A stretch of 64,000 nt of DNA from Candidatus Bathyarchaeota archaeon (GCA_963807605.1 CAWECG010000001.1:288001-352000); one strand, 5' to 3'. Shown: positions 1 through 64,000, counted from the stretch's first letter. Notes: a model not told the origin generated them from the letters alone. Made by a program: numbers and translations.

Positions 1-1005
1 GCTAGGAGAAGAGTTCTGCAGATCACTCAGGCGTATCTGCAGCGGGGCAAGTTCACAATGGCCAGACAGATCCGAATAACAACCAAGGGGTTCTTTGAGG
101 CTAATGATAAGGAGCTAAAGTTCAAGCGCGCGGAGCGGATTCGCAAGATCAGGACCAAGGTCTCTCAAGAGATCATACCAGACAAAGAGACTGTCTACAG
201 GATGGCCGGGGTCTTAACAAATCCGAGAGATCGTGCTATACTTCTTTGCTTGTTTCAGAGCGGCGCCCGAGTTGGATGCCTGGTCAACTGGACCGTAGGG
301 CTGGTGCGTGACCAACTCTATCCGAAGATAAAGATCCCAGTCAGACTGAGGATAACGAACAAGATTGATACGAAGCTCACCGGCTACGGTCCAGGCTATT
401 ACTATGCTTTCCTGCAGGAAGAGGCGGCTGAGGCTCTGAGGACATATCTCGATCAGCGTCTGGGCACAGAGACAGAACCTGGACATAGTGCCCCTCTATT
501 CACGCCGATAGCCAAGCATGCTAGGAAGAACGTTACTGATGAGGCCCGCATCTTAGGCATCATCAAGAAATCTGCCAAGCGGATAGGCCTAGATTCCAAA
601 AACATTTGGACCCACTGTCTGAGAAAGACCTTCAGCAAGATCCTTAACGCTTCTGATATCGATGAGGACACCAAGGAAGCCCTAATGGGTCATACTCTGC
701 CAGGAAGCCGGGGCAGCTACTTTGACATGCATGACATTGATGAGATAGCTACAAAATACATGAAAGCCAACTTCAGCTCAAGACTCGATGTGATGGCAGA
801 ACTAGAACAGAGGGACCGAACTATACAGGAACTGCATCAAAGACTCGCCCAGTACGAGACACAGATGAAACGCCTCACCAGACTGAGCGACGAAGAGATA
901 GAAGCAGTACGAAAACTGATCGCCACCAAAAAAGCGCAAAATGAAAACACACAACCAGAAACCTACCCAATCAGCAGTTCAAATTCGGCTATTCTCACCA
1001 GCTAA
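1..1005 (+). CDS. Tyrosine recombinase/integrase (frame open to the window start, probably 5'-truncated)
   Basis: RDRAILLCLFQSGAR (box I Arg), HCLRK (HxxR), LMGH and downstream Tyr (GSYFD); coiled-coil C-terminus; no stop in frame from base 1. Confidence 0.9.
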   Translation, partial: ARRRVLQITQAYLQRGKFTMARQIRITTKGFFEANDKELKFKRAERIRKIRTKVSQEIIPDKETVYRMAGVLTNPRDRAILLCLFQSGARVGCLVNWTVGLVRDQLYPKIKIPVRLRITNKIDTKLTGYGPGYYYAFLQEEAAEALRTYLDQRLGTETEPGHSAPLFTPIAKHARKNVTDEARILGIIKKSAKRIGLDSKNIWTHCLRKTFSKILNASDIDEDTKEALMGHTLPGSRGSYFDMHDIDEIATKYMKANFSSRLDVMAELEQRDRTIQELHQRLAQYETQMKRLTRLSDEEIEAVRKLIATKKAQNENTQPETYPISSSNSAILTS

Positions 1006-1307
1006 GGGGGGATATAGGTAATTTGACTCTTTGGCGGGGATCGTGGAAGTCGGTTTTTCGACGTGTACATCCACGAAGACATTTCTGAGATAATGTTAGC
1101 TTGCGTGGGCTCGCCAGTTATGACGCACACAAAAGGATATCAACAACCCTAGGTACATGTGCGCCTAATCTTGATTTATCAGCTCTCGAGCTACTCGTCG
1201 ACTGATAGGTCCTACAGGAACGTTGGTGACAACTTTTTGCGCAAAAAGATTGATCGCTGTGTGAATCCGTCTAACAAAAAAGAAAAAAGAAAAAGGGGAA
1301 GTGTGGC

Positions 1308-2705
1308 CTACTTAATTGTAGACCATTTTGCCATCGGATATCTCAGCGGCGACCTCTCAACCGGGTAGACACAGACTGGCTTCCCATCCTGCCACTGAAG
1401 AATTGACATCTTGTGACCTGTCTGCCAGCCTGTCACCGGGTCAAATGCAATGTCACCGAAGAAATCGGTGAATTTCACAGCACTGACAGCCTGTCTCATC
1501 GCATCAGAGTCCAGCGGGTTACTACATTTCTCCATCGCAGCTTGCAGGATAAGACCCTGCGTGAAACCCGTCCCCGACGTGTACCCAGGCGGTTTGCCTC
1601 CGGAGAGAACGTTGTATTGTGAAACGAACCAGTCTTCCGTCGGTCCATAATTCTCTGGATAATCCTCTCCTACAACCCACTGAGTTATAGAGACCTGGTC
1701 TTCACCATACTTGGGGCCTAGTCCATCGTAGAATGACTGATACACCGCTCCTGTACCACAGTACAGCATTGACAGATCCAGCCCGATCTCCCGAACACCC
1801 TTTGCAACTAGGGGTGCTTTAACGCCGGCTTCGAATAGAAGAATCGTTGGGTTAGCTGCTTTGACCCTTGTAAGTACCGGGGTAAAATCTGTTGAGTCAA
1901 AAGACACCTTCTCAGTGAAGACTATGTTAAGCTGAGATTGCTTCTGCGCATACGCAAGACCATATGTTCCAGCTACGTTTCCAAATGCGTCGTCGGTGTA
2001 AACTATCGCTACGTTCTTTGCAGTAGGATCGTTGGGTAGGACCTTGCTGATGATCATGTCGTTTAGGCTGTTCAGATACTCGCTTCCGTTAGTCTGCACC
2101 ATCATGCAATATTTCCAGTTCTTCCACAGCGTCGGGTCAAAGGTAGACTCTCCCCATATCTCTAGTTTATGATACTTCTCCACAGCAGCAACCGTTGCTT
2201 GGCCAAGAGGCCCCCAAACAGGGCCCACCAGGAAGTCGACTTTATCCTGGCTGATCAGTTGCTCATAGAATCTGCTGACATTCTCAGGCTTTGACTCATC
2301 ATTGTAGATATCCAAATCGACCATGTACGTGTTTCCGTCTCCGGCCTTTATCCCACCTTGAGCGTTGACCCAACTATTCGCCCAGATTGTCAACCCACGA
2401 TCTTCATCTATACCAAATAGAGACACAACACCGGTTAGAGGCTTAGTTCCACCAATTTTCACTTTCAGTTGCTGGCCGCCAGTGCTTGTCATAGTGGGAG
2501 TTGCAGATGACTTAATGGCACTTGGGGTCACAGGCTTTCCGTAAAACTGGTAAGCGCCATATCCAGCAGCAGCTATCACACCCACAGCAACAATGCCGCC
2601 AGCGTATTTCAGATAGGCACGTCTAGTAATCTTCTTCTTTTCTTCAGTCGTCTTCTCTTCAACCTTCTTTTCTTCGCTAGGTTTTTCTTCACTCAAATTG
2701 AACAC
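1308..2705 (-). CDS. Branched-chain amino acid-type ABC substrate-binding protein with Tat signal
   Basis: TRRAYLK twin-arginine motif plus hydrophobic helix; KIGGTKPLTG, VDFLVGP and DFTPVL motifs of the LivJ-like family. Confidence 0.85.
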   Translation of the reverse strand: MFNLSEEKPSEEKKVEEKTTEEKKKITRRAYLKYAGGIVAVGVIAAAGYGAYQFYGKPVTPSAIKSSATPTMTSTGGQQLKVKIGGTKPLTGVVSLFGIDEDRGLTIWANSWVNAQGGIKAGDGNTYMVDLDIYNDESKPENVSRFYEQLISQDKVDFLVGPVWGPLGQATVAAVEKYHKLEIWGESTFDPTLWKNWKYCMMVQTNGSEYLNSLNDMIISKVLPNDPTAKNVAIVYTDDAFGNVAGTYGLAYAQKQSQLNIVFTEKVSFDSTDFTPVLTRVKAANPTILLFEAGVKAPLVAKGVREIGLDLSMLYCGTGAVYQSFYDGLGPKYGEDQVSITQWVVGEDYPENYGPTEDWFVSQYNVLSGGKPPGYTSGTGFTQGLILQAAMEKCSNPLDSDAMRQAVSAVKFTDFFGDIAFDPVTGWQTGHKMSILQWQDGKPVCVYPVERSPLRYPMAKWSTIK

Positions 2706-2930
2706 CAGGACTATTAGGTAAGAAATGTCATGCTTATACGTCTAACTCATGCCTGGATCCCTTCTCCTAGTAAGGCATCCAGTCCTCAATGTTAAGTCTA
2801 GAATGTGAACCCTGATTACCAAGGAGATCGAGAAGGACGGTATGAACAATGGCTCGCTATCGCCCGGCTAGAGAGCATGATTCTGTCGTCTTACGTGTAT
2901 AACCAATTGTTGATACGCGCGCAAATGGTG

Positions 2931-3737
2931 TCATCCTATCCTGAAGCATCTCATGGATATGGAGCCGTACTGAAACCCTTCGTAGGTGAATGTTACTGGT
3001 TCGTCCTTCTGCTGCAGCGCGATCACGTATATCATTGGCAGGTAATGTTCGAGTGTTGGCACCGCGTATGAAGCCACCCTGCCCATGCTCTCACAGTTCA
3101 TTAAGTCTTTGTGATTCCTGTCGATTAGATTGGTCTTCGTCTTTTCATCAAATTCGACAGCCCAATCGTAGGGCTCGGCGTCAATGTCACTGGAATCGAT
3201 CAATCGGAGATTGTGTACAATGTTACCGCTACCCATAATCAAGACTCCATTTTTTCTAAATTCGACAAGTTGAGACGCTAAATCGTAGTGATACTGCAAT
3301 GGTTTGGGGTTCCAATCATTGAATGAATAGTCTAGGCTCATCTCAAATACGGGGAGGTCAGCTTTGGGGTAGATATGTTTCAGAATGGCCCATGAAGCAT
3401 GATCCAGTCCCCAATCAGTGTCACAGTCGATCTTCACCATCTTTACTGATCTAATAACCGATTTCGCATAGTTTGGAGCGCCAAGGCTTGGATAGTTAAT
3501 CTTGTACAATTCTTTAGGGAATCCGTAGAAATCGTGGATTGTTCTAGGCTTTTCCATGCAGGTAACGTAAGTTCCTTCCGTCAGCCAGTGCGCTGAAATT
3601 ACTAGTATTGCTCGTGGCTTCGGCAGGCTTCTGCCCAACTCTGCCAGACTATTCGTGAAGTCGTTTCTCTGAACTATGTTCATGGGAGAGCCGTGGCCTA
3701 CGAAGAGAACAGGCATTGATTTATCGTTCAAGATCAT
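2931..3737 (-). CDS. ygiD: 4,5-DOPA extradiol dioxygenase (LigB family)
   Basis: MPVLFVGHGSPMN, ISAHW, TIHDFYGFP, GLDH, GSGNIVHNL, PTLEHYLP. Confidence 0.9.
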   Translation of the reverse strand: MILNDKSMPVLFVGHGSPMNIVQRNDFTNSLAELGRSLPKPRAILVISAHWLTEGTYVTCMEKPRTIHDFYGFPKELYKINYPSLGAPNYAKSVIRSVKMVKIDCDTDWGLDHASWAILKHIYPKADLPVFEMSLDYSFNDWNPKPLQYHYDLASQLVEFRKNGVLIMGSGNIVHNLRLIDSSDIDAEPYDWAVEFDEKTKTNLIDRNHKDLMNCESMGRVASYAVPTLEHYLPMIYVIALQQKDEPVTFTYEGFQYGSISMRCFRIG

Positions 3738-3828
3738 TCTACCATTCTCGGACTTCTAGATCAAGCGTTAGAAAGCCCCTCTTACAGGGGTGAACGCATA
3801 CGCGTTCGTATTGATAATCGCAGACTTG

Positions 3829-5094
3829 TTATCTTGCCAGATTTCCTAGGACGTCGAACACCATGTCTCTTGCTTCACTTACAACTTTTACCTTCTTTAG
3901 TTCGGGGTTTTGGTCGATTTCTTGTCTAAGAGCCTCTGATATCAGGAATCTCTCCAGTTCAAGAGTGTTTTTGATTAAAACTATTTTGGCTTTCTTCTGA
4001 TCTTTGACGCCTGCTATTCTCAATCCCATTAGTATAGCATCCCTATCGCACGATAGGAAGGTGGGTATTTTGCTTGCTTCAACCCACCCTGATGTCAAGG
4101 TGTTGACGAAAGTCTTCTCAAAATCTATCTTGTCAAATAGTCTTCTTGTCGTTAAGTCAGCCCCGCCCAAACCCGTAGCGTTACCTTCACTATCAGTGGT
4201 CAAGTCGAGTACGACAATCTTCCCTACTTTCGGGGCCTGAGGTTCATGCTCAGTCGGGACGTAGAATCTGCCAGTAACGTTTGGATCCATCCCCGCGCCG
4301 CTAATCTCCTTTCCGATTTCATCAATAACTAAGAGGTCTATCTCTTTGAATGGTATTCTGGCTAAGTATCTCTTTGAAATTCTTTGGAGTTCGATCTCTT
4401 CTTCAATTATTCTTTCAGGTGGAATAGCCTTGATGATGGCGGTTTCGTGATAGCCATTCTCCACGATTGCTAATCCACATATTATCTTCGTCTTCCCCAG
4501 TATTATCTTAGCCATCTTCACTAGCATCTTGTGGTAGCCATCTGCAAGGAAGGAATGTAATGATTCAGCGCCTTTCTGTTTTCCCAGGCCGATGACCATC
4601 ATCTTGGCTAGCCCGCTTTCAATCTCATCTTTGAAGTCTGTATGTGGTTTGACCCTGTTCACTACTACTATTCCATCTGCCTTGTGAGCATCCCTGCTCA
4701 TGTATACGGCAGTTCCATCCTCAAGATGGCCGATAACATCCACTTCCAAGGAGGAGACTATAGGTGCGCCAACGTGTTCAGGCGTTATTCCATAATTTGC
4801 TAAGAGTTCAACTTGGCCTTCCGGCGTTGCACCGCCGTGACTTCCCATGGCTGGGACAATAAATGGCTTTCCACCACACTTCTTAACTTCCTCGACGACC
4901 GCGGCGATTATGTCAACAATATTGGCGATACCTCTACTGCCAGCAGTTATGACAATACTATCCCCTGGCTTTATCCTTGAATGGAGATTAAGGGTATGGC
5001 GGACTTCATCTTTGACATTCTGAATTTTAACAGAAATAAGCTCCTGCTCAACTTCAAACATTTTAGGTAGACTGGCAGGATCAGACATAAACAT
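3829..5094 (-). CDS. Lactate racemase (LarA N-terminal)/DUF362-like protein
   Basis: ITAGSRGIANI, PAMGSHGGATPEGQ, NRVKPHTDF, GKEISGAGMDPNV. Confidence 0.75.
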   Translation of the reverse strand: MFMSDPASLPKMFEVEQELISVKIQNVKDEVRHTLNLHSRIKPGDSIVITAGSRGIANIVDIIAAVVEEVKKCGGKPFIVPAMGSHGGATPEGQVELLANYGITPEHVGAPIVSSLEVDVIGHLEDGTAVYMSRDAHKADGIVVVNRVKPHTDFKDEIESGLAKMMVIGLGKQKGAESLHSFLADGYHKMLVKMAKIILGKTKIICGLAIVENGYHETAIIKAIPPERIIEEEIELQRISKRYLARIPFKEIDLLVIDEIGKEISGAGMDPNVTGRFYVPTEHEPQAPKVGKIVVLDLTTDSEGNATGLGGADLTTRRLFDKIDFEKTFVNTLTSGWVEASKIPTFLSCDRDAILMGLRIAGVKDQKKAKIVLIKNTLELERFLISEALRQEIDQNPELKKVKVVSEARDMVFDVLGNLAR

Positions 5095-5238
5095 CAGACC
5101 AATATTGGTTGCCTATAAGGTTTAGACTGAGATCGAACAGGACACTTACTCTCGTCTCTTGCACAGAGATAGGACTTTAGGCTGATCAGATGCGAGCCTA
5201 CGCTATGACCCTGATTACTGCCACGATACTGCAAGTCC

Positions 5239-6009
5239 TCAGACACTTATTGAGAAGCCCCCGTCCACTGGCAGGGCTACACCTGTTACGAAGTCAGACG
5301 CGCGGCTCGCCAGGAAAATGGCTGCACCCTTTATGTCTTCAGGCTCACCCCAACGTTTAGCAGGTGTGCGAACCAGCACTCGCTCATTTAGGCCAGGAAC
5401 ATCCTTTCTCAGTGCTACAGTCAGATCAGTGTTGATGTATCCCGGCAAGATTGCATTCACCTGAATATTGTCCGGTGCCCATGCGACCGCAAGGCTGCGC
5501 GTGAGTTGCACAATTCCTCCTTTGCTTGCTCCATATGCTGGAGCCTTAGACATTCCAAGAATTGATAGCACTGAGCCAATGTTGATGATCTTTCCTCCCC
5601 CTGTTTTTTTCATAATTGGATAAACCTCCTTCGAAATCAAGAACGCGCTGCGAAGGTTGATGTTAAGAACCTCATCCCACTCTGCTGCCGAAAGGTCCTG
5701 TGGCAGCTTTCGGATGTTCGTTCCGGCGTTATTCACCAGAATATCGATCCGCCCGAATTTATCAAGTACCTGCTTCACCATAAGCCGGATGTGTTCCTCT
5801 TGCTGCACATCAACTTGGATGCCAAGGACTCTTACACCAAACTCGTCTATGATTTCGCGCGTGACTTTCGCTGTTTTGTCTTGGTTCCTTGCCGCTATGA
5901 CAATTTGGCTCCCGACCTCAGCAAACCCTCGAGCAATTCCCCTACCTATGCCTCCATTGCCCCCCGTTACGATAGCTACCTTATCCTTTAGGCTAAACAG
6001 ATCTTCCAT
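5239..6009 (-). CDS. Short-chain dehydrogenase/reductase (KduD/gluconate dehydrogenase-like)
   Basis: TGGNGGIG, NNAG, YGASK catalytic motif, VDGG. Confidence 0.9.
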   Translation of the reverse strand: MEDLFSLKDKVAIVTGGNGGIGRGIARGFAEVGSQIVIAARNQDKTAKVTREIIDEFGVRVLGIQVDVQQEEHIRLMVKQVLDKFGRIDILVNNAGTNIRKLPQDLSAAEWDEVLNINLRSAFLISKEVYPIMKKTGGGKIINIGSVLSILGMSKAPAYGASKGGIVQLTRSLAVAWAPDNIQVNAILPGYINTDLTVALRKDVPGLNERVLVRTPAKRWGEPEDIKGAAIFLASRASDFVTGVALPVDGGFSISV

Positions 6010-6090
6010 GTTTCTCTCCGACTGGAAATGTGGATGCTTCGGATATAATTCTATAGCACGCTTCGCCTTTGGAAATCACCATTATAGGTT

Positions 6091-6100
6091 GGCGCGCTAG
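6091..6100. repeat. Intergenic GCGCGCTAG palindrome copy
   Basis: ggcgcgctag; an inverted degenerate copy, gctagcgcac, lies at 6341-6350. Confidence 0.6.
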
Positions 6101-6369
6101 CCCCGGGAGCCTCTCGATCTGAGTAAGATGAAAGACGAAAGTTACACCTTTTCTTTTTTTACCGTCTCAGCAGCACGGCTACTCTGCACGCTGACCTCTT
6201 GAGACAGAGAGGGGTTTCCCGGGTGTCAATGGCACTTTAAAATTTGAACAGTATTTAGCGGGTGTTTGTGGTTGCTAAGGGGCAGGCTTCCTTCTCCTCG
6301 TTACATTCACGATCAGGATAGCGACGCGCGGGTTCTAAAGGCTAGCGCACACGATATCGCAGACTGCGG

Positions 6370-7572
6370 TCACGGCTTTGTGAAGTTCGCGATGAAATAT
6401 CCTGTGCCATGCAAATTAGGATCAAATCTCTGCAACGAAGAAGCGGCATCTCCAAAACTCTTCATGCCCTCTCCTCCCAAACGGATCTTTTGATCGGTGA
6501 GTCTCAATCCGAGTTCCTCAACACCATATCGTGCGACATCTTCACATTCCTGCTTAGTGATAGTACAGACACTATACACTATGGAACCACGATCTTTCAC
6601 TAATCTTGAAGCTGCGCCGAGAAATTGCTTTTGATAGGACGAAAGATCTTGAATTGCTTTTCTCGAGATTTCAACGTGGAGTTTAGGATTGAGTCCAAGT
6701 GCGCTGCACGGGGGATCGACTAGGCATTTGTCGGCTGTCAAATCAGGATAGTCAACATCAAGATATCTGGAGTCATGAGCGATCAATGTCACGTTCTGAC
6801 ATCCAAGCCGTTCAATGTTGTCTCTGGCGATCCTTATCTTTTTGGGATTCCGGTCAACCCCTATCAATTTGCCTTTGTTCTGCATAAGTTGGGAGATGTG
6901 TGAGAGTTTACCACCCGGTGAACAGTTTAAGTCGACAATGGTGTCTCCAGGCTTGGGGTCTAGTACTCGTGATGTGACCATGGCTGGCAGGGACTGTGGA
7001 TAGAAGAGGCCTTCCGAATATTCTTCACTCTCTCTCAGATTCAGGGTGGCGTAAATGGGAGAGGTGACCTCAACTGCAAGACCTCTTCTAAGGTTCAGAA
7101 TCTCCGTCTCATTCATTTGCATCCTACCAACGCCGACAACCTGACCATAAACATCGGTGATCTCAACCTCGTCGTTGCGTCTGAGTTTTGAGCAGTTCAT
7201 AACTGCTGGCGCATATAGGGGGGCGCCCTGAAGAACGGACTCGGCGGCAAACTTGTCGACAACAATTCTCTTCTTGACTTTAGGAATTTCGAATGGCCCT
7301 CTGAGAGGTGTGAAAACGGCCTCTTCAATTGGGTCAAACTGATAGATCTGATTACTCTTCATGCGGATCTTATTGATCAATTCTTTGGGGGAGATCTTTA
7401 GGGTGTTTACGCGTAAGAAATATCTCGGGTCTGGCCTCTTGAGTGATTGAATAACCTTCTCCACATCGTCCTTGTATACCTCTCGAAGTGCTTCAACCGA
7501 ATCGATTGAGAATAAATATGTATCCGCAAGTTCTCGCGAGAGATCTCCTGATTCTACAGATATCTCATGCAT
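6370..7572 (-). CDS. RsmB/NOP2/NSUN-family RNA m5C methyltransferase with PUA domain
   Basis: LRVNTLK, PUA region (AAESVLQGAPLYAPAV), SPGGKLSH, DPPCS and YSVCT catalytic cysteines. Confidence 0.9.
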   Translation of the reverse strand: MHEISVESGDLSRELADTYLFSIDSVEALREVYKDDVEKVIQSLKRPDPRYFLRVNTLKISPKELINKIRMKSNQIYQFDPIEEAVFTPLRGPFEIPKVKKRIVVDKFAAESVLQGAPLYAPAVMNCSKLRRNDEVEITDVYGQVVGVGRMQMNETEILNLRRGLAVEVTSPIYATLNLRESEEYSEGLFYPQSLPAMVTSRVLDPKPGDTIVDLNCSPGGKLSHISQLMQNKGKLIGVDRNPKKIRIARDNIERLGCQNVTLIAHDSRYLDVDYPDLTADKCLVDPPCSALGLNPKLHVEISRKAIQDLSSYQKQFLGAASRLVKDRGSIVYSVCTITKQECEDVARYGVEELGLRLTDQKIRLGGEGMKSFGDAASSLQRFDPNLHGTGYFIANFTKP

Positions 7573-7667
7573 TTGGGTACTCTCGTTGCGACCGGTAATC
7601 TGATCTGGTCTCTTGCCTTGGCAATTTTAATAAGTTTCGTGGTCTTCTGAGTTCTGGGGGTTCATAA

Positions 7668-8108
7668 TTGTCGCGTGTGGGCATACATAGCAAGGGCGAG
7701 CTTTCAATACAGAATTTGCTCGATTTCATAAGGGCCAATGAGAGATTCAACGAGGTGGGTGGAGTTGCCTGCTTCCTTGGATTCGTTAAAGGGTTCACGA
7801 ATGAAGATAAGAAGGTCACGAGTCTGGAGTTGGAAGCATATAAGGAAAGAGCTGAGGAGACCTTCAGTCAGATATCAGAGGATATCAAGACTCGTCCTGG
7901 AATTGTTGACTGTCTCATCCATCATGTCACTGGAAAACTGGATCTGGGAGATTTGATCTTCGTAGTCATGGTAGCTGGAAGATCTAGGAAGGACGTATTT
8001 CCTGCACTGGTTGAGGCAGTCGAACGGGCGAAAAGAGAGGCCGCTATATGGAAAAAGGAGAGTCTGACTACTGGTGAATCTTACTGGGTCGAGTATGGTA
8101 AAGAATAG
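7668..8108 (+). CDS. moaE: Molybdopterin synthase catalytic subunit
   Basis: GGVACFLGFVK, LELEAY, HHVTGKL, AIWKKE. Confidence 0.88.
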   Translation: MSRVGIHSKGELSIQNLLDFIRANERFNEVGGVACFLGFVKGFTNEDKKVTSLELEAYKERAEETFSQISEDIKTRPGIVDCLIHHVTGKLDLGDLIFVVMVAGRSRKDVFPALVEAVERAKREAAIWKKESLTTGESYWVEYGKE

Positions 8109-8144
8109 AAAAAGGGATGACGCACTAAGCGTCATCTAATCGTT

Positions 8145-8654
8145 CTAGTATCTTCTTCTGGAGCCGAACCTTCTGTAGCCGCCTCTTCCTCCTTCTCTAC
8201 GGTCGTCTCCACCTCCGCCGTATCGTGGCCTGAAAGAGTCGTAACGCCGTTCCTGCTCAAACTGCTTGTCAGAGAGGTTATTTGTCGTATTCACGGTTGA
8301 GATGGGCTGGCTTGAAGGTGTTAGGGTTCCATACCTGCCTATGTTCAGACGCATCGAACCTTTGAAGAGGGAGATATAGCCATTCTTAATGTCTATAGTT
8401 GTTTCCTCCTTCACGTTCTCGATGTTGTCATCCCAAAGCGTCAGGTATATTGCGCCTGTCTCGTCACCCGCAAGTGCATCCGTCACTTTGTGAACAGTAC
8501 CATCTCTTCTTGAGATGGTCTCTCTAACTGGACTCTTCGAGACAACTTTGACGGTAGTATTGACTTGTCTCGAATTTGGGGTTAGTTTCTCTACTTTTAC
8601 GATTTCTGCAGGTTGGGAACCTGCTGGGGTTTCTGGATTTTCATCAAATGACAT
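8145..8654 (-). CDS. ssb: Single-OB-fold single-stranded DNA-binding protein (crenarchaeal type)
   Basis: GDETGAIYLTLW, NGYISLFKG, LNIGRYG; Arg/Gly-rich tail. Confidence 0.85.
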   Translation of the reverse strand: MSFDENPETPAGSQPAEIVKVEKLTPNSRQVNTTVKVVSKSPVRETISRRDGTVHKVTDALAGDETGAIYLTLWDDNIENVKEETTIDIKNGYISLFKGSMRLNIGRYGTLTPSSQPISTVNTTNNLSDKQFEQERRYDSFRPRYGGGGDDRREGGRGGYRRFGSRRRY

Positions 8655-8757
8655 CTTGTTTACTCTCGCTCAACAGGAGACCTCTGAATATCCACGATGC
8701 TCTTAAGAGTTTTCATACTGGAGAATCTCACCAGAAAAATCGGCGTTGTGGCGGATT

Positions 8758-10212
8758 TTAATCGATACTAGCCTGAATAGCCTTCAGTTTGTCTCTTATC
8801 AGAGTATTTGCTAGATGAGGATCAGCCTTGTCTTGGGTCTCTTTCATCAACTGACCTACAAGGAATCGTACCGCCTTCTCGTCTTTGATTGCGTCCCTTA
8901 CAGCTTTGGGATTTGAGGTGAATATCTTCTCTGTAAGTTGTTGCAGGTACTCTCTGTCGGTGATTCTCCTCATCTTTTCTTCTTCGATTATATGTTCCGG
9001 CGATTTTCCTGTGGTTAACATCTTCTTGAGGATCTCTTTGCCTATCTTCCCACTTATGGTTCCGTCATCAATGAGCTTGAGCATTCTGACAATATGTTCA
9101 GGCGTAATCCCAGCATCTCGCAGTTCGAGATCCATTTCATAGAGGTATGAGAGAAGGTCACCTACCAGCCAATTGCTGAGTAAATCAGGTCTCTTGTAAT
9201 TCTTTGCGCATTCCTCAAAAAAGTCTGCAAGGTCCTTGTTTTCGGTGAGGATTTCTGCGTTCTGCAGAGATATGCCATACTGCGTCATTAATCGTTCCTT
9301 GTGACTTTCAGGGAGTTCAGGCATAGACAACTTCTGTTGCTCGATCTCTTCCCTTGTAACCAATACTGGAACGAGATCTGGCTCGGGGAAGTATCTGTAA
9401 TCTTCTTCCTCCTCCTTGACTCTCAGAGAGATTGTGATTCTTCTTGTCTCGTCCCAATGCCGGGTCTCTCGGCCTACGCGGAGGCCCTTCCTAACTAGAT
9501 TCCTTTGTCGTGTAATCTCGAAATTGAGTGCTCTCTCAACCTCCCTGAAGGAGGATATGTTCTTCACCTCAACCCTTGTGCCTCCTTCAATCGATATGTT
9601 CGCGTCGCACCTCATGGATCCTTCAAGATCGCCTCTAGAAACCTCAAGATGTTCAAGGATCGAACGCAATTTCTGGAGAAATCTTCTCGCCTCCCTCGGA
9701 GAATTCATGTCAGGCTCCGTCACGATCTCGGCTAAGGCTACCCCCGCCCTGTTATAGTCAACAAGAGCAGATCGTGAAGTCTCAATCGTTCCTTCATAAC
9801 TGAGTTTTCCGGGATCTTCCTCCAGTTGAAGTCTTGAGATGTGGACAATCCTCCCATCAAGTGTTATAGTCCCATTCTTGGCTATGGGGACGCCCCCAGC
9901 TCTATCGTACTGCGAGATCTGGAAGTTCTTGGGCATATCAGGATAGAAGTAGTTCTTTCTGTAGAAGACCGTTCTACTACTGACCTGCATATTCAATGCG
10001 AGGGCAATTAGGATGGCGTCCTCAACGGCTTTTCGATTCAGTACTGGCAGAGTTCCCGGCAGACCAAAACAGACCGGACAGAGATGCGTGTTCGGTTCGC
10101 TCTTCCTGTAATCTGCTGAACAGCTGCAGAAGAGTTTACTCTTGAGATTAGTGAGTTGACAGTGAACTTCAAGTCCGATCTTGGCCTTGAGATCAGTGAC
10201 CTCCAGCATCAT
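8758..10212 (-). CDS. gatB: Asp/Glu-tRNA amidotransferase subunit B
   Basis: IGLEVHCQL, RKNYFYPD, LEEDPGK, GSMRCDANIS, YRYFPEPDL. Confidence 0.97.
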   Translation of the reverse strand: MMLEVTDLKAKIGLEVHCQLTNLKSKLFCSCSADYRKSEPNTHLCPVCFGLPGTLPVLNRKAVEDAILIALALNMQVSSRTVFYRKNYFYPDMPKNFQISQYDRAGGVPIAKNGTITLDGRIVHISRLQLEEDPGKLSYEGTIETSRSALVDYNRAGVALAEIVTEPDMNSPREARRFLQKLRSILEHLEVSRGDLEGSMRCDANISIEGGTRVEVKNISSFREVERALNFEITRQRNLVRKGLRVGRETRHWDETRRITISLRVKEEEEDYRYFPEPDLVPVLVTREEIEQQKLSMPELPESHKERLMTQYGISLQNAEILTENKDLADFFEECAKNYKRPDLLSNWLVGDLLSYLYEMDLELRDAGITPEHIVRMLKLIDDGTISGKIGKEILKKMLTTGKSPEHIIEEEKMRRITDREYLQQLTEKIFTSNPKAVRDAIKDEKAVRFLVGQLMKETQDKADPHLANTLIRDKLKAIQASID

Positions 10213-10220
10213 TCATCTCT

Positions 10221-11684
10221 CTAGATCTTTAATTTCAAGTTGAGTTCGCCAAGATTCTGTTCCAGGGTATATGCTGCCCTTATCAGCAGGTCCTCCCGAA
10301 AGGCCGGAGCCATTAGCTGAAGACCTATAGGTAGTCCTTGACTTGAGCCGCAGGGCATCGAGACTGCGGGTATACCTGCGAGATTTGCAATAACCGTATC
10401 AACGTCGCACATGTACATCTCTAGAGGATCTAAGAGTTTCTCTTTGAGTTTGAATGGAAGGATCGGCATGGTTGGGGCAGCCAGCAGGTCAACGTTCTTG
10501 AAGGCCTTAGACAGTTCCTGCTTGATTAAGGTCCTGACCCTTTGGGCTTTCAAGTAGTATTGGTCGTAGTAGCCAGCTGAGAGTGCGAAGGTTCCAAGCA
10601 ATATCCTCCTTTTGACTTCAGGACCGAAGCCTCCTTTCCTGTTTCTGGAGTACGCTACGCTCCAATCGTAATTCTCATCTTTTAGTCTTAATCCGTATCT
10701 TATACCGTCGTATCGGGCCAAGTTGGAGCTAGCTTCGGACACAGCAATGATATAGTATGAGGCTAATGCATAGTCGAGGGTTTCGAGTTTGATCTCATTG
10801 TAGGTCGCGCCGAGTTCCTCAAGTTTTAGTATGGCTTTCCAAACGTTCTTTGACACAATCTCGTTTGTTCCTTCGCCGAAGAGTTCCTCTGGAATTCCAA
10901 TCCTCATTCCTGCTACGTCTTCAACGAGATTTGTCTTCAGTCTTGTTGGACCCTGGGCGACCGATGTACTGTCGCGGTTGTCGTGACCAGCTAGGATGTC
11001 TGTTAGCAAGGCTACATCAGAAACATTTCTCGCTATAGGAGATATCTGCTCCAGACTGTTGGCATAGGCGATGAGACCGTATCTGCTTACTAGACCATAC
11101 GTAGGTTTGAGTCCGACTACGCCGCAGAAGCTTGCGGGACATCTTACGGAACCTCCAGTGTCAGAGCCTAAAGAGACCGTTGCTTCCAACGCAGCAACAG
11201 AAGCAGCACTTCCTCCAGATGAGCCTCCGGGAACCCGTCTCAGATCGTGGGGGTTGAAGGTCGGTCCGAAGTGACTATGTTCTGTGGACGAGCCCATGGC
11301 AAACTCGTCCATATTTGTCTTGCCAATTATCACTCCGTCCTGCGACTGAAGCTTCTCAACTACTGTTGCATCGTAAGGGGGAGTGAAGTTCTCAAGCATC
11401 TTTGAACCGCATGTTGTCCTTATCCCGTTTGTGCAGATGTTGTCCTTAATCGCTACAGCGATACCGGCGAGGGACCCGACCTCCAGATTCTTACCAAGTT
11501 TGGTATCTACTTCATGGGCCTTTTCTAGGGCGAGTTTCTCGGTTAAGGTTACGAAGGCGTGTATCTTCGTGTCAACCTTCTTTATTCGTGCAAAGCATTC
11601 ACTGATGTATTCTTCAGCTGAAAGCTCCTGTGTCCTTATTCTCTCGGCAAGTTCAGAGGCCGAGAGCTCCAGAATTTTTGACAT
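10221..11684 (-). CDS. gatA: Asp/Glu-tRNA amidotransferase subunit A
   Basis: KDN, GKTNMDEFAMGSS, PGGSSGGS, GSDTGGSVR amidase signature. Confidence 0.97.
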   Translation of the reverse strand: MSKILELSASELAERIRTQELSAEEYISECFARIKKVDTKIHAFVTLTEKLALEKAHEVDTKLGKNLEVGSLAGIAVAIKDNICTNGIRTTCGSKMLENFTPPYDATVVEKLQSQDGVIIGKTNMDEFAMGSSTEHSHFGPTFNPHDLRRVPGGSSGGSAASVAALEATVSLGSDTGGSVRCPASFCGVVGLKPTYGLVSRYGLIAYANSLEQISPIARNVSDVALLTDILAGHDNRDSTSVAQGPTRLKTNLVEDVAGMRIGIPEELFGEGTNEIVSKNVWKAILKLEELGATYNEIKLETLDYALASYYIIAVSEASSNLARYDGIRYGLRLKDENYDWSVAYSRNRKGGFGPEVKRRILLGTFALSAGYYDQYYLKAQRVRTLIKQELSKAFKNVDLLAAPTMPILPFKLKEKLLDPLEMYMCDVDTVIANLAGIPAVSMPCGSSQGLPIGLQLMAPAFREDLLIRAAYTLEQNLGELNLKLKI

Positions 11685-11695
11685 GCCAAGTTCAA

Positions 11696-11989
11696 CTAGA
11701 CGATTCTAGGTGCTCGGATGAATCTTCCCTTTTTCGCTGGCACGCCTTTGAGGAGTGATTCTGAGGGCTTGGTTTGCGGCTCATCCTCACGCATAACGTT
11801 CGTGACTTCTACAACATGGTATGTTGGCTCTACCCCTTCAGTATCTGCCTCATCAAGTTTCTTGAAGTACCTTAGGATCTCACTCATTTCCTCTGCGTAC
11901 TTCTCTTCCTCCAATTTTGAGATTCGGATTCTTGAAAGCCAAGCTAAGTGTTTGACTTGTGCTCTCGTTATCTCTTTGCTCTTGACCAT
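11696..11989 (-). CDS. gatC: Asp/Glu-tRNA amidotransferase subunit C
   Basis: VKHLAWLSRI, NVMRED, FIRAPRIV; lies upstream of gatA. Confidence 0.92.
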   Translation of the reverse strand: MVKSKEITRAQVKHLAWLSRIRISKLEEEKYAEEMSEILRYFKKLDEADTEGVEPTYHVVEVTNVMREDEPQTKPSESLLKGVPAKKGRFIRAPRIV

Positions 11990-12001
11990 TCCTGATCGCC
12001 T

Positions 12002-13327
12002 TTACGGTGTGAGCCTCTGCGGATCTCTAGGGAAGAGAACGACCTCACGTATGTTTTCAACGCCTGTCAATATCATTATGAGTCTATCCAAACCCAATCC
12101 GAAGCCTGCGTGTGGCGACATTCCGTAATCAAAAATCTTCAGATGGTACTCAAAATTCCTAGGGTTCAAACCCTTTTCAACGAGTCTCTTAGCAAGCTCT
12201 TTTCTGTCACTTATTCTGGAACCACCTGAAGCTAGCTCGATAGAGCCATGCATAAAGTCGAAGGACTCGCAGATCTTTGGGTTACTCTCCTTCGGCTTTA
12301 GGTAAAATGCTTTAGAGGTTGTTGGCCAGTCAATGATGAAATGGTAGTCTGGGAAGATCTTTGAATAGCTCTTTAGGTGGGCTGTTGAGAGATCGTCTCC
12401 CCATTCGATCTTAACTCCTTCTTTTGCTAGGAGTTCTAGAACGTCATCATATGTGATTCTCTTAAGTGGTAACTGTGGAGGTTCGAGTTTGATATTGAGA
12501 ACGGACAACTCCTCCTTGCACCCTAAATTGAGTGATGTTATTACATTGGAGATCATTCTTTCAAGCAGCTCCATCACGTCGTTATAGGTTACGTAAGCCT
12601 GTTCTATGTCTACCGAGATCGCTTCACTCAGGTGCTTCAGCGTCCTAAACTGCTCAGCCCTGAAGATTGACCCTATCTCGAAGACCTTCTCGAAGACGTT
12701 TGCCAATTGTTCTTTGTAGAGTTGTGGACTCTGAGCTAGGAAAGCCTCTTTGTCGTAGTAGAGCAGAGGAAAGAGGGCTGCTCCCCCTTCTGTCGCTGAG
12801 GCTATTATCTTTGGAGTGTTAACTTCGATGAAGCCCTCCTCATGCAGGAATTGCCTCATGGTCTGAAGAACAGCGCTTTTAATTTTGAATATGGCTTGGG
12901 ACTGCGGGCGAAGAAGATCAATAGTACGAAGATCGAGCCGTTTGTCTATACTTTGTTCGGCTTTTCCGTAAGGGTCGAATGGAAGCTTCTTCCGTGGCTC
13001 ATCGAGAATCTTGATATCCGATGGGGCGATCTCGGCGCCGTGGGGGGCTTTTGATATGCTCTTCACGTATCCCCTCACCCCAAGTGAACTGTATTGTTTG
13101 AGACCTCTGACGGTGTCTAAAACGGAGGTCGGAGATTTGTCCCTTTGAACTGTTACCTGAACAATTCCTTTCATATCTTGCAGTATAATGAAGGTGATTC
13201 CTCCTTGCTCACGTATACTCACAACCCGGCCGAAGAGCGTGACTTCTTTTCCTTCAAGGCTCGGGTTAACATCAATGGAGTAACGTGTTCTCCTCCAACC
13301 ACTCAGACCCTTGGAATCTTCAGGCAA
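12002..13327 (-). CDS. aspS: Aspartyl-tRNA synthetase, archaeal type (probably non-discriminating)
   Basis: OB N-terminus, ATEGGAALF, LAQSPQLYK, FRAE, PHAGFGLGLDR; operon with gatCAB. Confidence 0.95.
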   Translation of the reverse strand: MPEDSKGLSGWRRTRYSIDVNPSLEGKEVTLFGRVVSIREQGGITFIILQDMKGIVQVTVQRDKSPTSVLDTVRGLKQYSSLGVRGYVKSISKAPHGAEIAPSDIKILDEPRKKLPFDPYGKAEQSIDKRLDLRTIDLLRPQSQAIFKIKSAVLQTMRQFLHEEGFIEVNTPKIIASATEGGAALFPLLYYDKEAFLAQSPQLYKEQLANVFEKVFEIGSIFRAEQFRTLKHLSEAISVDIEQAYVTYNDVMELLERMISNVITSLNLGCKEELSVLNIKLEPPQLPLKRITYDDVLELLAKEGVKIEWGDDLSTAHLKSYSKIFPDYHFIIDWPTTSKAFYLKPKESNPKICESFDFMHGSIELASGGSRISDRKELAKRLVEKGLNPRNFEYHLKIFDYGMSPHAGFGLGLDRLIMILTGVENIREVVLFPRDPQRLTP

Positions 13328-13546
13328 CCTACTAACCCTTGCCCCAGTTATTCTGACCCCTTTTATTACCTTTACAGTCTAACTAGCAGTCGTACTCTCT
13401 CTTGCTGAGAATTGAGTATACCAAGGCTGTTTGGCCTAGATTCTCCACTTTCAAAGTATTTATTACGAAAAGGTTGTGAGGGAAGACTCTGTCAGAAGCC
13501 AACTGAGTCGGACTCATGTTGTCCAAGGAGTATTAGACTAAAAGTC

Positions 13547-14236
13547 GTGAAAAATGTGTCCGCCCCAAAGTATTCCGTACATGCATCTCACCTAGCGAAG
13601 ACCTATGGGAATAGATACGGTCTCAGAGATGCAAACCTCGAAGTGGTAGACCACGAAGTATTTGCCCTCATGGGGCCAAATGGAGCGGGAAAATCAACAT
13701 TGCTGAGGATCTTGGCGACTCTCACCAGGCCAACCACTGGAGAGGCCAAGATATGTGGATATGATCTTCTCAAGGAGCCTCAGACAGTCAGAAAGCTGAT
13801 TGGTGTCATGCTCCACCAAAGCGTACTCTATGATGAGTTGACTGGCAGAGAAAACCTGTCATTCTATCTGCGACTCTACGGTTTCAGAGAGAGAATGATA
13901 GTAAGAGAACTGATCGCCAAAAAGGCCACCATATTCGGCTTAGAAGATCGGCTTGATGACCGCGTCGGAACGCTTTCGAGCGGACTGAAAAAGAGGTTAG
14001 ACATTGTCAGAGCAACTATCCATGGCCCGAGACTTATACTGTTGGACGAGCCTTTCGCAGGCCTTGATCCTGATGGGGAAGAGTGTCTCAAAAACTATCT
14101 GAAACATGCAAAAGACAATTCGGCTATTCTATTCACGACTCACAGTCTAGATATTGCTGAAGAGACTTCTGATAATATCGCTATGTTAAAGGATGGGGCA
14201 GTGGCGGAGGGGCGTCACCTCACAGCTAGGGAGTGA
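13547..14236 (+). CDS. ccmA: Heme ABC exporter ATPase (start approximate)
   Basis: GPNGAGKST Walker A, LSSG signature, LLDEP; precedes ccmB/ccmC. Confidence 0.85.
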   Translation: MKNVSAPKYSVHASHLAKTYGNRYGLRDANLEVVDHEVFALMGPNGAGKSTLLRILATLTRPTTGEAKICGYDLLKEPQTVRKLIGVMLHQSVLYDELTGRENLSFYLRLYGFRERMIVRELIAKKATIFGLEDRLDDRVGTLSSGLKKRLDIVRATIHGPRLILLDEPFAGLDPDGEECLKNYLKHAKDNSAILFTTHSLDIAEETSDNIAMLKDGAVAEGRHLTARE

Positions 14237-14255
14237 GGCACGTGGTGAGGAAGTG

Positions 14256-14951
14256 ATGCGCAAATCATTGATATTCGAATTCTTTGGAGATGTGTGGGAG
14301 CTTCTGCTTAAAGATCTGCGACTAGAGTTGAGAAGGAGATACGAGGTCTATTCAATCATCATATTTGCTTTGCTCTCAAATCTTTCGTTTGGATTTGCGT
14401 TGGGAGTTGTGACCCCTGATGTACTTGAGTTTGTTCCGGCTGCTCTTTGGATTTCCATACTTTTCATTGGCATGTTAGGTTTTACAACGGTCTTTGTTAG
14501 GGAGATGGACAAGGGATCGATTGATGGATTGAGATTGGCTCCAGTCTCTCCTCAGAGCATACTTCTCGCAAAAACGCTGTACACTTTTTTGCTTATGAGT
14601 GCGGGCACAGTCTTCGTCGTTCCTTCAAGTATGATTATTATGAATTATACTTTCCAATCAGACTACTTGCTGGTAATCATGGTATTTGCGTTGGGCATCC
14701 TCAACATAGCGATTATCGGCTCAATAGTCTCAGCTTTGGCGATGTACTCCGAGTCGAGGATCCTCATCATCCCCGCCTTGTCTCTTCCGCTTGTCCCCGG
14801 CACTTTAATACCTTCAATACTTGCAACGGGGAAACTTGCATCTGGAGCGCGGATCGATGTTATTCTGCCGGAACTTCAGTTAAATATCGCGTTTCTTCTG
14901 CTGATGATTGCTGTCTTATGGATAACGTTTGAATATGTGCTGCGTGATTGA
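14256..14951 (+). CDS. ccmB: Heme exporter membrane protein B
   Basis: KDLRLELR, REMDKGSIDGLRLAP, LSLPL; multi-TM. Confidence 0.88.
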   Translation: MRKSLIFEFFGDVWELLLKDLRLELRRRYEVYSIIIFALLSNLSFGFALGVVTPDVLEFVPAALWISILFIGMLGFTTVFVREMDKGSIDGLRLAPVSPQSILLAKTLYTFLLMSAGTVFVVPSSMIIMNYTFQSDYLLVIMVFALGILNIAIIGSIVSALAMYSESRILIIPALSLPLVPGTLIPSILATGKLASGARIDVILPELQLNIAFLLLMIAVLWITFEYVLRD

Positions 14952-14961
14952 TGGTGACCCC

Positions 14962-15636
14962 ATGAATAATCGGTTTACCTTTCCCGGAGTCTTTCTTGTC
15001 AATATCGTTGCACTCTACATGATCTTCATCTGGGCTCCACCCGAAAAGACTCTTGGCGATTCCTACAGAGTTTTCTTCATTCATACTCCTTCTGCTTGGG
15101 TTTCCTATCTCGCATTTGCCATTACCTTCTGTAGCAGCGTTTTCTATCTCAGGACTTACAAGCTAAGCTGGGATCTGTATGCTGCAGCTTCATCGACACT
15201 CGGCATTCTTTTTTCCATAGTTACTCTGGTTACGGGCTCCATATGGGCGAAGCTAGCCTGGGGATTATACTGGAACTGGGATCCTCGGGAAACTTCTACT
15301 TTGATACTCCTTATGGCATATCTTGCTTATGCTAGTCTAAGGATGGCTGTTACCGAAAGAGATCGAAGAGCTCGAATCTCGGCCGTCTTAGGGATCTTGA
15401 TGTTTGCGACTATTCCATTGAGTTATCTGTCAGCAGTCTTCTGGACTACGCTTCATCCAATGCTTCTGTTGCCTACCAGCAGTCTTCGGTTGAGTGTCGA
15501 ACCGTCTATTCTCTTGACGTTGATTGTCTCTGCCTCTGGAGTAACATTATTATTCATCTGGATGTTCTACCTCACGCTGAGCATTTACCGGATGAACGAG
15601 ACTATTGGGGTTGCCTTGCTGGAGAGTAAGGGATGA
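14962..15636 (+). CDS. ccmC: Heme chaperone-loading membrane protein C
   Basis: FFIHTPSAW, WWD motif WAKLAWGLYWNWDPRET, TLHP histidine. Confidence 0.92.
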   Translation: MNNRFTFPGVFLVNIVALYMIFIWAPPEKTLGDSYRVFFIHTPSAWVSYLAFAITFCSSVFYLRTYKLSWDLYAAASSTLGILFSIVTLVTGSIWAKLAWGLYWNWDPRETSTLILLMAYLAYASLRMAVTERDRRARISAVLGILMFATIPLSYLSAVFWTTLHPMLLLPTSSLRLSVEPSILLTLIVSASGVTLLFIWMFYLTLSIYRMNETIGVALLESKG

Positions 15637-15764
15637 CCACTTTAGAATTACTGCTTGCAGTCTCGCTGATCTTTTGGGGCGCCATATTTTTCTATCTTCT
15701 GTGGCTGCATTCGAAGATAAGGGAGCTCACCAAGAATATTGACAGATTGAGACAAAGGGAATAG
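15633..15764 (+). CDS. ccmD: CcmD-like 43-aa single-TM protein (not in the ORF track)
   Basis: MTTLELLLAVSLIFWGAIFFYLLWLHSKIRELTKNIDRLRQRE; ATGA overlap with the ccmC stop; ends 1 nt before ccmE. Confidence 0.75.
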   Translation: MTTLELLLAVSLIFWGAIFFYLLWLHSKIRELTKNIDRLRQRE

Positions 15765-15765
15765 T

Positions 15766-16134
15766 TTGAGATCTTACAAAATACTGATTCTGATAGTAAT
15801 CTTGGTCGGGGCGGGATACCTGATTCTTCAAGCATCTCGATCGATCATGAATCCATACCTGTCAGTCTCAGAGGTTAAAGCGCACCCTGAATTATACTCT
15901 GGCAAAGAGATCCAGCTAATTGGGAACATCACTGGACCTTTGAGTAGTGGACTCCAAGGTCTAGAATTCGGTCTTACGGATGGAACAACCTCCATTCGGG
16001 TGTCGTACGTCGGGCCAATCCCTCAAAATTTCATGGAAGGCATCCGTGTCGTGATCATAGGAAAGTTGAATGCAGACGGTAATTTCTTTGCTGACCAGAT
16101 ACTTACGAAGTGTCCATCAAAGTATGTCTCTTGA
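15766..16134 (+). CDS. ccmE: Heme chaperone CcmE, CxxxY variant
   Basis: N-terminal TM, YLSVSEV, C-terminal TKCPSKY. Confidence 0.9.
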   Translation: MRSYKILILIVILVGAGYLILQASRSIMNPYLSVSEVKAHPELYSGKEIQLIGNITGPLSSGLQGLEFGLTDGTTSIRVSYVGPIPQNFMEGIRVVIIGKLNADGNFFADQILTKCPSKYVS

Positions 16135-16206
16135 AGACCTCTGACAATAACTCTAATCGTCTAATTTTGATTAGGAACTTGGCAATTTGCGTGGAGATGC
16201 CATCTA

Positions 16207-17568
16207 ATGCGAATCGTCCTTGTGCAACCACCTAGTGATCCTCTCTGTCATGAAGCCGTCTTTGGATTGAAGACGCCCCCGCTTGGCCTTGCCTACATCG
16301 CGGCCTACCTTGAAGAGAGGGGGTTCAAGCCCAGTATCATAGACATGTCTGTCAAGCAGATGTCGGTGAGGGATCTAAGATCTGAACTTCAAGCTGTGAA
16401 TCCAGATATCGTTGGTATCTACTGCTCAATTACTAGAGCGAGGCAGAGTCTGCAGGTAGCAGAAATAGCAAAGTCACTGGGGGCAACGGTTGTCCTCGGC
16501 GGACCTCATGCTACGCTCGAACACGAGACCTTAGTTAGAGATGAAAATGTCGATGTGATCGTTCGCGGTGAAGGGGAAGCGGTATTCTCTCGCCTAGTTG
16601 AATCGATCGAATCAGGCAGCAGTCTAAAAGAGCTTAGGGGTGTAGTCTTCAAAGAAGGCGACAATATCAACATTAACCCGGTAGCCGCGTTGATTACTGA
16701 TCTCGATGTTCTTCCCTTTCCAGCGTTTCATCTTCTGCCCATGGAGAGTTACAAGATATGTAACTACATTTCAGTCTGCACCCTCTCGTCAAGTCGAGGA
16801 TGTTCTCGCAAATGCAGGTATTGTGTTGTTCCAGAGATGTATCAGGGTAAATGGCGCGGCAAGACTCCACAGAGGGTTGTTGATGAAATTGAGCATATAT
16901 CGTCTGTCTACAAGCCGAGCCTTCTGCTTTTTTTTGACGAATTCTTTACCGAGGATCTCAGTCGAGTGGAATCAATTATTGACGAAATTCGTCATAGAAG
17001 CCTGGATGTAAAGTGGGCGTGCATGAGTACTGGAACAAACGTGTCAAAAGAATTGATGATAAAGATGCAGAAGGCAGGGTGTCTTGCTCTCTTCTTCGGA
17101 GTTGGATGCGAGGTTATCAGCTCAACGCTCAGTTCTGTTGGTCTAAGCGAAGGAGATGTAGTTAGAGGAGCTTGCATGAACGCCCATCAAGCAGGCATAT
17201 TCCCAATCGCAAATGTCGTCTTCGGCTTCCCCGGAGAGACTCGAAGTGACTTTGAGGAGCTTATACGGTGGGTAATCGAATTGGATCCTGACCACGCGCT
17301 ATTCTTCAGGGCGGTTCCTTACAGCGAATTTGGAGAGGGCGAACTTGAGGAAATGGAACGATTTGCCTATAAGAAATTCTACGGCAGAAAGAGCTATCCC
17401 CTAAGGCATACCGCACGGTCAATAACAAGAGCCGCAAGATCTCGGCAGTTCTCACTTGATTTCATACTGAAGTATGCAAGATGGTACATCGAAACTTTGA
17501 GGAAAACAAGCAGCTTGCAAAACTGCACTTCAAGAGACTCATTTATCTTCGATAACGAACGTATCTGA
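16207..17568 (+). CDS. Cobalamin-binding (class B) radical SAM enzyme
   Basis: PPLGLAYIAAYL, GGPHAT, GEGE; SRGCSRKCRYC CxxxCxxC motif. Confidence 0.9.
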   Translation: MRIVLVQPPSDPLCHEAVFGLKTPPLGLAYIAAYLEERGFKPSIIDMSVKQMSVRDLRSELQAVNPDIVGIYCSITRARQSLQVAEIAKSLGATVVLGGPHATLEHETLVRDENVDVIVRGEGEAVFSRLVESIESGSSLKELRGVVFKEGDNININPVAALITDLDVLPFPAFHLLPMESYKICNYISVCTLSSSRGCSRKCRYCVVPEMYQGKWRGKTPQRVVDEIEHISSVYKPSLLLFFDEFFTEDLSRVESIIDEIRHRSLDVKWACMSTGTNVSKELMIKMQKAGCLALFFGVGCEVISSTLSSVGLSEGDVVRGACMNAHQAGIFPIANVVFGFPGETRSDFEELIRWVIELDPDHALFFRAVPYSEFGEGELEEMERFAYKKFYGRKSYPLRHTARSITRAARSRQFSLDFILKYARWYIETLRKTSSLQNCTSRDSFIFDNERI

Positions 17569-17606
17569 GTTAATCGTCATTCTCTCTAGTCTGTGTTTAC
17601 AAGGAT

Positions 17607-17708
17607 GTGGACGCGCGTAGGATTTTTTTCAAAGCGGCTTTAACCTGCTTCCATGTAATCTTCCTGGCAATGATTTTGGAACTGTTAATCCTACTGTATA
17701 TCCTGTAA
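17607..17708 (+). CDS. Putative 33-aa single-TM microprotein
   Basis: GTG start after AAGGA; MDARRIFFKAALTCFHVIFLAMILELLILLYIL. Confidence 0.4.
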   Translation: MDARRIFFKAALTCFHVIFLAMILELLILLYIL

Positions 17709-17721
17709 ATTGCCCGCTAGC

Positions 17722-18732
17722 CTACCGCCAAGTAACATGTACAACGAACTCGACTAGATCCTCAAGAGTCCGCTGATTACGGAAGTGCATTCCTGCTATC
17801 GCATCTGTCGCTTTCCTCTCGAATTGTTCGGAAAGGCCTTGGACGTGTTGAATGGACGTCGAATTCTCAAAGACCTCCATGAGATCCTCCGTACTGCTGC
17901 AACTTTCATTGGTTCTAGTCAATCCGTCTGTGAAATGCGGTGAGGACTTGCCAGAGTTGATAAAAGAATGAATGAGAACGAGGTTGGATCCTTGACCTAG
18001 GAGACACTTGCCCGACAATGTCGTTTTGTTTGCGAAGGCAGCCAAGATCTCCTGGACGTCATCTCTAAGCTGCAAGCTCAGACCAAGATATTCACCGTAC
18101 TTTGAGAGCAATTCTACCTCCTTACTATCGCCGCCTCCAATTAATGCTCCTGACCCTGCTGCCGCTCTTACTAAGGCGCCAGTCTTCTTTCTGACCATTG
18201 TCAGGTAGTTTTCCTCAGTCACTGTCTCCGGATGTTTCTTGAAGACAGTGTCTAGGTACTCGCCCTCAGACATCTCAATGCATGCTTCAGCCATAGTTCT
18301 TCTAATCTTGACTGAGGGGTTCTCGGAGATTATCTGCATGGCCTTGGCGATTAGAAGGTCTCCGCTGAGCACAGCAACATCTCTATCATATTTCGTGTGG
18401 ACCGTTGGCGCCGCTCGCCTTTCCAAATCATTATCGATAAGGTCGTCATGAATCAATGAGGCCGTGTGAATAAGTTCCACAGCGGTAGCCACTGGCAGAG
18501 CCTTCAGGAAGTCGCCTCCAACCGCTTCGCAGGTCATTAGGGTTAACAATGGTCGAAGCCTCTTGCCGCCAGATATTATTGGATGGAGCGATGCGTCGTA
18601 AAGAAGTCTAGCCTCGGAGGGAACTTGAAGAACTTTCAGTAATTCCTTTTCTATAATCGCTAACTTAGCCTTCAGGAGTCTGCGATGCTTCATTGAGTCA
18701 ATCAAAAGATTCCTTTGTTTGGTCATATTCAT
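17722..18732 (-). CDS. Trans-polyprenyl diphosphate synthase
   Basis: GGKRLRP, HTASLIHDDLID, RR, KKTGAL, QLRDDVQE. Confidence 0.9.
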   Translation of the reverse strand: MNMTKQRNLLIDSMKHRRLLKAKLAIIEKELLKVLQVPSEARLLYDASLHPIISGGKRLRPLLTLMTCEAVGGDFLKALPVATAVELIHTASLIHDDLIDNDLERRAAPTVHTKYDRDVAVLSGDLLIAKAMQIISENPSVKIRRTMAEACIEMSEGEYLDTVFKKHPETVTEENYLTMVRKKTGALVRAAAGSGALIGGGDSKEVELLSKYGEYLGLSLQLRDDVQEILAAFANKTTLSGKCLLGQGSNLVLIHSFINSGKSSPHFTDGLTRTNESCSSTEDLMEVFENSTSIQHVQGLSEQFERKATDAIAGMHFRNQRTLEDLVEFVVHVTWR

Positions 18733-18917
18733 GATTCTAGCACTTCTAGACCTGGCATGGTTGCGGATTGTGGATGGCCGATGCCATATCTTCTTTGCGG
18801 TAAGGCAGATGTTCTGCGAACAAGAATAATCGTTGAAGCGTACTTAAGTCGAGCGCTAGGTTGGTCTTTCCTAGTGGTGTTGGCAAACACTGGAATCTTG
18901 AGCGACAAGCAGCTAGG

Positions 18918-19122
18918 CTAGTGTGGAATGAATAGTGAAAGGACTTTTCCAAGCACCCAGATACCCAGTATTGCTATGACTATCATTGCTAAAGTCGAAT
19001 CCGTAGATGAAAGCTGTGAACTTTGGTTGTCTCGGTTTTCCAATGAACGCAGCCAATATGGCGACGTATACAGGGACGAGGACTATTCCAAATATCAGAA
19101 GATACCCAAGGCTGATCATCAT
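18918..19122 (-). pseudogene. Small two-TM membrane protein after nrfD, frameshifted near 18996
   Basis: Helix 1 (LGYLLIFGIVLVPVYVAILAAFIG) is in the listed ORF; helix 2 (TLAMIVIAILGIWVLGKVLSLFIPH*) continues in a shifted frame. Confidence 0.6.
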
Positions 19123-20417
19123 CTTGAACCTTCTCCTAATTCCATAATGGGGAAGATCTTAATGAAAATCAAGTATCCCAAGGCCACAAAGCTTAGCGTT
19201 CCAATCAATACGGAATACTCCACCCAAGTCGGGGTGTAACTTCCGATTGGGTATATTGTAAGCCTCGGGTACATCAGTGAAGGTACTACTATCAATATTC
19301 TCTTAATCCATAGGACAAACAGTATAATCGCGGACACCGCGATCGTTCCTCTAAGACTGAAGTGCACATGCTTGCTTAAGGTGTCAGCTGCAAGGTAGAT
19401 TGAAGATAGAATTAGCAGGGCTATGACCGGTAGGAAAAGTGTTGAGAGATTTCCAAAGAGTAAAGCATCAGAGACGGCTTTATCCGCAGGTGGAGCCGCG
19501 TACTGGGCAGTTGTTTGCTCATGCAATACGAACCAGAGATATATGACAGTCAGAATTAGCAACATCTTGCTAAGTCCTTTGAAGGCTTTTTGGTCTACTA
19601 GATCCTCCCAGTGAAACAGTTTAACAGCAACTCCGGCCACAAGTATGACTCCAGCCACAGCTGATGTGAGTGCACCAGCCAAGAAGTAAGGTCCTTGTAC
19701 TGCGCTGAACCATGATGGTGGTGCTGGAATTAATCCAAAGATCCAAGGTATCACTGCACCGCTGAGCAATGTCATCAACATGATAAGGCACAACGCTAGC
19801 CACCAAGCGATTTGTTCGATCTTCTCTTTTTCGCCTTCTCGATAATTTACCGTAACGACTTTGTATACTAGTCTCCATTTTGCCGGGAGTCTACTCATTA
19901 GTCTGACTACGTCTTCCCTCATGGTAATGAAAAGGTAGGTTGCGCTGAGGACAAAATAGGCAAGTACTACAGTAAAGTCCCAGATAAGTGGAGAACTTCC
20001 TACGGTCTGCCAATAGTACAATATAAAGTTGAAGATTCTATCTGGTCTGCCTGAGTCAACTATAATTGTAACTAAAGCTGCGACCAGAGAGAGGATTGTT
20101 AAAAGTTCAGCTATCCTGGCCAAGGGTTTGTAATGTTCAAGCTTCATTATCCGTATTGACGCTGAAATACCGATTCCTCCATGGGCCATGCCGACATACC
20201 AGACGAATGAAGATATGTAGAGCCCCCATGGAACTCCTCCACTTGTCCCCCAGTCTCTCAGTCCAGTGACAACTAAACCCTGAGTGAGTTGTGTCAGGTA
20301 TGCATAGACTCCTAAAACTAGGAACGCCGCCAGGACCGCTAATGACGCGTAAAAGAGCTTGCTAGTGTGGAGTATAGGTTCGAGGATTCTTTCCTCTGTG
20401 AGTTTGTCGCTGCTCAT
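19119..20417 (-). CDS. NrfD/PsrC-family membrane anchor (DmsC/HybB-like)
   Basis: GLVVTGL, PWGLYI, DSGRPDR, SSPLIWD, YTPTWVEY; about 10 TM helices. Confidence 0.9.
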   Translation of the reverse strand: MSSDKLTEERILEPILHTSKLFYASLAVLAAFLVLGVYAYLTQLTQGLVVTGLRDWGTSGGVPWGLYISSFVWYVGMAHGGIGISASIRIMKLEHYKPLARIAELLTILSLVAALVTIIVDSGRPDRIFNFILYYWQTVGSSPLIWDFTVVLAYFVLSATYLFITMREDVVRLMSRLPAKWRLVYKVVTVNYREGEKEKIEQIAWWLALCLIMLMTLLSGAVIPWIFGLIPAPPSWFSAVQGPYFLAGALTSAVAGVILVAGVAVKLFHWEDLVDQKAFKGLSKMLLILTVIYLWFVLHEQTTAQYAAPPADKAVSDALLFGNLSTLFLPVIALLILSSIYLAADTLSKHVHFSLRGTIAVSAIILFVLWIKRILIVVPSLMYPRLTIYPIGSYTPTWVEYSVLIGTLSFVALGYLIFIKIFPIMELGEGSR

Positions 20418-20420
20418 CGT

Positions 20421-21266
20421 TCAAGCACCTTTACTCGCGTATTGCTGCTCATGGAGCGGGTAGCCTCCAACATAGTATACCTTGGGTTCTGTGCCTAATT
20501 CGTCAAGTAGACGGAAGTACTTGTTCTTAGAGACGAATTTTGAGACATCGCTGTTGGGGTCGTTCAAATCGCCAAAGTGCAATGCGTGTACCGGACATAT
20601 CTCCACGCACGCTGGAAGAAGTTTACCTTTGTCAATGCGTTGAACGCACCAAGTGCATTTCTCCATTACACCTATAGAATGTCCTCCCCCGGCGGTCTCT
20701 CTTCCGTCACGATCACGGTAATCCTTTAGGATCCCAGTTGTGGAACCCAATTCTCCTTGAGTGCCCTTTGGATTACTCCAGTTGAAGTGGTTCACACCGT
20801 AGGGGCAGGCTACCTCGCAGTACCTGCAACCTATGCATCTCCCAAAGTCTGTTAATACAAGACCGTCATCCCGCTTGTATCGCGCTGTCACGGGGCATAC
20901 CTTTGCACACGGTGGATTATTGCAGTGCATACATGGCCGCGGCAAGTATTTGTAGTCAGCATTTGTCGGATATATGAGCTCCATCCAAAATATTCCCTGA
21001 GGAGTACCATTCTCAATTTTGCAGGCTTCGACACATTTCCTACAGCCGATGCAAGTTCCGACATCCACGACATAGGCATATTTTGGCCCAGAAGACGACC
21101 CGCCGGTCGTGCTTGAAGCTTTGGCAGATTTAACTAGTGTATTCCATTCTCCGCCTTTCAGCATCGATATGGTTGACAAACCTAGTCGTGTAATGAGAAG
21201 ACCCGCACCAATGCCGGCTGCGTATCTTATGAATTTTCTTCGAGAGACCTTTTGCATCATTTTCAC
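20421..21266 (-). CDS. Tat-exported 4x[4Fe-4S] protein (NrfC/DmsB/HybA-like)
   Basis: SRRKFIR signal; CIGCRKCVEAC, CMHCNNPPCAKVCP, CIGCRYCEVACP, KCTWC...PACVEICP. Confidence 0.9.
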   Translation of the reverse strand: MKMMQKVSRRKFIRYAAGIGAGLLITRLGLSTISMLKGGEWNTLVKSAKASSTTGGSSSGPKYAYVVDVGTCIGCRKCVEACKIENGTPQGIFWMELIYPTNADYKYLPRPCMHCNNPPCAKVCPVTARYKRDDGLVLTDFGRCIGCRYCEVACPYGVNHFNWSNPKGTQGELGSTTGILKDYRDRDGRETAGGGHSIGVMEKCTWCVQRIDKGKLLPACVEICPVHALHFGDLNDPNSDVSKFVSKNKYFRLLDELGTEPKVYYVGGYPLHEQQYASKGA

Positions 21267-21290
21267 TTGTGATAGTCACTTGATTAAAAT

Positions 21291-21809
21291 CTAGGAAACG
21301 TTTTTGTCCGCTTTTAAAGCTTTTCTCGTTTGTCCCGAATAAGAGTTGACTTCTTGCAGAATCAGCTGAATGATCCTAGGAACGGCCGAGTTGACTTTCT
21401 CTGTAAGCCCGATCTTCATTGTCGCCGTGTCTTCAGGTTCGCAACCAATGATCAGTATGTCTTTTGGCATGTCGCCGAGTCTTCGGCCGATAGCTATAAC
21501 CTTCTCTAAGTCAACTTCATGCATGCTCGCGTAGATCATACGCCTAAGATCCTCGTCTACAACTTCTTTGACTTCACGTGGTTCAATTCGGTAGACTGTA
21601 CCCGGGGATTTGCCAAGTCTCACTGCGTCGATGAATATTATTCTATTATAATACTTGGAGTAGTGGAGGATATCCATCCCTGAAGTTCCAAGATCCATGA
21701 CATCGACATGAGGGGGCAATTTGGTCTGGTTGAGTTTCGCAACTACTCCGGGTCCCAGTCCATCATCGCATTTCAGAAGGTTTCCAACCCCAGCAATCAG
21801 AGTCTTCAT
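21291..21809 (-). CDS. Hydrogenase maturation protease
   Basis: GVGNLLKCDDGLG, FIDAV, SMHEV, IGCEP. Confidence 0.92.
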   Translation of the reverse strand: MKTLIAGVGNLLKCDDGLGPGVVAKLNQTKLPPHVDVMDLGTSGMDILHYSKYYNRIIFIDAVRLGKSPGTVYRIEPREVKEVVDEDLRRMIYASMHEVDLEKVIAIGRRLGDMPKDILIIGCEPEDTATMKIGLTEKVNSAVPRIIQLILQEVNSYSGQTRKALKADKNVS

Positions 21810-22027
21810 CTGCTCTACTACAGCTTGCTATGTGATGCTCAGATTAGGTATCGTAACAGCCTAACTTATCTATTCTTCAATAGAAAAATTATGAGTAAGC
21901 GTGTTTCACCTTTTTGCTGCAGAGACTGGCGGGATTTGTTCTTGTGGGATGCTTCGGCATTTTGTAGGTAGTCAACTTTAAAAGAATAGTTAACACATGT
22001 GGAATCCAAAATTCGGAGACTCATTCC

Positions 22028-23104
22028 ATGGAGCCCCAAGTCGACAATATCCTTTCAAGACGCAATTTCCTGAAAGCGGGTGTAGGCGCCGCAGCATTAC
22101 TATCAACATTCCGCCTCGATGAAGCTCTCGTCAAAGAAGCTATGGCACAATTACAGCAAGGCGGAGTCTCATTGCTTTGGGTTCACGGTGCAGCATGTCA
22201 ATCGTGCACTGTCTCTCTTCTGAACACAACCTACCCGGATGTCATTGACGTGATTACAGGCACACTTCCACAGGTTAAGGTAAATCTCGATTACCAACCA
22301 GTTCTAATGCCGAAGTGGGGAGATGAAGCACTCGAAGTCCTGAAAAACCCGCCAAACGACTATATCCTCGTCATCGAAGGTGCGATACAGACGAAGAATG
22401 ACGGCACCTTCTGCACCATAGGTGAGATCGATGGAAAGCCCGTGGTGATGAAAGATTGGGTTACAAAACTCTCAGGCGGTGCAATGGCGGTTCTTGCTTT
22501 TGGAACATGTGCCTCCTATGGGGGAATACCCGCTGGTTTACCAAACCCTACGGGATCAGTGGGGGCTACGGATTTTCTGGGAGCCAATTACAGATCAAGA
22601 CTCAATCTACCGATAGTCAATGTTTCAGGATGTCCACCACATCCTGACTGGATGGTTGGGACCCTTGCTACCGTTATTCTTGCAGCAAAGAAGCTCTATC
22701 CCTTTCCAGAACTTGACGCTTTAGGTCGCCCTACCATGTACTTTGGCAGAGCAGTTCATGACGACTGCCCGAGGAGAGCCTTCTATGATGAGGGAAAGTT
22801 CGCTGACAGGTTTGGTCACGACGGATGTATATTCCAACTCGGCTGTAAGGGCCCTATATCCTATGCAGACTGCAACTCGAGAAAATGGAATAATGGCTTG
22901 AATTCCTGCACAATTTCCGGTGCACCCTGTCTCGCGTGTGTCCAGCCAGAATTTCCTGACAAGGCATCTCCGTTCCTTGAGCCGCTTCCTATACCTGCAA
23001 TGTCATACAAGGAGGCGGCTGCCATTGGAACAGCTGTTGGAGGAATTCTCGCCGGGGCTTACTGGCTTCAAGGCAGAAAAGGGAAGCAACAAGGTGCCCA
23101 CTGA
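22028..23104 (+). CDS. [NiFe]-hydrogenase small subunit (group 1, Tat signal, C-terminal anchor)
   Basis: SRRNFLK; CQSC, GTCASYGG, GCPPHP, HDDCPRR, GCKGP, CLAC; C-terminal TM. Confidence 0.95.
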   Translation: MEPQVDNILSRRNFLKAGVGAAALLSTFRLDEALVKEAMAQLQQGGVSLLWVHGAACQSCTVSLLNTTYPDVIDVITGTLPQVKVNLDYQPVLMPKWGDEALEVLKNPPNDYILVIEGAIQTKNDGTFCTIGEIDGKPVVMKDWVTKLSGGAMAVLAFGTCASYGGIPAGLPNPTGSVGATDFLGANYRSRLNLPIVNVSGCPPHPDWMVGTLATVILAAKKLYPFPELDALGRPTMYFGRAVHDDCPRRAFYDEGKFADRFGHDGCIFQLGCKGPISYADCNSRKWNNGLNSCTISGAPCLACVQPEFPDKASPFLEPLPIPAMSYKEAAAIGTAVGGILAGAYWLQGRKGKQQGAH

Positions 23105-24579
23105 TGGTTGAAATTACAGTAGATCCTGTCACTAGGATTGAAGGACATCTCAATATTAAATTGGAAATGGAAGGGGGCAGATTCACGAATGCCTGGTCAT
23201 CACATTCACTCTTCAGAGGTTTCGAAGAGATTCTACAAGGAAGAGACCCTCGAGATGCGGTCTGGATCGCATCTCGGATGTGCGGTGTATGCTATACTTC
23301 GCACGGGATGGCTGCAGCGCTAGCTTTAGAACAGGCTATGGGAGTCAAACCACCTCCTTTGGGAAGTTTACTTAGAGTTTTGACTCAACTCGCGGAGTGG
23401 ATGTATGATCACGTATTGATCCTTTTTGCTTTGGAGGGTCCGGACTACGGTCCCCCGTATGGGAAGCTGGATGAATTCGCTGCATTCAAAGGCAAAGGTT
23501 ACCTCGATGCGTTGAGGATGTCAAGACTCGCCAGAGAAGCTACAGCTGTATGGGGAGGCAAGATGCCTCATCAGGCTTCATTTGTTGTAGGCGGAATAAC
23601 AGAATTTCCGGATACAAAGAAGTTCGCAAACTTCACTTACAGGCTTCTTGAGGTGAAGAAATGGATTGACGAATACATGATCCCTCTAATGGACAAGTTC
23701 TACGATTCCTACAAAGATGAGCTGACGAATTCTGGCGAACGAGATGCTAGTTTTCTCAGCTATGGAGTCTTCGACGACGAGACACTCGACCCGCAGAAGA
23801 GGCTATTGAAACCTGGCGCTCTCATAAACGGCAACTTGGTCACAACAAACCTATACCAAGATATCGCCCCAAAGATCACCGAGTATGTTACTCACTCTTG
23901 GTATACCGATGATTCAGGGGGAGAGCCGGATAAGAGCAAGGCTCCCGTGCCTCAGTATACCGGAATACAGAAAGATGGAAAATACTCATGGTGCAAAGCT
24001 CCACGCTGGGATGACAACGTCGTAGAGGTTGGGCCACTAGCTCGAATGTGGGTCACAGCGCTTCAAAGCGGAGGAAGAATCCGGACCGACGCCGGTAATT
24101 GGAGCCCGCCAAAGAAACCTGACACAATCGAGAGACTATACGCCAGAGCATATGAAACCGCCTTCGTAGCGACCAAACTAGTTGATAAACTCTATGAACT
24201 TCTAGATCTTATCAACCGCGGTGAGCGGGAAGTCTTCCAACCCTTCTCCATCCCGGAGAGCTCAGAAGGAATGGGACTTACTGAAGCTGCGAGGGGAGCC
24301 CTTGGGCATTGGGTAAAGATCGAGAACAAGAAGATTGCAGGATATCAAGTCATAACCCCTACGACTTGGAATGGCTCCCCAAGAGACAACAAGGGAAGGC
24401 GTGGACCGACAGAGGAGGCACTCTCAAACACGCTTGTTAAGAATACAGATCCAACATTGGATGCGGTTAGGGTAGTGCGGGCTTTCGATCCCTGTATAGC
24501 ATGTGCCGTCCATGTCCTCGATGGGAAGAAGGTCTTAACAAAGCGCATAGAGGTCTTCGGCGATATCACTCGGCCATAA
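23104..24579 (+). CDS. [NiFe]-hydrogenase large subunit
   Basis: DPVTRIEGH, L1 RMCGVC, L2 DPCIACAVH followed by a cleavable extension. Confidence 0.96.
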   Translation: MVEITVDPVTRIEGHLNIKLEMEGGRFTNAWSSHSLFRGFEEILQGRDPRDAVWIASRMCGVCYTSHGMAAALALEQAMGVKPPPLGSLLRVLTQLAEWMYDHVLILFALEGPDYGPPYGKLDEFAAFKGKGYLDALRMSRLAREATAVWGGKMPHQASFVVGGITEFPDTKKFANFTYRLLEVKKWIDEYMIPLMDKFYDSYKDELTNSGERDASFLSYGVFDDETLDPQKRLLKPGALINGNLVTTNLYQDIAPKITEYVTHSWYTDDSGGEPDKSKAPVPQYTGIQKDGKYSWCKAPRWDDNVVEVGPLARMWVTALQSGGRIRTDAGNWSPPKKPDTIERLYARAYETAFVATKLVDKLYELLDLINRGEREVFQPFSIPESSEGMGLTEAARGALGHWVKIENKKIAGYQVITPTTWNGSPRDNKGRRGPTEEALSNTLVKNTDPTLDAVRVVRAFDPCIACAVHVLDGKKVLTKRIEVFGDITRP

Positions 24580-24613
24580 ACGTAAATGGGTGAGAACTTC
24601 CAAGTGATCCTGA

Positions 24614-25333
24614 ATGTTAGACTACGTACAGATCTTTGACTTCGCCAGATCAACCCTTCCACAAATAACACTCGCAGTCTTCATTGTTGGAGTATTAATG
24701 CGAGCCGCCAAGTGGATTAGTCTCGGCTTTCCCAAATGGAAACGCCCGCCGTCAAAATCTCGCAGAATAGTGGGCGCGATAAAGAACTGGTCGATAGATA
24801 TGATCCCTCCATGGGATCTGGCAGGGAGGGTTGAGCCAGTTGGCTATGTCGTCGGGATAACGATGCATGTGACATGCATACTAATACTGCTTGGAGCGTT
24901 GCACGAGGCCTCAGTGATGAACATCCTCAATATTCCTTATCACCCTTCACCATTGCAGTTTCCAATGATACCCGCATCCAATCTTCCAATAACTGTTCCT
25001 AAAGACCTCCTCACCTACTTCATCGCGCCGGTCTTCCTCTCAACGTTAGGTGTCCTCATCCTCAGGCGCGTATACCAGAATATCCGAGGGGGCCCCTTGA
25101 AAGCTCTCACGATAAAATCAGACTGGATCGCTGCGCCTCTTCTATGGTCGGCAGGATTCACAGGCCTTCTCGCAGTCTTAGCGGTTGGACCTTACACACA
25201 AATCTTGACGCTACACCTCATCATCACGCAGATCTTCATAATGTATCTCCCCTACAGCAAACTCCTCCACAGCGCCACAGTCTTCGCAGTCAGAACATGG
25301 GCCGGATTCAGAAGAGCGATCTATGGTGTGTAA
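24614..25333 (+). CDS. NarI/HdrE/Isp1-like b-type cytochrome membrane subunit
   Basis: About 5 TM; His in TMH...LH and LHL...YLPYSKLLH. Confidence 0.75.
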   Translation: MLDYVQIFDFARSTLPQITLAVFIVGVLMRAAKWISLGFPKWKRPPSKSRRIVGAIKNWSIDMIPPWDLAGRVEPVGYVVGITMHVTCILILLGALHEASVMNILNIPYHPSPLQFPMIPASNLPITVPKDLLTYFIAPVFLSTLGVLILRRVYQNIRGGPLKALTIKSDWIAAPLLWSAGFTGLLAVLAVGPYTQILTLHLIITQIFIMYLPYSKLLHSATVFAVRTWAGFRRAIYGV

Positions 25334-25338
25334 CCAAA

Positions 25339-26550
25339 TTGGCTGAAAAGGTATTCTTATCGTTCAAGAGGCTTGATGGTTTCGAAGCCATCAATATGGA
25401 GACCTGCACCAGATGCGGTGCCTGTGCCCACTCATGCCCAGCATATGCACCAACAGGAGAAGATTATGCCGTTCCAGCTTGGAAGAGCGTACAGTTCAGA
25501 AGACTGCTGAATAGGCAGAGAGGCTTTCTCTCAGCCATCCTAGGTCAGAGACCCGTTCCAAGGGAATGGTTGCGCGATATATCTGCCAAAGGCCTCTACC
25601 TGTGTACTCTATGCGGGAGATGCATGCCGGGATGCGTCTTCACCATCCAGAACCTTGAGCTCTGGGAGAAACTCCGCTCAATAATCTTTGAAGAGAAAGA
25701 GGCTTCACCTAACCTAATGAAGGTCTCCGAGTCCCTTGAAACGAGAAGAAATCCATATGACTGCAACCACAATGAACGTTTAAGCTGGGTCAAGGAACTC
25801 GGCCCGGAAAATGCGAGGATAGGCCAGAAGGCCGAGACCCTCTACTATGTCGGTTGCACCTCTTCATACCAAGAACAGGGAATGGCCTCAGCCACTGCAA
25901 GAATCCTGACCAAGCTTAATTATGACTGGTCGCTGTTCGGCCAGGATGAATGGTGCTGCGGAGACCCGCACATCGCGGTAGGCGACCAAGACAAAGCGAG
26001 AGAATTCGCCCAACACAACCTGGAAATCGCCTTATCCCTTGGGGCACGAAAGATCATCACAAGCTGCGCCCACTGCTACAGAATGTGGAAGTGGAAGTAT
26101 CCTCAGCTCCTCGGCAAGAAACACGACCTTGAGATTCTTCACACAACAGAGTGTCTTCAGAGAGGCCTCGAGTCAGGTAGTTTGAAACTTGAAAAGACCT
26201 CAAGCAAGGTGACGTACCACGACCCATGTAACCTTTCCAGGCTCGGAGGTGTCGTGAACGAGCCCAGGCGCGTCATAAGTGAAATCGCCGATAACTACGC
26301 TGAGATGAAGGAGAAGGGGTTCGACACTTTTTGCTGCGGAGGCGGCGGGATGACAGAGGCCGCGAACAAAGAACTCTGGGTGAAGATTGCTGATGAGCGG
26401 TTCAGACAAGCAAAAACGATCGAGCCCGAATTACTGATCTCAGCCTGCCCGTTCTGCCGCCGAACCCTGACACAAGCTGCTGAAAGATCAGAGAGCAAAA
26501 TGCAAGTCCTTGACATAACAGAACTAGTTGCCAGACAGTTGAAGGACTAG
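25339..26550 (+). CDS. HdrD/Isp2-like Fe-S oxidoreductase with two CCG domains (TTG start)
   Basis: CTRCGACAHSCP, CTLCGRC; YVGC...WCCG...SCAHC; YHDPC...CCGGGG...ACPFC. Confidence 0.88.
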   Translation: MAEKVFLSFKRLDGFEAINMETCTRCGACAHSCPAYAPTGEDYAVPAWKSVQFRRLLNRQRGFLSAILGQRPVPREWLRDISAKGLYLCTLCGRCMPGCVFTIQNLELWEKLRSIIFEEKEASPNLMKVSESLETRRNPYDCNHNERLSWVKELGPENARIGQKAETLYYVGCTSSYQEQGMASATARILTKLNYDWSLFGQDEWCCGDPHIAVGDQDKAREFAQHNLEIALSLGARKIITSCAHCYRMWKWKYPQLLGKKHDLEILHTTECLQRGLESGSLKLEKTSSKVTYHDPCNLSRLGGVVNEPRRVISEIADNYAEMKEKGFDTFCCGGGGMTEAANKELWVKIADERFRQAKTIEPELLISACPFCRRTLTQAAERSESKMQVLDITELVARQLKD

Positions 26551-26552
26551 TC

Positions 26553-27428
26553 TTGGCGCACTTGTCGGATTACTGGCGACTTACTAAGCCGAGAGTGACC
26601 TTAGCGATCTTTCTTCTCTTCTTCATGGCCGTCTTGGCAAGCGGTGTTGGAGGAAGCTGGCTCTCTAAGATTGACCGAATATGGAAATTGACCCTCGGCT
26701 CAGTAATCGTCCTTACTTCAGTGGTCGGGTCAAATTCACTCAATAATCGCCTAGATTTCGATGTAGATAAATTGATGGGAAGAACCAGAGACCGAGAGAT
26801 TCCTTCTGGAAGAATATCGACCAGAGCTGCCCAATGTTTTGGTCTCACATTTCTCCTTTTGTCCCTGATATTGGCTCTTGCTTCAGACTATTACTTTCCT
26901 CTTTTACTTATTGTAGGCTTGTCAAGCTACCTGATGTTATATACTCTCGCCCTTAAGAGACACAGCATTCTGAGTGTTTTAGGAACCTGCCCAGCCGTGG
27001 CCTCACCAGTCTGGATCGGCTGGATTGTTGGCAGAGGTTACCTCGATATGGCTGGTTTCTTGACGGGCGTCCTAGTTATGGTTTGGGGCCCTCTTCATCT
27101 TTGGAGTTTGGCGACAGTCTTCCATGAAGACTATAGGCGGGCAGCTATTCCCATGTTGCCCGCGGTTGTGGGCGTAGCTAAGTCATGCCGCTATCTTGTG
27201 GCTCTTGCAGTAATCCTATCGACAGCTTCTCTATCTTTGTATTTCTTGGGTTATTATGGGGTTACCTACTTTGGAGGGATGATCTTGCTGAATTCGCTGC
27301 TCCTCGCTGTTGCAGTTGCAACGGTTGTTAGACCTTCTGGAAGGTGGAATTGGATTATGTATAAGATTTCAGCACCATACATGATTTTAGCGCTATTATT
27401 TGCAGCGACAGATAGAGTCTTCGGCTAA
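26553..27428 (+). CDS. cyoE: Protoheme IX farnesyltransferase (heme O synthase)
   Basis: LTKPRV, DVDKLMGRTRDREIPSGRI, YTLALKR, WGPLHLWSL, EDYRRAAIPMLP. Confidence 0.88.
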   Translation: MAHLSDYWRLTKPRVTLAIFLLFFMAVLASGVGGSWLSKIDRIWKLTLGSVIVLTSVVGSNSLNNRLDFDVDKLMGRTRDREIPSGRISTRAAQCFGLTFLLLSLILALASDYYFPLLLIVGLSSYLMLYTLALKRHSILSVLGTCPAVASPVWIGWIVGRGYLDMAGFLTGVLVMVWGPLHLWSLATVFHEDYRRAAIPMLPAVVGVAKSCRYLVALAVILSTASLSLYFLGYYGVTYFGGMILLNSLLLAVAVATVVRPSGRWNWIMYKISAPYMILALLFAATDRVFG

Positions 27429-27501
27429 TCCCTGCAGAAGTTTCGAAGAGACACAGTTGTTCCATTCATTTCTAGTCACGTGCTCGGTTTGAGTGCGGTA
27501 T

Positions 27502-28869
27502 CTAACAATTTACTAGTTGTCTCTTTCTACGAAGCTTAGGTGTTGATATAGTAATCATGAGTACAGCGGTCACCGCAACCAGAAAGATTCCTGAAGTAGA
27601 ATGTTCGCTGAACTCAGGTATTGTCTGACTGCCAGCTACGACAACCTTGTGCGTGGTCAAGGTTGTTGTGAAGTTCACAGCGGTTATCGTGAAGTTCACA
27701 GCGAATGCAGTTTGGTTTTCAGATACTAAGGGTGTCGTCTCAACCCCGTCTACTAGGACGATCGGACTTCCTTTGAGAAACCTCTTCTCGATGTTGACTC
27801 CAATGGAAACGGAGGTTCCCCTGCCAATTATGGAGAAATTCAGTTGACTTCTTGCATCGTCGTAAATGACGGCGAATACTGAAGAGTTACTTGCTATTGC
27901 GATTGAGGAGTTGTAATGTATTGTGCCTGTAAAGAGTTCTGGGTGTATTATGGAAGCCAAGTCTTCGAGCCCATCGTAGGCTCTGGGTCCTTGGCGATCT
28001 ATCAGATTCTCATCTATAGTGTATATTTTGCCTTCTTCAACAGCCGTTATGGTGCCCCAGCCAGCTCTTTTCTCAAAGTCTGTTTTTGAAACGCCGCCCA
28101 TGTAACCTACTGGAACCACAATTATGTCTGGATCCTTCTGTATGACCATCTCGCTGTCGACAGTAGGATACATTGTTGTGTTATCATGAAAGATGTTTGT
28201 TCCACCTGCTTTTGTTATGAGCTCATCTCCAAGAGAGTTTGAGCCAAAACTCATCAGTGGGTCGTACCATAGCTCATAGTAGAGCTTTGGTTTAACACTC
28301 GTGCTAGCGATTCTTTCTGAGATATAACTGGCCCTGTCCTGCAGGTTTTCCACAAGTCTGTTTGCTTCGGAGACGTTGCCACATATGGTGCCAACAAGCG
28401 CCAAGTCACGGGTGATGTCATTCAGTGTCTTAGGGTTAAGAGCCACCACAACAACCCCTTTGTTCTGAAGGGCAGACACAAATTCATATTGGAGGTCTGT
28501 TGCGGCAAGGACCAGATCTGGATTGAGTGCGACAACCCCTTCAAGGCTCGGGTTGGCGTAGCCGCCGATTACAGCTATTTCTCCTGTCTTGACCTTCTGG
28601 GGAACTACAGGGGGATAGTCGGAATAGTTGTCTACCCCGACAACCTGATTTCCCGCACCGATTGCAAAAAGGATCTCTGTGTTGCTTGGAGCTGTAGAGA
28701 CTATACGTGCAGGAGGAGCTTTTATGGTGACGTTTCTTCCAAAATCGTCTATTACCGACAGTGGGAATCCACCGTCAGCATGCGCTGTCGATACGGTCAG
28801 AAGTGGAACTGGCACAGTTAAAATCAAAAGAACGACGAGTTTGAGGGCAAGCATGGATGGAGTATCCAT
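27502..28869 (-). CDS. Cobalamin/iron-siderophore substrate-binding protein (BtuF-like) with PEF-CTERM tail
   Basis: DDFGRNVTI, RIVSTAPSNTEILFAIG, VGVDNYSDYP, RQGPR; IPEF + TM + basic tail. Confidence 0.88.
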   Translation of the reverse strand: MDTPSMLALKLVVLLILTVPVPLLTVSTAHADGGFPLSVIDDFGRNVTIKAPPARIVSTAPSNTEILFAIGAGNQVVGVDNYSDYPPVVPQKVKTGEIAVIGGYANPSLEGVVALNPDLVLAATDLQYEFVSALQNKGVVVVALNPKTLNDITRDLALVGTICGNVSEANRLVENLQDRASYISERIASTSVKPKLYYELWYDPLMSFGSNSLGDELITKAGGTNIFHDNTTMYPTVDSEMVIQKDPDIIVVPVGYMGGVSKTDFEKRAGWGTITAVEEGKIYTIDENLIDRQGPRAYDGLEDLASIIHPELFTGTIHYNSSIAIASNSSVFAVIYDDARSQLNFSIIGRGTSVSIGVNIEKRFLKGSPIVLVDGVETTPLVSENQTAFAVNFTITAVNFTTTLTTHKVVVAGSQTIPEFSEHSTSGIFLVAVTAVLMITISTPKLRRKRQLVNC

Positions 28870-28976
28870 CCATCAACTTATTTAAGTTGAACGTGCCCCT
28901 CCAAATTCAACCTAGGCCTTCTCGTATTCAAGTTGTTAAGCTGCAAGAGTGTGTTCTGATTTACCTTTACACATTT

Positions 28977-30596
28977 TTAGATTTCTGATTTCATCCTTAA
29001 CTTTCGATGGTACGTTATGGCGAATCTGTGAGCTTCGTCCCTGATTCTCTGAATGAGATAGAGTCCTTCGGTGTCTTTTGGAAGCTCGACTGGCGTAGGT
29101 TTGTTTTGCAAGTATACTTGTTCCATCCTTTTTGCTAATCCTGCGAGTGGAAGGTCGAGACCTAGTCTGGTCATCGATCTTTGTGCTGCACTCACTTGTG
29201 TCGTTCCGCCGTCAACGATGATGAGGTCTGGGAGGGGGGACTTTTCTTCCAGTAATCGTCTGTATCTTCGATAAACGAGTTCACCGATCATATGAGGGTC
29301 GTCTTGCCCCACGACGGTCTTTATCTTGAACCTTCTGTATTCACTCTTGAGAGGTTCGCCGTTCTGGAAGACGACTAGGGATCCTACTGAGCTTTTGCCA
29401 CCTAGGGTTGAGACGTCGAAGCACTCTATGAGCCTTGGAGCAGTTTCCAAGGCTAATGCCTGCTGCAATTCTTGGATGCCTTTGAGAGTCCTCTTCTTCC
29501 GACCTAACAACTCCTCAAGGTGGGCTTGCGCGTTCTCGACAGCCATTTTGAGAAGCAGCCGCTTCTGTCCCCTTACGCGGTTCACTATAACCGTCTTTGA
29601 CTTGAACCGTTCTAGAAGCCATTCTTGAATGGTTGATACATCTTGAAGTCTGGTTGGGATAATTATTTCTGGCGGCGAAAGGATCCTTTTGGCATAGTAT
29701 TGTTTGATGAAGGAATCTACAATCTCGCTTTTCTCAGCGTCCTGTGAGTTCAACTCATAGGACTCGGAAGAGACTAGTTTACCTGCTTTTACTTGAAGGA
29801 CTTGAACGCAGGCTTCTGACTGAGTCTTTGCAATACCTAGAACATCTAAATCGACAGGTTTGGGGAAGACGACGGCTGTCCCTGCAAGAGTCTTCTCCAA
29901 AGCAGCTAGTCGATCTCTTATTCGTCCCGCTTTCTCATATTCAAGGACCGTTGAAGCTTCTAGCATCTCCTTTTGGAGCTTTCTGATCACCTCGTCGGTC
30001 TTGCCGTCCATGACCAGCAGGAGAGCTTTAACTCGTTCGTTATACTCCTCTTTTGAGATGAGGCCGGCGCATATCCCGCTGCATAGTCCCATCTGATAAT
30101 AGGTGCAGGGACGGCGTCTGGGCCTCTTAGGGTCAAACTTGCAGGCCTTAAGAGGGAAGAGTCTTCTCAGCGTAGTCAGGGACTGACGCATAGCAGCGAC
30201 ATCGGCGTAGGGTCCGTAGTATCGATTATTATCCTTCTTCGGCCGCCGAACGATCGACAGAGTCGGATATTCTTCTTCTAAGCTGAGCTTCAGGTAGGGA
30301 TAGGTTTTGTCGTCTCTTAGGCGAATGTTGTACTTGGGTCTGTACTGTTTGATGAGAATGTTCTCCTCGACGAGAGCCTCTACTTCTGAGCCTGTGATGA
30401 TGTAGTCAATCTTCTTTGTCTCATTCAGAATTAGGGATTCGCGTTGGTTGGTTCTTGATGCCTGGAGGTGATTCTTCACCCTTTCTTTGATGTTGGAGGC
30501 TTTTCCAACATAGAGGACCTCGGAGTTCTTCATAATGTATACTCCGATTTTCTCAGGTAGAGCTTCGACCTGAGCCTCGAAACTAAGGTCAGACAT
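28977..30596 (-). CDS. uvrC: Excinuclease ABC subunit C (no C-terminal HhH domain)
   Basis: GVY...YVGKA GIY-YIG, PKYNIRLRDDKTYPY, IECFDVS, VDGG, RDEAHRFA. Confidence 0.95.
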   Translation of the reverse strand: MSDLSFEAQVEALPEKIGVYIMKNSEVLYVGKASNIKERVKNHLQASRTNQRESLILNETKKIDYIITGSEVEALVEENILIKQYRPKYNIRLRDDKTYPYLKLSLEEEYPTLSIVRRPKKDNNRYYGPYADVAAMRQSLTTLRRLFPLKACKFDPKRPRRRPCTYYQMGLCSGICAGLISKEEYNERVKALLLVMDGKTDEVIRKLQKEMLEASTVLEYEKAGRIRDRLAALEKTLAGTAVVFPKPVDLDVLGIAKTQSEACVQVLQVKAGKLVSSESYELNSQDAEKSEIVDSFIKQYYAKRILSPPEIIIPTRLQDVSTIQEWLLERFKSKTVIVNRVRGQKRLLLKMAVENAQAHLEELLGRKKRTLKGIQELQQALALETAPRLIECFDVSTLGGKSSVGSLVVFQNGEPLKSEYRRFKIKTVVGQDDPHMIGELVYRRYRRLLEEKSPLPDLIIVDGGTTQVSAAQRSMTRLGLDLPLAGLAKRMEQVYLQNKPTPVELPKDTEGLYLIQRIRDEAHRFAITYHRKLRMKSEI

Positions 30597-30751
30597 CCCT
30601 TTAGAAACCAACCTTAAAACCAAAATCATGATTATGTTGTCTTGTCTTTAGGAGTCTTGACCAACTCTCTGAAACATAGACTTACTAATGTCAACATTTC
30701 CTTCTCAGATAGCCCTTGAAAACAATCAAAAGACACCGGTGGTCTTCTGAA

Positions 30752-31312
30752 TTAGTCTGCTAGAAGTTCGTCTGTTCTAGGCTGCTGTATTTTCAACACC
30801 TCCAGACTCTTCAGAGTCGCCTTATGATTCTCCTGCGATGGCGACGAACATGTGTCTGGAGGCACGACAACCTCGTAGCCGAGCTCAAAGGCATCCAGAA
30901 CTGTTTTCAATAAACAGGCTTCTGTACGAATCCCTGTGATTATCAGCCTGCCAATTCTTTTCTCTCGCAGAGTAAAGTCCAAATCCGTGGCATAGAAGGC
31001 GCTCAACATCCTCTTCTCAACTATTACGTCCCCAGGGCGGTTTTTGAGCTCCTCTATGACTTGGGCACCTTCTGTTCCACGTATCGTGTGTGGCGGTATG
31101 CCTAACCGATTGAAGAGCTTATCTTCAACATATCTACTGTCGCAGGCGTAGAATATTGGAGTGCCTTTTCTTCTAGCCCACTCAATTAGGAGGCTGATCT
31201 TTGGTATTATTGGGATGGAGAACCTTCCGACGTTATCTTTCTGCATATCGACTATTATTACGGCTTCTTTCTTTGGTTCCATAGCGAACAGGTCCAGCTG
31301 GGGAAGGGCCAC
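30752..31312 (-). CDS. Isochorismatase-family cysteine hydrolase
   Basis: IVDMQKD, EKRMLSAFYATDL, GIRTEAC. Confidence 0.88.
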   Translation of the reverse strand: MALPQLDLFAMEPKKEAVIIVDMQKDNVGRFSIPIIPKISLLIEWARRKGTPIFYACDSRYVEDKLFNRLGIPPHTIRGTEGAQVIEELKNRPGDVIVEKRMLSAFYATDLDFTLREKRIGRLIITGIRTEACLLKTVLDAFELGYEVVVPPDTCSSPSQENHKATLKSLEVLKIQQPRTDELLAD

Positions 31313-31367
31313 TCTTCTACAGGCGATCTTTGATGGTAGCGGAACCGTATAAAGCCTGGGTCTTCAT

Positions 31368-31802
31368 CTACAGAATGTAAAAACTGATGTATACAACTAG
31401 TCCTAGCAAAAATGCCAAAGCCCAGATTGCGAAGGTTGTTCGCATAAGATACTTTACGTTTGTTCCCATTTTGGAGCCGCAGGGTCGCAGAGCAGCGACC
31501 AGGGAGATACCGAGTATCTCACCAGTTATTCCGAAGATAGGATGCAGGATTGTTATTTCGCTTCGTGGTTGTGCTATGGTTGATGCTAAGAAACTGAAAC
31601 TTGAAAAAAGTCGGGGGGCCATGATAAGCAGTATCGACAATGCATTGAGTATGATTGCCAAGCCCATTATTTTGCCGTGAACCCTGTACTGCATCTTTCG
31701 TTTGGCGTAATACGCTCCGGTAAAGAGGATGATGATGATTACTATTTGGAGAATAAGATTCAGATCGTAAACGAACCCGGCCCTGGTACCTAGAATCGAC
31801 AT
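31368..31802 (-). CDS. Four-TM membrane protein (DUF420-like)
   Basis: Four hydrophobic helices with His residues (HGKIM, HPIFG). Confidence 0.6.
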   Translation of the reverse strand: MSILGTRAGFVYDLNLILQIVIIIILFTGAYYAKRKMQYRVHGKIMGLAIILNALSILLIMAPRLFSSFSFLASTIAQPRSEITILHPIFGITGEILGISLVAALRPCGSKMGTNVKYLMRTTFAIWALAFLLGLVVYISFYIL

Positions 31803-31901
31803 TCAGGTTACAATATAGTTTCTGTGCATTGAGTCTTTTATGACTTGTCGTGAGTCCGAACGGTTTCCCTCCGTATCTGCAACTGATCTTTTGAGGGATC
31901 G

Positions 31902-32576
31902 TTATTCTGAACTGATCTTTCCACCACAGAACCTTAGAATGTAGCTTGTTGCTACCTCTCCAGCCTCTTCGAGGATGTCGGGTTCTATTCCGGGCACACC
32001 ACACACGAGCATAAGAACTTTAGTCGTTGAGTTCGAGATCTTTGATGTTTCAGCATCTCGATGAGGATAGATCGCCACGAGCTTCTCTGAATCCGAGATT
32101 ACAACCTCGATTCCGGTTAATTTAATGGGTTTATTCATTCCTATTCCCAGAAATTCCTCGCCTTCCTTAGCCCATCTCATCAGAAGATCGCCTTTGAGTC
32201 TGTCTCGAGTGAAGGCTGCAAGTGCTATCTCGGTCTTGATAGATGCCAGGTTATAGGCGTCGACGAGGTTGTTTATCCTTGGCAGCGTTCTCCCTGAGAG
32301 AATCCTTCTTATTAGAGCCTCGGCTGCTGGCCTAACTTTCGTAGGGTCTATTCCCACTCTCCAGAAGAAGTCTCTATAGAGCCTGAGGATAGGTACGTCC
32401 TTCAAAGAATCGAGAGTATACTTCTGCCTGACCTCAATAGAAAATCCTTCGTAAGCCTTCTGAAACTTGGTACCACTATCTGCAACTTTGACGCCATCGA
32501 TATAGGCTACGAGAGCTCGCAGTCCTGGAAACTGCTCTTTCAGATCTTGGCTGGCTTGTAGAAGCATCTTAACCAC
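31902..32576 (-). CDS. Stand-alone B3/B4 (PheRS-beta editing-like) domain protein
   Basis: YRDFFWRVGIDPTKVRPAAEALIRR, INNLVDAYNLAS. Confidence 0.88.
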   Translation of the reverse strand: MVKMLLQASQDLKEQFPGLRALVAYIDGVKVADSGTKFQKAYEGFSIEVRQKYTLDSLKDVPILRLYRDFFWRVGIDPTKVRPAAEALIRRILSGRTLPRINNLVDAYNLASIKTEIALAAFTRDRLKGDLLMRWAKEGEEFLGIGMNKPIKLTGIEVVISDSEKLVAIYPHRDAETSKISNSTTKVLMLVCGVPGIEPDILEEAGEVATSYILRFCGGKISSE

Positions 32577-32644
32577 GAGACGTTAGACTACTCGCAGGTT
32601 CAATTTCTTGTGACATCAATGTCTTTTCGTGAAAAACAAGGAAG

Positions 32645-34597
32645 TCATTTCTTGAGTCGTGTCAGCCTCAATATGTTGAGTAGAGTGAGCAGGGTCACTC
32701 CATCGTCACCTGCCACTACTGTAAACCATAATGGTGCGATACCCAGCAGACCCAGTATGCCCAGCGCCACCTTTGTTGCGAGTGATACGGCAGTATTCTG
32801 TTTCGCCACTTCCATCGTAAGATCGCTCAATTCTAACAGGTAGGGTATTCTCACTAACTCGTCTTTGACAAGCACCACATCCGCCGATTCAAGCGCAACG
32901 TCGACTCCAGAACCTCCCATGGCTATACCAACATCTGAGGCTGCAAGAGCGGGAGCATCATTTATTCCGTCTCCCACCATCGCAACGAGTCCGTATCTTG
33001 CTCTCAGTTCATCGACGATCTTCAGTTTCTCTTCGGGCAGGACCTCTGCCTTATACTCGTCAGGCTGAAGTTGTTGAGCAATCCTCTTGGCAGCCTCTTC
33101 TGTATCGCCAGTTAACATGACAGTGTGTATTCCTTTAGCTTTGAGTAGTTTGATAGCCTCTGCCGCATCGTCTCTAGTCTTGTCTTCTAGACAAATGGTT
33201 CCTGTGAATACTCCGTCCACGGAAACACATATTCTGCTATGCAGATCACATCTTGCTAGGGTGTCAAAGTCAGGTTCCATCTTGGATAGCTTCTCCTTCA
33301 TAAACTCGGTATTCCCGATGGCGATCTTCATTCCGTTCACAAACCCTTCGACCCCCTTTCCCGGCATCTCAACCAATCCCTCGACTTTCGTAGTTGAGAT
33401 GCCCACGCCTTTGTTTACTGCTTGTCTAACTATGGCCTCGGCGACGGGGTGGGTCGAGTATCTTTCTAGAGCTGCTGCATAGTTTAGAACGGACGTGCTC
33501 TTATCGCGAAGCTCGATGTCGGTGACTTCAAGTCTGCCGAGTGTGAGAGTGCCTGTCTTGTCGAAGACCACTGTCTTGACTTTTTGCAGTTTTTCAAGGT
33601 AGACTCCGCCTTTTATTATGACTCCATCTCTTGCCGCCACTGTTGTCGAGGTAAAGATGGTTGCTGGAACAGAAACTATGAACGCACTAGGGCAGGAGAC
33701 GACAAGAAGGATCAAAGCTCGATAGATCCAAGTCGTGGGGTTGCCGTTGAGAAAGATTGGAAAGAGCAGGGCAACGCCCGCGGCCATGACTATCACTATT
33801 GGAACATATATCTTCGCGAATCTGTCCACAAACCTCTCGACATTGGCTTTCCTTCTTCTTGACTGAATTACCAGTTTCACTATTCTAGAGACAAGCGTCT
33901 CTTCAGCTATCTTCGTCACTCTGATCTGTAGAACACTGCCGCTGTTCTGTGAGCCTGCAAATACATCATCACCCGTTCTCTTCAGGACAGGCTTAGATTC
34001 GCCTGTTAAGATTGACTGGTCTACGTGGGAGATGCCACTGACGACTCTACCGTCTAAAGGAATTCTCTCCCCTGGTTTGACCAGAATGATCTCGCCGGGA
34101 AGGATCTCCTTAATGTTGACTTCTTTTTCCATGCCGTCTTTAAGTCTGCTCGCTGTGTCAGGGATATAGCCGGAGAGTGCCTCTACTGTCCTCCTCGCCC
34201 TATCCTCGATGTAGTCTTCAAAATGTTCCGCAAGTGAATAGAAGAATAGCACAATGGCTCCTTCAAGCAGGTAATTGATTAGAGCGGCTCCTATGGCAGC
34301 AATGGCCATTAGAAACTCAACTGAGAAGCGTCTCTCCCAGAGTAACTCTTTCAGCCCAATGTAGCCGACAAAGATTCCGCCGCCAAAGATCGCGCTATAA
34401 TATAACAATGCGGAGACGGTTGCCGGTCTGTACAGAAGAGGTACTGTAAATCCTAAGGGGATACCTTCGAAGAACCAGTTGAAGGCGGTCGATACTAGGA
34501 TGGTCGCGGCGAATATTACCGCGAGATAGAGCCAACTTGGACCTTTTTCTTCGATTGACCCTCTTTCTAGGCTTTTATCTGAATACACGATTAGCAA
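32645..34597 (-). CDS. Heavy-metal P1B-type ATPase
   Basis: TGES, SCPS, DKTGTLT, HP, TGD, GDGINDAP. Confidence 0.93.
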   Translation of the reverse strand: MLIVYSDKSLERGSIEEKGPSWLYLAVIFAATILVSTAFNWFFEGIPLGFTVPLLYRPATVSALLYYSAIFGGGIFVGYIGLKELLWERRFSVEFLMAIAAIGAALINYLLEGAIVLFFYSLAEHFEDYIEDRARRTVEALSGYIPDTASRLKDGMEKEVNIKEILPGEIILVKPGERIPLDGRVVSGISHVDQSILTGESKPVLKRTGDDVFAGSQNSGSVLQIRVTKIAEETLVSRIVKLVIQSRRRKANVERFVDRFAKIYVPIVIVMAAGVALLFPIFLNGNPTTWIYRALILLVVSCPSAFIVSVPATIFTSTTVAARDGVIIKGGVYLEKLQKVKTVVFDKTGTLTLGRLEVTDIELRDKSTSVLNYAAALERYSTHPVAEAIVRQAVNKGVGISTTKVEGLVEMPGKGVEGFVNGMKIAIGNTEFMKEKLSKMEPDFDTLARCDLHSRICVSVDGVFTGTICLEDKTRDDAAEAIKLLKAKGIHTVMLTGDTEEAAKRIAQQLQPDEYKAEVLPEEKLKIVDELRARYGLVAMVGDGINDAPALAASDVGIAMGGSGVDVALESADVVLVKDELVRIPYLLELSDLTMEVAKQNTAVSLATKVALGILGLLGIAPLWFTVVAGDDGVTLLTLLNILRLTRLKK

Positions 34598-34678
34598 GCC
34601 TTCTCGAATTTGGCTATTAACTCATTGCAGGGCAGACGCGACCCATCACACTGAGTTCGCTAATTCCCTCCGGCGTAT

Positions 34679-35632
34679 TCAAGGGATATTGCAGATTTTC
34701 CTTATCATCTCATGGGTTTGATTGGGGGGCGGTGTTGCATTTACCATGTAGGTCTCAACTCGATCTAACAATTTCTTGTAGAAAACCCTCCTGAGTTCTC
34801 TCTTTCGGTCTGATCTGACTAAGAGATGGGGGTTACAGAAATTCTGCGCTTCTAGGAACTCGAGGGCTTGAGCTGGATCTATTCGTTTCGCCCTTGCTTC
34901 ATCCTTGGGATCTCGCTTGAGAAGTATTATTTTTCTTATCGTTGCGAACGGAACTACCCGACCTTTACCTACGATCCATCGGACATCGAGGATGGCTCGC
35001 CCTTGAGGATCAACTTCTGCGGTCTCAACCAATTCTTTATACTCGTCCCAATTCTGCGCCACATCCGCGGGTGTGTAGAAGTTCTTTTCAGAGCCGTATG
35101 CGAGTGCGTCACCGTCTGAAAATCTTACGAAGAACCAATCGTCCGATAGTATTCTGACCTTAGAAATACGAAGCATGCCGTAAGTGTGTGTTGTCTTTCC
35201 CGTTCCAGGAGGTGCTATTAGGCATATCCCATGGCCGTCTAGGTCCATGCATGCTCCGTGGACGCTGTTTATGTCATGCTCATCCTCCAGTATATCCCCT
35301 GCTGTGGCTAATGCCAAAGATTTGACCCAGCCGTAATAGTCCACATTGATTAGGAAGGCGGTCTTCGAGAGAGGATCGTAGAGGACAGTTAGGGGTCTAT
35401 CTTTCTCCTCGACGACTATTAGTCTACCGTGAGACCTGACGTGTGCGGACATCGGATAGAAGTTATCGTCCCACCTCTCATGGACGTATTTGGAATTTGT
35501 TAGAAGTTTGATGCAACATCCGTAGATGTCGGCCCTCTCCTCATAATGAACCTCTTTAGAGTAGAGGTGCATCAATTCGTCCTTGCGTTCTATACTGATC
35601 AGTTCAACTTCATACTTCGAAGGCAAAACCAT
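34679..35632 (-). CDS. HPr kinase/PEPCK-like P-loop protein
   Basis: VHGAC, APPGTGKTT Walker A, ILSDDW. Confidence 0.7.
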   Translation of the reverse strand: MVLPSKYEVELISIERKDELMHLYSKEVHYEERADIYGCCIKLLTNSKYVHERWDDNFYPMSAHVRSHGRLIVVEEKDRPLTVLYDPLSKTAFLINVDYYGWVKSLALATAGDILEDEHDINSVHGACMDLDGHGICLIAPPGTGKTTHTYGMLRISKVRILSDDWFFVRFSDGDALAYGSEKNFYTPADVAQNWDEYKELVETAEVDPQGRAILDVRWIVGKGRVVPFATIRKIILLKRDPKDEARAKRIDPAQALEFLEAQNFCNPHLLVRSDRKRELRRVFYKKLLDRVETYMVNATPPPNQTHEMIRKICNIP

Positions 35633-35822
35633 CTTAGAACAACCTGTTGCGGTGCAGTGCTGAGTCGTGAGAAGACATTCCTACTCATGCCATCCAATTG
35701 ACATGAGCCAAAGAGATATCCCTCTCTTATATCAGATGCTCCTTTACACTCTCAGATAACTGAAAGGATTAATTAATTGTTTCCAAAAAATAGGGAAGTT
35801 TACACGCGCAGGTCAGCGGTTG

Positions 35823-35975
35823 TTATGCCTTGACTAGGTGTCGGCGTAAGGCGTCAGGGCAGGTGCAGGGTCCACCGGACTTTCTGCAATAGACGCCTCT
35901 GCCATCCTTTGTTACTATAAGGGCGAGGCACTCTATCCTCCTAACCCCATTCTGAAGGATACTCACGGTCGCCAA
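35823..35975 (-). CDS. Putative 50-aa Cys-rich microprotein (not in the ORF track)
   Basis: GGGGGG RBS-like run then TTG; MATVSILQNGVRRIECLALIVTKDGRGVYCRKSGGPCTCPDALRRHLVKA. Confidence 0.5.
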   Translation of the reverse strand: MATVSILQNGVRRIECLALIVTKDGRGVYCRKSGGPCTCPDALRRHLVKA

Positions 35976-36096
35976 TCGAATCCCCCCGCAAAGACTCTGT
36001 TGGTTAGAGTATTATTCGAGAGAGGAAAGTGAAAGTATTCGACCTCGCACAGTCCGCCGGTTTGTTATAGTAAGCTTGGGAAGCTGCCCGTCTACA

Positions 36097-36888
36097 CTAC
36101 CCTTTCTCATTCTTCTTGTAGGTCTTTAATTCCATCTTTCCCTGATCTATCTTCACGTAGGTGTTCTGGATCGGGGCGTCCGAGACCCAACTTCCAGTGT
36201 TGGCAACTTGTTCTTCCATGAAGGGTCGATGTGTATGGCCGAAGATCAGTTTTCCATTTCGTGGAAGCCCTAGAAACAGATCTTTTACGCTGGATCGGGC
36301 CAGTTGCTCGACTTTGTGCATGTCTCTGCGGCTCTCAGGGACATCGGTTATCGAGGTGATTGTCTGTTGTCGCCTATCTCCTTTTTTAAAGCTGAGATGA
36401 ATTGTATCCCAGAGGATGCTGAGTATATCGCCGACGAAGTCCCCGGTTCTCTGGCAGAGGGAGACGCATAGTGATTCGTATTCTTCGATTGTGAGGGGTT
36501 CGAAGACTGCCAGGGCCTCAAGTTGGTAGCCATGAATGAAGTTATAGACGACGCCATTGTCTTCAAGTCTCAGACTTTTTCTAACATCGAAGAGCTGATT
36601 CTCAGGAAGCTTCAATGTGATTAAGGTGTAGTCGTGATTTCCAACAATGTAATGGATTTTGGCATCGAGAGTCTCCAACATGTTGAATATGAGTTCGTTC
36701 TCAAGGGCAACTGACACATTGGTTCTTCTCCAGAAGTCCAGTATGTCGCCCAGAAGGACGAGATGATCGTTTGAGCCTAGCGGCTTGCAGACTTCTTCGA
36801 TGAAATCTAGGAAGATTTGCCTGTTGGAGCTTTGGTAGCCTAGATGAACATCGGAAGCGACTATTATCAGAAGAATCGCCTTAGCCAA
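36097..36888 (-). CDS. Calcineurin-like metallophosphoesterase
   Basis: SDVHLG, GDILD, GNHD, HG, GHTH, NTGSW. Confidence 0.88.
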   Translation of the reverse strand: MAKAILLIIVASDVHLGYQSSNRQIFLDFIEEVCKPLGSNDHLVLLGDILDFWRRTNVSVALENELIFNMLETLDAKIHYIVGNHDYTLITLKLPENQLFDVRKSLRLEDNGVVYNFIHGYQLEALAVFEPLTIEEYESLCVSLCQRTGDFVGDILSILWDTIHLSFKKGDRRQQTITSITDVPESRRDMHKVEQLARSSVKDLFLGLPRNGKLIFGHTHRPFMEEQVANTGSWVSDAPIQNTYVKIDQGKMELKTYKKNEKG

Positions 36889-37100
36889 AAATAGTGCATC
36901 ATGATTCTTTTAAGTGATTTTTCGCGGAGATCGCGATTACTACCAGCAACATTGCTGAGCTCGCTCAGTCAGAGTGTCTCTAGCTTAAGACAGGCTTAAG
37001 AATTGACAAGCGCGCTCAAAACGTGCTACCGCTGAAAAGATCCTGGAGAAAGGTTTCAATAGACTGACATGTTTCATATTACACGGGAAGTGTATCTTCA

Positions 37101-37760
37101 ATGAGTCTTGACTCTGAACTCATAAGAAGCTTGAGTGTCTTTGACACCTCAAAGCTGTCGGATATCCTGGACGATCTTGGATGCAGAGCATCTATGACAG
37201 CTACGGTTAAGCCTCTTTGGGAAGGCTTGCAGGTGTGTGGTCCTGCAGTCACAGTTGAGGCCGTTCCAAGCACAAGCTCCAGCACTGGACCTAAGCTTTT
37301 TGAAGCCATCGATTCATGTCGCAGAGGCGATGTGATTGTGGTAGGCGTGAACGAGGATATCTCGTGCGACAGCTGGGGAGGGCTTGTCACCCGTTGTGCG
37401 ATGGCCAGGGAAGTTGCCGGTGTCGTAACTGATGGGCCTGCGAGAGACTATAAAGAAATCAAGGAGTCAAGGTTTCCAGTCTTCTCAAAAGGCTTGGTCC
37501 CGACATCACCGAAAGGAAGGAGGATCTATACTGACTTCAACATTCCAATAATATGTGGAGGAGTCAGAGTAAACCCTCAAGATATAATATTAGGCGATGA
37601 CGACGGAGTCGTCGTGATTCCTAGGGAGAAAGTTTCCATCGTAAGAGATATGGCGGTAAGAACGTCGCAAGCCGAGCAAGCAATAATCAAGGCTATAGAG
37701 CAGGGAGCACCAGCTAAAGAAGCCTTGACAATGAAGTTTGAAGGAATAGACATAATATAG
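37101..37760 (+). CDS. RraA/HMG-CHA aldolase family protein
   Basis: GPAVTV, WGGL, DGPARD, GDDDGVVVIP. Confidence 0.88.
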   Translation: MSLDSELIRSLSVFDTSKLSDILDDLGCRASMTATVKPLWEGLQVCGPAVTVEAVPSTSSSTGPKLFEAIDSCRRGDVIVVGVNEDISCDSWGGLVTRCAMAREVAGVVTDGPARDYKEIKESRFPVFSKGLVPTSPKGRRIYTDFNIPIICGGVRVNPQDIILGDDDGVVVIPREKVSIVRDMAVRTSQAEQAIIKAIEQGAPAKEALTMKFEGIDII

Positions 37761-38153
37761 CACAGACCATGTATCGCCCTATCTCGTCTTTATTTGGATG
37801 ATTCATCGTTGCCTAGATCGGCGCCTGGACTGAAGGACATGGGCATCGACTGAGAAACAAAAACACAATCTTATCCTAGAAGGACCTTCAAGACGCTTGA
37901 TTTCGAATTAACGTCTCCGTTGAAAGCTCCATATGGAATCTGACTTGTTCATTGTGAACCTCATGTTTTCGTCAAGTTTTCTTTGCTGTTTTGTCTATCT
38001 TTCGCATGAGGATGTCTCCATCTGTCAGGCTTAGTCCTAGGTAATTGCCTTCTTTGATGTTTAGCTGCTAGGCAACTTGTATGGGTGTTTCGCTCTTCTC
38101 TCTGGCTTTTATTCCCTCGAATTCTTGATCAAGGGCTGTTAGAGGTATGGTGT

Positions 38154-38348
38154 ATGAATCCGGATCCGTCGCATAAGATTATCAGAATACCGATTGTGAG
38201 GGACTATGAGGTTGTGTACTGTGACTACTGCGGCATCTTTGCAACTCATCCGGAGATTGAGAGGCCATGCAAGCGTAAGCCTGACCTGCTTGCGAAGCTG
38301 AAACGACTGGAGAGTCTTAACGGTCGGAGTGTCCATCTTATAGTCTAG
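38154..38348 (+). CDS. Small hypothetical protein, possible zinc ligands
   Basis: GAGGT RBS; H...CDYC...C. Confidence 0.4.
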   Translation: MNPDPSHKIIRIPIVRDYEVVYCDYCGIFATHPEIERPCKRKPDLLAKLKRLESLNGRSVHLIV

Positions 38349-38351
38349 GTT

Positions 38352-39410
38352 TTAGATGTCATTCTGACCTTTTTCGGTTTTGTCTTTGCTTTCGATTGAT
38401 CCATCGTCATCAAGCGTGGTCAAGTTCAGAGAATATATCCCCTTTCCTTGGTTCTGTTGTTTTTGTTTGTATCGTCTTATGAGCTCATCCAAGTCCAATT
38501 TCCACTCGTCCCTTTCGTCGTAGCTATCCCTAGGAAACATCATTCTACTAGGTATGCTCAGGTTAGGGGTCCCCCTATCATTTCTTTCTCTTTCAACGAT
38601 GTCCCAAGGATCGACTAGGCTTTGGAAGTGTGGGTATGATTCGTCCCCTGTGAATTCCATCATCATAATGTTATTCCGCCATTGGGCGTTGTGGTAGATT
38701 AGGTCTTTGCTTTTGACATGTTCCATCTTGCTAAGGACGTATCTATGGTTCTGTGTTAGAAAATGCCCCTTTTCTTTCGCCAGTTTTGCGTCTTCAAGGA
38801 GGGGGTGGGATGGGATCCTTATAATACTCAAGTATGCGTCGTGAGTGAGTCCGATCTTATCACCTATCTCCTTATCGAGATGTTTGCGAAGCTCCTCTTC
38901 AAGTCCTCCTATGAGATCCTCAAAGTCTTCAAGCTTGCCAGCATAATGGAACTCAGTATATGCCAAGTCGAAAGCTTCTACGATGAGGTCTAGCACAAGT
39001 TTAGTCTCTTCGTCAGGTGACTCAGCACGACAGAGAGCTTGAGCTATCTCTTTCAGATGGCCTAATGTGTGGCTTATTCCTAGGATAACTTCGCCTGCTT
39101 TAGTAATGTCCACAAGTTTTACTCCGTATCTGCGAGTTTTCCCCGACTTCTTAGAAGCCCTGGTTATAGCCCCTTTGGCTGTGTCACAGTATCCCTGATT
39201 CCGCAGCCACTTGAATAGAGGGTGGTACCTATGTGGGTCCATCTTGACCTGCTTTCGCAGTTCTGTTGCCTTGAGTTGAACGTGCTTTAGGTTGCACGTC
39301 CGAATGTGTTCTAGAATTTTCAGGGCACTCGACTGTAGCTCTGGTGGCAAGTACCTGATGGAAGATTTGCCCTTTAGAGTGTCGGCGAGTTCCTGAATAT
39401 TAGTTGGCAA
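38352..39410 (-). CDS. Hypothetical protein, possible winged-helix N-terminal half (TTG start)
   Basis: Long ORF divergent from the AbrB-like gene; LRNQGY...ITKAG pattern. Confidence 0.55.
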   Translation of the reverse strand: MPTNIQELADTLKGKSSIRYLPPELQSSALKILEHIRTCNLKHVQLKATELRKQVKMDPHRYHPLFKWLRNQGYCDTAKGAITRASKKSGKTRRYGVKLVDITKAGEVILGISHTLGHLKEIAQALCRAESPDEETKLVLDLIVEAFDLAYTEFHYAGKLEDFEDLIGGLEEELRKHLDKEIGDKIGLTHDAYLSIIRIPSHPLLEDAKLAKEKGHFLTQNHRYVLSKMEHVKSKDLIYHNAQWRNNIMMMEFTGDESYPHFQSLVDPWDIVERERNDRGTPNLSIPSRMMFPRDSYDERDEWKLDLDELIRRYKQKQQNQGKGIYSLNLTTLDDDGSIESKDKTEKGQNDI

Positions 39411-39462
39411 TTGTGTTCCAAACAATAAGTGGAATACAGATATAGATATTCTTTGAATAAAC

Positions 39463-39768
39463 ATGAAAACGAAAGTTCCGAGAATAGTCGAAAGAAAGAT
39501 TATCCAGCTAACAAAGCCGAATGGTCTAAGGCAGTATCTCCTGACCCTTCCCAAGGATTATGCGAGAGACTTGGTTGACCGTAATATACGGAGTCTGATA
39601 GTGATCTCAGATTACGGTCTTGCCGCCTTTCCGAACGAGGGTGAAGACTCTGAGGCAGGCTTGCTAGAATTTCTGAAGGCGCATCCGAAGTTGAAGAGAT
39701 TCTTTGTGAAAAAGACAATGCGGACTTGCAAGATTCGCAGTTCGGATCTAGGTCTGATTGTAAAATGA
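39463..39768 (+). CDS. AbrB/MazE-like DNA-binding protein
   Basis: RKII...QYLLTLPKDYAR. Confidence 0.6.
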   Translation: MKTKVPRIVERKIIQLTKPNGLRQYLLTLPKDYARDLVDRNIRSLIVISDYGLAAFPNEGEDSEAGLLEFLKAHPKLKRFFVKKTMRTCKIRSSDLGLIVK

Positions 39769-39910
39769 TTTCCTTAGAGAGATTTAGTTCTAATCCTATC
39801 ATTGTCAAGTCAGACTCTAATCTTATTGTGGAAAGTCTTGGATCGCTTTTAACCGATAGTTCTGACATCATCGCCGAATCTAGTGGCAATTATGACCTTA
39901 GTGGAGGTTG

Positions 39911-40048
39911 ATGCCGTTCTCACATTTGACAACAGCCCCCTCTGCCCGAGAAATAGTTGGGAAGCTCAAGGATCTCGGTAGGAAGGGTGAATCCTACACC
40001 AGGATCAATAACAGGATAATTGAGCGGGTCAGAGTTGAGGCTACTTGA
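39911..40048 (+). CDS. 45-aa ribbon-helix-helix/antitoxin-like protein (not in the ORF track, possibly degenerate)
   Basis: GGAGGT RBS; KLKDLGRKGESY...RII pattern of small archaeal RHH proteins. Confidence 0.55.
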   Translation: MPFSHLTTAPSAREIVGKLKDLGRKGESYTRINNRIIERVRVEAT

Positions 40049-40243
40049 CACGGCATCTAACTTTCAGCACGATTCGTCTATGTCAGTATTGCGCTGAGCC
40101 CAACGATACAATCTACATTATCTGCTCGAAGTGTAGGGCTGCCCTATTCGAGAGAAAGCCTAGGAATAATTCAACATGCTAGAATGTAGTCTCGAGAAGG
40201 AGAGCGCCCAAGGCTCGCAACCATAGCGCCCTCCATCATCACG

Positions 40244-40480
40244 GTGACATTAATGAGTTGTGAATCAGAAGTTTTAGGTCTTTCGGAAAATGGTGTCATT
40301 CCAACATCAAGGCGACCAAACGGCCTCGGATTACGGGTTAATCTGCGTCTTAGACCTCGAGAAATGGCTTTCCTCAGGACACTCGCTAAGAACCGCCGCA
40401 AGACTCTGGCTCAAATCACACGTGAAGCCCTACGAGCAGAGTTTGAGAAGGCACGGCAGAGGGGAGAACTTGTCTTCTAG
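40244..40480 (+). CDS. CopG/ribbon-helix-helix protein
   Basis: RVNLRL...LRTLAK...LAQITREALR. Confidence 0.55.
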   Translation: MTLMSCESEVLGLSENGVIPTSRRPNGLGLRVNLRLRPREMAFLRTLAKNRRKTLAQITREALRAEFEKARQRGELVF

Positions 40481-41075
40481 GAAACCCTCAACCACGCCCA
40501 CTGCTGAAATGGTAACCAATCAAACTATCAATCAATCAAATCAAACATTCATAAGAAATAATAATAATAATCAGAAAAACACCACTCCCACTTCTAAAAT
40601 TGGTTACCAAATCGCCGAGCGGAAAGCCGGCAAATCCTTCAGCCTACGACCGTCCACGATAAGCCGCTTCTCCAACCTCTGCAGGAGCCTAGAAATAAGC
40701 GAGAGCAAGGCTGCAGACGACCTCCTCACCCTAGTCTGCGACGCCCTGGAGGAAAACCCGGCAGACCACATCATAGGCGAATACCTCCTAGACCAGACAA
40801 TCACCTATCTCCAAGCCAAAACCCCGCCGGAAACCGGGGAACCTGAAGACGGTGACAGATGGATAAACGATAGAAATGCGGCTCTAGTAGAGTTGGAAAA
40901 GACAAACTACTATCTAGACAATCTTAGAGATCAATGGCCAACATTAGAGAAAAACAAGAAGACCAAAGCAATTCAACACTGCAGTAAACACGGCCTATTG
41001 GAAAGACTCAAATCAACTGTGAAAATCACGGCCGAGCTTGAAACTGAGGCGCAACTACAGGAGGACCCCCCGTAA
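40470..41075 (+). CDS. Hypothetical protein (TTG start after GGGGAG)
   Basis: Coupled to both neighbours; Asn-rich N-terminal tract and an RHH-like KSFSL...SESKAAD segment. Confidence 0.45.
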   Translation: MSSRKPSTTPTAEMVTNQTINQSNQTFIRNNNNNQKNTTPTSKIGYQIAERKAGKSFSLRPSTISRFSNLCRSLEISESKAADDLLTLVCDALEENPADHIIGEYLLDQTITYLQAKTPPETGEPEDGDRWINDRNAALVELEKTNYYLDNLRDQWPTLEKNKKTKAIQHCSKHGLLERLKSTVKITAELETEAQLQEDPP

Positions 41076-41482
41076 TGGCCTCCAATAAGTCGAAACGCCA
41101 AAAGACATCTGACCGTGCACCGCAGAATATCAGCAAGATCAAGGGTCAATGGGGAGGCCCAAGACCTAACAGTGGAGGGGCTAGACCTGGTGCGGGTAAG
41201 CCTCAACGTCAGCCGTCACCTTGGCCAGAGGACTGTGATCTTAAGACTGCTAAGGGTATTGACCGTTTTCTCTCCCAACTCATAGAGACAACATGGAAAA
41301 GCAATGTGTTGGATCCTAGAACAGTCGGATGCTTGAACAACACGGTCAAGCTGCTTCTTGAGCTTCGAGGATGGACTGAACTTGATGATGACCTGGATAT
41401 TCTGCCGGCACGTGATCCTGTCGATTATGAGTCTAAGAAATCATATCGAGACAGCCTATACAAAGAAGAGGATGAAGCATAA
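41075..41482 (+). CDS. Hypothetical protein with GGxRxGAGK motif
   Basis: WGGPRPNSGGARPGAGKP, resembling N-termini of viral small-terminase-like/DNA-binding proteins. Confidence 0.5.
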   Translation: MASNKSKRQKTSDRAPQNISKIKGQWGGPRPNSGGARPGAGKPQRQPSPWPEDCDLKTAKGIDRFLSQLIETTWKSNVLDPRTVGCLNNTVKLLLELRGWTELDDDLDILPARDPVDYESKKSYRDSLYKEEDEA

Positions 41483-41599
41483 GAATCCCCATTAGATCAC
41501 TGTTTGTAAAGCAAGGACGCTCCATCTTTCAAGTTGGAGAGGAATTGCGTCAGAGCAATGGGGCCGCAAACCCTAGGATTCTGTCGAGGGAGATTCAAA

Positions 41600-41631
41600 A
41601 GACCCGGCAGGCTTTAGCCTGCCGTAGTTCA
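41600..41631 (+). mobile_element. Orphan IS200/IS605-type terminal hairpin
   Basis: cggcaggc-ttta-gcctgccg perfect stem followed by tagttca. Confidence 0.65.
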
Positions 41632-42009
41632 GACTTGAAGGGCGGCTAACTACATCGAATATGATTTTGTATCGCTTCGCTCAGTCTTCCTAACAGAACA
41701 GCAAATTTTCTTCTAATAGCTTTTCTCCACAAGACAACCGCAGAGGCCACAACTAGCGCAACCAAACCGACCGTATGGTAGAGGGTTAGTCCTATGAGAC
41801 CCTCTGACTTGATCGCTAAGAGAAGCACTATCATGTAGAATAGGCAAGTTACCATCCAAGTGATCTTTGAGATCTTTAGGTGGAGACATAGATCTGGTGA
41901 TGACATCGAGATTGAGCTGAAAGATGAGAAGGTTGCGTTGAAGGCGTTGCAAGAATGGTGAGCCACTGGTAGTGCTGAGGTTAATTCAAAAGCCTTTGCT
42001 CATGATATT

Positions 42010-42372
42010 ATGTCTTCTAGGGGGAGACTATCCTTGAGTGAAGCAGTCGTTAGGTGCCCAAAGTGCGGCGAGAAGCTTCGAATTACGATAACTTCAACGC
42101 CAGAACAATCGCTCGATAAGCCTGTGGAGGCTGCAAAGCAAATCAAGATGAACGCTCAGGCTGTATCAGAGCCGAAAGTCGAATTGGATATTCAAGCTAT
42201 AGACTGGAAGCCTTGGAAGCGGGGAACAGGGGAGTGGGCGAGCATGCAAGATGCAATGGGGCTTTTCATGAAGCTCCAGAGTGCTGGTGGAAAGCTTGAG
42301 CATGGGGGTTACAGCTATTGGATATTCGGCAGAAACAGGGATATGATTGCGAGGAAAAATATTTTAGATTAA
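42010..42372 (+). CDS. Hypothetical protein with CPKC motif
   Basis: RCPKCG; Trp-rich C-terminal domain IDWKPWK...GEW...YSYW. Confidence 0.55.
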   Translation: MSSRGRLSLSEAVVRCPKCGEKLRITITSTPEQSLDKPVEAAKQIKMNAQAVSEPKVELDIQAIDWKPWKRGTGEWASMQDAMGLFMKLQSAGGKLEHGGYSYWIFGRNRDMIARKNILD

Positions 42373-42650
42373 CGCTTGTTTGAATCCACATCCGTAGGCA
42401 ACAAGCGCTTTGAACGGTCGTTCGCCTATTTTGTGTGTGCATACAAGACGTAGGCACCCACGAGCGGCTACCTACGCATCAACCTTGGTTAGCCCTCTCG
42501 TGTAGCCCTCGATGAACTTCGCCATTTCTTGTGAGAAATCACGCTTCGTGCTTGCGCTGAAAAGCTTGATAACCTCCAGACTAAACACTGTCTCTCGAAC
42601 GAATCTTGTGTAGGTTACTCAGAGCATCTTCCAGTCGTAGGTAGGGACGA

Positions 42651-45470
42651 ATGTCCGCTAGGACTGAACATGAGACAAGAAGAGATCTGATTGATCCTCT
42701 TCTTGAGAAGGCGGGCTGGACTCTTGAGGATAGGACAAAAGTAGTTCTAGAAGTGGATACTAAGCAGTCAGATTTCAGGGTAAGAGACTACAGGACTGTA
42801 GATGAGACCCTGAGAAACGATGCCGATAGTGCGTATGTTGACTATCTCCTTTTGGATGGCACAGGTTCGCCTATTGCAATAGTTGAGGCTAAGCGGACTT
42901 TGCGTGACCCTGTTGTAGGTCAACAACAGGCTGAGATGTATGTTGACGACATTAAGAAGCAGACAGGCAAGGATCTCTTCGTTTTCCTGACCAACGGTTA
43001 TGAGATCTGGTTCTGGAATCGACCTTATGAAGCATTGAGAATGGTGAAAGGATTTCACGGTCGGGAGGCTCTTGAGCGTATCAGGTTCCAGAACGCCGCT
43101 AAGAAGAGCTTTCTGGACGTGCCAATCAGAGGAGAAATAGTGGATAGGCCCTACCAGATTGAAGCCGTTAAACGTGTCCTTGAGGGTTTGGATAAAGGGA
43201 AAAGGAAATTTCTCATTGTGCAGGCGACGGGGACAGGCAAGACACGGGTCGCAATGGCGATCATCGACGTTCTGTTAAGGTCTAACCGGGCACAGAAGAT
43301 ATTGTTTCTCGCTGACCGGAAGGCTCTGAGAGACCAAGCCTATAATGATGGTTTCAAAGTCTTCTTCCCTGATGAATCAAAGATTCGGGTTTACTCAGGT
43401 AACGTTGATAAGAATAAGCGATTGTTCGCTTCGACAATCCAGACCTTTCAGGACTGCTATCAGGACTTCTCATCAGGAGACTTTGACGTAATCATCTCTG
43501 ATGAAGCCCACAGATCAATCTACAACAAGTGGAAAGACGTATTCACCTACTTTGACGCAATTGAGATAGGTCTGACAGCCACGCCTTCAGAACTTATTGA
43601 AAAGAATACCTACCGCTTCTTCGAATGTGAAGAGGGCAATCCCACAGCACATTACGCATACGAGCAAGCTGTCGAGAAGCAATGGCTTTCTCCATTCGAC
43701 ATTTACGAAGCGAGTACACATTTCCAGATCAAAGGCATCAAACCTGAAGATGTCCCATCCGGAGAATTAAGGAAACTTGCTGAGAAAGGAATAGAACAAA
43801 CCGACATCGACTTCGCAGGTACCGACATCGAAAAGAAAGTCGTTGTCATAGGCACCAATGAAGCAATAGTAAAGGAATTTATGGAGATCTGCCTCACTGA
43901 CGAAACTGGCACGCTGCCCGCTAAAACAATCTTCTTTGCAGTCTCAAAGAAACATGCAAAACGTCTCTGGGAAGCATTCAACAGGCTATACCCAGAATAC
44001 AAGGGTGAGCTGGCAAGATATATCACATCTGAAGACCAGAGGGCCCAAGAGCTACTCAAGAAGTTCAAACAAGAAAGTATGCCGAGAATTGCTATCTCAG
44101 TTGATATGCTTGATACTGGAGTGGACATTCCAGAAGTCTGCAACCTAGCGTTCGTTAAACCTGTCTTCTCGAAGATCAAGTTTTGGCAGATGATAGGTAG
44201 AGGCACAAGAGCCGATGCAATCTGTAAGCATAAAGAGTGGCTACCTAACAGGAGAAAGGAAGAGTTTCTTATCTTCGATTTCTGGAAAGTCTTTGACTAT
44301 TTTGACATGCATCCTAGCGGAAGAGAGTATAAGCCTGCCGAGGCTGTGACGTCAAAGATCTTCCTGTTACGACTGCGAGAGCTTGAACACTTCCAGAAAC
44401 GCAAAAACAAAAAGAAAGCTGAACAAGTCAAGGAAAAGATTCGAGCAGACATCAATGAATTGCCAGAAGACTCGGTTGCGGTTAGAGAGGTTTGGAGGGA
44501 TGTTGAGAAAGCTCGGTCACCGGAATTTTGGGCTAGAGTAGGTCTCGAACCTATCGAGTTTCTGCGAAAGCGAATCGCACCTCTAATGAAGTATAAGGTA
44601 GGTGTTGAACCTAACCAAGCGTCTTTTGCACTCAAAACTGAGCAGCTTAGTGTTGCAATTCTTGAGAGGAATAAGGCTGAACTTGAACGGTTGAAAGAGG
44701 ACATAGGCGAGATCATGGACTACTTACCCTTCACAATAAAGGAGGTCAAGATAAAAGAGGAGCTAATCAACAATGTTCAAGGGCCATCTTTCTGGAGGAC
44801 ATTAACATACGAAGATGCCCAGATGTTACTTCAAGAATTGACTCCGTTAATGAGGTACAAGAGGAGCGAGCCACGTATACCAATAATTCTTGACATAGGC
44901 GATATAATACAGGAAAGAGAATACCTCGACTATGGGCCAATTACAGCACCAAGGTCTATGCTTGCCAAGACCTACATGGAGAAAGTGGAGAAAAGGATTA
45001 GAGAACTGGCTGAACGGCACCCCACCATACGAAAAATCATTAGAAACGAGAAGCTGACTGAGAAAGATCTCTTGGAATTGGAGAAGACCCTGAACAGCCC
45101 AGAGCTATACGTGACTGAGGAGGTCTTTCACAAGATCTACAAGCAACATGACGGGACACTTGTCCAGTTCATCAAGAAGATACTTGGTCTCTATGAGTTT
45201 CCTGACCCTAGAAAGAAGATAGAGGAGGCGTTCAAGACCTTCATGATCGAGAAGAACTATCTAAATGCAGATCAAGTCAATTTCCTAAGAACAATACAGA
45301 CAGTTTTCATGGAGAAGCACCACATAGAATATGGCGATCTTTTCGAGCCCCCATTCACAAACTTTGGGCCAAACGCTCCTATACCATTGCTACAGAAGGA
45401 AGATGTTGATACAGTCCTTACCATTTGTAATGGTTTAGAACCGGAGGTTTTCGTGCATGTTGGATCCTGA
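42651..45470 (+). CDS. hsdR: Type I restriction endonuclease R subunit (EcoEI-like)
   Basis: DYLL...VEAKR nuclease motif, ATGTGKT, DEAHRS, GLTATP, QMIGRGTR. Confidence 0.95.
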   Translation: MSARTEHETRRDLIDPLLEKAGWTLEDRTKVVLEVDTKQSDFRVRDYRTVDETLRNDADSAYVDYLLLDGTGSPIAIVEAKRTLRDPVVGQQQAEMYVDDIKKQTGKDLFVFLTNGYEIWFWNRPYEALRMVKGFHGREALERIRFQNAAKKSFLDVPIRGEIVDRPYQIEAVKRVLEGLDKGKRKFLIVQATGTGKTRVAMAIIDVLLRSNRAQKILFLADRKALRDQAYNDGFKVFFPDESKIRVYSGNVDKNKRLFASTIQTFQDCYQDFSSGDFDVIISDEAHRSIYNKWKDVFTYFDAIEIGLTATPSELIEKNTYRFFECEEGNPTAHYAYEQAVEKQWLSPFDIYEASTHFQIKGIKPEDVPSGELRKLAEKGIEQTDIDFAGTDIEKKVVVIGTNEAIVKEFMEICLTDETGTLPAKTIFFAVSKKHAKRLWEAFNRLYPEYKGELARYITSEDQRAQELLKKFKQESMPRIAISVDMLDTGVDIPEVCNLAFVKPVFSKIKFWQMIGRGTRADAICKHKEWLPNRRKEEFLIFDFWKVFDYFDMHPSGREYKPAEAVTSKIFLLRLRELEHFQKRKNKKKAEQVKEKIRADINELPEDSVAVREVWRDVEKARSPEFWARVGLEPIEFLRKRIAPLMKYKVGVEPNQASFALKTEQLSVAILERNKAELERLKEDIGEIMDYLPFTIKEVKIKEELINNVQGPSFWRTLTYEDAQMLLQELTPLMRYKRSEPRIPIILDIGDIIQEREYLDYGPITAPRSMLAKTYMEKVEKRIRELAERHPTIRKIIRNEKLTEKDLLELEKTLNSPELYVTEEVFHKIYKQHDGTLVQFIKKILGLYEFPDPRKKIEEAFKTFMIEKNYLNADQVNFLRTIQTVFMEKHHIEYGDLFEPPFTNFGPNAPIPLLQKEDVDTVLTICNGLEPEVFVHVGS

Positions 45471-46938
45471 GCTGAAATCGAAGATCAGCAAGTTATGGGA
45501 TGCTTTCTGGGCAGGCGGCCTGAGCAATCCATTGACAGCTATCGAACAGATCTCATATCTAATCTTCATGAAGAGGCTCGACGACCTCGATGTACACCAC
45601 AAGATGGCGGCTCAAGCAAGAAGTCAAGATTACAAGTCTATCTTCCAAGGCAGAGAGAATTGCAGGTGGTCACATTGGAAGAACTTCAATGCCGAAACGA
45701 TGTTCAAACATGTTAACGACGTAGTGTTTCCATTCATCAAGAACCTGCACAATGGGTCTGACGCCTTGTATTCAGAGTACATGAAGGATGCAACCTTCAT
45801 GATTCCAAAAGCCTCACTACTCCAAGAGGCAGTCTCAATAATCGATGAGATCGAGATCGGCGAGAAACCTGACATCCAAGGAGACATCTACGAGCATCTT
45901 CTGGGAGAGCTAAAGACCGCAGGAAAAAATGGGCAATTCAGAACTCCCAGACACATCATTAGAATGATGGTTGAGCTTGTTGACCCAGACATTGGCGACA
46001 AGATATGTGATCCCGCCTGCGGGACAGGTGGCTTCCTAGTTGCTGCCTACCAGCACATTCTAAAGAAGTATACGACGCCAGACATGTTGAAGATAGACGA
46101 TGACGGAACCCCTCACGGGTTAATAGCCGATAAGATCGTCAAAAAGGAACACTGGGATCTCCTCTGGAAAGAAACATTCTATGGCTTTGACTTTGAGATC
46201 ACAATGATCCGAATAACACTCATGAATATGATTCTTCACGGCATAATGCAACCAAACATCAAACAGATGGACACTCTGTCCAAAAGGTTCGAGCAGACAC
46301 CGATCTACGATGTAGTGTTTGCTAATCCCCCATTTGCAGGGTACATAGACAAGTCAGACATCAACGACAATTTCAAGCTGGACACTACAAAGACGGAATT
46401 GCTCTTTCTCGAACTATTCTATAATCTCCTGAATGTTGGCGGAAAGGCCGCAGTAATTGTGCCTAACGGCGTACTATTCGGCTCCTCGAACGCTCATGTA
46501 AAAGGAAGACGTTTGATTCTTGAGAATTGTGACCTCCAAGCCGTTATCTCAATGCCTTCAGGAGTGTTCCAGCCGTATGCCGGTGTAAGTACAGCCGTGC
46601 TTGTCTTTGTGAAGGGGGGCAAGACTGAGAAGGTCTGGTTCTACGAGATGAAAGCGGACGGATATAGTCTTGACCAGAAGCGGGATTTCATTGACGGTAA
46701 AGGAGACATCCCAGATATACTCAAGAAATTCAAGGCAGGAAGAACGGAATCAGACCAGAGCATACTGGTGCCATTTGATGGAATAAAGAAGAATGACTAC
46801 AACCTCTCGATCTCAAGGTACAAGCAAGTTGATCACCCATCAGTCGAATATGAAGAGCCCGAAGTCCTGATCGAGAAAATCTCACAACTAGAAGAAGAGA
46901 TCACCAAGGAATTACAGGAATTGAAAGCGATGATTTGA
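45457..46938 (+). CDS. hsdM: Type I R-M N6-adenine methyltransferase
   Basis: GQFRTPRHI, DPACGTGGFL, NPPF. Confidence 0.95.
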   Translation: MLDPELKSKISKLWDAFWAGGLSNPLTAIEQISYLIFMKRLDDLDVHHKMAAQARSQDYKSIFQGRENCRWSHWKNFNAETMFKHVNDVVFPFIKNLHNGSDALYSEYMKDATFMIPKASLLQEAVSIIDEIEIGEKPDIQGDIYEHLLGELKTAGKNGQFRTPRHIIRMMVELVDPDIGDKICDPACGTGGFLVAAYQHILKKYTTPDMLKIDDDGTPHGLIADKIVKKEHWDLLWKETFYGFDFEITMIRITLMNMILHGIMQPNIKQMDTLSKRFEQTPIYDVVFANPPFAGYIDKSDINDNFKLDTTKTELLFLELFYNLLNVGGKAAVIVPNGVLFGSSNAHVKGRRLILENCDLQAVISMPSGVFQPYAGVSTAVLVFVKGGKTEKVWFYEMKADGYSLDQKRDFIDGKGDIPDILKKFKAGRTESDQSILVPFDGIKKNDYNLSISRYKQVDHPSVEYEEPEVLIEKISQLEEEITKELQELKAMI

Positions 46939-48216
46939 ATGTGGAAGGGTCTTCCTGAAGACTGGCAATTAACTGAACTCGGGAAGGTGTGCAAGCTCCC
47001 TGATCGACAGGTGCGGCCCAGTGATTTCTCGAAATATGATTGCTATGTTGGATTAGAGGATATAGAAGGTAGTACTGGCAGAATTATCAAATATCAGAAA
47101 GTCGGCGAAAAGAATCTGAAGAGTTCGAAGTTCTTTTTCGACGAGTCCTGTATTTTGTATGGCAAACTCAGGCCTTATCTAAACAAAGTTGCCCTCCCAC
47201 AGTATGTGGGGATATGTAGTACAGACATACTCCCCCTCCGACCAATTACGGAAGTTGCTTTGAGAGAATACCTCTATTTTTTTCTAAAAACGCCCCACTT
47301 CGTTAAGATAGCCACTGGCAAATCGACAGGAGCCAATCTGCCACGGATCGCACCTGAATCGCTTTTGAGCATCGCCATACCGCTCCCCCCCATCGAAACC
47401 CAACGAAAGATATGCCAGATCCTATTGAGAGCAGACCGCCTCAGACAAAGCAGAGAAGAAACGAATCAGCTCACAAGCAAGGTCATCCAGTCAGTCTTCC
47501 TGAAAATGTTTGGAGACCCTGCAGAGAACCCATTCAAGTATCCGGTTTTCAGTTTAGGAAGTCTGGCAAATATGAGCCGTTATGGCCCACGGTTCTACAA
47601 TCAGCCATATTCTGAAGTCGGTATTCCGATCCTGAGAACGACAGATATTACTGAAAATGGAGAATTGTCGCTAGACAAAGCTCCAAAACTGAAAGTCTCG
47701 CCTGATGATCTCCAGAAATATCGTCTACATAGTGGTGATGTTGTAATCTCAAGAAGTGGTAGCCTTGGCAGATGTGCAGTTTATGATATCGGTGACGTTG
47801 ACTGTATTCCCGGTGCGTTTCTCCTTCATTTTCGATTTGGCGACAAGGTTCTCCCCGAATACGTTCAATATTTCATACTTTCCGAGAGTATCCAGAAGAG
47901 AATTCAGAGGATGGGAAAAGTCGTTGCTCAACCTAACGTAAACATGAAAGAATTAGGCAAACTAGAGGTTCCTGTGCCTTCTATACCGAATCAACGAAGA
48001 TTCGTTGAGGCAAAGTCGAAGTATCATCAGCTTAGACAAAGGCAGAATGAATCCTTTGAGGAAATAAGCGAGTTTTTCCAATCTTTGATGCATAAAGCCT
48101 TCAGAGGAGAACTTCGAATAGGAACGAACGACAGTAAGGATATTCGGATTTCTAAACCTGTGAATGTTGAGACAGAGGTTCAGTCCACGCTTGCAAACTA
48201 CATGAGCGACTCCTAG
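46939..48216 (+). CDS. hsdS: Type I R-M specificity subunit
   Basis: LPEDW, LYGKLRPYLNK, PLPPIETQ, FLKMFGDP, LMHKAFRGEL; two TRDs. Confidence 0.93.
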   Translation: MWKGLPEDWQLTELGKVCKLPDRQVRPSDFSKYDCYVGLEDIEGSTGRIIKYQKVGEKNLKSSKFFFDESCILYGKLRPYLNKVALPQYVGICSTDILPLRPITEVALREYLYFFLKTPHFVKIATGKSTGANLPRIAPESLLSIAIPLPPIETQRKICQILLRADRLRQSREETNQLTSKVIQSVFLKMFGDPAENPFKYPVFSLGSLANMSRYGPRFYNQPYSEVGIPILRTTDITENGELSLDKAPKLKVSPDDLQKYRLHSGDVVISRSGSLGRCAVYDIGDVDCIPGAFLLHFRFGDKVLPEYVQYFILSESIQKRIQRMGKVVAQPNVNMKELGKLEVPVPSIPNQRRFVEAKSKYHQLRQRQNESFEEISEFFQSLMHKAFRGELRIGTNDSKDIRISKPVNVETEVQSTLANYMSDS

Positions 48217-48483
48217 CGTCAGAGGTACAGTGTAAAGATGAAGAATAGCGATCTTGTCAGTAGGATTAGGCTGCTCTCTTCGTTTGCCATCCCCTATTTC
48301 TGACAGCGGGAGGAATCCCTGATGTCTCAAGAAAGGTACGCTACCTAGCTATCACAATTTGAAGTGGATCTCTTGAAAATTGACTCCAATAAAGTGGAAG
48401 GCCCGGGCATAGGGGGAGAGGGATTATTTTTTGACTAATTTCAAAGGCTACCTTGGCCGTGTCCGAGAGAATTTGGAAACCTT

Positions 48484-48703
48484 GACCAATTCAGCCTCGA
48501 AACACTACAAGACTTGAGTTGAATTTATTGGCCCATGAACCTCCGAAAACAAATGAAATTAAGCCTCAAATTAACGATTATGCTCAAATTGAGGAAATCC
48601 TTCAAAGAGGCCAACTCATTTTGGTGGATAAACGTGGGAAAGCAAGACAGGTCGGAGCTAGAAGAAGGCCATTTCAGCCTTGAAACGCTACAAAACTTGA
48701 GTT
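48484..48703 (+). repeat. Two 37-bp imperfect direct repeats, 183 bp start to start
   Basis: 48484-48520 versus 48667-48703, 32/37 identical. Confidence 0.75.
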
Positions 48704-49344
48704 TCGAGGTAATTACTAATTCCATGAAAATGAGCTTTCGCTTGGTCTCGTATCATCCGTGCCCAGCTTGGACTCATCAGCCTATGATTTGGTCCACTCT
48801 CGCCGCCAACGATAACCCAGGATATGCCTTCTAAATTCAATTCGCCAACCGATTCAAGGAGTGGCTCAAAACTCACAAAGCGAATCTCTGCCGGTACTTC
48901 TCTAAGGATGTCGATTCTATGTTTGTATTCTGGACTTTCCACGGTGACACCCATCCAGATATTGGATGGGATTGATCGTGCGTATTTCTTGGAGAATTCT
49001 AACATCTTGTCAGCTCTCTTCGTTAAGATCTGGTAGATGTGCCAGTTACCCTGTTTCATTACCCTGAAGACTTCCACCAAGAAGTCTTCTGGCATCTCTT
49101 CATGGAAGAGGTCGCTCATCGAGTTGACAAAGACCATTTGTGGCTTACGCCATTTCAAGGGTAAATCAACTGTTTCTGGATGTATCGTGAATCTGAATGC
49201 GTTCTTGTACTTCAGCAAACCCATCTTTTCAAGTCGAAGGGCAAGTCGCTCAGAATAACAGTTTTCACAGCCCACAGAAATCTTCGTGCAACCAGTAGAC
49301 GGATTCCAAGTAGCATCAGTCCACTCGATCGCAGTTCCCCTCAT
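48688..49344 (-). CDS. Phage Gp37/Gp68 (DUF5131) radical-SAM-like protein, C-terminus apparently truncated
   Basis: TAIEWTDATWNP, GCTKISVGCENCY, FVNSMSDLFH, QILTKR, SFEPLL, WVIVGGESG; the usual FFKQWG end is missing. Confidence 0.85.
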   Translation of the reverse strand: MRGTAIEWTDATWNPSTGCTKISVGCENCYSERLALRLEKMGLLKYKNAFRFTIHPETVDLPLKWRKPQMVFVNSMSDLFHEEMPEDFLVEVFRVMKQGNWHIYQILTKRADKMLEFSKKYARSIPSNIWMGVTVESPEYKHRIDILREVPAEIRFVSFEPLLESVGELNLEGISWVIVGGESGPNHRLMSPSWARMIRDQAKAHFHGISNYLETQVL

Positions 49345-49436
49345 CTCATCATCTTCTTATTATATGTTCAGTGATGCTCAAAAAAGATATCTGAGTACCC
49401 TATATGTATGGGGTGCCACGATTTACTTGACCCGTT

Positions 49437-49880
49437 TAGCCAGGTCGTCTGATTGCTTTCCTGGCCGTAGATTGAAACGTCGCCGATTCTTCCTCCGTGT
49501 ACCTCGATGAATTTCTCGCCCTGAACAAACATTCCTCCCGAACCACAGCACGGGTCAAATATTCTGCCTCTGTAAGGTTCTAACATCTCAACAAGCAACC
49601 TGACAATGCATCTCGGAGTATAGAACTGGCCCCCCTTCTTTCCCTCCGCAGCAGCAAATTGTCCTAGGAAATACTCGTAGACTCTTCCCAGAATGCCCTT
49701 GATTCTGTTTTCTTTGTAGCCCAGGCTAATCGTTCCTACCAGAATCAATTAGTTCTCCAAACCTTTGCTTATCCAGACCGGGCCTTGCGTAATTCTTAAC
49801 AAGAACACCCTTAAGAGAGCGGTTGTCTCTTTCTATTGCGTCCATTGCCTCGTCGATTATTTTTCCGATCTCTGCTTTCT
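49437..49880 (-). pseudogene. hsdM: Internal fragment of a second hsdM, frameshifted near 49748
   Basis: [23 protein letters not shown]..., then [29 protein letters not shown]; no NPPF. Confidence 0.85.
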
Positions 49881-50037
49881 TCTAGTTAAGCCTGAGATGT
49901 AACAGACTAGGGAATAGCACTTTTGGAGAAATTGAAAGCTCAGTATGAGCCTAGTATAACCTATCCATATTCTTCTAGTCTAAGACCTCAGGTACAAAAG
50001 TCTTCATACCTATATTTTAACTAGGTTTAGCTTTCAA

Positions 50038-50334
50038 TTAGCTAATTGACTCTGCCTGTTCCATGAACTTCTTAGCCAGTTCTTTGTCCCCTTGCTCTAA
50101 TGCTTTCATCGAGCTTCGCAGAAGTTCCTCTTTTGTTAATGGTGTTGTTTCACGCTCGTTCGCTTCTTGAATTTGAGGTAGTGCTTTTACTCTCATAATT
50201 GTGGACCGCCACTCTTCTGGGTTAAGGCCCAACTCGCCCCAGACAGAAAACCCGCCAGCCCAATCATATGAGTAGGAAGCCCCGTTTTGAAGTTGGATAA
50301 TCATGCTAAAGACGAAAAAGCCTTCAGAATCCAT
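50038..50334 (-). CDS. Hypothetical protein or gene fragment
   Basis: 98-aa ORF with protein-like composition only. Confidence 0.35.
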   Translation of the reverse strand: MDSEGFFVFSMIIQLQNGASYSYDWAGGFSVWGELGLNPEEWRSTIMRVKALPQIQEANERETTPLTKEELLRSSMKALEQGDKELAKKFMEQAESIS

Positions 50335-50503
50335 CAGAAGGTTGCCAGCAGGCTGAGATAGAAGGCGGAAAGCAAAGGTTTACGGTTGCTCTAAAAACAC
50401 TATGTCGTCTGCATACACTGTAGTTGGCTTCGCAGATGAGTTGATGAGCAAGAAGTCTTAAAAGGATTGACCGAGCAACAGCTTAAGTACCGAGTACACC
50501 TTC

Positions 50504-52615
50504 TTGGCGAGCGTTGTGAAGGCTTCCGGTAAAAATGCGAGATTAACAACTGTTTTCCTATTCCTCACGCTACTCACTTCACTGTACTTTTTGGAGAGTG
50601 GGGTTGTGAATGTTGCTGCCTCCCCAACAGATTGGCCCATGTTTCATCAAAACCTCACTCATACTGGGGTAACACCGGATGTTGTAACACCACCACTCAA
50701 CGTGGCCTGGACTTACACAACAGGCAACGGTGTCTCTTCTCCTGCTGTTTCCGGGGGGGTCGTGTACGTAGGCTCAGAGGATGATAATGTGTATGCGTTG
50801 AATGCTGCTACAGGAGCCAAGGTATGGAGTTACACAACAGGCGGCTTTGTCTTTTCTTCTCCTGCTGTTTCCGGGGGCATCGTGTACATAGGCTCATGGG
50901 ATGGTCGTGTGTATGCTTTGAATGCTACTACAGGAGCCTTCAAATGGAGTTACGCAACAGGCTTCGTTGTCGATTGTTCTCCTGCTGTTTCCAGCGGTAT
51001 CGTGTACATAGGCTCATGGGATCGTAATGTGTATGCGTTGAATGCTACTACAGGAGCCTTCAAATGGAGTTACGCAACAGGCAACTGGGTCCAGTCTGCT
51101 CCTGCTGTTTCCGGGGGTATCGTGTATATAGGCTCATATGATGACAAGGTGTATGCGTTGAATGCTACTACAGGAGCCTTCAAATGGAGTTACGCAACAG
51201 GCAGCTATGTCCAGTCTGCTCCTGCTGTTTCCGGCGGTGTCGTGTACGTAGGCTCAGACGATCATAATGTGTATGCGTTGAATGCTACTACAGGAGCCTT
51301 CAAATGGAGTTACACAACCGGCAGCGGTGTCGAGTCTTCTCCTGCTGTTTCAGGAACCATTGTGTACGTAGGCTCAGATGATCATAATGTGTATGCGTTG
51401 AATGCTACTACAGGAGCCTTCAAATGGAGTTACGCAACAGGCAACTGGGTCCAGTCTTCTCCTGCTGTTTCCGGGGGCATCGTGTATGTAGGCTCATTTA
51501 ATAGTAATGTGTATGCGTTGAATGCTGCTACAGGAGCCAAGGTATGGAATTACACAACAGGCGGCACTGTCTCTTCTTCTCCTGCTGTTTCAGGAACCGT
51601 TGTGTACGTAGGCTCAGAGGATTGGAAGGTGTATGCGTTTGCGCCTGCTTCATCTTCTTCTTCTTCATCATCATCATCAACAACATCAGCAGCAACAACA
51701 ACAGCAACAACAACATCGTCAGCAATATCATCAGGCGGAGAGATAGAAGGGACAGTGTACGTGGAGAACCAGATGGGACATTACAACGCAGTTGGTTGGG
51801 CAAACATCACTGCAACAGGTGGCAGTGTCACCATTACCACCATTGTGGTATCCAATGTTAATGGCAGCTACTACTTTTTCCTCCCGTCCGGCAATTATCT
51901 GGTCACTTGTAGCCTGCCCGGATTCAAGTCACAAAGTGTTTCGGTAGCCATCACTGATGGATCGACGACAACACTAAACTTCAATCTACAGGAGTCTGGC
52001 GTTCCAATATCTTCTTCTTCATCATCAACAACATCAATCCCTGCCACAACAACTATTTCGGGAAGCACGTCGACAACAACTACCTCAACCATTACTACTC
52101 CTCACGCACGTGTCCCCCCAGGATTAGGGGGAGCTTGGGCAACTTCGAATATGAGTGTTGGCGCAAGGGCGGTGACTCAGGCGATATTTCTGAGAGGTTC
52201 CCACGGTGTAGAGCTAGCATCTATAGCCATAACGGCAAACTCTAGCAACCAGATGATCCAGAATGTCGCTTACAACAATACGATTGTCCAAGTAGGGTTT
52301 GATAATAATGCGTCTTGCGAGTTGCTCATCAACTCATCTGCGATGCCAACTGCAGTGTACGCAGATGATATACTGCTCTTGGAGAAGCAATCAACGGCTG
52401 GATTGACGCCTCAGAGTGAGGCATGGGTCTACAACCAGAATAGTGGCGCCATTACAATCTTTGCTGATCCGTCAACCGTAACGATCTTCTATGGCTCAGT
52501 ACCAGTTCCGGAATTTCCTGTCGCTTCAACCAGTCTACTGCTGCTCGTAACCCTCTCTGCAGCCATAATTGTGGCCACACTAACAAGAAGAGATCCTTTC
52601 CCTTTGAACCATTAG
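50504..52615 (+). CDS. Surface protein: PQQ-like 8-repeat beta-propeller, beta-sandwich domain, Ser/Thr linkers, PEF-CTERM
   Basis: Signal helix, DWPMF, eight W.Y.TG...SPAV...VY.GS...VYAL repeats, VPEFP + TM. Confidence 0.9.
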   Translation: MASVVKASGKNARLTTVFLFLTLLTSLYFLESGVVNVAASPTDWPMFHQNLTHTGVTPDVVTPPLNVAWTYTTGNGVSSPAVSGGVVYVGSEDDNVYALNAATGAKVWSYTTGGFVFSSPAVSGGIVYIGSWDGRVYALNATTGAFKWSYATGFVVDCSPAVSSGIVYIGSWDRNVYALNATTGAFKWSYATGNWVQSAPAVSGGIVYIGSYDDKVYALNATTGAFKWSYATGSYVQSAPAVSGGVVYVGSDDHNVYALNATTGAFKWSYTTGSGVESSPAVSGTIVYVGSDDHNVYALNATTGAFKWSYATGNWVQSSPAVSGGIVYVGSFNSNVYALNAATGAKVWNYTTGGTVSSSPAVSGTVVYVGSEDWKVYAFAPASSSSSSSSSSTTSAATTTATTTSSAISSGGEIEGTVYVENQMGHYNAVGWANITATGGSVTITTIVVSNVNGSYYFFLPSGNYLVTCSLPGFKSQSVSVAITDGSTTTLNFNLQESGVPISSSSSSTTSIPATTTISGSTSTTTTSTITTPHARVPPGLGGAWATSNMSVGARAVTQAIFLRGSHGVELASIAITANSSNQMIQNVAYNNTIVQVGFDNNASCELLINSSAMPTAVYADDILLLEKQSTAGLTPQSEAWVYNQNSGAITIFADPSTVTIFYGSVPVPEFPVASTSLLLLVTLSAAIIVATLTRRDPFPLNH
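50708..51643 (+). repeat. Eight tandem ~120-bp coding repeats
   Basis: ctcctgctgtttc, ggctca and gtgtatgc recur every 120 bp (first unit 117 bp). Confidence 0.95.
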
Positions 52616-52616
52616 G

Positions 52617-52964
52617 TTATCTGAGCAGCATCTTCTTCTCAGGATTCCTGGAAGCGTCTAGCTGTGCAGCTCTCAAATCAGCCTTAACAGGCATAGGCGG
52701 AAGAATAGACGAAAATGTTCCATCAAAGTTGAGGATGAAGACTGGTATCTTGTTCTTGGATAGCCAGTGGAATGCTTGAAGAGAGATGTAGCCACTGTGA
52801 TCATCAATAATTATGGAGTCGTAAGGAATCTTTCTAGGTCTGAATCTGTAAGTTGTCCCTTCCTTGAAGTCTTGTCTACCGTCAGATATCACAAGCTCTT
52901 ATCTAGGACGCATATTATCGACTTTGACTCTGATGCCGTATCCAGAAAGATGAAACGGGTTCAA
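52617..52964 (-). pseudogene. cas1: N-terminal fragment of a stand-alone (casposase-like) Cas1
   Basis: GGGGAGG RBS, TTG; NPFHLSGYGIRVKV, in-frame TAA at 52899-52901, then ISDGR...YDSIIIDDHSGYISLQAFHWLSKNKIPVFILNFDG...ILPP...LRAAQ. Confidence 0.8.
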
Positions 52965-53195
52965 TCTCTATGTCCTCCCCATTAAGATGGTTTGCTAGGT
53001 TCTTGCAGGAACTCGTCAAGACTCATATTCTTGCCTAACGCAAGCCACAATCTGACTTCTTCAATGCCTTTCTTCTTCCAAAAAGGCAAGAACCATCCCC
53101 ATCACAACCAAAGGTTAGAAGAATAAGAATGATAGAGACTGCGGAAAGTATTCTGCAGAGGTGGACCCGTAGCGGATCCAGATGGGATCCTCATC

Positions 53196-54332
53196 TCAGG
53201 TTGAAGAGATGGTTCTCTCAGCGTTTTCTTCTACGGGCGCTAGTCTGGCGCCTACACGGTCCTCGAGAGCGTCCAATAGCTTCTCGAATGCAGGCTTATT
53301 CTTTATGATTAACTCAATCATCTCGTCAGCATTCTGCAACTGCGGACCCAAGGAGCCTCCGGATACTATGTTCAGGTATTTCTCAGCGATGCGGTACTGC
53401 TTGAGCGCCTTCGCCTTGTCCATGTAGAACTTGTCATACCCATTCGGATCCGTTGTGTGGCCCATCCAATGCTCAACATACTCAAGATCTAATCCGTCGC
53501 CTTTACCCTGCAAGTGCAAAAGAGTCCGGGCGACGTCTCTGAACTCGTGAAGACCGTAACCGTACCTGTTGCCTTTTGAGCCCCCTCCAGTCTTGATGTA
53601 CTTGAGCTTCTCGAGAGTGCGCTTGTGTCTGGCCCAGACTCCATCCTCGGTAATAGGTCCATGTTTGCTCTTGATGATGGGTTCGCCCTTCTTTGGATAG
53701 CCACGGATCCGCTCGAAGTATTCACGCCATGCATCCAGAGCATCATGACCAATGAAGGTGTGGTACTGAACCTTGTTCAGATTCTTCTTTCGACCTGGAA
53801 ACTCCATCCGGAAAGGCTCATCAACTCCCTTGGTCTGGAGATGCTCAGCCAAGGCCCCACCATATCTCTCGTTGAAGTACAGAAACCTCGCAGTGTCCAG
53901 AATCCCCATCCAATAGGTCAAATAGACAGCTTTGAAATCCAGGTCTGCAGCATTCACTAGCTTTCTGATAATCTCAGGCGTGAGGTTGCCCTGCACACAC
54001 TCTTTCGTCGCCTTGATGACAGGTTTGACGTCAGCCGGCAAAGAAGCCCTCGAAGACTTGAAAAACATTACAACAACAGAGTAGTAGGTTCGCTTGCTGT
54101 TGTAGGTTCCCTCACGTAATCCAATAGCCTGCTGCAGATGATCAAGCAGTAGAAACTGATCTTTCTTCTCAGCATCAGCCTGGAACTCTACAAGCTGGGA
54201 GTAACTCAGGCCCTTGAACCGGTCAACACTCTGCAGACTCTCCCAAAACCACTTCAAAATATGGAAACTATTGCTAGACTGATTGTACCTGGACAGAAAC
54301 TTGACTACCGCAGCATCCTCTCTGAGATCCAA
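53196..54332 (-). CDS. Tyrosine recombinase/integrase
   Basis: YHTFIG, HEFRD (HxxR), WMGH, NGYDK catalytic Tyr; box I atypical. Confidence 0.82.
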   Translation of the reverse strand: MDLREDAAVVKFLSRYNQSSNSFHILKWFWESLQSVDRFKGLSYSQLVEFQADAEKKDQFLLLDHLQQAIGLREGTYNSKRTYYSVVVMFFKSSRASLPADVKPVIKATKECVQGNLTPEIIRKLVNAADLDFKAVYLTYWMGILDTARFLYFNERYGGALAEHLQTKGVDEPFRMEFPGRKKNLNKVQYHTFIGHDALDAWREYFERIRGYPKKGEPIIKSKHGPITEDGVWARHKRTLEKLKYIKTGGGSKGNRYGYGLHEFRDVARTLLHLQGKGDGLDLEYVEHWMGHTTDPNGYDKFYMDKAKALKQYRIAEKYLNIVSGGSLGPQLQNADEMIELIIKNKPAFEKLLDALEDRVGARLAPVEENAERTISST

Positions 54333-54391
54333 ACTCCACTCCCAAACAGACCCTACAGCACTCTAAGAACTTAACATTATCGTAGAGTTAA

Positions 54392-55468
54392 TCATTGTGA
54401 ACTTGACATTGCCAGCTTTGTTATGATCTTGCCTACTGTTTCTGTACCGGCTTTCCCACCCAGCTCGATTGGCAGCTCATCAGGCTTTGAACTCATGAGG
54501 TATTTTTCGACTGATCGTTCAATAGATTCGGCTGCGTCTTTGAGACGTTCGTCTTCATGATAGGTGCCTAGAAAATCAAGCATTAGGCCTGCCGAGGATA
54601 TTTGCCCCAACGGGTTTGCTTTATTGGTTCCAGCAATGTCGTATGCGCAGCCGTGTGTGGGCTCGAAATATCCGAGACGTTTTTCAGTATTGAAGTTGGT
54701 TGCTGCCGTCATTCCTAATCCTCCGGCTATCTGTCCTGCCAGGTCACTCAGCAGATCCGCGATAAGGTTTTCTGCCACTATAACATCGAATTTTTGTGGT
54801 TCCTTCACGAGTAATGCACATACGGCGTCTGCATACAGATCTCTTGCTTTGATCTCAGGGTAGTCTTTACTCACAGTTCTGAATATGTCTCTGAACATTC
54901 CATGTGTCTTACGGAAGATGTTTGCTTTGTGAGCAAGGACAACATCGCCCTTGCCTCCTCTGCTTAGCCTCTTCTCAGCCAGTTCAAATGAGAAGCGCGA
55001 GACTCTCTCACATGCCTTCTCAGTGTAGACTCCTACAGTCGTCCAGACGCCTGGGATAACCTCGTTTTCAAGGGAACGGTAAAGACCCTCGGTGTTCTCT
55101 CTGATGACCACCATGTCTATATCAGGTCTGAGAGCTGGAGGGGTTATCGATGGATATGATTTGGCCGGCCGAACATTGGCATACAAATCGAGATTGAATC
55201 TCAGCGCTTGAACCAAGTCTCGAGTTGTTTCCCCAACGGGTCCTTTGAGGCCTGCATCAGACTTCAAGAACGTTTCCAGAGATTTCTTGGGTACTGGTTC
55301 TCCAGTTTCTTCCTTGACTTTGTCCCCCATGGGTGCGTCAACGTATTCAAGTCTGAACTTGAATCTCCCCTCAACTGATTTCAGTACCCTCTTAGCCTCT
55401 CTCATAATGTCGGGGCCGATTCCGTCGCCGTCAATCTCAGCTATTACGTAAGTATTCTTCAATTTCAT
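54392..55468 (-). CDS. Isocitrate/isopropylmalate dehydrogenase family protein
   Basis: GDGIGP, LDLYANVRP, IRENTEGLY, HKAN, SDLAGQIAGGLG, FEPTHG. Confidence 0.92.
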   Translation of the reverse strand: MKLKNTYVIAEIDGDGIGPDIMREAKRVLKSVEGRFKFRLEYVDAPMGDKVKEETGEPVPKKSLETFLKSDAGLKGPVGETTRDLVQALRFNLDLYANVRPAKSYPSITPPALRPDIDMVVIRENTEGLYRSLENEVIPGVWTTVGVYTEKACERVSRFSFELAEKRLSRGGKGDVVLAHKANIFRKTHGMFRDIFRTVSKDYPEIKARDLYADAVCALLVKEPQKFDVIVAENLIADLLSDLAGQIAGGLGMTAATNFNTEKRLGYFEPTHGCAYDIAGTNKANPLGQISSAGLMLDFLGTYHEDERLKDAAESIERSVEKYLMSSKPDELPIELGGKAGTETVGKIITKLAMSSSQ

Positions 55469-55580
55469 CAACCTCGATTCCAAAGATGTTCTAGAGCGCT
55501 ATCATGTGATAAAAATCTGCGTAGTTTTCCTTCTTACACTACATGGTAAGGAATAAGCTTGTAGTCTCCGAATAGCGCGC

Positions 55581-56706
55581 TAGCCTCTTGCAATATTCTT
55601 GGGCTTAACATGAAGATGTATACGTGTTTTTGATCATAAGATCGATGAGCTTTACACCCGCTCATGCCGTTTCTGGTGAAAAAGGAGTGAGCGAGTGTAA
55701 GGCTCTGTATGATCTGTTTCAGGCTTTGGATTTAACGTTTGTAGAACAAGTCTTGGAAAGAAGCTATGGGAGAAGAAGCAGGGTCGGCAGACCCCATAGA
55801 AATTTACTTGGAATGTTCAAAGCAGAGCTCATCAAACGGCTAAGACGCATAGAAAGCTACGAGGAACTATACCGACTTCTATGGAGTGACGGTGAACTCT
55901 GCAGACTCTGCGACATCAAGGAGACCGAGAACCCGTATCACCCATCAATACTTCTGAGGTTTCGACGTAGAATAGGCCCTCAAGGATTTCACCGCCTCAT
56001 GAACCGTCTGATCAAACAGCTCGACCATACAGGTGTCTTGGACAGTGAAACCCTAGCTTTGGATGCGACGTTCATCAAAGCTTACAGTCGAAGAGATCCT
56101 CACAATACCCAGTGTGGATTATCTGATTCTGAAGCCAGATTACGAAAACAAGGTAGAAACGTGATCTTAGGCTACGGTATACACCTAGCTGTAGACACCG
56201 CCAGCGAGATGCCGGTGGCAGTCACAGTGGAGCCTGCAAACGTCAACGAAAAGAAGATCGCATCCCACCTACTCCATAAAACCTTGAAGTACAAACATAG
56301 GTGGAAGAGCGTGACTGCAGACTCACAATACTCCAGCGAATCCTTCAGGGATAAGGCAAGATCCATAAGTGTTGAGCCTGTCATCCCCTACCCCAAGAAC
56401 CAGATGAAAGGCAAAAGAGTTCTACGTGTTGACAGAAGATTCCACACCCACGGACCTGCAAGGCTGAGACGTCTCTACCGAAAACGATCCTCTGTTGAGA
56501 GAACCGTCTCACGATTGAAGACACACTTCGGACTGTGCCAACTTAGAACCCGAGGATTAAGAAACGTCCTGTCACATGTAGTCCTATGCTTGATCGCAAT
56601 GTTGACGGCTGCTCTATCAGCGATCAAACAAGGATACACCCACAGAATGCGGTCACCAGTCCAACTCATGAAATTGACAGGACTAAAGTAATATTGCAAG
56701 AGGCTG
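55581..56706 (+). mobile_element. Complete 1126-bp IS (IS5/IS1182-like DDE) with 17-bp TIRs and 6-bp GCGCGC target duplication
   Basis: Left TAGCCTCTTGCAATATT, right AATATTGCAAGAGGCTG (16/17 match); GCGCGC at 55575-55580 and 56707-56712. Confidence 0.9.
55645..56691 (+). CDS. DDE transposase
   Basis: GRP...LLRFRRR N-terminus, LDAT, GYGIHL, ADSQY, YRKRSSVER; stop overlaps the right TIR. Confidence 0.92.
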   Translation: MSFTPAHAVSGEKGVSECKALYDLFQALDLTFVEQVLERSYGRRSRVGRPHRNLLGMFKAELIKRLRRIESYEELYRLLWSDGELCRLCDIKETENPYHPSILLRFRRRIGPQGFHRLMNRLIKQLDHTGVLDSETLALDATFIKAYSRRDPHNTQCGLSDSEARLRKQGRNVILGYGIHLAVDTASEMPVAVTVEPANVNEKKIASHLLHKTLKYKHRWKSVTADSQYSSESFRDKARSISVEPVIPYPKNQMKGKRVLRVDRRFHTHGPARLRRLYRKRSSVERTVSRLKTHFGLCQLRTRGLRNVLSHVVLCLIAMLTAALSAIKQGYTHRMRSPVQLMKLTGLK

Positions 56707-56736
56707 GCGCGCCATGCAATTTGGGGGGCGTTTAAG

Positions 56737-56943
56737 TTACTGGTTGACTAGTTGGAATGCGCCGGTGGGACAAACATTGACACATGCGCCACCAAAGTCG
56801 CATACTTCAGGGTGAGCTATAACAGATTTCCGGCCCTTGCCTTCAATCTCTCGGAGCTCCATCACTTTAGGATCCGTTGGACACACGCTGAAGCATGCGC
56901 CGCAACCTATACATACATCTTCGTCAACGAACGGCCGCATCAT
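56737..56943 (-). CDS. Dicluster ferredoxin
   Basis: CIGCGACFSVCP and CDFGGACVNVCP. Confidence 0.88.
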   Translation of the reverse strand: MMRPFVDEDVCIGCGACFSVCPTDPKVMELREIEGKGRKSVIAHPEVCDFGGACVNVCPTGAFQLVNQ

Positions 56944-57193
56944 ATTGCACCGTAGCTGGTGCCATAACATACCTCCTTCTATTAAGGATTCATTCCAGTA
57001 AATAAAGAGATGAGAATAATCCAGAAGATCGTGGTCGGATACTGCCGATCTCTCAGGAGGAATTTTCCACTCAAGTATAATGCTTATTCCTTTTGTCCGC
57101 CCAAGTCGATATCACATCAATTGGAACGCGCCCAGCAAGAATTTAGGCCACGTTATCTTACATGACATTTGGACGTCTTCAAGGGGATCCTGC

Positions 57194-58909
57194 ATGAAGA
57201 ATATTGAGGTTGCTAAGATCCTGAAGGAGATCTCTATCATTCTAGATATGGATAATGTTCCATTCAAGCCTAGATCTTACGAGAAAGCTGCCCGGTCGAT
57301 AGAGGCTCAGGAAGAGGATGTTGAGGAAATATACGCGAAAGGCGGAGTAAAAGCCCTCATGGAAATTCCCGGCGTAGGCCAAAGTATTGCTGAGAAGATA
57401 GAGGAGCTCATTCAGACTGGAAAGCTGCGATACTATGAAGAATTGAAAAGAAGGATCCCGGTTGATTTGGAAAGCCTCTCAAAGATAGAAGGCCTCGGAC
57501 CAAAGACGATCAAGGTTCTCTGGGAAAAACTGCAGATCCAAAACATTGATGATTTGGAAAAAGCTGCCCGTGCTCACAAAATCGCTAAATTACCGGGGTT
57601 TAAGGAGAAAACCGAGCAGAATATACTGAAAGGAATCGAATTTGCAAAAAGGAGTAGTGGCAGGCATATTCTCGGATATGCCCTCCCGTTAATTCGCACA
57701 ATAGAAGATCGATTGAAGTCGCTTCCTGACGTAGAGAGCGTTTCGGTAGCAGGCTCAGTGCGACGGATGAAAGAGACTGTGGGAGACGTCGACTTCCTTG
57801 TCATATCAGCCAAGCCTGGAAAGGTGATGGATTATTTCGTTTCAATGCCCGAGGTCGTCGATATCATAGGAAAAGGAGACACTAAATCATCTATCAGACT
57901 GAAGACAGGCATGGACGCTGATATTCGAGTATTACCCGAGGAGAGTTTCGGTGCAGCGCTGCAATATTTCACGGGCAGCAAAGACCACAACATCGCACTA
58001 AGACGAATTGCCCAAGAAGAAGGGATGAAACTGAGTGAATACGGCCTTTTCAAGAACGACAAACAGGTAGCGGGGCGAACTGAGGAGGAGGTTTATCGGA
58101 AATGCGGGCTTGCCTGGATTCCCCCAGAGTTGAGAGAGAATACTGGTGAGATAGAAGCTGCCATCAAGAACAGATTACCCAGATTGATCAATTATGCGGA
58201 TTTGAAGGGCGATCTTCAGGTTAATTCGACATGGACCGATGGCGCTCACTCGATAAGAGAGATGGCTGAAGAAGCGAAGAGGATAGGCATGGAGTATATC
58301 GCCATCACCGACCATGCCAAAACACTTGCTATGACTAGAGGTTTGGATGAGAAACGGTTGATGGAACAAGGGGAGGAGATAGACAAGGTAAACGAAGAGC
58401 TTACGGGAATAAAGATTCTGAAAAGCATAGAACTGAATATTCTGAAAGATGGCAGTGTTGATATCGCCGATGATGTCTTGGAGAAATTAGATGTGGTCGG
58501 GGCGGCGGTTCATTCTTATTTCAACTTAAGCCGGGAAGAGATGACAAAGAGGTTTTTGAGAACTATTGAAAATCCTAATGTCGACATCATCTTTCATCCC
58601 ACGGCTCGACAGATTCAGAGGAGAGATGCGATTCAGCTGGACATTGAAAGAGTCATCGAGGCGTCGAAAGATCAGGGGACAATTCTTGATATAGACTCAT
58701 TTCCCGATAGGTTGGATCTGAAGGATGAGTACATAAGAAAAGGAGTGCAAGCTGGGGTTAAGTTGGATATAAGTTCTGATTCACATAGCAAATCCCACTT
58801 TCGGTTCTTGGAGCTGGGTATAGCTCAGGCTAGAAGAGGATGGGCGACTGCGAAGGATATTGTTAACACTCGTGGAGTGGATGAATTCACAAAACTCTTA
58901 AAATCCTGA
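57194..58909 (+). CDS. polX: Family X DNA polymerase with PHP domain
   Basis: IPGVG HhH, AGSVRR, GDVD, QYFTGSKDHN, IPPELRE; PHP motifs TDH and SDSH. Confidence 0.95.
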   Translation: MKNIEVAKILKEISIILDMDNVPFKPRSYEKAARSIEAQEEDVEEIYAKGGVKALMEIPGVGQSIAEKIEELIQTGKLRYYEELKRRIPVDLESLSKIEGLGPKTIKVLWEKLQIQNIDDLEKAARAHKIAKLPGFKEKTEQNILKGIEFAKRSSGRHILGYALPLIRTIEDRLKSLPDVESVSVAGSVRRMKETVGDVDFLVISAKPGKVMDYFVSMPEVVDIIGKGDTKSSIRLKTGMDADIRVLPEESFGAALQYFTGSKDHNIALRRIAQEEGMKLSEYGLFKNDKQVAGRTEEEVYRKCGLAWIPPELRENTGEIEAAIKNRLPRLINYADLKGDLQVNSTWTDGAHSIREMAEEAKRIGMEYIAITDHAKTLAMTRGLDEKRLMEQGEEIDKVNEELTGIKILKSIELNILKDGSVDIADDVLEKLDVVGAAVHSYFNLSREEMTKRFLRTIENPNVDIIFHPTARQIQRRDAIQLDIERVIEASKDQGTILDIDSFPDRLDLKDEYIRKGVQAGVKLDISSDSHSKSHFRFLELGIAQARRGWATAKDIVNTRGVDEFTKLLKS

Positions 58910-59066
58910 CAGCGCGCGCTATTCAAATTTCGTCTGCCAATGAGCTAGAAAGAACTGTTAAAGCACCGTCTGACGGCTGCTCCCTCAGAAGAGGAGGCAT
59001 GATAAACTAATGTATCACAGAAAATCTTGATAAATTCGCGTCTTGATATCTAATGTGTAAAGGCGT

Positions 59067-59897
59067 ATGGTTTCTAGAACTGTTTTAATTGCTGCGGTCA
59101 TTGTTGTACTGTTAGCGGTTGGCGGTTGCATGTACATTCTGAAATCTTTGACACCCGCTCCCGTGTCGACCCCAGCTACAGGAGAAAGCTCCGTATCGAC
59201 ATCTACGCCTGCTTCACCAACAGAATATAACATTACCACAGAAGACGTGACCTATTTTGCCAATACTACTGGCTATCTTGCAAAGCCAGCTGTATCCGGT
59301 AATTATCCCGGTGTGATAATGATTCACGAGTGGTGGGGACTTACAGAGAATATCAAGACGAAGGCTAGGCAACTTGCGTCGCAGGGCTACACTGTCTTAG
59401 CAGTTGACCTCTTCAATGGCGAGATTGCTACAACATCTGAGAGAGCGATGCAGCTTGTCTCTTCTCTCGATCAAAACAAGGCTCTGGAGAACATGAGATC
59501 GGCCATCGTGTATCTGAGAACCAGTGAAAATATCAGCAAGGTAGCCTCATTGGGTTGGTGCTTTGGTGGCGGACAGTCGCTACAGCTCGCTTTAAGCGGT
59601 GAAAGACTTGATGCTACAGTCATTTACTATGGGCAACCAGTTACTGATGAGTCGAAGTTGTCCTCCATAAATTGGCCTGTACTCGGCATTTTTGGCGATA
59701 AAGATATCACTATACCAGTCAGCAAGGTGAAGGAATTCAGTTCTATCTTAGATAAACTTGGAATCGAGAATGAAATCTATATTTATCCAGGTGTCGGCCA
59801 TGCTTTTGCAATCCCTTCTAATCCCAACTATGCTCCGAAAGAGGCTGCGGACGCGTGGGAGAGGACGTTGGTATTCCTCAACAAGTACCTCAAATAG
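59067..59897 (+). CDS. Dienelactone hydrolase family protein, membrane-anchored
   Basis: IHEWWGL, GWCFGG, GDKD, GHAF; N-terminal TM. Confidence 0.92.
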   Translation: MVSRTVLIAAVIVVLLAVGGCMYILKSLTPAPVSTPATGESSVSTSTPASPTEYNITTEDVTYFANTTGYLAKPAVSGNYPGVIMIHEWWGLTENIKTKARQLASQGYTVLAVDLFNGEIATTSERAMQLVSSLDQNKALENMRSAIVYLRTSENISKVASLGWCFGGGQSLQLALSGERLDATVIYYGQPVTDESKLSSINWPVLGIFGDKDITIPVSKVKEFSSILDKLGIENEIYIYPGVGHAFAIPSNPNYAPKEAADAWERTLVFLNKYLK

Positions 59898-60221
59898 CCT
59901 CTTTCTGAAGCAAACGTGAACTGGTCTATGTGATAGTTCATTCTCTCAACGGTTTTGTTGAAGCAGAGGCTAACCTTTAAGGAACGAGTAATAGCGTGTT
60001 AAGAATTCGATTGACTGTGACTTCGCCTAGCGCGCTATGCTGCGACACGCCAATAGCAAAGACTACGCGGACGTTGCATAATGCAGAGTGTCTTAGGTGA
60101 GAGCAGTAGTCGTGGCGATCCGTGTCCATCAACGACCGTTTAAATATGATTGCGCATCGTAATGGTCCGTAAGCTCCCAGAATTAAGGGACGCATCACCC
60201 CACAGCTGGGTTCAGAATCAC

Positions 60222-61421
60222 ATGGATTTGCTCTTAGATATCGCTTCATTCCTGATATATGCTATAGGCTCGATCCTGCTGGCCGCATCGATCTTCTACT
60301 TGATTACGGTGTGGAATGTAAGAAGACCCAAGCTGGAGTATACTTTCTTTCCAAGAGTGAGTTTGATGGCTTATGCTTGGCAGTCAGGGAACGTCATTGA
60401 AAGAAAAATCAACAACTTCCTTGAACAGGACTATCCACGAGACAGGTTTGAAGTCATAATATATGACAATGACTCGACTGATGAGACTAAGGACATTTGT
60501 CTCAAATATGAAAATTTGGGATTGATTAAGTACTATAGGTCGCTGAGAGCTTACGATAGGAAAGCCCCAGTTCTAGATCAAGCGATTGAAGTTGCCACGG
60601 GAGAGATAATAGCATTAACGGATCCGGATGGCGTGTGTGAGAGAGACTGGGTAAAGAAGATAGTTCAACCGTTCAAGGACCCTAAGGTTGGGGGTGTCGC
60701 CGGAATCACGCATTGCGGTAACTATTACGTGAATTTGTTCACGAAGCTGCGGGCGATAGAGGATGAATGGTGGTACAACATATCAGTTCTCGGAAAGAGT
60801 GGGAAGGTGAGGATTAGCAGTTTTGAACCGTTGTGTGGGGCTAACTACGCTTTAAGGAGAGCCGCTTGGGAGAGTGTGGGGAGAACCCATGGAAAAAGCC
60901 TGGTAGAAGACTATGAGATGACGTTGAGACTTTACGGAAAAGGTTGGAAGATGGCATGTGCCGATGCTAATGTTTGGCAGGAAGAGGTTGACGATGTGGG
61001 CGAGTACATAAGACAGAGAAGGAGATGGTATCAGTCCCCTATTCAGAAAATAGTTGAGGGCAAAGGGAAACTCGATAAGACGTTAGGGGCGCTTCCAATC
61101 TCGATGCAGGCGACAGCCTTTCTATCATTACTCTACTTAGTGATAGTATGTGGGTACCAGGCTATTCGTGATGGACTGGGGTTCTTCAGCCTTATCTTTG
61201 CCATGCCTCTCTTGCTCACGTACTTTGCTCTCGCACTTGGACTGATTAAAGTCGGCAAGGCCAGTTTGCTAAGGTATGTACCTCTTTTTTTGGCATTTGA
61301 TAGTGCATTGCAATTGATCATTTTCGCAGAGACAAAACTCAGATTCGGAGAAGAGCGACACTGGGTTCAGCTGGCCAAGGGAGAGTACTATCACTCGGGC
61401 GCCGCGATGAGAACGGACTAA
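60222..61421 (+). CDS. Family 2 glycosyltransferase, processive type
   Basis: DNDSTD, TDPD, VED, QRRRW; flanking TM helices. Confidence 0.9.
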   Translation: MDLLLDIASFLIYAIGSILLAASIFYLITVWNVRRPKLEYTFFPRVSLMAYAWQSGNVIERKINNFLEQDYPRDRFEVIIYDNDSTDETKDICLKYENLGLIKYYRSLRAYDRKAPVLDQAIEVATGEIIALTDPDGVCERDWVKKIVQPFKDPKVGGVAGITHCGNYYVNLFTKLRAIEDEWWYNISVLGKSGKVRISSFEPLCGANYALRRAAWESVGRTHGKSLVEDYEMTLRLYGKGWKMACADANVWQEEVDDVGEYIRQRRRWYQSPIQKIVEGKGKLDKTLGALPISMQATAFLSLLYLVIVCGYQAIRDGLGFFSLIFAMPLLLTYFALALGLIKVGKASLLRYVPLFLAFDSALQLIIFAETKLRFGEERHWVQLAKGEYYHSGAAMRTD

Positions 61422-61553
61422 CATCATCAAGCGCACGATGTCAGACCGATGTCATGACCGAATCTAGGCTTTAGTTCAACAATATCCTTGACCGCAATCA
61501 TAAGCTTGACACGGAAAAAAGGAAAAGGGATACTTCGCGCGCGCTAGCTCGTG

Positions 61554-62219
61554 CTAGTCTACCCATGTGGTAGCCTCTGTAACCTTCGGGCGCTCGATTG
61601 GAGGAGGGGTTGCGCTTGCATAGCCTATAAGACACCCGTCCAAAGCGAATTCCCCATACGGAATACTCAGTAAAGCACAAAACTGTCTATCTTCTGCCAT
61701 TTGTGCTGTCACTGAGAACAATCGGAATCCAAGACCTAGCGCGGTTGCCTTCAGCCACATGTTCTGCAGACAGTGTGCAAGAGACTGGAGTTCTACCGCT
61801 GGGATCCCCTTCCGCTCAGCAACTATGACATAGTACGGAGCCCTGCCAATATCGGGGATACCATGCTGACTCATCATTTCCAGTGTTCGTGCGAAAGCTC
61901 GCCCATGTTGTTGCAGGAAAGGATTCTGCTTCATTTGTCTACCAAATTGCTCACTTAGAATTGCTACTCTGCGCTTGATGACTTCGCTCAGCTGTTTTGT
62001 TACCTGACTATCACGCGGGACCACAACGAATCGGCGGTAGTCTTTTCCAGATACAGCCAATCCCGCAAACGGTGCTAGCTGACCAGCTCGAATAATCTGC
62101 TCGATGAGTGTCCTCGGCGGAATGTCGCGTTTGAACTCCCTAATTGTACGTCTTGCCTCAAGAATGTCGTCAAGTGCCTCATTGTGCTCCTTACTGGTAA
62201 CCGAAGCCATGAGTATCAT
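61554..62219 (-). CDS. Nitroreductase family protein
   Basis: RRTIREF, AGQLAP, QNMWLKATALGLG, IGY. Confidence 0.88.
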   Translation of the reverse strand: MILMASVTSKEHNEALDDILEARRTIREFKRDIPPRTLIEQIIRAGQLAPFAGLAVSGKDYRRFVVVPRDSQVTKQLSEVIKRRVAILSEQFGRQMKQNPFLQQHGRAFARTLEMMSQHGIPDIGRAPYYVIVAERKGIPAVELQSLAHCLQNMWLKATALGLGFRLFSVTAQMAEDRQFCALLSIPYGEFALDGCLIGYASATPPPIERPKVTEATTWVD

Positions 62220-62334
62220 CCTCTAACCCTTACAGTCAGCAGAATAGCGCGTGCTAGTTGAAAAGTTTACCCAACATCAATCACTGTCGGATCTCTTGGT
62301 GCGCGCGCTACAAAGAACCGAGCTTTCAGTCGTT

Positions 62335-62931
62335 TCATAACTGAATATTGCTTGGAGCTGTGCGTTTGTGAGATTGGTTGTAGGCAATCTTCCGCCATCG
62401 CTTCTGCCAGCTCTTCCAACCGGTTTTCACAAGCTGCTCTCGAACCTTAGGGTCCTCGCTAACCCATTGAAGCAACGCCATAAACCTATTTCTTCCACTC
62501 TCTGGATCCAGCACCTTGGCAGGAACTCCCGTCTCCACACACCATTTGACGTAGCTTCTCTCGACCATTTCTTGAGGCTCTCCAGTCACCTCTACTTCTA
62601 CCAGGTTGTAGCCATTCTCATTCAAGTAGGCTCGAACTGCTGATAAAACGTACCCCGAGCAGACTTTGAACCGTGTGTATTTGTCAGCTCTCATCACCTC
62701 GATCATCTTGCGGACAATCTCAACAGCTTTCTCCAGGTACAGCTTTCTCTCGAATAATGGAGGCTGGAAGAATGTCACTGGAATCCTCCTCGCCATATAC
62801 CGTCCAGATGACAGTTTCAAGCCGCCTACAACAACGCCAAGAAGCAGATCTCCCCAGCCGCTGTCATCAATCACTATGTCGTCTGCTGTTCTTCGAAATC
62901 TATCCAAAGTAGTCGTCTTCAGTGCATCCAA
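62335..62931 (-). CDS. Hypothetical protein, possible RNase H-like fold
   Basis: IVIDDSGWGDLLLGVVVG resembles the RNase HII-type first strand; LVKTGW. Confidence 0.5.
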   Translation of the reverse strand: MDALKTTTLDRFRRTADDIVIDDSGWGDLLLGVVVGGLKLSSGRYMARRIPVTFFQPPLFERKLYLEKAVEIVRKMIEVMRADKYTRFKVCSGYVLSAVRAYLNENGYNLVEVEVTGEPQEMVERSYVKWCVETGVPAKVLDPESGRNRFMALLQWVSEDPKVREQLVKTGWKSWQKRWRKIAYNQSHKRTAPSNIQL

Positions 62932-63152
62932 CCAACCTCAGGCTTCGTAGCTTTTCTCGTTGAGGTTGAAACCGAAGATCCTGATTAAAAAAGTGTAAGC
63001 ATACTTTGCCTATTATGCATTGTTTCCTTGGGATTCCAGCTACAGACCAACGCGCGCTAGAGGTACTTCATGTTCTCTTTCAGGAATAGTTTGTCGGCTC
63101 TGTTCGGTTTGTAGCTGTTCGATGAGGTTGTTCGGCATCGGCGGATGTCTAT

Positions 63153-63599
63153 TCAGAGCATCCTGTATCGTGGACCCCAATACAGATAGCTGGCCGCCAT
63201 TACAAGTGCTGTAATAGCGATGATTGGAAAAACCATGGACCATGTCATCCTATGCTCTGGTTTTGCTAATACAAGTATCACCGTCATAATAGATATGGTA
63301 ACGGCGGCTACGATAAGCATTCTAGTAACGAAACTTATCATATGCGCCTTCGGGTTTGTCGAGCGCTGCCCCGCAAACATGGCTAGAGTGAGGACTAGAA
63401 TTACTGCGCCCACGAAGGCAATGCTGTTTCCTGTGGGCGTGATGTAGATGTTTGTTCCCTGAAAAGTGTGATAGTACGTGAGGCTTGAGTTAGCGGGAAT
63501 CATAGGAGTAGAGCCAAAATCGAGAGTTCGAATGTACAACCCGACAAGAATCAAAACACATCCAAGAATTAGGAGTGACGCAACAATTCGTTTGCTCAT
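63153..63599 (-). CDS. Four-TM hypothetical membrane protein
   Basis: Four hydrophobic segments; ATGA overlap with the upstream RHH gene. Confidence 0.6.
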   Translation of the reverse strand: MSKRIVASLLILGCVLILVGLYIRTLDFGSTPMIPANSSLTYYHTFQGTNIYITPTGNSIAFVGAVILVLTLAMFAGQRSTNPKAHMISFVTRMLIVAAVTISIMTVILVLAKPEHRMTWSMVFPIIAITALVMAASYLYWGPRYRML

Positions 63600-63754
63600 T
63601 TCTTTCCCGCCCTCTTGCCGAGATATTCTCGAAGTGCTTCGTTGAAAATCGCGGTGTCCGTTTTGTCATGCTCTATAGCGTAGTGTTGCGTTTCTCGAAG
63701 AAGACTCTTTGGTAATCGGAAGGTTGTTTTCGTCATTTCCTGCTCAGTAGGCAA
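63596..63754 (-). CDS. Ribbon-helix-helix regulator (start approximate)
   Basis: KTTFRLPKSL...YAI...IFNEALREYL. Confidence 0.7.
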   Translation of the reverse strand: MPTEQEMTKTTFRLPKSLLRETQHYAIEHDKTDTAIFNEALREYLGKRAGKK

Positions 63755-63942
63755 TTGCGTTTTCCCTATAGTGATAGATAGCATGGCTAGAATATGTGCT
63801 TTGCCATATCGCTGGTTCGCCATACACACTTAAGTATGCCATACTCAGCTCCCTCTAACCTCTAAAGATAAACAGCTTTCCCCAACATTGGGGAAGGAAT
63901 TGTGTGTGCTCACCAAGGGACACCACCACACAGAAAAATGAC

Positions 63943-63967
63943 GGTTCAAATTCGCCTGCTCGCACCA
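63943..63967 (+). other. tRNA-3'-end-like sequence (possible att remnant)
   Basis: GGTTCAAAT...CTCGCACCA with no upstream tRNA body. Confidence 0.35.
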
Positions 63968-64000
63968 ATGAAAACACATACAAGTGCTGAAACGAGAGTT

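Follow-up and report, generated by a model that had tools for sequence, protein, structure and literature searches.

A self-complementary GC run at the joints of a probable mosaic of single-gene modules in a putative Bathyarchaeia genome

The window analysed here is a 64,000-nt stretch from the genome (G000) of an uncultured archaeon that is probably a member of Bathyarchaeia. Between 54.4 and 63.6 kb it carries seven gene modules, an insertion sequence (IS) and a series of short alternating GC runs at the module borders, referred to below as joints. A same-genus relative, G001, shares with the window a syntenic block of 31 kb (6.4-37.8 kb). The features are as follows.

6092-6097, no strand: GC run in the gap that borders the syntenic block on the left
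37010-37015, no strand: the sole GC run within the syntenic block, situated in the gap at which G001 synteny is lost
53196-54332, minus strand: 378-aa ORF, at best a divergent tyrosine-recombinase-like protein (PHROG phrog_1, E = 1.9e-6, residues 196-331)
54392-55483, minus strand: module 1, isocitrate/isopropylmalate dehydrogenase (PF00180, E = 9e-79)
55573-55583, no strand: joint TA-GCGCGC-TA flanking the IS on the left, with the left target duplication at its last four GC bases, 55577-55580
55581-56706, plus strand: IS5-family IS ("family A"), transposase at 55624-56691 (PF01609 and DUF772)
56707-56712, no strand: right half of the split joint, with the right target duplication at 56707-56710
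56737-58909, two genes on opposite strands: module 2, ferredoxin and PolX
56737-56970, minus strand: 77-aa 2x[4Fe-4S] ferredoxin of module 2
57080-58909, plus strand: PolX with PHP domain, of module 2
58911-58921, no strand: joint A-(GC)4-TA, two bases past the PolX stop codon
59067-59897, plus strand: module 3, dienelactone hydrolase family gene (PF01738, E = 2e-48)
60028-60037, no strand: joint TA-(GC)3-TA
60150-61421, plus strand: module 4, family-2 glycosyltransferase (PF13641 and PF00535)
61536-61547, no strand: joint consisting of a 9-nt CG run, TAG, then a degenerate twin over the nitroreductase stop codon
61554-62219, minus strand: module 5, nitroreductase family gene (PF00881, E = 3e-18, domain complete)
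62245-62257, no strand: degenerate motif copy with one C-to-T change within the run
62299-62311, no strand: joint (GC)4-TA, with G001 homology beginning 1-2 nt beyond
62310-63049, minus strand: module 6, 198-aa ORF (62335-62931) with flanks, matching G001 contig C365
63050-63060, no strand: joint A-CGCGCGC-TAG, with G001 homology stopping exactly at its first base
63153-63599, minus strand: module 7, 148-aa ORF without a family match at E <= 0.001 (weak matches to membrane-protein families only)

Each module comprises a complete gene plus its upstream region; the genes lie in both orientations and retain 80-150 nt of upstream DNA. The original prediction, that the motif covers nearly every border between unrelated genes, holds throughout the region: a GC run with A/T flanks is present in all seven gene gaps of 54.4-63.6 kb versus one of 25 in the syntenic block (Fisher p = 2.4e-6), so that the motif is not equally frequent in conserved core DNA. 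None of the 13 gaps between 37.8 and 54.4 kb contains a run. The predicted copies at 55573, 58910, 60027, 61536, 62299 and 63050 are exact, while that at 62245 is degenerate by one mismatch; supposed weaker copies at 57126 and 61430 are not counted as the motif because neither contains a (GC)3 run. The run at 56707, at the right flank of the IS, had been overlooked. Several modules have histories of their own. Homologues of module 1 in relatives of the same family lie on contigs other than those with homologues of the glycosyltransferase gene, and module 4 has homologues at about 70% identity at other locations in relatives. Module 3 has a DNA match in none of 20 relatives. PolX, the true start of which is probably near codon 36, is 72-75% identical to proteins of Asgard MAGs and was not found in nine other sampled genomes of the family, and it was thus acquired by horizontal transfer.

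In general form the joint motif is a self-complementary alternating GC run of 6-10 nt, usually with A on its left and T on its right, and with these flanks it makes a perfect palindrome of 8-12 bp without a loop. Genome-wide the run is 6-15 nt long and occurs in both phases, with even-length, G-first runs predominating. There are 640 such runs, of which 458 (72%) lie outside ORFs though ORFs, here crude calls, make up about 82% of the DNA. Their distribution is uneven (0-22 runs per 20 kb), and the 20 nt upstream of start codons are avoided. The A and T flanks are independent of each other (both on 222 runs versus 224 expected), and aligned flanks revealed no conservation beyond 2 nt on either side of the run. 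The form AGCGCGCGCT has 106 copies in the genome versus five for the same letters in reversed order and 0-11 for each single-mismatch variant. Within the window, GCGCGC occurs 14 times counting overlaps, versus 6.4 +/- 2.5 in shuffled sequence, none of 100 shuffles reaching 14. These occurrences form 11 distinct runs, ten outside ORFs and one, at 126, within an ORF, in agreement with the earlier count by eye of about ten intergenic copies and one coding copy. An assembly artefact is ruled out, since amplification of the motif is seen in independent assemblies, one of them a single-contig genome from the class sample.

Comparison with G001 places homology breakpoints on the motif, as had been expected of a rearrangement site. 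The homology of the 740-bp module 6 to G001 ends exactly at the motif at either edge, and its 95% identity to G001, against 71-77% for core genes, shows that it was exchanged recently. Synteny breaks in the gaps holding the runs at 6092 and 37010, and G001 itself has a run at the opposite border of the gene at 37.1-37.8 kb. At one orthologous gene end a run is present in both genomes and the DNA beyond it differs, which suggests that an old site was used again and not that a new one was written.

Other runs have no counterpart at the partner locus, and the motif arises de novo at some joints. Among 180 borders of low-copy duplications, 31 carry a run, in one copy only for 30 of the 31. Ten of the partner borders that lack the motif fall within ORFs, an indication of captured fragments; such fragments often start with CG or GCGC. 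Copied gene fragments can likewise end in the motif although it is absent from their source. Repeat ends fall within 15 nt of a run in 43 of 408 cases, while for randomly chosen intergenic positions the figure is 3.4%. In each of three collinear paralogue pairs, a GC run in one copy takes the place of a segment in the other (62 nt, about 250 nt and 9.8 kb), and the copy with the segment has no run at either of its borders; the polarity (deletion rather than insertion) is read from the paralogues with no outgroup. Exchange between pre-existing sites cannot produce such runs at deletions or at the ends of copied fragments. Since a run is present at only three of 32 deletion-like junctions and at 17% of duplication borders, joining with a GC run is one route among several.

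The motif is a landing site for several IS families, two IS5-like and one IS110/IS1111-like. The element at 55581-56706 belongs to the IS5 family by its DDE_Tnp_1 transposase, inverted repeats and 4-bp GCGC target duplication. Family A has seven copies in the genome, with imperfect terminal inverted repeats of about 17 bp and, in six of seven, a direct duplication of GCGC (or ACGC) at both ends; the copy described here sits in the centre of a GC run. For families A and B together, GC runs flank 21 of 28 ends. In many motif-rich genomes, among them G094 (one contig, 94 motif copies), no homologues of either family were found, so these elements are users of the motif and not its source. Of the suggestion that the sites are scars of GCGCGC-targeting IS elements, insertion into the motif thus stands and the generation of the motif by insertion does not. 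The IS110-like element is positioned between TAGCG-CG and CG-CGCTA, with the core dinucleotide CG on both sides. A complete copy in G002 matches PF01548 (DEDD_Tnp_IS110, E = 5e-20) and PF02371 (Transposase_20, E = 5e-25); G000 was found to hold only a relic interrupted by an IS. Downstream of the DEDD/Transposase_20 gene in G002 and G197, in the right end of the element, lies a conserved RNA-like element of about 180 nt, two stretches of which carry the left-target-plus-core and the right-end-plus-core sequences; in one variant the core is changed in both stretches and in the flanking DNA. The RNA has no matching Rfam family, and its predicted fold (z-score -1.3) has almost no covariation because the sequences are too alike. 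The RNA module is present as stand-alone copies as well. Loops that match the motif are expected for such elements; this RNA was the only one found with such loops.

The motif resembles several known systems in part. HIP1 (GCGATCGC), the highly iterated palindrome of cyanobacteria, is of fixed length and common inside genes; to our knowledge it has no known function, and no reports place it at junctions of rearrangements or describe ISs that target it. The two are alike as GC-rich palindromes of about 8 bp that are amplified well above chance in some lineages and absent from others, but the present motif is of variable length, mostly outside genes, located at joints and targeted by ISs. Telomerase, by de novo telomere addition, would leave a similar constant short repeat at broken ends, whereas here the repeats are internal joints and not chromosome ends, and neither a reverse transcriptase (RVT_1) nor a confirmed template RNA was found in the genome. 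Filler DNA and microhomology-mediated end joining, including break repair by the archaeal primase PriSL, which is reported to combine terminal transfer with microhomology annealing (PMC12019639; PMC3333859), are alike in their extra junction nucleotides and in the short GC microhomology at fragment ends; known fillers vary from junction to junction, while here one self-complementary sequence recurs hundreds of times in several lineages.

The class sample comprises 201 genomes, of which about 21 are motif-rich and about 180 are not. In this sample the distribution of the motif is matched by none of Ku, PolX, a conserved PriS paralogue and the IS5-like elements. The host genome has Ku with a LigD-Pol-like neighbour; Ku was found in none of nine other sampled family members, six of them motif-rich, and is present in 15 of 22 genomes of family f2 that lack the motif, so a requirement for Ku-dependent NHEJ is rejected. 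Two close relatives, G005 and G011, lack the motif, which together with the excess of the intact form over its variants makes a conserved host function unlikely.

On balance, the region is best explained as a mosaic, in accessory chromosomal DNA, of seven single-gene modules that were each acquired or rearranged independently and are stitched together by a genome-wide joint motif; we give this reading somewhat better than even credence. The location of the motif at the joints is directly observed. Of the original prediction of a short-site gene acquisition or shuffling system, the motif at the borders of single-gene modules is retained, and a site-specific cassette system of the integron or pdif type is not. 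For such an array, in which the adjoining tyrosine recombinase would exchange cassettes at the palindrome, speak the motif at every gene border of the region and the ORF at 53196-54332, in which an HxxR...GH...Y pattern was seen by eye. The match of this ORF to a PHROG integrase family is weak, and it has no Pfam, NCBIfam or PDB-sequence match, thus not reaching Pfam Phage_integrase; a single-sequence AF2 model (pLDDT 44) was unusable. Recurring sites between unrelated genes and signs of single-gene movement recall integrons and pdif modules. Still, attC sites are imperfect inverted repeats of about 55-140 bp and pdif sites are 28 bp with two 11-bp arms and a 6-bp spacer, whereas the motif is a short perfect palindrome with no attC-like fold, no 11-6-11 layout and no conserved outer flank, so the earlier remark that the sites match neither attC nor dif is borne out. 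Integron cassettes are mostly promoterless and co-oriented; the genes here point both ways and keep upstream DNA. An integron is rejected: no IntI-type recombinase adjoins the array, no dedicated recombinase lies beside the arrays, and the sites are genome-wide, with arrays away from the five Phage_integrase genes, and sometimes newly made, as at the deletions. The proposed tie to a tyrosine recombinase fails in the same way, with 640 runs and only five Phage_integrase genes, near which run density (1.0-2.9 per 10 kb) is not raised over the mean of 2.4. With the variation of run length and phase, and the absence of runs from the 17 kb that lie beyond the ORF, a cassette array is exceedingly improbable; the adjoining integrase-like gene has no part in the joints. 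Very doubtful too is an RNA-guided analogue of integron cassette exchange, in which a bridge-RNA-guided IS110-family recombinase would recombine pairs of motifs, excising circles and re-inserting them at other copies. The target-core and end-core stretches of the RNA and the arrangement in G002 and G197 are as described for the IS1111 group, including DEDD and Transposase_20 domains and a right-end RNA with target and donor cores, and bridge recombinases can perform insertion, excision and inversion (Durrant et al. 2024, PMC11208160); a palindromic motif would allow either orientation. Such guidance, however, covers the site choice of that element alone and not the origin of the motif. An intact IS110-family transposase was not found in G000, and the RNA was not found in G001, with its 119 motif copies, yet is present in motif-poor genomes. 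Site-specific exchange would also leave unexplained the motif-flanked copies of motif-free sources and the fillers at deletions.

A more serious contender, though one we think rather unlikely to be right, is a REP-like origin: the run would be an intergenic palindrome that was there beforehand, as a protein-binding or structural site of the host or else as a selfish repeat. Insertion and excision of ISs would break DNA at the run, GC-ended flanks would rejoin by microhomology with no de novo writing, and copy number would rise by target-site duplication. REP/BIME elements of bacteria are known IS insertion targets (Tobes and Pareja 2006, PMC1525189; ISPpu9, PMC12288879), and like them the motif is a short, mostly intergenic palindrome with more than 100 copies, here hundreds, into which several unrelated IS families insert, an IS110-family element with a stand-alone RNA module among them. 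Precise insertion of three families in the run with GCGC duplicated by family A, the avoidance of ORFs and of start-proximal DNA, the shared orthologous site with different DNA beyond, the whole-gene modules and the fragments starting with CG or GCGC are all consistent with this. REP/BIME sequences, however, are imperfect stem-loop palindromes of 20-40 bp with a RAYT; the motif is 8-12 bp, variable in length, without a stem-loop or a GTAG/CGTC head, and the four Y1_Tnp matches are parts of IS200/IS605-type repeats, at the ends of which the motif is absent. It is also concentrated in accessory DNA and at homology breakpoints. Three collinear deletions sealed by a run absent from the other copy, motif-rich genomes such as G094 in which IS5-like A/B homologues were not found, and rare variants with loss in G005 and G011 weigh against a REP-like origin. 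A templated tail, added by a dedicated polymerase that would copy a short template in a partner RNA much as telomerase does, seems unlikely. A 299-aa PriS-like gene (C3:72237-73133) lies in the most motif-dense region of the genome and is weakly associated with the motif, occurring sporadically in six of the approximately 21 motif-rich genomes versus six of the approximately 180 others. Its last 100 nt, which include a GCGCG stretch, are kept in G000, G001 and G144, and in G144 the conserved stretch passes the stop codon of the called frame, where in our reading a +1 shift would continue a similar peptide. In G000 and G001, however, the stretch is in frame and encodes a basic tail (4 of 11 differing codons synonymous), and no noncoding flank is conserved between the two. 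Copying it predicts TACGCGC-type joints, which are a minority (30 versus 106 in G000, 7 versus 119 in G001); for the G144 version, the predicted palindrome shows no amplification in that genome (two copies versus one for the control). Matches outside G000, G001, G144 and G103 are mostly fragments with stop codons, and the only motif-matching RNA found belongs to the IS110-family element.

In the mosaic reading, the joining of DNA ends would write the GC run afresh or use an existing one again. Any two GC-tailed ends could pair, whichever way round they lie, and this would account for the differing lengths and two phases of the run, for A and T flanks that occur independently and for the mixed gene orientation. 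Joints already in place would offer at least three IS families a safe landing site and would be places of repeated later breakage and rejoining. Against this reading, whole genes with their upstream regions fit exchange at pre-existing intergenic sites better than random break repair, which would need strong selection to yield only complete-gene modules.

Tentatively, these observations may point to a horizontally spreading end-joining system of Bathyarchaeia that adds a self-complementary A(GC)n tail, possibly copied from RNA, to free DNA ends. If so, A(GC)n tailing would let any two ends anneal and be sealed, and end-joining would drive gene capture, deletion and shuffling, leaving a constant palindromic scar that is later targeted by transposons.

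Alternating GC runs of at least six nucleotides, typically flanked by A or T, punctuate the stretch at window 54.4-63.6 kb, which is made up of seven units whose distribution in relatives differs unit by unit. Homologues of these units, where present in relatives, are found on different contigs.

Genes of the stretch (window coordinates)
Isocitrate/isopropylmalate dehydrogenase, one unit
55581-56706, IS5-family insertion sequence, one unit
Small ferredoxin together with PolX carrying a PHP domain (PolX at 57080-58909), one unit
Dienelactone hydrolase, one unit
Family-2 glycosyltransferase, one unit
Nitroreductase, one unit
Two ORFs, function not assigned

In the window as a whole GCGCGC occurs 14 times (overlapping copies counted), against 6.4 +/- 2.5 in dinucleotide-preserving shuffles, none of which reached 14. 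These copies collapse to 11 runs, ten of them outside ORFs, which bears out the original prediction that the hexamer is mostly intergenic with one occurrence in an ORF (at 126). Copies listed there at 55573, 58910, 60027, 61536, 62299 and 63050 are exact and that at 62245 is present with one mismatch; the weaker ones at 57126 and 61430 prove not to be genuine, and the run at 56707 had been overlooked. The single run within an ORF sits in the integrase gene at 58-1005, the one integrase in the window that Pfam supports (PF00589, E = 4e-9), which is followed by a periplasmic-binding-protein gene with at least four homologous copies in the same-genus relative G001.

Window 6.4-37.8 kb is collinear with G001 contigs at 71-77% nucleotide identity, whereas 40-64 kb is not collinear. 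A run is present in 7/7 gaps of 54.4-63.6 kb versus 1/25 in 6.4-37.8 kb and 0/13 in 37.8-54.4 kb (p = 2.4e-6). The sole run within the collinear part (37010) occupies the gap of a synteny break, its two flanking genes having other neighbours in G001, where the 37.1-37.8 kb gene has a run at its other border; a further run, at 6092, falls in the gap that bounds the syntenic block on the left. An equal frequency of the motif in conserved intergenic DNA would have told against shuffling at the motif; since runs are scarce in the collinear part and placed at its breaks, this is not the pattern seen. The non-syntenic part also holds a complete type I restriction-modification system (HsdR, HsdM and HsdS, 42651-48216), around which there are no GC runs.

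Proteins of Asgard MAGs (Jord-, Frey- and Atabeyarchaeia) share 72-75% identity with PolX, and those of many CPR bacteria 57-60%. In the subject's own family PolX was not found in the nine further genomes sampled. The PolX module was thus acquired horizontally, a clear case of a horizontally moving gene. GatB from the syntenic block is closest to a Bathyarchaeia MAG (64% over a partial match). In CP070659.1, a complete genome titled Bathyarchaeota, seven runs, mostly TA-flanked, lie in 21.7 kb around polX. The subject is accordingly most likely a member of Bathyarchaeia.

Across the assembly (2.65 Mb in five contigs; the window is C1:288001-352000) alternating runs at least six bases long number 640, and 458 of these lie outside crude ORF calls, i.e. 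in about 18% of the DNA, an approximately elevenfold enrichment. The consensus is a G-first run of even length with A to the left and T to the right, the two flanks being independent of each other, and with weaker outer T and A; longer conserved flanks were sought and none were found beyond these outer bases. Distribution is very patchy, from 0 to 22 runs per 20 kb, and neighbouring runs display no fixed spacing or MITE structure, only a general short-range excess. A small run indel within otherwise continuous alignment was seen in a single case. No match in the window was found in Rfam, and a literature search on GCGCGC in archaeal intergenic DNA yielded nothing relevant.

The module at 62310-63049 (740 bp, comprising a 198-aa ORF and its flanks) shares 95% identity with a G001 contig, well above the ~74% of core genes, and on both sides homology stops no more than 2 bases from the motif; in G001 the borders adjoin unrelated DNA and the motif is absent. 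In G001 the module is adjoined by a repeat of about 100 bp (L067, contig C365, 4640-4755), which has four or five copies in the present genome, e.g. C1:418403-418505, and may be a MITE. Within the genome, leaving out the two IS5-like families described below, 43 of 408 repeated-segment ends lie within 15 nt of a run versus 3.4% of random intergenic positions. For low-copy duplications a run was found at 31 of 180 borders, in 30 of these in one copy only; at ten such borders the motif-free partner border falls inside an ORF, which marks the copy flanked by the motif as a captured fragment. Deletions of 62 nt, ~250 nt and 9.8 kb distinguish the members of three collinear paralogue pairs. In each pair the deleted DNA is replaced by a GC run, and neither border of the undeleted copy has one, a configuration that exchange between pre-existing sites cannot explain. 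At one orthologous gene end both G000 (the present genome) and G001 carry a run, and the DNA beyond it differs between them; old joints are thus re-used as well. Taken together, these alignments argue that the motif is a genome-wide joint mark, apparently made anew at some deletions and captures and re-used by later events.

Three transposon families exploit the motif. The IS5-like element at 55581-56706 has seven copies, six with a direct GCGC (or ACGC) duplication, and its excision in silico restores a run of 8-10 nt. A second IS5-like family, with a transposase 42% identical to the first, is likewise flanked by the motif. The third user, traced via an 8-mer repeated beside runs, is a conserved ~180-nt element; this genome has five copies of it, and related elements occur in several families of the class.

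Copies of the ~180-nt RNA-like element (genome coordinates)
C1:251599-251776, RNA-like element
C3 near 445.7-445.9 kb, RNA-like element
C3:1001437-1001616, RNA-like element
C4:3290-3470, RNA-like element
C4:74548-74723, minus strand, RNA-like element
L093 (contig C10 of genome G002), full element with the ~180-nt RNA

The element terminates exactly at a GC run, being bounded by TAGCG-CG and CG-CGCTA, and in two genomes of the class (G002 and G197) a DEDD_Tnp_IS110/Transposase_20 gene is found upstream of it. Within the RNA, two stretches match the left-target-plus-core and right-end-plus-core sequences, and in one variant the core is altered in both stretches as well as in the flanking DNA; such a match is to be expected, as the RNA belongs to an IS110-family element. 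No Rfam family matches these loci. The element is a candidate bridge RNA of the IS1111 type, with the same arrangement as described for that group (PMC11208160). ISPpu9, whose insertion targets are REP sequences and whose RNA modules also occur on their own, offers a further parallel (PMC12288879). Copies in the present genome are without an intact transposase gene, only a broken transposase of the IS110 family being found, and three of them have a common AT-rich, promoter-like upstream stretch. Four further IS families are abundant but have no contact with the motif. At C4:480000-660000 three other IS families (16, 10 and 9 copies), two of them with IS200/IS605-type Y1 transposases nearby, are densely clustered in a region with almost no GC runs, thus IS density and motif density are separate features.

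In a survey of 201 genomes of the class, AGCGCGCGCT was found to be amplified sporadically, with 106 copies in this genome, 119 in G001 and 131, 94 and 65 in three members of a different family; most genomes have 0-3, and two from the subject's own family have none. In family f22, some genomes (G074, G089, G122, G126, G145 and G186) have instead amplified the mirror palindrome TCGCGCGCGA, at 13-26 copies. The loop of one IS110-like RNA of f22, that of G151, contains UUCGCGCG, which matches the mirror form, although in the G151 genome AGCGCGCGCT predominates (9 copies against 1).

None of the candidate enzymes or elements tested tracks the AGCGCGCGCT pattern across the class. A cassette array of integron type, operated by the adjacent recombinase, does not hold, because the motif is genome-wide and run density around the five Phage_integrase genes is no higher than the genome mean; the original prediction of gene shuffling at the motif was right in substance, as homology and synteny breaks fall on it. 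The adjacent ORF that was read there as an integrase (53196-54332) has no Pfam, NCBIfam or PDB-sequence match at threshold and matches PHROG integrases weakly; its single-sequence AlphaFold model was too poor for a structure search. Ku/LigD end joining was rejected as the writer of the runs, Ku being found in none of the other nine sampled family members, six of which are motif-rich, and being common in motif-poor families. The Ku gene of this genome, the sole sampled member of its family to have one, adjoins a gene for a 293-aa LigD-polymerase-like (AEP) protein (C1:590767-592249). PolX, not found in any other sampled family member, is common in the motif-poor family f22 and was likewise rejected, as were the IS5-like families as a source of the motif, which are missing from many motif-rich genomes including the one-contig G094 (94 copies).

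Synthesis of a GC tail by a primase-like enzyme copying an RNA template is an improbable origin. A sporadic 299-aa PriS-like gene (C3:72237-73133) does lie in the 20-kb interval with the highest motif density of the genome and is found somewhat more often in motif-rich genomes. However, in both G000 and G001 the conserved stretch at its 3' end encodes protein in frame, a copy of that stretch would give the minority joint type, and G144 shows no amplification of the palindrome that its own version predicts; between G000 and G001 no conserved noncoding DNA was found beside the gene. In G144 the conserved 3' stretch runs beyond the stop codon in the +1 frame. Many relatives have the gene only as fragments with stop codons, and a fragment is also present here at C1:381158-381331. 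A 259-aa PriS paralogue (C3:316908-317684) was discarded as writer, being single-copy, vertically inherited and present in the motif-free G005 and G011. Prim-Pol (PF09250) and reverse transcriptase (PF00078) have no match in the genome.

On a conservative reading the motif is, to our knowledge, the first archaeal REP-like IS target common to DDE and bridge-RNA transposons, and it is a practical marker by which accessory modules in Bathyarchaeia genomes can be delimited. Should the GC run prove to be written at joints, it would be a readable record of cut-and-paste sites in an archaeal genome and would point to a hitherto undescribed, Ku-independent end-joining route. This putative route captures whole genes across lineages, as seen in the Asgard-like PolX and in the nearly identical module shared with a relative of much more divergent core.
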